A stretch of DNA of 8,328 nucleotides from a virus, in UHGV virus genome UHGV-1307394. The stretch is one strand, 5' to 3'. Numbering within the stretch: position 1 is the stretch's first letter; each line of letters opens with the position of its first letter. This document shows positions 1 to 8,328 of this stretch, one piece after another. The notes under the pieces were generated by a model. That model searched no databases and was not told the origin of the DNA. It saw only the letters and a list, made by a program, of their open reading frames with translations. A program made the translations under genes and the position numbers.

Positions 1-386
1 ACAAGAAGATACGTGACCTTACAGACCATCTGTATATCATTCACAACTTCCTGAACTGCTTTTCTGTTGCTAGGCGTATCACAAAGACAGTTGCTGTTGT
101 CCATGCGGATAAGTCTGCTAGTGGTGAATCAAAGATAGTGGATGATTACAACATTGATTCCCTGCTCCTGGCCCCTTTCGGTTCCGTGCGTTTTACCTAC
201 ATCCCGAAGTATGTAAAGTATTTCAATTCCTACAATCCTCCCCTGCTCCCGGAGAAGGAGTTTGAATACATGCCGTTCCCGGAACTGGTGAAACAGGGGA
301 AGCTGGGAGCGCTCCGCCGCGCGATGGCCGGCGGACGCGTACAGCTTCATGAGGTCGTGAGGAAATGGAACCGTAAGAAACGGTGA
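1..386 (+). CDS. 3' end of an ORF that enters from upstream of the window, function unknown. The reading frame runs from nt 3, giving about 127 aa before a TGA at 384-386.
   Basis: The frame is open from the window start to the TGA at 384-386. The track ORF 138-386 is its tail, entered at an internal GTG. There is no transmembrane segment and the C-terminus is basic (RKWNRKKR). It ends 2 nt before the inverted repeat at 389-422. Confidence 0.4.
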   Translation, partial: KKIRDLTDHLYIIHNFLNCFSVARRITKTVAVVHADKSASGESKIVDDYNIDSLLLAPFGSVRFTYIPKYVKYFNSYNPPLLPEKEFEYMPFPELVKQGKLGALRRAMAGGRVQLHEVVRKWNRKKR

Positions 387-388
387 CC

Positions 389-422
389 GACTTCGGACCC
401 CTGTCTAATTAGGTCCGAAGTC
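389..422. other. Inverted repeat or hairpin with an 11-bp stem (GACTTCGGACC / GGTCCGAAGTC) and a 12-nt loop, immediately upstream of rep. It could be a terminator for the upstream ORF, a nick or origin hairpin, or both.
   Basis: Perfect 11-bp complementarity between 389-399 and 412-422 was read directly from the sequence. Its position between the end of a gene and the rep start is typical of inovirus intergenic origin or terminator structures. The downstream sequence CGTAAAAATTC is not a good U-tract. Confidence 0.4.
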
Positions 423-479
423 CGTAAAAATTCTTTACACTTGTTTAGTAACTTAACTTTCTTTTAGGAGGTCCTGCTT

Positions 480-1400
480 ATGCTTTACTATTTTAACCCA
501 CTGATTGAGGATGGTATTTTTTATTCCTGTGATTCCCTCCGGTACTCCTTTGAACTCCCGGATATAGATACAGTTGAATCCTTCCTTTCCTTCCTCTCCC
601 ATCTTCCAGGCTGTACGCATTATCATTCTTTAAAGGATTTTGATTACCGTTACCTTTTTGTATTTGGTATCAAAGGATTATCATTTTCCATTGGACTTTG
701 TATGAATGGTATAAAGAAAGAAACAGTTTTACAGGGTTTCCTGGACTTTAACCCAAATAAGATACTTGGAGAGATTGTTTATGATGATGGGTTCATGCGT
801 ACAAGCGTATCCCCCTTCGACCAGGAAGAAGTGGAGTTCAGGGACCTGAGAAGCCAGATAGGGGAAGTCCTAAAAACAGTCCTAAACGAACTGTTCCCCA
901 TAGTAGAAACAATAAAGATAAAAAGATGGGATTTAGCAGTGGACGTGCCATATGGCCGTGACTGTGTACAGCTTATCAAGGACAATAGAAAATACAGCCA
1001 GTTTTACAAATCAGCACAGGACTTTACAGAATACTTAGGATGTATGTCCGCTCCCGGCCGGGTTAAGGTCTACAACAAACAGATAGAGGCTGGCCTTGAT
1101 TATCCCCTCACCCGGATAGAGGTTACGCTGGATAGCCTGGACTACATAGATTGCTGTCGGTGCTGGCCCAATGTCTATACTCGTAAAGTGATAGATTTGG
1201 CTGAATCAAAGGTCATGGTACAGCTTCTTGCGGAACAGCCGGTAGACCGGATGGACTATTACCTCCGTCAGCTTTCCCGGCCTACAAAGTTAAAGTATAA
1301 GGCTCTGCTCCTGGACCGTCCCTTTGAGATTGAGGGTCCCATATTTAACAAGTTGCGCAATCAGTTATTAAGATATCAGGAGGGAAATTTTTATGAATAA
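480..1400 (+). CDS. rep: Rolling-circle replication initiation protein of the Rep_trans type (as in pT181 RepC and CTXphi RstA), 306 aa.
   Basis: There is an AGGAGG site 6-8 nt upstream of the ATG at 480. The motif GRVKVYNKQIE has a candidate catalytic Tyr198 (codon 1071-1073), which resembles the RIYNK active-site motif of Rep_trans initiators. Additional (K)RWDLAVD and TRIEVTLD motifs are present. Its position at the head of the + strand gene array of a filamentous-phage-like genome is consistent. Confidence 0.7.
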   Translation: MLYYFNPLIEDGIFYSCDSLRYSFELPDIDTVESFLSFLSHLPGCTHYHSLKDFDYRYLFVFGIKGLSFSIGLCMNGIKKETVLQGFLDFNPNKILGEIVYDDGFMRTSVSPFDQEEVEFRDLRSQIGEVLKTVLNELFPIVETIKIKRWDLAVDVPYGRDCVQLIKDNRKYSQFYKSAQDFTEYLGCMSAPGRVKVYNKQIEAGLDYPLTRIEVTLDSLDYIDCCRCWPNVYTRKVIDLAESKVMVQLLAEQPVDRMDYYLRQLSRPTKLKYKALLLDRPFEIEGPIFNKLRNQLLRYQEGNFYE

Positions 1401-1572
1401 GCCAGTTGGAAAAATCAAAGTCAATGTTTATCTGACCACGAAACAGTATGACCGCCTTTGCAGGTACATGGAGTTCTGTGAATGCTACTCCACCCCGGCT
1501 GAAATGGCAACAAGGCTTGTTCAGGTCGGCCTGGCCGAGGCAATCAAGCGTGGGGCGATTGAGGAGGATTAA
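1393..1572 (+). CDS. Small ribbon-helix-helix-like DNA-binding protein of 59 aa. It is not in the ORF track because it is under 60 aa.
   Basis: The ATG at 1393 lies 8 nt after AGGAGGG (1379-1385) and overlaps the rep stop by 8 nt. The product is MNKPVGKIKVNVYLTTKQYDRLCRYMEF...TPAEMATRLVQVGLAEAIKRG, which fits a beta strand followed by two helices (RHH pattern). The stop is a TAA at 1570-1572. Confidence 0.4.
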   Translation: MNKPVGKIKVNVYLTTKQYDRLCRYMEFCECYSTPAEMATRLVQVGLAEAIKRGAIEED

Positions 1573-1576
1573 TCTT

Positions 1577-1762
1577 ATGAGTGAAGATGGTTCTTTATTT
1601 TGTAGTTTTGTTGTTGTTTTTCTTCCGCATCTTTTTATGCAATTTAATAACCGCTTCTGGGTAAAGCGGTTTCATGGTAAAAAGTTAGGTGATGATTATT
1701 TATATATTTCCTATCTTGCTTATATTGTTTTTATATTTTGCTATTCTTTTCTTTTCCATTAA
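1577..1762 (+). CDS. Hypothetical small hydrophobic protein of 62 aa, lying in the 1448-1762 frame from its internal ATG. Whether it is really coding is doubtful.
   Basis: GAGGAGG (1561-1567) sits 9 nt before the ATG at 1577. The product has two hydrophobic segments. However, the region is extremely T-rich and contains a stable hairpin (1649-1671), so it may instead be non-coding (packaging signal or minus-strand origin). Confidence 0.2.
   Translation: MSEDGSLFCSFVVVFLPHLFMQFNNRFWVKRFHGKKLGDDYLYISYLAYIVFIFCYSFLFH
1649..1671. other. Hairpin AACCGCTT-(7 nt)-AAGCGGTT inside the T-rich region.
   Basis: An 8-bp perfect stem was read from the sequence. It lies in the low-complexity T-rich region between the replication module and the convergent terminator, so it is a candidate packaging signal or minus-strand-origin hairpin. 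Confidence 0.3.
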
Positions 1763-1779
1763 CTGTTTATTTATTTCAT

Positions 1780-1798
1780 CCCCGGCATAGAGCCGGGG
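1780..1798. terminator. GC-rich hairpin CCCCGGC-ATAGA-GCCGGGG between convergent transcription units. It is the likely terminator for the + strand rep operon and possibly bidirectional.
   Basis: A 7-bp GC stem is followed on the + strand by ATTTTACTGTT. The hairpin sits 10 nt from the stop of the minus-strand gene that ends at 1808. Confidence 0.5.
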
Positions 1799-1807
1799 AT
1801 TTTACTG

Positions 1808-2053
1808 TTATAGTGCTTTTGGCAATATGCCTTTTGCTTCCAGGACTTCCACCAGTGTGTCTATGTCTTGTCTGGTTTCGTTGGTTCCTTTCTTCACCTG
1901 GTATTCCAGGTTGGTTAGTCTTATGTCTATTTCTTCCAATTTGTTTTTTATAGCCTTGTTTTGTACTTTTAGAGTTTCTACACTATCATGAATTGGTTTA
2001 AGTTCTTCTTGTAGCATTCCTCTAATAGCTTCTAGCATTTCATTTTCATTCAT
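1808..2053 (-). CDS. Small coiled-coil protein of 81 aa, the last gene of the AT-rich minus-strand cassette.
   Basis: AAGGAGG lies 7 nt upstream of the ATG on the minus strand. The start overlaps the stop of the upstream gene (ATGAATGA, an 8-nt overlap), which suggests translational coupling. Heptad-like charged and hydrophobic periodicity is visible (LEEIDIRLTNLEYQV...). No transmembrane segment. Confidence 0.55.
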   Translation of the reverse strand: MNENEMLEAIRGMLQEELKPIHDSVETLKVQNKAIKNKLEEIDIRLTNLEYQVKKGTNETRQDIDTLVEVLEAKGILPKAL

Positions 2054-2693
2054 ATGGGTTATCCTCCTTAAAATCCTTTAAAATCGCTTCTCGTCCATCC
2101 TGGTGTGTTGTGGATGGCTGTTTGTCTTTTTCATCTTCTTTAATTTGATTTATTTCATAATTTGGTATAGATATCGCAAGTTCATTTATGATTCTTTTTG
2201 TTACATATTCTGGTTTATTAGGTTTATCTGTATAAAAATTAATAAGTTTTATATCGGCTTGTTTGACAATTTCTTTTACTTTCATGTCTCTTTCTCGCCG
2301 TTTGTATTGTTGATGTGATATATCATTTAATTCAATTAAAAGTAGAATATTATAATTTTTATCAAATATACCAAAATCAATATTTCGATATAATTCATTT
2401 TGATATTTAAATTCACCTGTTTTTTGTATAATTGTAGCTAAATTTACTTGGGGTATGATAATTAAATCATATTTTTTAAGTTCATGTAACGCTGATAGGA
2501 ATTTTTTTTCTGTACAGGTAAGAAAGTTCTTTTTTTTATATTGATTTTTATTAATATTATTATTTTTTTCTGTGTTTTCTTCTGTCTTTTTAAATGTCTG
2601 TGTCGTTTGTACTGTTGATTTTCTTTTTTGATTGATTGCTTTAATTATCATAAAAATTATAAGTACAATTATTACTATGGATATTTCATTCAT
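2046..2693 (-). CDS. Membrane-anchored protein of 215 aa: an N-terminal transmembrane helix, a K/N-rich linker, and a DUF2726/DUF559-like restriction-endonuclease-fold domain.
   Basis: AAAGGA lies 5 nt before the ATG. Residues 5-19 (ISIVIIVLIIFMIIK) are hydrophobic and are followed by a basic linker. Residues about 57-172 carry the pattern L-T-x-x-E-K-x-F...IPQV-L...R-N-IDF-G-I-F-D...LLLIELND-ISH...RERD...ADIKLINF. This matches my recollection of the DUF2726 (PF10881) and DUF559 signature (DF...IE.D...H...RD). GC content here is about 20-25 percent, against about 45-50 percent for the phage backbone. Confidence 0.6.
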   Translation of the reverse strand: MNEISIVIIVLIIFMIIKAINQKRKSTVQTTQTFKKTEENTEKNNNINKNQYKKKNFLTCTEKKFLSALHELKKYDLIIIPQVNLATIIQKTGEFKYQNELYRNIDFGIFDKNYNILLLIELNDISHQQYKRRERDMKVKEIVKQADIKLINFYTDKPNKPEYVTKRIINELAISIPNYEINQIKEDEKDKQPSTTHQDGREAILKDFKEDNPYE

Positions 2694-2730
2694 GTTTTTC
2701 CTTTCTTTTATCTTAAAAATTATATGATGT

Positions 2731-2973
2731 TTATTTTATGCTGATATCTCCATGTATATTGTTCGCTACAATTCCTTTATTGGTTTTAACATTGATTCCA
2801 GATGTGCCTTGCATATCTTTTTCTATTAGGTCTTTTACGTATCCTGAAAAGCTTTTATAGCCTTTGCTTTTCATGTGTTCTTTAATTGTTGGTAACTCGT
2901 CCTTTTGTATGTATACTTTTTGTGGTGAATAATTATTTTCATTATATTCTTTGTTATATTTTGCATTGCTCAT
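2731..2973 (-). CDS. Ribbon-helix-helix (Arc/CopG-like) transcriptional regulator of 80 aa. The track extends it to a TTG at 3009.
   Basis: The ATG at 2973 (minus strand) lies 6 nt after GGAGGGG. The segment KVYIQKDELPTIKEHMKSKGYKSFSGYVKDLIEKD fits the strand-helix-helix pattern. The gene is immediately preceded by three palindromic operator-like sites. Confidence 0.5.
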   Translation of the reverse strand: MSNAKYNKEYNENNYSPQKVYIQKDELPTIKEHMKSKGYKSFSGYVKDLIEKDMQGTSGINVKTNKGIVANNIHGDISIK

Positions 2974-2983
2974 TTTGCCCCTC

Positions 2984-3061
2984 CATAGTACTATGTTTAA
3001 TTTCGCCAAAACATAGTACTATGTTTTGTGACATATGCCTATGGACATAGTACTATGTTTT
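2984..3061. promoter_or_regulatory. Operator array of three direct repeats of about 16 bp (ACATAGTACTATGTTTT), each with a perfect 12-bp palindromic core CATAGTACTATG, at 2984-2995, 3012-3023 and 3046-3057.
   Basis: The exact palindromes were read from the sequence. Centre-to-centre spacing is 28 bp and 34 bp. They lie in the leader or promoter region of the RHH gene and adjoin a possible + strand -35 element (TTGGTA, 3061-3066). Confidence 0.5.
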
Positions 3062-3089
3062 TGGTAAGATATTGGTGTAACGATAAATA
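3061..3089 (+). promoter_or_regulatory. Weak candidate + strand promoter for the 3181 operon (TTGGTA-17-TAAATA).
   Basis: The -35-like TTGGTA at 3061-3066 abuts operator copy 3. The -10-like TAAATA lies at 3084-3089. The match to consensus is poor. Confidence 0.15.
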
Positions 3090-3114
3090 ATAATTAAGCG
3101 CTTAGTTAGTATCT

Positions 3115-3143
3115 ATTCTACCACAAATTTAGTTAGTTCACAA
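3115..3143 (-). promoter_or_regulatory. Candidate sigma70/sigmaA-type promoter for the minus-strand cassette: -35 TTGTGA, a 17-bp spacer, and TG-n-TAGAAT as an extended -10 (read on the minus strand).
   Basis: On the minus strand the sequence is TTGTGA-actaactaaatttgtgg-TAGAAT. This corresponds to + strand coordinates 3138-3143 (-35) and 3115-3120 (-10). Confidence 0.35.
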
Positions 3144-3180
3144 GGTTCATTTAATTAGTTGATTAAGGAGGGCTTAAGGT

Positions 3181-3378
3181 ATGACGGTTTATCAGGTTAT
3201 GAATCTTTCGTTTGTTGATGACCATACGGTTATTTTAATCCGTGATGAAGCTTTTAATCTTCTCGGCGGTTTTGTCCGTATTCATCCCTTTGCAACCAAA
3301 TTTTATTCTTATGATGTGAAATCTTTTTCTTGGTGGACTGGTAACCATTTGAATATCACGGTATGTAAGGAGGTGTAA
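3181..3378 (+). CDS. Hypothetical small protein of 65 aa, first gene of the + strand morphogenesis-side operon.
   Basis: AAGGAGGG lies 8 nt upstream of the ATG. The product is beta-rich and has no recognisable motif. Confidence 0.45.
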   Translation: MTVYQVMNLSFVDDHTVILIRDEAFNLLGGFVRIHPFATKFYSYDVKSFSWWTGNHLNITVCKEV

Positions 3379-3380
3379 TC

Positions 3381-3620
3381 ATGATGGATAAAAAGCGTAT
3401 CCGTAAAACACTTAATGATGCTGTAGAACGGTATCTTCTTGGTGATGTTGATGGTGATTTCCGTTTTAACTATATTTGGATTCGTTCACAGTTGAGTTTT
3501 GCATTCAGCATTGATGCAATTACGATTGATGAGTTTGATGCTTTGTCTTCCGTTGTCCTTCACGCTTATAAAACTGACAGGAGGGGTCCAGAATGCGTAG
3601 ACTTTCCAAGGCTCTCATAG
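3381..3620 (+). CDS. Hypothetical small protein of 79 aa.
   Basis: AAGGAGG lies 7 nt upstream of the ATG at 3381. It is tightly packed after the 3181 gene (stop at 3378). Confidence 0.45.
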   Translation: MMDKKRIRKTLNDAVERYLLGDVDGDFRFNYIWIRSQLSFAFSIDAITIDEFDALSSVVLHAYKTDRRGPECVDFPRLS

Positions 3621-3793
3621 AGCAGGAACAAAATGAAACCAGTGTGGCGATATGCCGGGCCATGGCCTTGCATGACCAGTGCCGTGTGGATGTTCTTCAA
3701 TATCATTTCGCCCGCCTGGAACATATTTTGGCTTACCTGGATGAAAAGACAGATTCCATCCCGTCCATATCCAGTGAGGTCCAGACAACATAG
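3593..3793 (+). CDS. Hypothetical small helical protein of 66 aa.
   Basis: CAGGAGGGG lies 6 nt upstream of the ATG at 3593. It overlaps the end of the preceding gene by 28 nt in a different frame. Confidence 0.4.
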   Translation: MRRLSKALIEQEQNETSVAICRAMALHDQCRVDVLQYHFARLEHILAYLDEKTDSIPSISSEVQTT

Positions 3794-3800
3794 CTTGTTC

Positions 3801-3832
3801 TCCGGGGTATCCTTTTCCGGCTCTGCCCCGGA
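3801..3832. other. GC-rich inverted repeat TCCGGGG-(18 nt)-CCCCGGA, a weak hairpin or attenuator.
   Basis: A 7-bp stem with a long loop lies between the 3593 gene and the ssDNA-binding-protein gene. Confidence 0.25.
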
Positions 3833-3879
3833 TTACATATAACAATCACTTAGTTAGTTGAGAAAGAGAGGTTTTGATT

Positions 3880-4140
3880 ATGGTATATGAGATTTTAGGC
3901 ATTGAGAGATTCGAGGGTATCTCTAAAAAGACTGGTAAGCCTTATGACTTCACCCGTTTCTATGCAGTTCCATCCAGACAGCCCGATAAAGTCCGTGGCC
4001 GCCGTGTGGAACAGGTTGACGTCTGGAACGGTGAATATGCCCCGGATATTTCTGGTATCCATCCGGATGATTTTGTGGATATTTCCTATGGCCGTGGTGG
4101 CTATGTTGAAGAATGCCGGTTGGTTGATTCTCCAAACTAG
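3880..4140 (+). CDS. Gene V-like ssDNA-binding protein (inovirus pV-like OB fold), 86 aa from the ATG at 3880. The track starts it at a TTG at 3874.
   Basis: The GAGAGG site is followed 9 nt later by the ATG. Its size, beta-rich character and motifs (MVYEI N-terminus, GKPY, EYAPD, and a C-terminal CRLV) resemble M13 gVp (MIKVEI...GKPY...AYAPG...RLRLV) as I recall it. Confidence 0.5.
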   Translation: MVYEILGIERFEGISKKTGKPYDFTRFYAVPSRQPDKVRGRRVEQVDVWNGEYAPDISGIHPDDFVDISYGRGGYVEECRLVDSPN

Positions 4141-4151
4141 TGGAAGCAAAG

Positions 4152-4185
4152 TCCCCGGCCCCCGGTGTAACCTAGGGGCCGGGGA
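4152..4185. terminator. Strong GC-rich hairpin TCCCCGGCCCC-(12 nt)-GGGGCCGGGGA downstream of the ssDNA-binding-protein gene.
   Basis: An 11-bp perfect GC stem was read from the sequence, 12 nt after the stop at 4140. There is no clean U-tract, so it may act as a partial terminator or an RNA-processing or stability element. Confidence 0.4.
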
Positions 4186-4290
4186 TACCCCTTCCCCTTG
4201 ACTACAGAAAGTGCCAGGTCCCTAGCGGTAGCGATTCATCATGCCATGGATGCGCCTACGGGGTCGCGAACATAAGAAATCAATAGAAAG

Positions 4291-4519
4291 TAGTGGTTGG
4301 ATGAACATAGAACTTACGGAACGGGAACTGCGCTATCTTAACCGGGTCGTCAATGTCCGTCTGGATGAATTGATGGAACGCTGTGCCCGGATACGCCGGA
4401 TTCGCTCTCTTGAGGATATCATTGCCAGTGAGCGTTTTAGCATTGCTGAATCTGAAATCAAGGTCATGAAAGGGGTCCACGATAAAATAGCGGATGCCCT
4501 CTCTGACTGTAACATATGA
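4291..4519 (+). CDS. Hypothetical helical protein of 76 aa from the ATG at 4291. The track extends it to the ATG at 4241.
   Basis: The ORF is supported by its length and a charged, helical composition. Ribosome-binding sites are weak for both candidate starts. Confidence 0.3.
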
Positions 4520-4553
4520 CAAGCTGTATCCCTACATACTTAATAAAATAAGC

Positions 4554-4590
4554 TAACTATTCGGGATAAGTCTAGTTTAACGAATAGTTA
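4554..4590. promoter_or_regulatory. 10-bp inverted repeat TAACTATTCG-(17 nt)-CGAATAGTTA upstream of the 398-aa gene. It is a candidate operator or promoter element.
   Basis: Perfect complementarity was read from the sequence. Its half-site AACTA/TAGTT matches the TTAGTTAGTT motif family seen upstream of other operons. A TATATAA -10-like sequence lies at 4604-4610. Confidence 0.3.
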
Positions 4591-4653
4591 AGGCTGATTT
4601 AAGTATATAAGGATACATCTTTTAACACTTTTGTTAGGGGGTGTATTTTTTTT

Positions 4654-5850
4654 ATGGTTAAGAAGTTTTTAAGTGCCCTGTTGGCGCTTTTTATCCTTTC
4701 GTTATTTCCCCTGACTGTTTTGGCCGGGGACCTTCCTACATCTACCAATACGATTAACTGGTCAACGGTTGAAGTTTTTGCTTATGGTTCTGGAACCTAT
4801 AAGAAATCCCTTGGTAAGGTTCAGGAGGCTGGCGGGCAAGGTGCTTTTGGTAAGGAATTTACTCCTTCTGACGGTATGGGCATTCAAGGTTTTGTTTTGG
4901 TTCTTCCCCGCTCCTCTTTTCCGACAACTGGCAAGTGGAAGGCTCAGGTTTCCATCCAGACAAGTAGCACTTCATTATTACTTGATAGGATGTATGCCCG
5001 TGGCCGTGTTAAAAGACCTAACGCTTCGGATTTATCCGGCCAGCTTCCGAAGATTGCTTCGGATACCATCCCCCCTGACTTCTATACGGTTACATATAAC
5101 GTGAATAGCCAGTCCCTCACCTCGGTTGAGTTCTTTTTCCCTTATGCGTTTCCTCTTTATGGTACGCAGAAACTTAATTTTTCCTCGGTCATTTCCTTCC
5201 GGGATTATGAATCCGGTAACATTAACAATCCGGTTGCCCCTCTTCCGGATGCATCGGAACAAAATCAGGCAATTGCCAATTCGGTCCAGGATACGGCTAA
5301 CAATACGGCGGCTTTGGTGCAGAAACAGGATACCATCATTGACCAGATTGTGGATACCACTCAGACTATCAGTAACCAGCTCCATTCCTTTTGGGACCAA
5401 CTGGCGGGTGAGTTCACGAACATGTATAACAAAATGAATCAACATCATTCTGAGGATTTGGCCGCAAACCGGCGCAATACAGAGGATATCATTGATTCCC
5501 AGGAATCCAATACCACGAATATCATTAACAATAATAATGCAAATACGGATAAACTTGCAAATGGTTATGATAAATCCCGTCTGGATAACAGCAATGCTCA
5601 GTTGAATGATTCGATTCACAATATGCAGGAAAATGAAAAACAGTTAATGGAGGATGTAAGCAATAACATTAATTCGTTCCGTTATGATGATTATTTTACC
5701 CGTATTAGGGGGCCTTTATCGGATATATCCTATTTCCTGAATCATATTTACAATAACATGAAGGGCTTGAATATCCCTATTGGCTTTTCCCTTACTCTCA
5801 CGATTGCCATGCTCTGCATTGGCTATTATCGGTTCAAAGGGGGGACATAA
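4654..5850 (+). CDS. pIII-like secreted and C-terminally anchored protein of 398 aa, the probable adsorption or receptor-binding minor coat protein.
   Basis: It has an N-terminal signal peptide (MVKKFLSALLALFILSLFPLTVLA, cleaved before GD), an N/Q/T-rich coiled-coil-like central region, and a C-terminal transmembrane anchor (GFSLTLTIAMLCIGYYRF) followed by a short basic tail. This topology matches inovirus pIII. Confidence 0.55.
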   Translation: MVKKFLSALLALFILSLFPLTVLAGDLPTSTNTINWSTVEVFAYGSGTYKKSLGKVQEAGGQGAFGKEFTPSDGMGIQGFVLVLPRSSFPTTGKWKAQVSIQTSSTSLLLDRMYARGRVKRPNASDLSGQLPKIASDTIPPDFYTVTYNVNSQSLTSVEFFFPYAFPLYGTQKLNFSSVISFRDYESGNINNPVAPLPDASEQNQAIANSVQDTANNTAALVQKQDTIIDQIVDTTQTISNQLHSFWDQLAGEFTNMYNKMNQHHSEDLAANRRNTEDIIDSQESNTTNIINNNNANTDKLANGYDKSRLDNSNAQLNDSIHNMQENEKQLMEDVSNNINSFRYDDYFTRIRGPLSDISYFLNHIYNNMKGLNIPIGFSLTLTIAMLCIGYYRFKGGT

Positions 5851-6069
5851 ATGTTTCAATTTTTTGATGCGGTTGCCGGGTTTGTTGAAACTGTGGTTGG
5901 CTTCATTGTCAACATGATTGCAACGCTTATCCTTGTGATTGTTAACATTGTCCGTTCCGTTGGCTGGCTGGTGATGTGCCTTTCCTATCTCCCGCCCTGG
6001 ATGGTTGGTTTTGTGGTCGTCCCTATCAGCCTTGCGGTTGTGTTCCAGATTCTTAATAAGGGGTCGTGA
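5851..6069 (+). CDS. Small polytopic membrane protein of 72 aa, a candidate pVI-like minor coat or assembly protein.
   Basis: AAGGGGGGA lies 5 nt before the ATG, which immediately follows the stop of the 398-aa gene. The product is almost entirely hydrophobic, consistent with two or three transmembrane segments. Confidence 0.5.
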   Translation: MFQFFDAVAGFVETVVGFIVNMIATLILVIVNIVRSVGWLVMCLSYLPPWMVGFVVVPISLAVVFQILNKGS

Positions 6070-6302
6070 TGATTATGATGCGTGATTTAATTGATTTTTG
6101 TATCTTTATTGTTTCAAAGATTGCTGTCCTTTTGTTTGGCAGTGATTTGGGAGGATATTCATATGGTGATTTTTTGGTTGCTGTCCTTGTTGTTTCTGTG
6201 TTTGTTACTACGCTTGTCATTTCCTTCCGTGGTGCGGGAGGTAGTCCATCTTCCGTGGTTCGTCCGCCCAGGGCATCTAAACGTAGTGGTGGCTCTAAGT
6301 AG
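6069..6302 (+). CDS. Small membrane protein of 77 aa with two hydrophobic segments and a basic C-terminal tail (RPPRASKRSGGSK).
   Basis: Its ATG overlaps the previous stop (TGATG), and AAGGGG lies 5 nt upstream. It overlaps the 5' part of the 6163-7137 ORF in another frame, so one of the two may be mis-called in the overlap. Confidence 0.35.
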   Translation: MIMMRDLIDFCIFIVSKIAVLLFGSDLGGYSYGDFLVAVLVVSVFVTTLVISFRGAGGSPSSVVRPPRASKRSGGSK

Positions 6303-7137
6303 TTTTTTCCTGCTCTCCTGCCCTCTCCTGGCCTATGCAGATACAGCTACACCTTCCAATGCGTCCAGGGTGGATGCAGATACGGATTGGGATATGGATA
6401 TGGATGATATATGGGTTGCTTCTCCTTCGGATGCAGCCTACACGGATGTGGATTTATTGATTGATGATAGAACCTTGATGGATATTGATGATTTTGAGGA
6501 TTTAAAACGTGATGATTTACTCCGATACATTTTATGCGAACTTATTACCATTCGTGATTCTTTTGGCGGTCCCGGTCTTGCTTCCTCCTCGGATGCTGCG
6601 CTTTCTTCCCTGGAGGATGCGCAGGATGTTTCTGACCTGGAGGAAGGCCCTACAGATATTATTCCTATGGACGCCCCTGTCCGTTCGGCGCGTTCGGTTT
6701 CTGCTTCTGACGATTATGTTAATGTACTTCGTTATGATGTTTCTATCTCGGGCCAGGAATATACCCTTCTCTTTCCTCCTGAGTATGCGGATTCCCTTTA
6801 TGTAGACAGTCAGGGCCGTCTGTTCAATGTTTCGGCTAATACCATTCAAGGCCGTCTGGTGGATGGGAATTTTAATCCGTATGCGCGGACAGGTAAGCTT
6901 GTGTATCTTACTCCCTGCCTTGGCAATAACTTTTACACTATCAGCGAGTATGGCTCCCCCAATTATGTCAGGGAGTATTATTGGAGTTCCGGTAGTTTGC
7001 GCTATCGTGATACATACGTTAATATTCAGGTGAATCAATATCATCATATATTCAAGGTTTCTGACACGCTTACATATATCGTTGTCGTTCTGATGGGAGG
7101 TTGTTTGATATGTTTATGGAGAAAATCCTCGCGTTGA
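6163..7137 (+). CDS. Second large protein with an N-terminal signal or anchor and a C-terminal anchor (324 aa from the ATG at 6163), with an Asp-rich acidic region and a Tyr-rich beta domain. It is a candidate structural or adsorption protein.
   Basis: GGGAGG lies 9 nt before the ATG at 6163. The track starts it at a TTG at 6091, and a GTG at 6286 or 6289 would give a direct signal peptide ALSSFFLLSCPLLAYA cleaved before DTATP. The C-terminal hydrophobic segment TYIVVVLMGGCLICLW is followed by the basic tail RKSSR. Confidence 0.5.
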   Translation: MVIFWLLSLLFLCLLLRLSFPSVVREVVHLPWFVRPGHLNVVVALSSFFLLSCPLLAYADTATPSNASRVDADTDWDMDMDDIWVASPSDAAYTDVDLLIDDRTLMDIDDFEDLKRDDLLRYILCELITIRDSFGGPGLASSSDAALSSLEDAQDVSDLEEGPTDIIPMDAPVRSARSVSASDDYVNVLRYDVSISGQEYTLLFPPEYADSLYVDSQGRLFNVSANTIQGRLVDGNFNPYARTGKLVYLTPCLGNNFYTISEYGSPNYVREYYWSSGSLRYRDTYVNIQVNQYHHIFKVSDTLTYIVVVLMGGCLICLWRKSSR

Positions 7138-7253
7138 TGGGGGATGTCCCTGTCCAGTTCTATCCGGTTTGTTATGCCTTTGGCTTCATTGCTTTTTTAT
7201 GGATTGTGGATAAGTTCTTCCATATCTTTGTGTCGCTGATAGATAGGCGGTGA
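7137..7253 (+). CDS. Hypothetical small hydrophobic protein of 38 aa, pVII/pIX-like. It is not in the ORF track.
   Basis: Its ATG overlaps the upstream stop (TGATG). The product is MGDVPVQFYPVCYAFGFIAFLWIVDKFFHIFVSLIDRR. No good ribosome-binding site is present. An alternative 31-aa ORF begins at the ATG at 7144. Confidence 0.25.
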   Translation: MGDVPVQFYPVCYAFGFIAFLWIVDKFFHIFVSLIDRR

Positions 7254-7257
7254 TTAT

Positions 7258-7416
7258 ATGAACCTTGGTATTGTTATGAAGGTTGTTGAATGGATGTTTC
7301 ATGAGTTATCACTTCTGTTTGATATCCTTTGGAGGCATTCCTACTGGGTGGGGATGTTTGTGATTGGTCTGCCCCTTCTTAAGAAGGTTGTAGATATATT
7401 TAGGCGACTTTTATAA
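7258..7416 (+). CDS. Hypothetical small membrane protein of 52 aa. It is not in the ORF track.
   Basis: The ATG at 7258 is preceded by a weak AGGCGG. The product has a hydrophobic core (VGMFVIGLPLL) and a basic C-terminus (KKVVDIFRRLL). Its size and position before the coat gene resemble pVII/pIX-type small virion proteins. Confidence 0.3.
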   Translation: MNLGIVMKVVEWMFHELSLLFDILWRHSYWVGMFVIGLPLLKKVVDIFRRLL

Positions 7417-7438
7417 ATTGATAAGGAGGTGTTTGTTT

Positions 7439-7723
7439 ATGTTGAAGATTAAGAATGCGGTTAAGAAGTATCGTTCCATCCCTGTCGCCACTGGTGTTGC
7501 GTCTGTTGCTATGGCTTTCCCGGCTTTTGCTGAGGGCGGTACTCCGGCCACGGGCCTTGACAGTCTGTTAGCCACGTTTTCTGTGGTTACGGCCTGGCTT
7601 TGGAAGGAGTGTGGGCTTCTGCTCACCTGGATTTTAAGCCAGCCTATCCTTTTGGCCGCCATGTGTCTGTTCTTCGCTGGCGCCGTGGTTGCGTTCTTCA
7701 TGCGCATTTACCATCAGGTATGA
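7439..7723 (+). CDS. Coat protein with a signal peptide (pVIII-like), 94 aa precursor.
   Basis: AAGGAGG lies 9 nt before the ATG at 7439. The track's upstream ATG at 7418 lacks a ribosome-binding site. There is a textbook signal peptide (MLKIKNAVKKYRSIPVATGVASVAMAFPAFA, cleaved before EGG). The mature part has an amphipathic N-terminus, a hydrophobic core and a weakly basic C-terminus. Confidence 0.55.
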   Translation: MLKIKNAVKKYRSIPVATGVASVAMAFPAFAEGGTPATGLDSLLATFSVVTAWLWKECGLLLTWILSQPILLAAMCLFFAGAVVAFFMRIYHQV

Positions 7724-7730
7724 TTCAGAA

Positions 7731-7746
7731 GGGGACCCCGGTCCCC
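7731..7746 (+). terminator. Short GC hairpin GGGGAC-CCCG-GTCCCC directly after the coat gene.
   Basis: A 6-bp GC stem lies 8 nt after the stop. It is followed by TTCCCCC rather than a U-tract, so it may act as a partial terminator, as found after gene VIII in Ff phages. Confidence 0.3.
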
Positions 7747-7767
7747 TTCCCCCATTGAGGTGATTTT

Positions 7768-7929
7768 ATGATTGATTTATTCAACCTTTTTATAGATGTG
7801 ATTCTGTTCCCCATGTCCCCGGATGCCTTTACCCTTGATACGAATATTATGTGGCAGTTCATGCTTTTAATCCTTCTTCCGGTGGGTCTTATCCGCATTG
7901 TGAAACAGCTTGTTAAGGGGGTGTTTTAA
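7768..7929 (+). CDS. Pf3-type small coat-like protein of 53 aa with no signal peptide. It is not in the ORF track.
   Basis: GAGGTGA lies 5 nt before the ATG at 7768. The product has an acidic N-terminus (MIDLFNLFIDV...DAFTLD), a hydrophobic helix (MWQFMLLILLPVGLI) and a basic C-terminus (RIVKQLVKGVF). Its stop TAA overlaps the ATG of the next gene. Confidence 0.45.
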   Translation: MIDLFNLFIDVILFPMSPDAFTLDTNIMWQFMLLILLPVGLIRIVKQLVKGVF

Positions 7930-8328
7930 TGTATGCGTTTTCTGTTCTACTCTTTGGCTTTGGTATGTTTTGGATTGTCTTTTTTGCTTATCATTTCTTT
8001 AAGTATCGCAATCCATATAAGCTCTTTATGGTCTTTGGCAAGAAAGGTAGTGGCAAGACTACGCTCATGTGTAAGATGGCACTTAAATACCGTAAGAAGG
8101 GGTGGCACGTCTATAGCAACGTGCATATACCTGGAACTTATCACTTCGATACCGTTGATATTGGTGTTGCCCATTTTCCTGAAAATTCTATCCTGCTTAT
8201 AGATGAGGTAGGTCTTGTATGGGATAACCGTAATTTCAAATCCTTCCCGGAACACGTGAAGGTTTATTTCAAGTATCAACGGCAGTATAAACATATCGTG
8301 TATCTGTTCTCACAGTCCTTTGATGTTG
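7929..8328 (+). CDS. zot: Zot/pI-type filamentous-phage assembly ATPase, N-terminal 133 aa. It is truncated at the 3' end by the window and is absent from the ORF track.
   Basis: AAGGGGG lies 7 nt before the ATG at 7929 (a TAATG overlap). Walker A is FGKKGSGKTT (nt 8037-8060). Walker B is ILLIDEVG. The segment LLIDEVGLVWDNRNF...YLFSQSFDV parallels M13 pI (LLVLDECGTWFNTRSW...IFLVQDLSIVD). Confidence 0.8.
   Translation, partial: MYAFSVLLFGFGMFWIVFFAYHFFKYRNPYKLFMVFGKKGSGKTTLMCKMALKYRKKGWHVYSNVHIPGTYHFDTVDIGVAHFPENSILLIDEVGLVWDNRNFKSFPEHVKVYFKYQRQYKHIVYLFSQSFDV

Follow-up and report, generated by a model that had tools for sequence, protein, structure and literature searches.

A hypervariable candidate immunity operon with one optional gene for a membrane-anchored DUF2726 protein in an Enterocloster filamentous phage

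The window analyzed here, 8,328 bp in length, is the complete circular genome of an Enterocloster inovirus, in which an AT-rich block of three minus-strand genes encodes a small repressor, a DUF2726 protein with a predicted membrane anchor, and a coiled-coil protein. From comparison with its relatives, we consider it slightly better than an even bet that this block is a leftward lysogeny/immunity operon that belongs to the core of the lineage but is recombinationally hypervariable, and that it contains a single accessory gene, the one encoding the DUF2726 protein. The original prediction had described the three genes as an inserted cassette. Even if the exclusion or defence role proposed below for the DUF2726 protein turns out to be false, the view of the entire block as foreign cargo stands corrected. 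It was not until 2023 that gut Lachnospiraceae inoviruses were shown to be produced in vitro and in mice, and the way they are regulated is unstudied.

The genome is regarded as circular because the Zot/pI open reading frame (ORF) spans both ends of the window. This ORF, as well as the identity of the backbone to relatives from IMG/VR and metagenomes (92–98%), bears out the filamentous phage identity assumed at the outset. Among the genomes compared, L004 matches the published phage of strain 455, and the window as a whole is a mosaic sibling of the inovirus of E. clostridioformis 2_1_49FAA. A megablast search of the INPHARED phages with the whole window gave no match, and no RNA family of Rfam was found over it. 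The proteins of the block, thought at first to be possibly undescribed, are already tabulated, without functional analysis, as genes 17–20 of the 2_1_49FAA inovirus (PMC10061712, Table S5).

The features of the block and its surroundings are collected in Table 1. In agreement with the original prediction, the three ORFs of the block (1808–2053, 81 aa; 2046–2693, 215 aa; and 2731–3009) are encoded on the minus strand and all the long backbone ORFs on the plus strand. The contrast in base composition is smaller than the 20–25% GC announced for the block and the 45–50% announced for the backbone: positions 1799–3145 have 28.1% GC and the backbone averages 44% (44.2 ± 2.5% in 648-bp windows). Only the segment carrying the DUF2726 gene (2107–2730) goes down to 22.6%, with a GC3 of 15%; the values for the coiled-coil and repressor genes are 35.8% and 29.2%, respectively. 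The variable, AT-rich zone also reaches further than first noted, from about 1573 to 3380, and takes in two plus-strand genes, the 61-aa transmembrane (TM) ORF and orf65. The first of them shares 40% amino acid identity with gene 10, its equivalent in sibling phages (PMC10061712, Table S5), and alleles of the second (42–49% identity) are found in five relatives, independently of the presence of DUF2726. At the left end of the block, a GC-rich hairpin had been proposed as a terminator shared by the convergent operons. The hairpin is indeed there, and its stem is kept in L005 and L015 with an altered loop, but with a T-tail on the plus strand alone it does not demonstrate termination in both directions.

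Table 1. Position of the observed and predicted features of the leftward operon and its surroundings in the window.
Feature	Position	Strand	Remarks
61-aa hydrophobic ORF at the end of the rightward operon	1577..1762	+	28% GC; in AT-rich hypervariable zone
GC-rich hairpin ATCCCCGGCATAGAGCCGGGGAT between the convergent plus and minus operons	1778..1800		T-tail on + only
81-aa coiled-coil protein	1808..2053	-	alleles with 35–100% identity in 26/26 readable relatives
215-aa membrane-anchored DUF2726 protein (Vsr/DUF559-like PD-(D/E)XK)	2046..2693	-	optional accessory gene
Last ~20 codons of the DUF2726 ORF, disordered tail	2046..2106	-	homologous to the non-coding repressor/coiled-coil spacer of non-carriers
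~620-bp segment marking DUF2726 carriers versus non-carriers	2107..2730		repressor stop codon to conserved spacer
Nuclease domain codons (residues 59–172)	2178..2519	-	pLDDT above 95
N-terminal transmembrane helix codons (residues 3–27)	2613..2687	-	predicted
80-aa repressor, reported as Omega-like ribbon-helix-helix	2731..2973	-	ATG 2973 likely start
Candidate operator array, three perfect CATAGTACTATG palindromes	2984–2995, 3012–3023, 3046–3057		whole array 2984..3057
Predicted rightward promoter TGGACA-17-TAAGAT, extended -10 TG	3042..3070	+	-10 region conserved in relatives
Conserved backbone repeats	3102..3159		TTAGTTAGT at 3102 and 3129, TTAATTAGT at 3151; in all alleles
Predicted leftward promoter TTGTGA-17-TAGAAT, TG-extended	3115..3143	-	faces the rightward promoter; conserved in relatives
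orf65, optional/hypervariable, heads the rightward operon	3181..3378	+	absent from L005-type phages

The nature of the block was addressed by a census of the 26 relatives with a readable module. The coiled-coil gene is found at the same position and on the same strand in all of them, and so is a detectable regulator gene in 25; only the DUF2726 gene varies in presence, being carried by seven and absent from the other 19, in which the coiled-coil gene thus occurs without it. The carriers combine DUF2726 with three coiled-coil alleles (35–50% identical to each other) and with three types of regulator, including HTH_3, and the DUF2726 genes of other mobile elements and of chromosomes have no coiled-coil neighbor. 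Because it pairs so freely with varied regulators and coiled-coil alleles, DUF2726 is a single-gene module, and the coiled-coil protein is not the dedicated partner that it had been supposed to be. As far as the sequence comparison goes, the regulator and coiled-coil genes are hypervariable alleles and not foreign cargo. Within the gene set once described as non-canonical, the nuclease gene alone fits that description, as dispensable cargo, whereas the coiled-coil and regulator genes are part of the lineage core.

These counts bear directly on the cassette explanation, according to which the block is foreign and self-contained, and its regulator, membrane nuclease and coupled coiled-coil protein form a toxin/antitoxin pair or a multi-gene defence system. 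The three genes are adjacent, lie on the same strand and are all AT-rich, and their order is like that of the omega-epsilon-zeta operons, with an Omega-type repressor at the head. In addition, the DUF2726 and coiled-coil ORFs, for which translational coupling had been proposed, share 8 nt (2046–2053). This overlap is real, but its origin is the extension of the DUF2726 ORF through a former intergenic spacer, and it is absent in L015. In view of this read-through, the 19 relatives that keep the coiled-coil gene without DUF2726, the varied partners of the latter, and its homologs without a coiled-coil neighbor, a foreign cassette is very unlikely.

The coiled-coil gene ends the leftward operon in every relative. 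Its product has conserved N- and C-termini and a hypervariable center, and its homologs (19 hits) are confined to this group of inoviruses. A pairing like that of epsilon/zeta or NucA/Nin, in which the protein would counteract the nuclease as its antitoxin or inhibitor, is excluded by the census. The protein has been annotated as "P22 gp26 tail needle" (PMC10061712), which we regard as a generic coiled-coil hit; a role as a structural protein of the virion was also rejected, given the location of the gene in the repressor operon, the absence of a signal peptide or TM segment, and Pfam hits that are all below the threshold. The phage has no integrase, its att site is palindromic, and no tRNA was found at the junction of the L001 prophage. 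Because of the first two of these features, an analogy with the Xer-activating factor XafT was considered; the protein has no homology to XafT, and this suggestion is speculative.

The repressor most likely starts at ATG 2973, behind a GGAGGGG ribosome-binding site (RBS) and within the longer ORF 2731–3009. At least seven alleles are present among the relatives; the N-terminal third of the protein is allele-specific and the C-terminal tail (NKGIVA.NIHGDI..K) is invariant. It has been reported as an Omega-like ribbon-helix-helix (RHH) protein, from a match to Omega obtained by HHpred with a probability of 98.5% (PMC10061712, Table S5). In our searches, a Pfam scan of the repressor, including 10 alleles, gave no hit, and HTH_3 was not found in the repressor of the window, the HTH_3 regulators being limited to the sibling type L015/L048. 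A profile search against the PDB returned no RHH match, BLASTP, HMMER and hhalign detected no similarity to Omega (sequence of 1irq), and the RHH matches in NCBIfam were weak (E 0.01–0.06). The AF2 model of the monomer is poor (pLDDT 59.5), with helices at residues 30–36 and 42–55 after an extended segment, and Foldseek found nothing with this low-confidence model. As the RHH assignment was not confirmed by sequence, profile or fold, the label rests on the published HHpred match and on the co-variation with the operators. Like the Omega protein of pSM19035 (PDB 1irq and 2bnw; MetJ/Arc RHH superfamily), the phage repressor is small, and a strand-helix-helix is predicted to come after its variable or disordered N-terminus. 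Omega binds arrays of short promoter repeats, and similar arrays, whose binding is predicted, are found here. However, the Omega operators are contiguous heptads, while those of the phages are 12–14-bp palindromes about 24–34 bp apart, and the invariant 16-residue tail of the phage repressor has no counterpart in Omega.

A palindromic operator array had been anticipated in the block, and the 12-bp palindrome CATAGTACTATG does occur upstream of the repressor gene in three perfect copies (at 2984, 3012, and 3046), where chance would give 0.29 matches. The first copy (O1) adjoins the RBS of the repressor gene and the third (O3) lies within the -35/spacer of the predicted rightward promoter. The seven repressor alleles correspond to seven distinct palindromic operator triplets, located at equivalent positions. 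Operators of TAG..CTA core go with KVY-type segments at the repressor N-terminus, and TTGTGCA cores with LNIQV-type ones. The promoter region (3063–3145) is near-identical across the alleles. The rightward promoter is predicted to drive transcription from orf65 onwards, that is, of the whole plus-strand operon. The predicted transcription starts lie near 3078 on the plus strand and near 3108 on the minus strand. Regarding the minus-strand promoter of the original prediction, TTGTGA-17-TAGAAT is present at 3143–3115 and conserved in the relatives, but sites of this kind occur at chance frequency (nine promoter-like sites, 10.2 expected from shuffled sequence). What speaks for the promoters is, therefore, that they are conserved in the relatives.

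Comparison of the alleles supports a switch model in which the small repressor would bind its three cognate palindromic operators. Because of the position of these operators, over the -35/spacer of the rightward promoter and inside the 5' leader of the repressor gene, this binding would silence the plus-strand operon of about 7 kb and, at the same time, autoregulate the repressor. The exchange of repressor-plus-operator alleles between near-identical phages would then result in heteroimmunity, as in the case of rstR/ig-2 of CTXphi. A map of the switch, with its seven alleles, predicted cognate operators and promoter pair, would explain co-infection versus exclusion among these phages, and it might also be of use as a source of orthogonal repressor-operator pairs for Clostridia genetics.

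The types of CTXphi show heteroimmunity through the rstR/ig-2 region. The likeness to rstR, which had already been suspected, is confirmed in its general layout: in both systems a small repressor gene lies opposite the replication and morphogenesis genes (PMC7326730, PMC12715192), the adjoining intergenic region contains the operators and the main phage promoter, and repressor and operators co-vary as alleles in near-identical filamentous phages. Nonetheless, RstR is an Xre-type HTH protein, whereas the repressors described here are mostly the reported Omega-like RHH proteins of about 80 aa with three operators, L015/L048 having HTH_3 regulators. Unlike that of CTXphi, the operon includes in addition a conserved coiled-coil gene and the optional DUF2726 gene, the host is Gram-positive (Lachnospiraceae), and the immunity is a predicted one.

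The DUF2726 gene is considered accessory for three reasons: its patchy presence in seven of the 26 relatives, the secretion of virions by phages that lack it (those of E. bolteae BAA-613 and WAL-7855; PMC10061712), and its GC content, far below that of the backbone windows. In blastn comparisons the gap extends from 2113 to 2732, and the junction sequences place the gene between the repressor stop codon and the conserved spacer. It lies 37 bp from this stop codon and has no terminator of its own; the spacer upstream of it contains a TATAAT and no convincing -35. The difference between carriers and non-carriers may be due to gain of the gene in some phages or to its precise loss in others. The extreme composition of the segment, its patchy distribution and a frameshifted copy in one relative (L044) are the features expected of a neutral or decaying passenger acquired by illegitimate recombination. 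However, the L044 contig has a coverage of 2.4x, and errors of assembly may account for its frameshifts; the nuclease domain has a dN/dS of 0.04–0.12 among the inovirus alleles (dS up to about 0.4), an alignment of 61 homologs shows no variation at residues D106, E121, N123, D124, and H127, and the gene has been kept with three regulator types. These alignments show, at the level of sequence, a domain with intact catalytic residues under strong purifying selection, and a mere passenger is extremely unlikely.

The membrane-anchored protein of DUF2726/DUF559-type fold that had been predicted was recovered: Pfam assigns residues 55–168 to DUF2726 (PF10881) with 43.8 bits (cut-off 24.7, E 2.6e-11), and an N-terminal helix is predicted. 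The protein also matches phrog_14167 (E 5e-16), and its fold is an alpha/beta restriction-endonuclease-like one of the Vsr/DUF559 type; a phmmer search of the PDB sequences found nothing. A disordered linker separates the membrane helix from the nuclease domain. The topology is predicted to be N-out/C-in because the K/R residues come after the helix. This arrangement is common in the family, since a hydrophobic N-terminal segment is present in 92 of 112 homologs and 87 of these 92 are richer in K/R after it than before it. An extracellular orientation such as that of the EndA/NucA-like nucleases is contradicted by this distribution of charges. The fold relatives of the domain belong to the Vsr/DUF559/I-Bth0305I branch of the PD-(D/E)XK nucleases (PDB 1cw0, 3hrl, and 3r3p; PMC3424549). 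Unlike the membrane-anchored DUF2726 family, Vsr is soluble and serves repair as a mismatch-specific nickase, while I-Bth0305I is a homing endonuclease. Biochemical data for any DUF2726 protein were not found in the literature searched. PADLOC-DB v2 gave no hit for the DUF2726 protein and chance-level coiled-coil hits for the other two proteins, and NCBIfam nothing meaningful for any of the three.

Our best guess is that the DUF2726 protein acts as an exclusion or defence nuclease at the membrane. Its gene is probably co-transcribed with that of the repressor and, therefore, the protein would be made in lysogens. The tether would confine the nuclease to the inner surface of the membrane and let it attack DNA on its way in, either from superinfecting filamentous phages and other phages or from conjugation and transformation, and the nucleoid would be spared by its distance from the tethered enzyme. 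Such a logic has been demonstrated for SNIPE, an unrelated membrane-tethered nuclease that cuts phage DNA as it is injected (bioRxiv 10.1101/2025.11.03.685801) and that provides a rationale for telling self and non-self apart by location. In both proteins one TM helix at the N-terminus, which itself lies outside, anchors a nuclease located in the cytoplasm, an arrangement that is predicted in the present case, and in both families a conserved nuclease domain is joined to a highly variable N-terminal membrane-targeting region, with variants devoid of TM segments. The two are not homologous: SNIPE comprises DUF4041 and GIY-YIG domains in more than 400 aa, whereas the phage protein, of 215 aa, is a Vsr-like PD-(D/E)XK protein in which Pfam finds DUF2726 only, and neither DUF4041 nor GIY-YIG. 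It also lacks a middle domain that binds DNA or the tape measure, and its activity is predicted. Should the phage protein prove to be an exclusion or defence nuclease, the recently discovered principle by which membrane location can replace the sequence recognition of foreign DNA would gain a further case. A nuclease at the membrane would also find itself at the site from which the phage extrudes its own ssDNA, which is a point against such a role.

Similar anchored DUF2726 proteins are found in Vibrio inoviruses, in IncF tra operons and in Firmicutes prophages, and the family of short anchored DUF2726 proteins comprises about 1,400 clusters at 50% identity. In favor of the explanation preferred here, the gene is also found beside lysogeny genes elsewhere: an HTH_3-DUF2726 pair is carried by another inovirus type and by a Rep_1/SSB element, and DUF2726 also comes directly after a prophage integrase gene. 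In the Vibrio inoviruses, the gene for the TM-anchored protein lies just after the secretin gene (seven of seven database hits) and beside an accessory locus, once adjoining a gene annotated as PD-T7-4; in the IncF transfer operons, it is located directly upstream of traX. The locations at the secretin gene and at traX, as well as the strong purifying selection, favor a function in the life cycle of the element itself, in which the anchored nuclease would process, at the membrane, the DNA of the phage or plasmid as it enters, is extruded or is converted between the ssDNA and replicative forms. Such processing could explain the recurrence of the gene in elements that move ssDNA across membranes. 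On the contrary, 19 of the 26 Enterocloster-lineage phages do without the gene, the two E. bolteae phages mentioned above secrete virions in its absence, and it is located in the repressor operon and not in the replication/assembly operon. Homologs occur as well in chromosomes and at the edges of tailed prophages. We consider a life-cycle function unlikely, though well worth keeping in mind.

The exclusion or defence role can be extended to the whole group. Short anchored DUF2726 proteins might be widespread, unrecognised, minimal "gatekeeper" nucleases that would be tethered at the membrane's inner face and destroy incoming DNA, recruited repeatedly as single-gene devices for superinfection or entry exclusion by elements that travel as ssDNA, namely the Vibrio and Enterocloster inoviruses and the IncF plasmids (inside their tra operons). 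This generalization is tentative and, in our opinion, rather doubtful; if true, location would serve for a second time, and through independent evolution, to tell self from non-self as in SNIPE. The gene for an anchored Vsr-like nuclease does recur in filamentous phages of Gram-negative and Gram-positive bacteria, F-type transfer operons and prophage edges. The exclusion or defence role itself is favored by the accessory hotspots adjoining the regulator of inoviruses, which are enriched in defence genes (PMC11630473). The optional gene resembles the pHVRs of filamentous prophages (PMC11630473, PMC12715192), which are also variable loci flanked by a regulator and gained or lost between close relatives; defence-type functions are enriched in pHVRs, and DUF2726 lies beside such loci in the Vibrio inoviruses. 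In contrast to the pHVRs, it is found within the repressor operon of a Gram-positive inovirus and consists of a single uncharacterised nuclease gene, with no recognised defence system. Several other DUF2726 homologs stand alone in chromosomes, among housekeeping genes of conserved synteny, so the family is not exclusively one of mobile elements or defence; the host genomes of these syntenic chromosomal homologs have a GC content of 24–28%.

The AT-rich minus-strand block (1799-3145) of this inovirus genome, which carries a repressor gene, a DUF2726 gene and a coiled-coil gene, was taken in the original prediction for a single inserted three-gene system. When all relatives were retrieved through their Rep protein, a choice unbiased as to the module, the latter was readable in 26 of them. 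The coiled-coil gene is present in 26/26 and a detectable regulator in all but one, both on the minus strand and flanked by the terminator hairpin on one side and the promoter region on the other, whereas DUF2726 is found in only seven (L004, L037, L040, L042, L044, L047, and L048). Across these relatives, the coiled-coil and repressor alleles are 35-100% and 31-100% identical, respectively. DUF2726 is seen beside regulators of three types and in company with three different coiled-coil alleles; one sibling type has a 113-aa HTH_3 protein in place of the repressor and retains DUF2726 at 84% identity, together with the coiled-coil allele of the window at 95-100%, and the relatives L052 and L055 have this same allele without DUF2726. 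By this census, repressor and coiled-coil gene both belong to the core of the lineage and are hypervariable, and DUF2726 is an independent optional gene. Half of the earlier interpretation stands, namely a swapped immunity module and a nuclease moron, but not their union in one system. Homologs of the coiled-coil protein (19) are restricted to this inovirus group, with conserved termini and a variable centre; the "tail needle" annotation given to it in the literature most likely reflects a generic match between coiled coils.

The difference between carriers and non-carriers of DUF2726 is confined to ~2107-2730. In phages without the gene, a spacer, ACGCACCAGAATGAACGAGAAGCGATTTTAAAG...AAGGAGGA..ATG, links the repressor stop codon to the start codon of the coiled-coil gene. 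In the window this same stretch is read as the final ~20 codons of the DUF2726 ORF (THQDGREAILKDFKEDNPYE), disordered in the model, and in another locus, L015, the ORF ends earlier, within the spacer. The tail of the ORF is therefore spacer read through, and the overlap formerly regarded as translational coupling to the coiled-coil gene is a by-product. Both gain and precise loss are compatible with the junctions; composition favours acquisition from a low-GC Firmicute, since DUF2726 resembles the 24-28% GC genomes that hold syntenic chromosomal homologs. As predicted, the block is AT-richer than the rest of the genome (28.1 vs 43.6% GC), but the 20-25% GC ascribed to all of it applies to the DUF2726 insert alone (22.6%, GC3 15%), which lies ~8 SD under the backbone windows (44.2 +/- 2.5%). 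The AT-rich variable zone spans ~1573 to 3380, taking in two + strand genes, and all long ORFs outside the block are on the + strand. The first reading of the sequence was largely correct: the ORFs of the block, the DUF2726 match, the minus-strand TTGTGA-17-TAGAAT motif and the hairpin are all present, and the operator array comprises three perfect palindromes, against 0.29 expected by chance. In the relative L044 the DUF2726 gene is apparently frameshifted or truncated, leaving an 80-aa fragment; contig coverage is only ~2.4x, so misassembly may account for this instead of a pseudogene.

The AF2 model of the DUF2726 protein (pLDDT 84.5) comprises a helix (3-27), a disordered linker (28-58), a compact domain (59-172, pLDDT >95), and a flexible tail. 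Residues D106, E121, N123, D124, and H127 are invariant among 61 homologs; between inovirus alleles the nuclease domain has a dN/dS of 0.04-0.12, and the anchor and linker are free to diverge. The family contains ~1,441 clusters at 50% identity, mostly of 150-260 aa. An N-terminal hydrophobic helix is found in 92 of 112 full-length homologs, followed in 87 of the 92 by clustered K/R residues, from which the domain is predicted to be cytoplasmic; most homologs without this helix begin with a short amphipathic one. The protein matched none of the PADLOC models, and no function is assigned to it in the literature searched.

In lysogens, the nuclease would be co-produced with the repressor and, anchored on the cytoplasmic side of the membrane, would cut incoming DNA, while the nucleoid would be spared by distance. 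Such a mechanism has been experimentally shown for SNIPE, which consists of TM, DUF4041, and GIY-YIG nuclease regions (bioRxiv 10.1101/2025.11.03.685801). SNIPE is unrelated to the DUF2726 protein, but both families join a conserved nuclease domain to a highly variable N-terminal membrane-targeting region. In addition, the regulator of filamentous prophages is known to be flanked by a hotspot for defence genes (PMC11630473; PMC12715192). Cleavage of entering DNA at the membrane by anchored DUF2726 is a tentative proposal, with somewhat less than an even chance of being right. The main rival, in which the nuclease acts at the membrane on the DNA of the element itself, is unlikely; against it, 19 of the 26 phages lack the gene, and phages without it make virions. 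The kinds to which the block belongs are known among filamentous prophages, namely the heteroimmunity region and the accessory hotspot; the anchored nuclease in it is uncharacterised, broadly distributed, and worth testing.

Homologs of the nuclease occur behind an HTH_3 regulator in divergent orientation to a Rep_1/SSB element, as the next gene after a prophage integrase, and as a lone gene in housekeeping synteny in very low-GC genomes. In two such chromosomal loci (L021 and L030; 24-28% GC) the common neighbors are a Zip transporter, a XerD-like recombinase, and MgsA/RarA, and therefore the gene looks resident, not mobile, in some low-GC Firmicutes. In seven Vibrio inoviruses DUF2726 is located just after the secretin gene, beside a variable accessory locus (a PD-T7-4-annotated gene in PE001, other cargo elsewhere); the proteins have 213-222 aa, with an N-terminal TM helix in the two translated (Vaf1 and PE001). 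Plasmids carry it as well (208, of which 177 are conjugative). The two IncF plasmids examined have a 188-aa DUF2726 gene with no reported function as the immediate upstream neighbor of traX, where the F-type transfer operon ends, and the one copy translated (L081) has an N-terminal hydrophobic/TM helix. In two prophage or chromosomal loci (L028 and L033) the gene adjoins SPFH/Band_7 membrane-scaffold genes, which may be a coincidence or a membrane-associated functional link.

Coordinates of the features in the window and in the loci compared with it
Feature	Locus	Position	Strand	Remark
Hairpin	window	1778-1800		
Operators CATAGTACTATG	window	2984, 3012, 3046		O1-O3
Operator ATCTTGTGCAAGAT	L005			
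Operator CTATTGTGCATGAT	L003			
Operator ACTTTGTCACAAGTG	L008			
Operator TATAGGCCTA-like	L035			
Operator TTTAGGCCTAAA	L050			
Operator ACATGTGCGCATGT	L057			
Rightward extended -10 TGnTAAGAT	window	3065-3070	+	consensus prediction
TTAGTTAGT-type repeats	window	3102-3110, 3129-3137, 3151-3159		
Repressor residues 65-80	window	2731-2778	-	
59-aa RHH-like gene	window	1393-1572	+	
orf65	window	3181-3378	+	
Attachment site	window	4555-4590		
Attachment site	L001	~5750, 13436		
DUF2726 gene	L079	1554-2222		Vibrio phage Vaf1
DUF2726 gene	L080	8314-8955		V. cyclitrophicus inovirus; also in L083, L084
DUF2726 gene	L081	4869-5435		IncF plasmid
DUF2726 gene	L082	4827-5393		IncF plasmid
DUF2726 homolog	L021	6001-6504		chromosomal
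DUF2726 homolog	L030	6001-6525		chromosomal
DUF2726 gene, apparently frameshifted or truncated	L044	5879-6320		
DUF2726 with SPFH/Band_7	L028	6690-10454		
DUF2726 with SPFH/Band_7	L033	4600-5529		
Second inovirus-like gene set	L036	459-6500		
pIII-like match	L001	4698-5540		

The palindromic sites come in threes and are specific to the repressor allele, with equivalent positions upstream of the start codon in each; the table gives one example locus for each of the seven alleles. Most differences between the alleles fall in the first 30 residues, where an RHH protein would have its DNA-reading strand, and the C-terminal half is nearly invariant; KVY-type N-terminal segments go with TAG..CTA operator cores and LNIQV-type segments with TTGTGCA cores. 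The RHH fold is reported from a published HHpred result (98.5%; PMC10061712) and was not confirmed by the profile, hhalign/BLASTP, or structure-based tests run here. The C-terminal tail, NKGIVA.NIHGDI..K, invariant in all alleles, reaches past the canonical RHH and is disordered in the model; it may be a conserved interaction motif. Immediately right of the operators, the stretch 3063-3145 is nearly identical across all alleles. The third operator covers the -35/spacer of the predicted rightward promoter, and the leftward motif also falls within this stretch, so that two predicted promoters, of a kind that occurs at chance frequency, face each other ~30 bp apart. The leftward transcript would need to cross all three operators before the repressor RBS, which abuts O1. 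The repressor would shut off a single rightward operon, which begins with orf65, includes the ssDNA-binding, coat, Zot, and Rep genes, and ends at the hairpin; it would also autoregulate. This architecture is like that of CTXphi rstR/ig-2 heteroimmunity, although the repressor fold differs.

Three TTAGTTAGT-type direct repeats, ~22-27 bp apart and overlapping the predicted leftward promoter, are conserved alongside all repressor allele types; they may belong to the origin or be bound by a conserved factor such as the invariant 59-aa RHH-like protein. The latter, whose gene overlaps the rep end, is conserved at 98-100% in close and 83-90% in more distant relatives, unlike the hypervariable minus-strand repressor. 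The first gene of the rightward operon, orf65, is a second optional/hypervariable gene without a family match; it is absent from L005-type phages, and its alleles in L044, L050, L052, L057, and L065 are 42-49% identical, irrespective of DUF2726.

An ORF for a Zot/pI-like assembly ATPase, with the Walker A motif GKKGSGKT, exits the 3' end and resumes in frame at base 1 (7929..8328 + 1..386), which makes the window the complete circular genome, 8,328 bp, of a filamentous phage, opened inside this gene. Nine IMG/VR contigs and ~30 human-gut metagenome contigs share 92-98% identity with its backbone, and a fragment of the phage was found in Clostridium porci. The group was described by Burckhardt et al. 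(PMC10061712), whose Table S5 contains the three proteins of the block verbatim as genes 17 (structural protein), 18 ("DUF2726, unknown"), and 19 ("Omega repressor"), "unique to E. clostridioformis 2_1_49FAA"; the genes are thus not undescribed, as had been suggested. The phage of that strain (L004, which encodes its Rep protein) is distinct from the window: the two are 100% identical at ~1400-4000 and 83-99% elsewhere. This confinement places the module in a recently exchanged 2.6-kb block, and the whole regulatory block, from the rep-operon end to the RstB-like gene (a weak ssDNA-binding match, compatible with an inovirus), has been swapped by recent recombination.

The attachment site AACTATTCGNGATAAGTCTAGTTTAACGAATAGTT, with inverted arms AACTATTCG/CGAATAGTT, is also found in L015, L016, L035, L037, and others; in L001, L015, and L016 a copy lies at each prophage end, and the host flanks vary by locus. 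The window encodes no integrase, no tRNA is found at the prophage junction, and a host Xer-type recombinase is a possible integrator; a 350-aa tyrosine recombinase lies near the site in L015 and L035. The Enterocloster phage is adjoined in L036 by a second, unrelated inovirus-like gene set (Rep_trans, Zot, and a coat GP8-like gene) and in L001 by a divergent pIII-like match, an indication that different filamentous prophages are arrayed in tandem at the same site.
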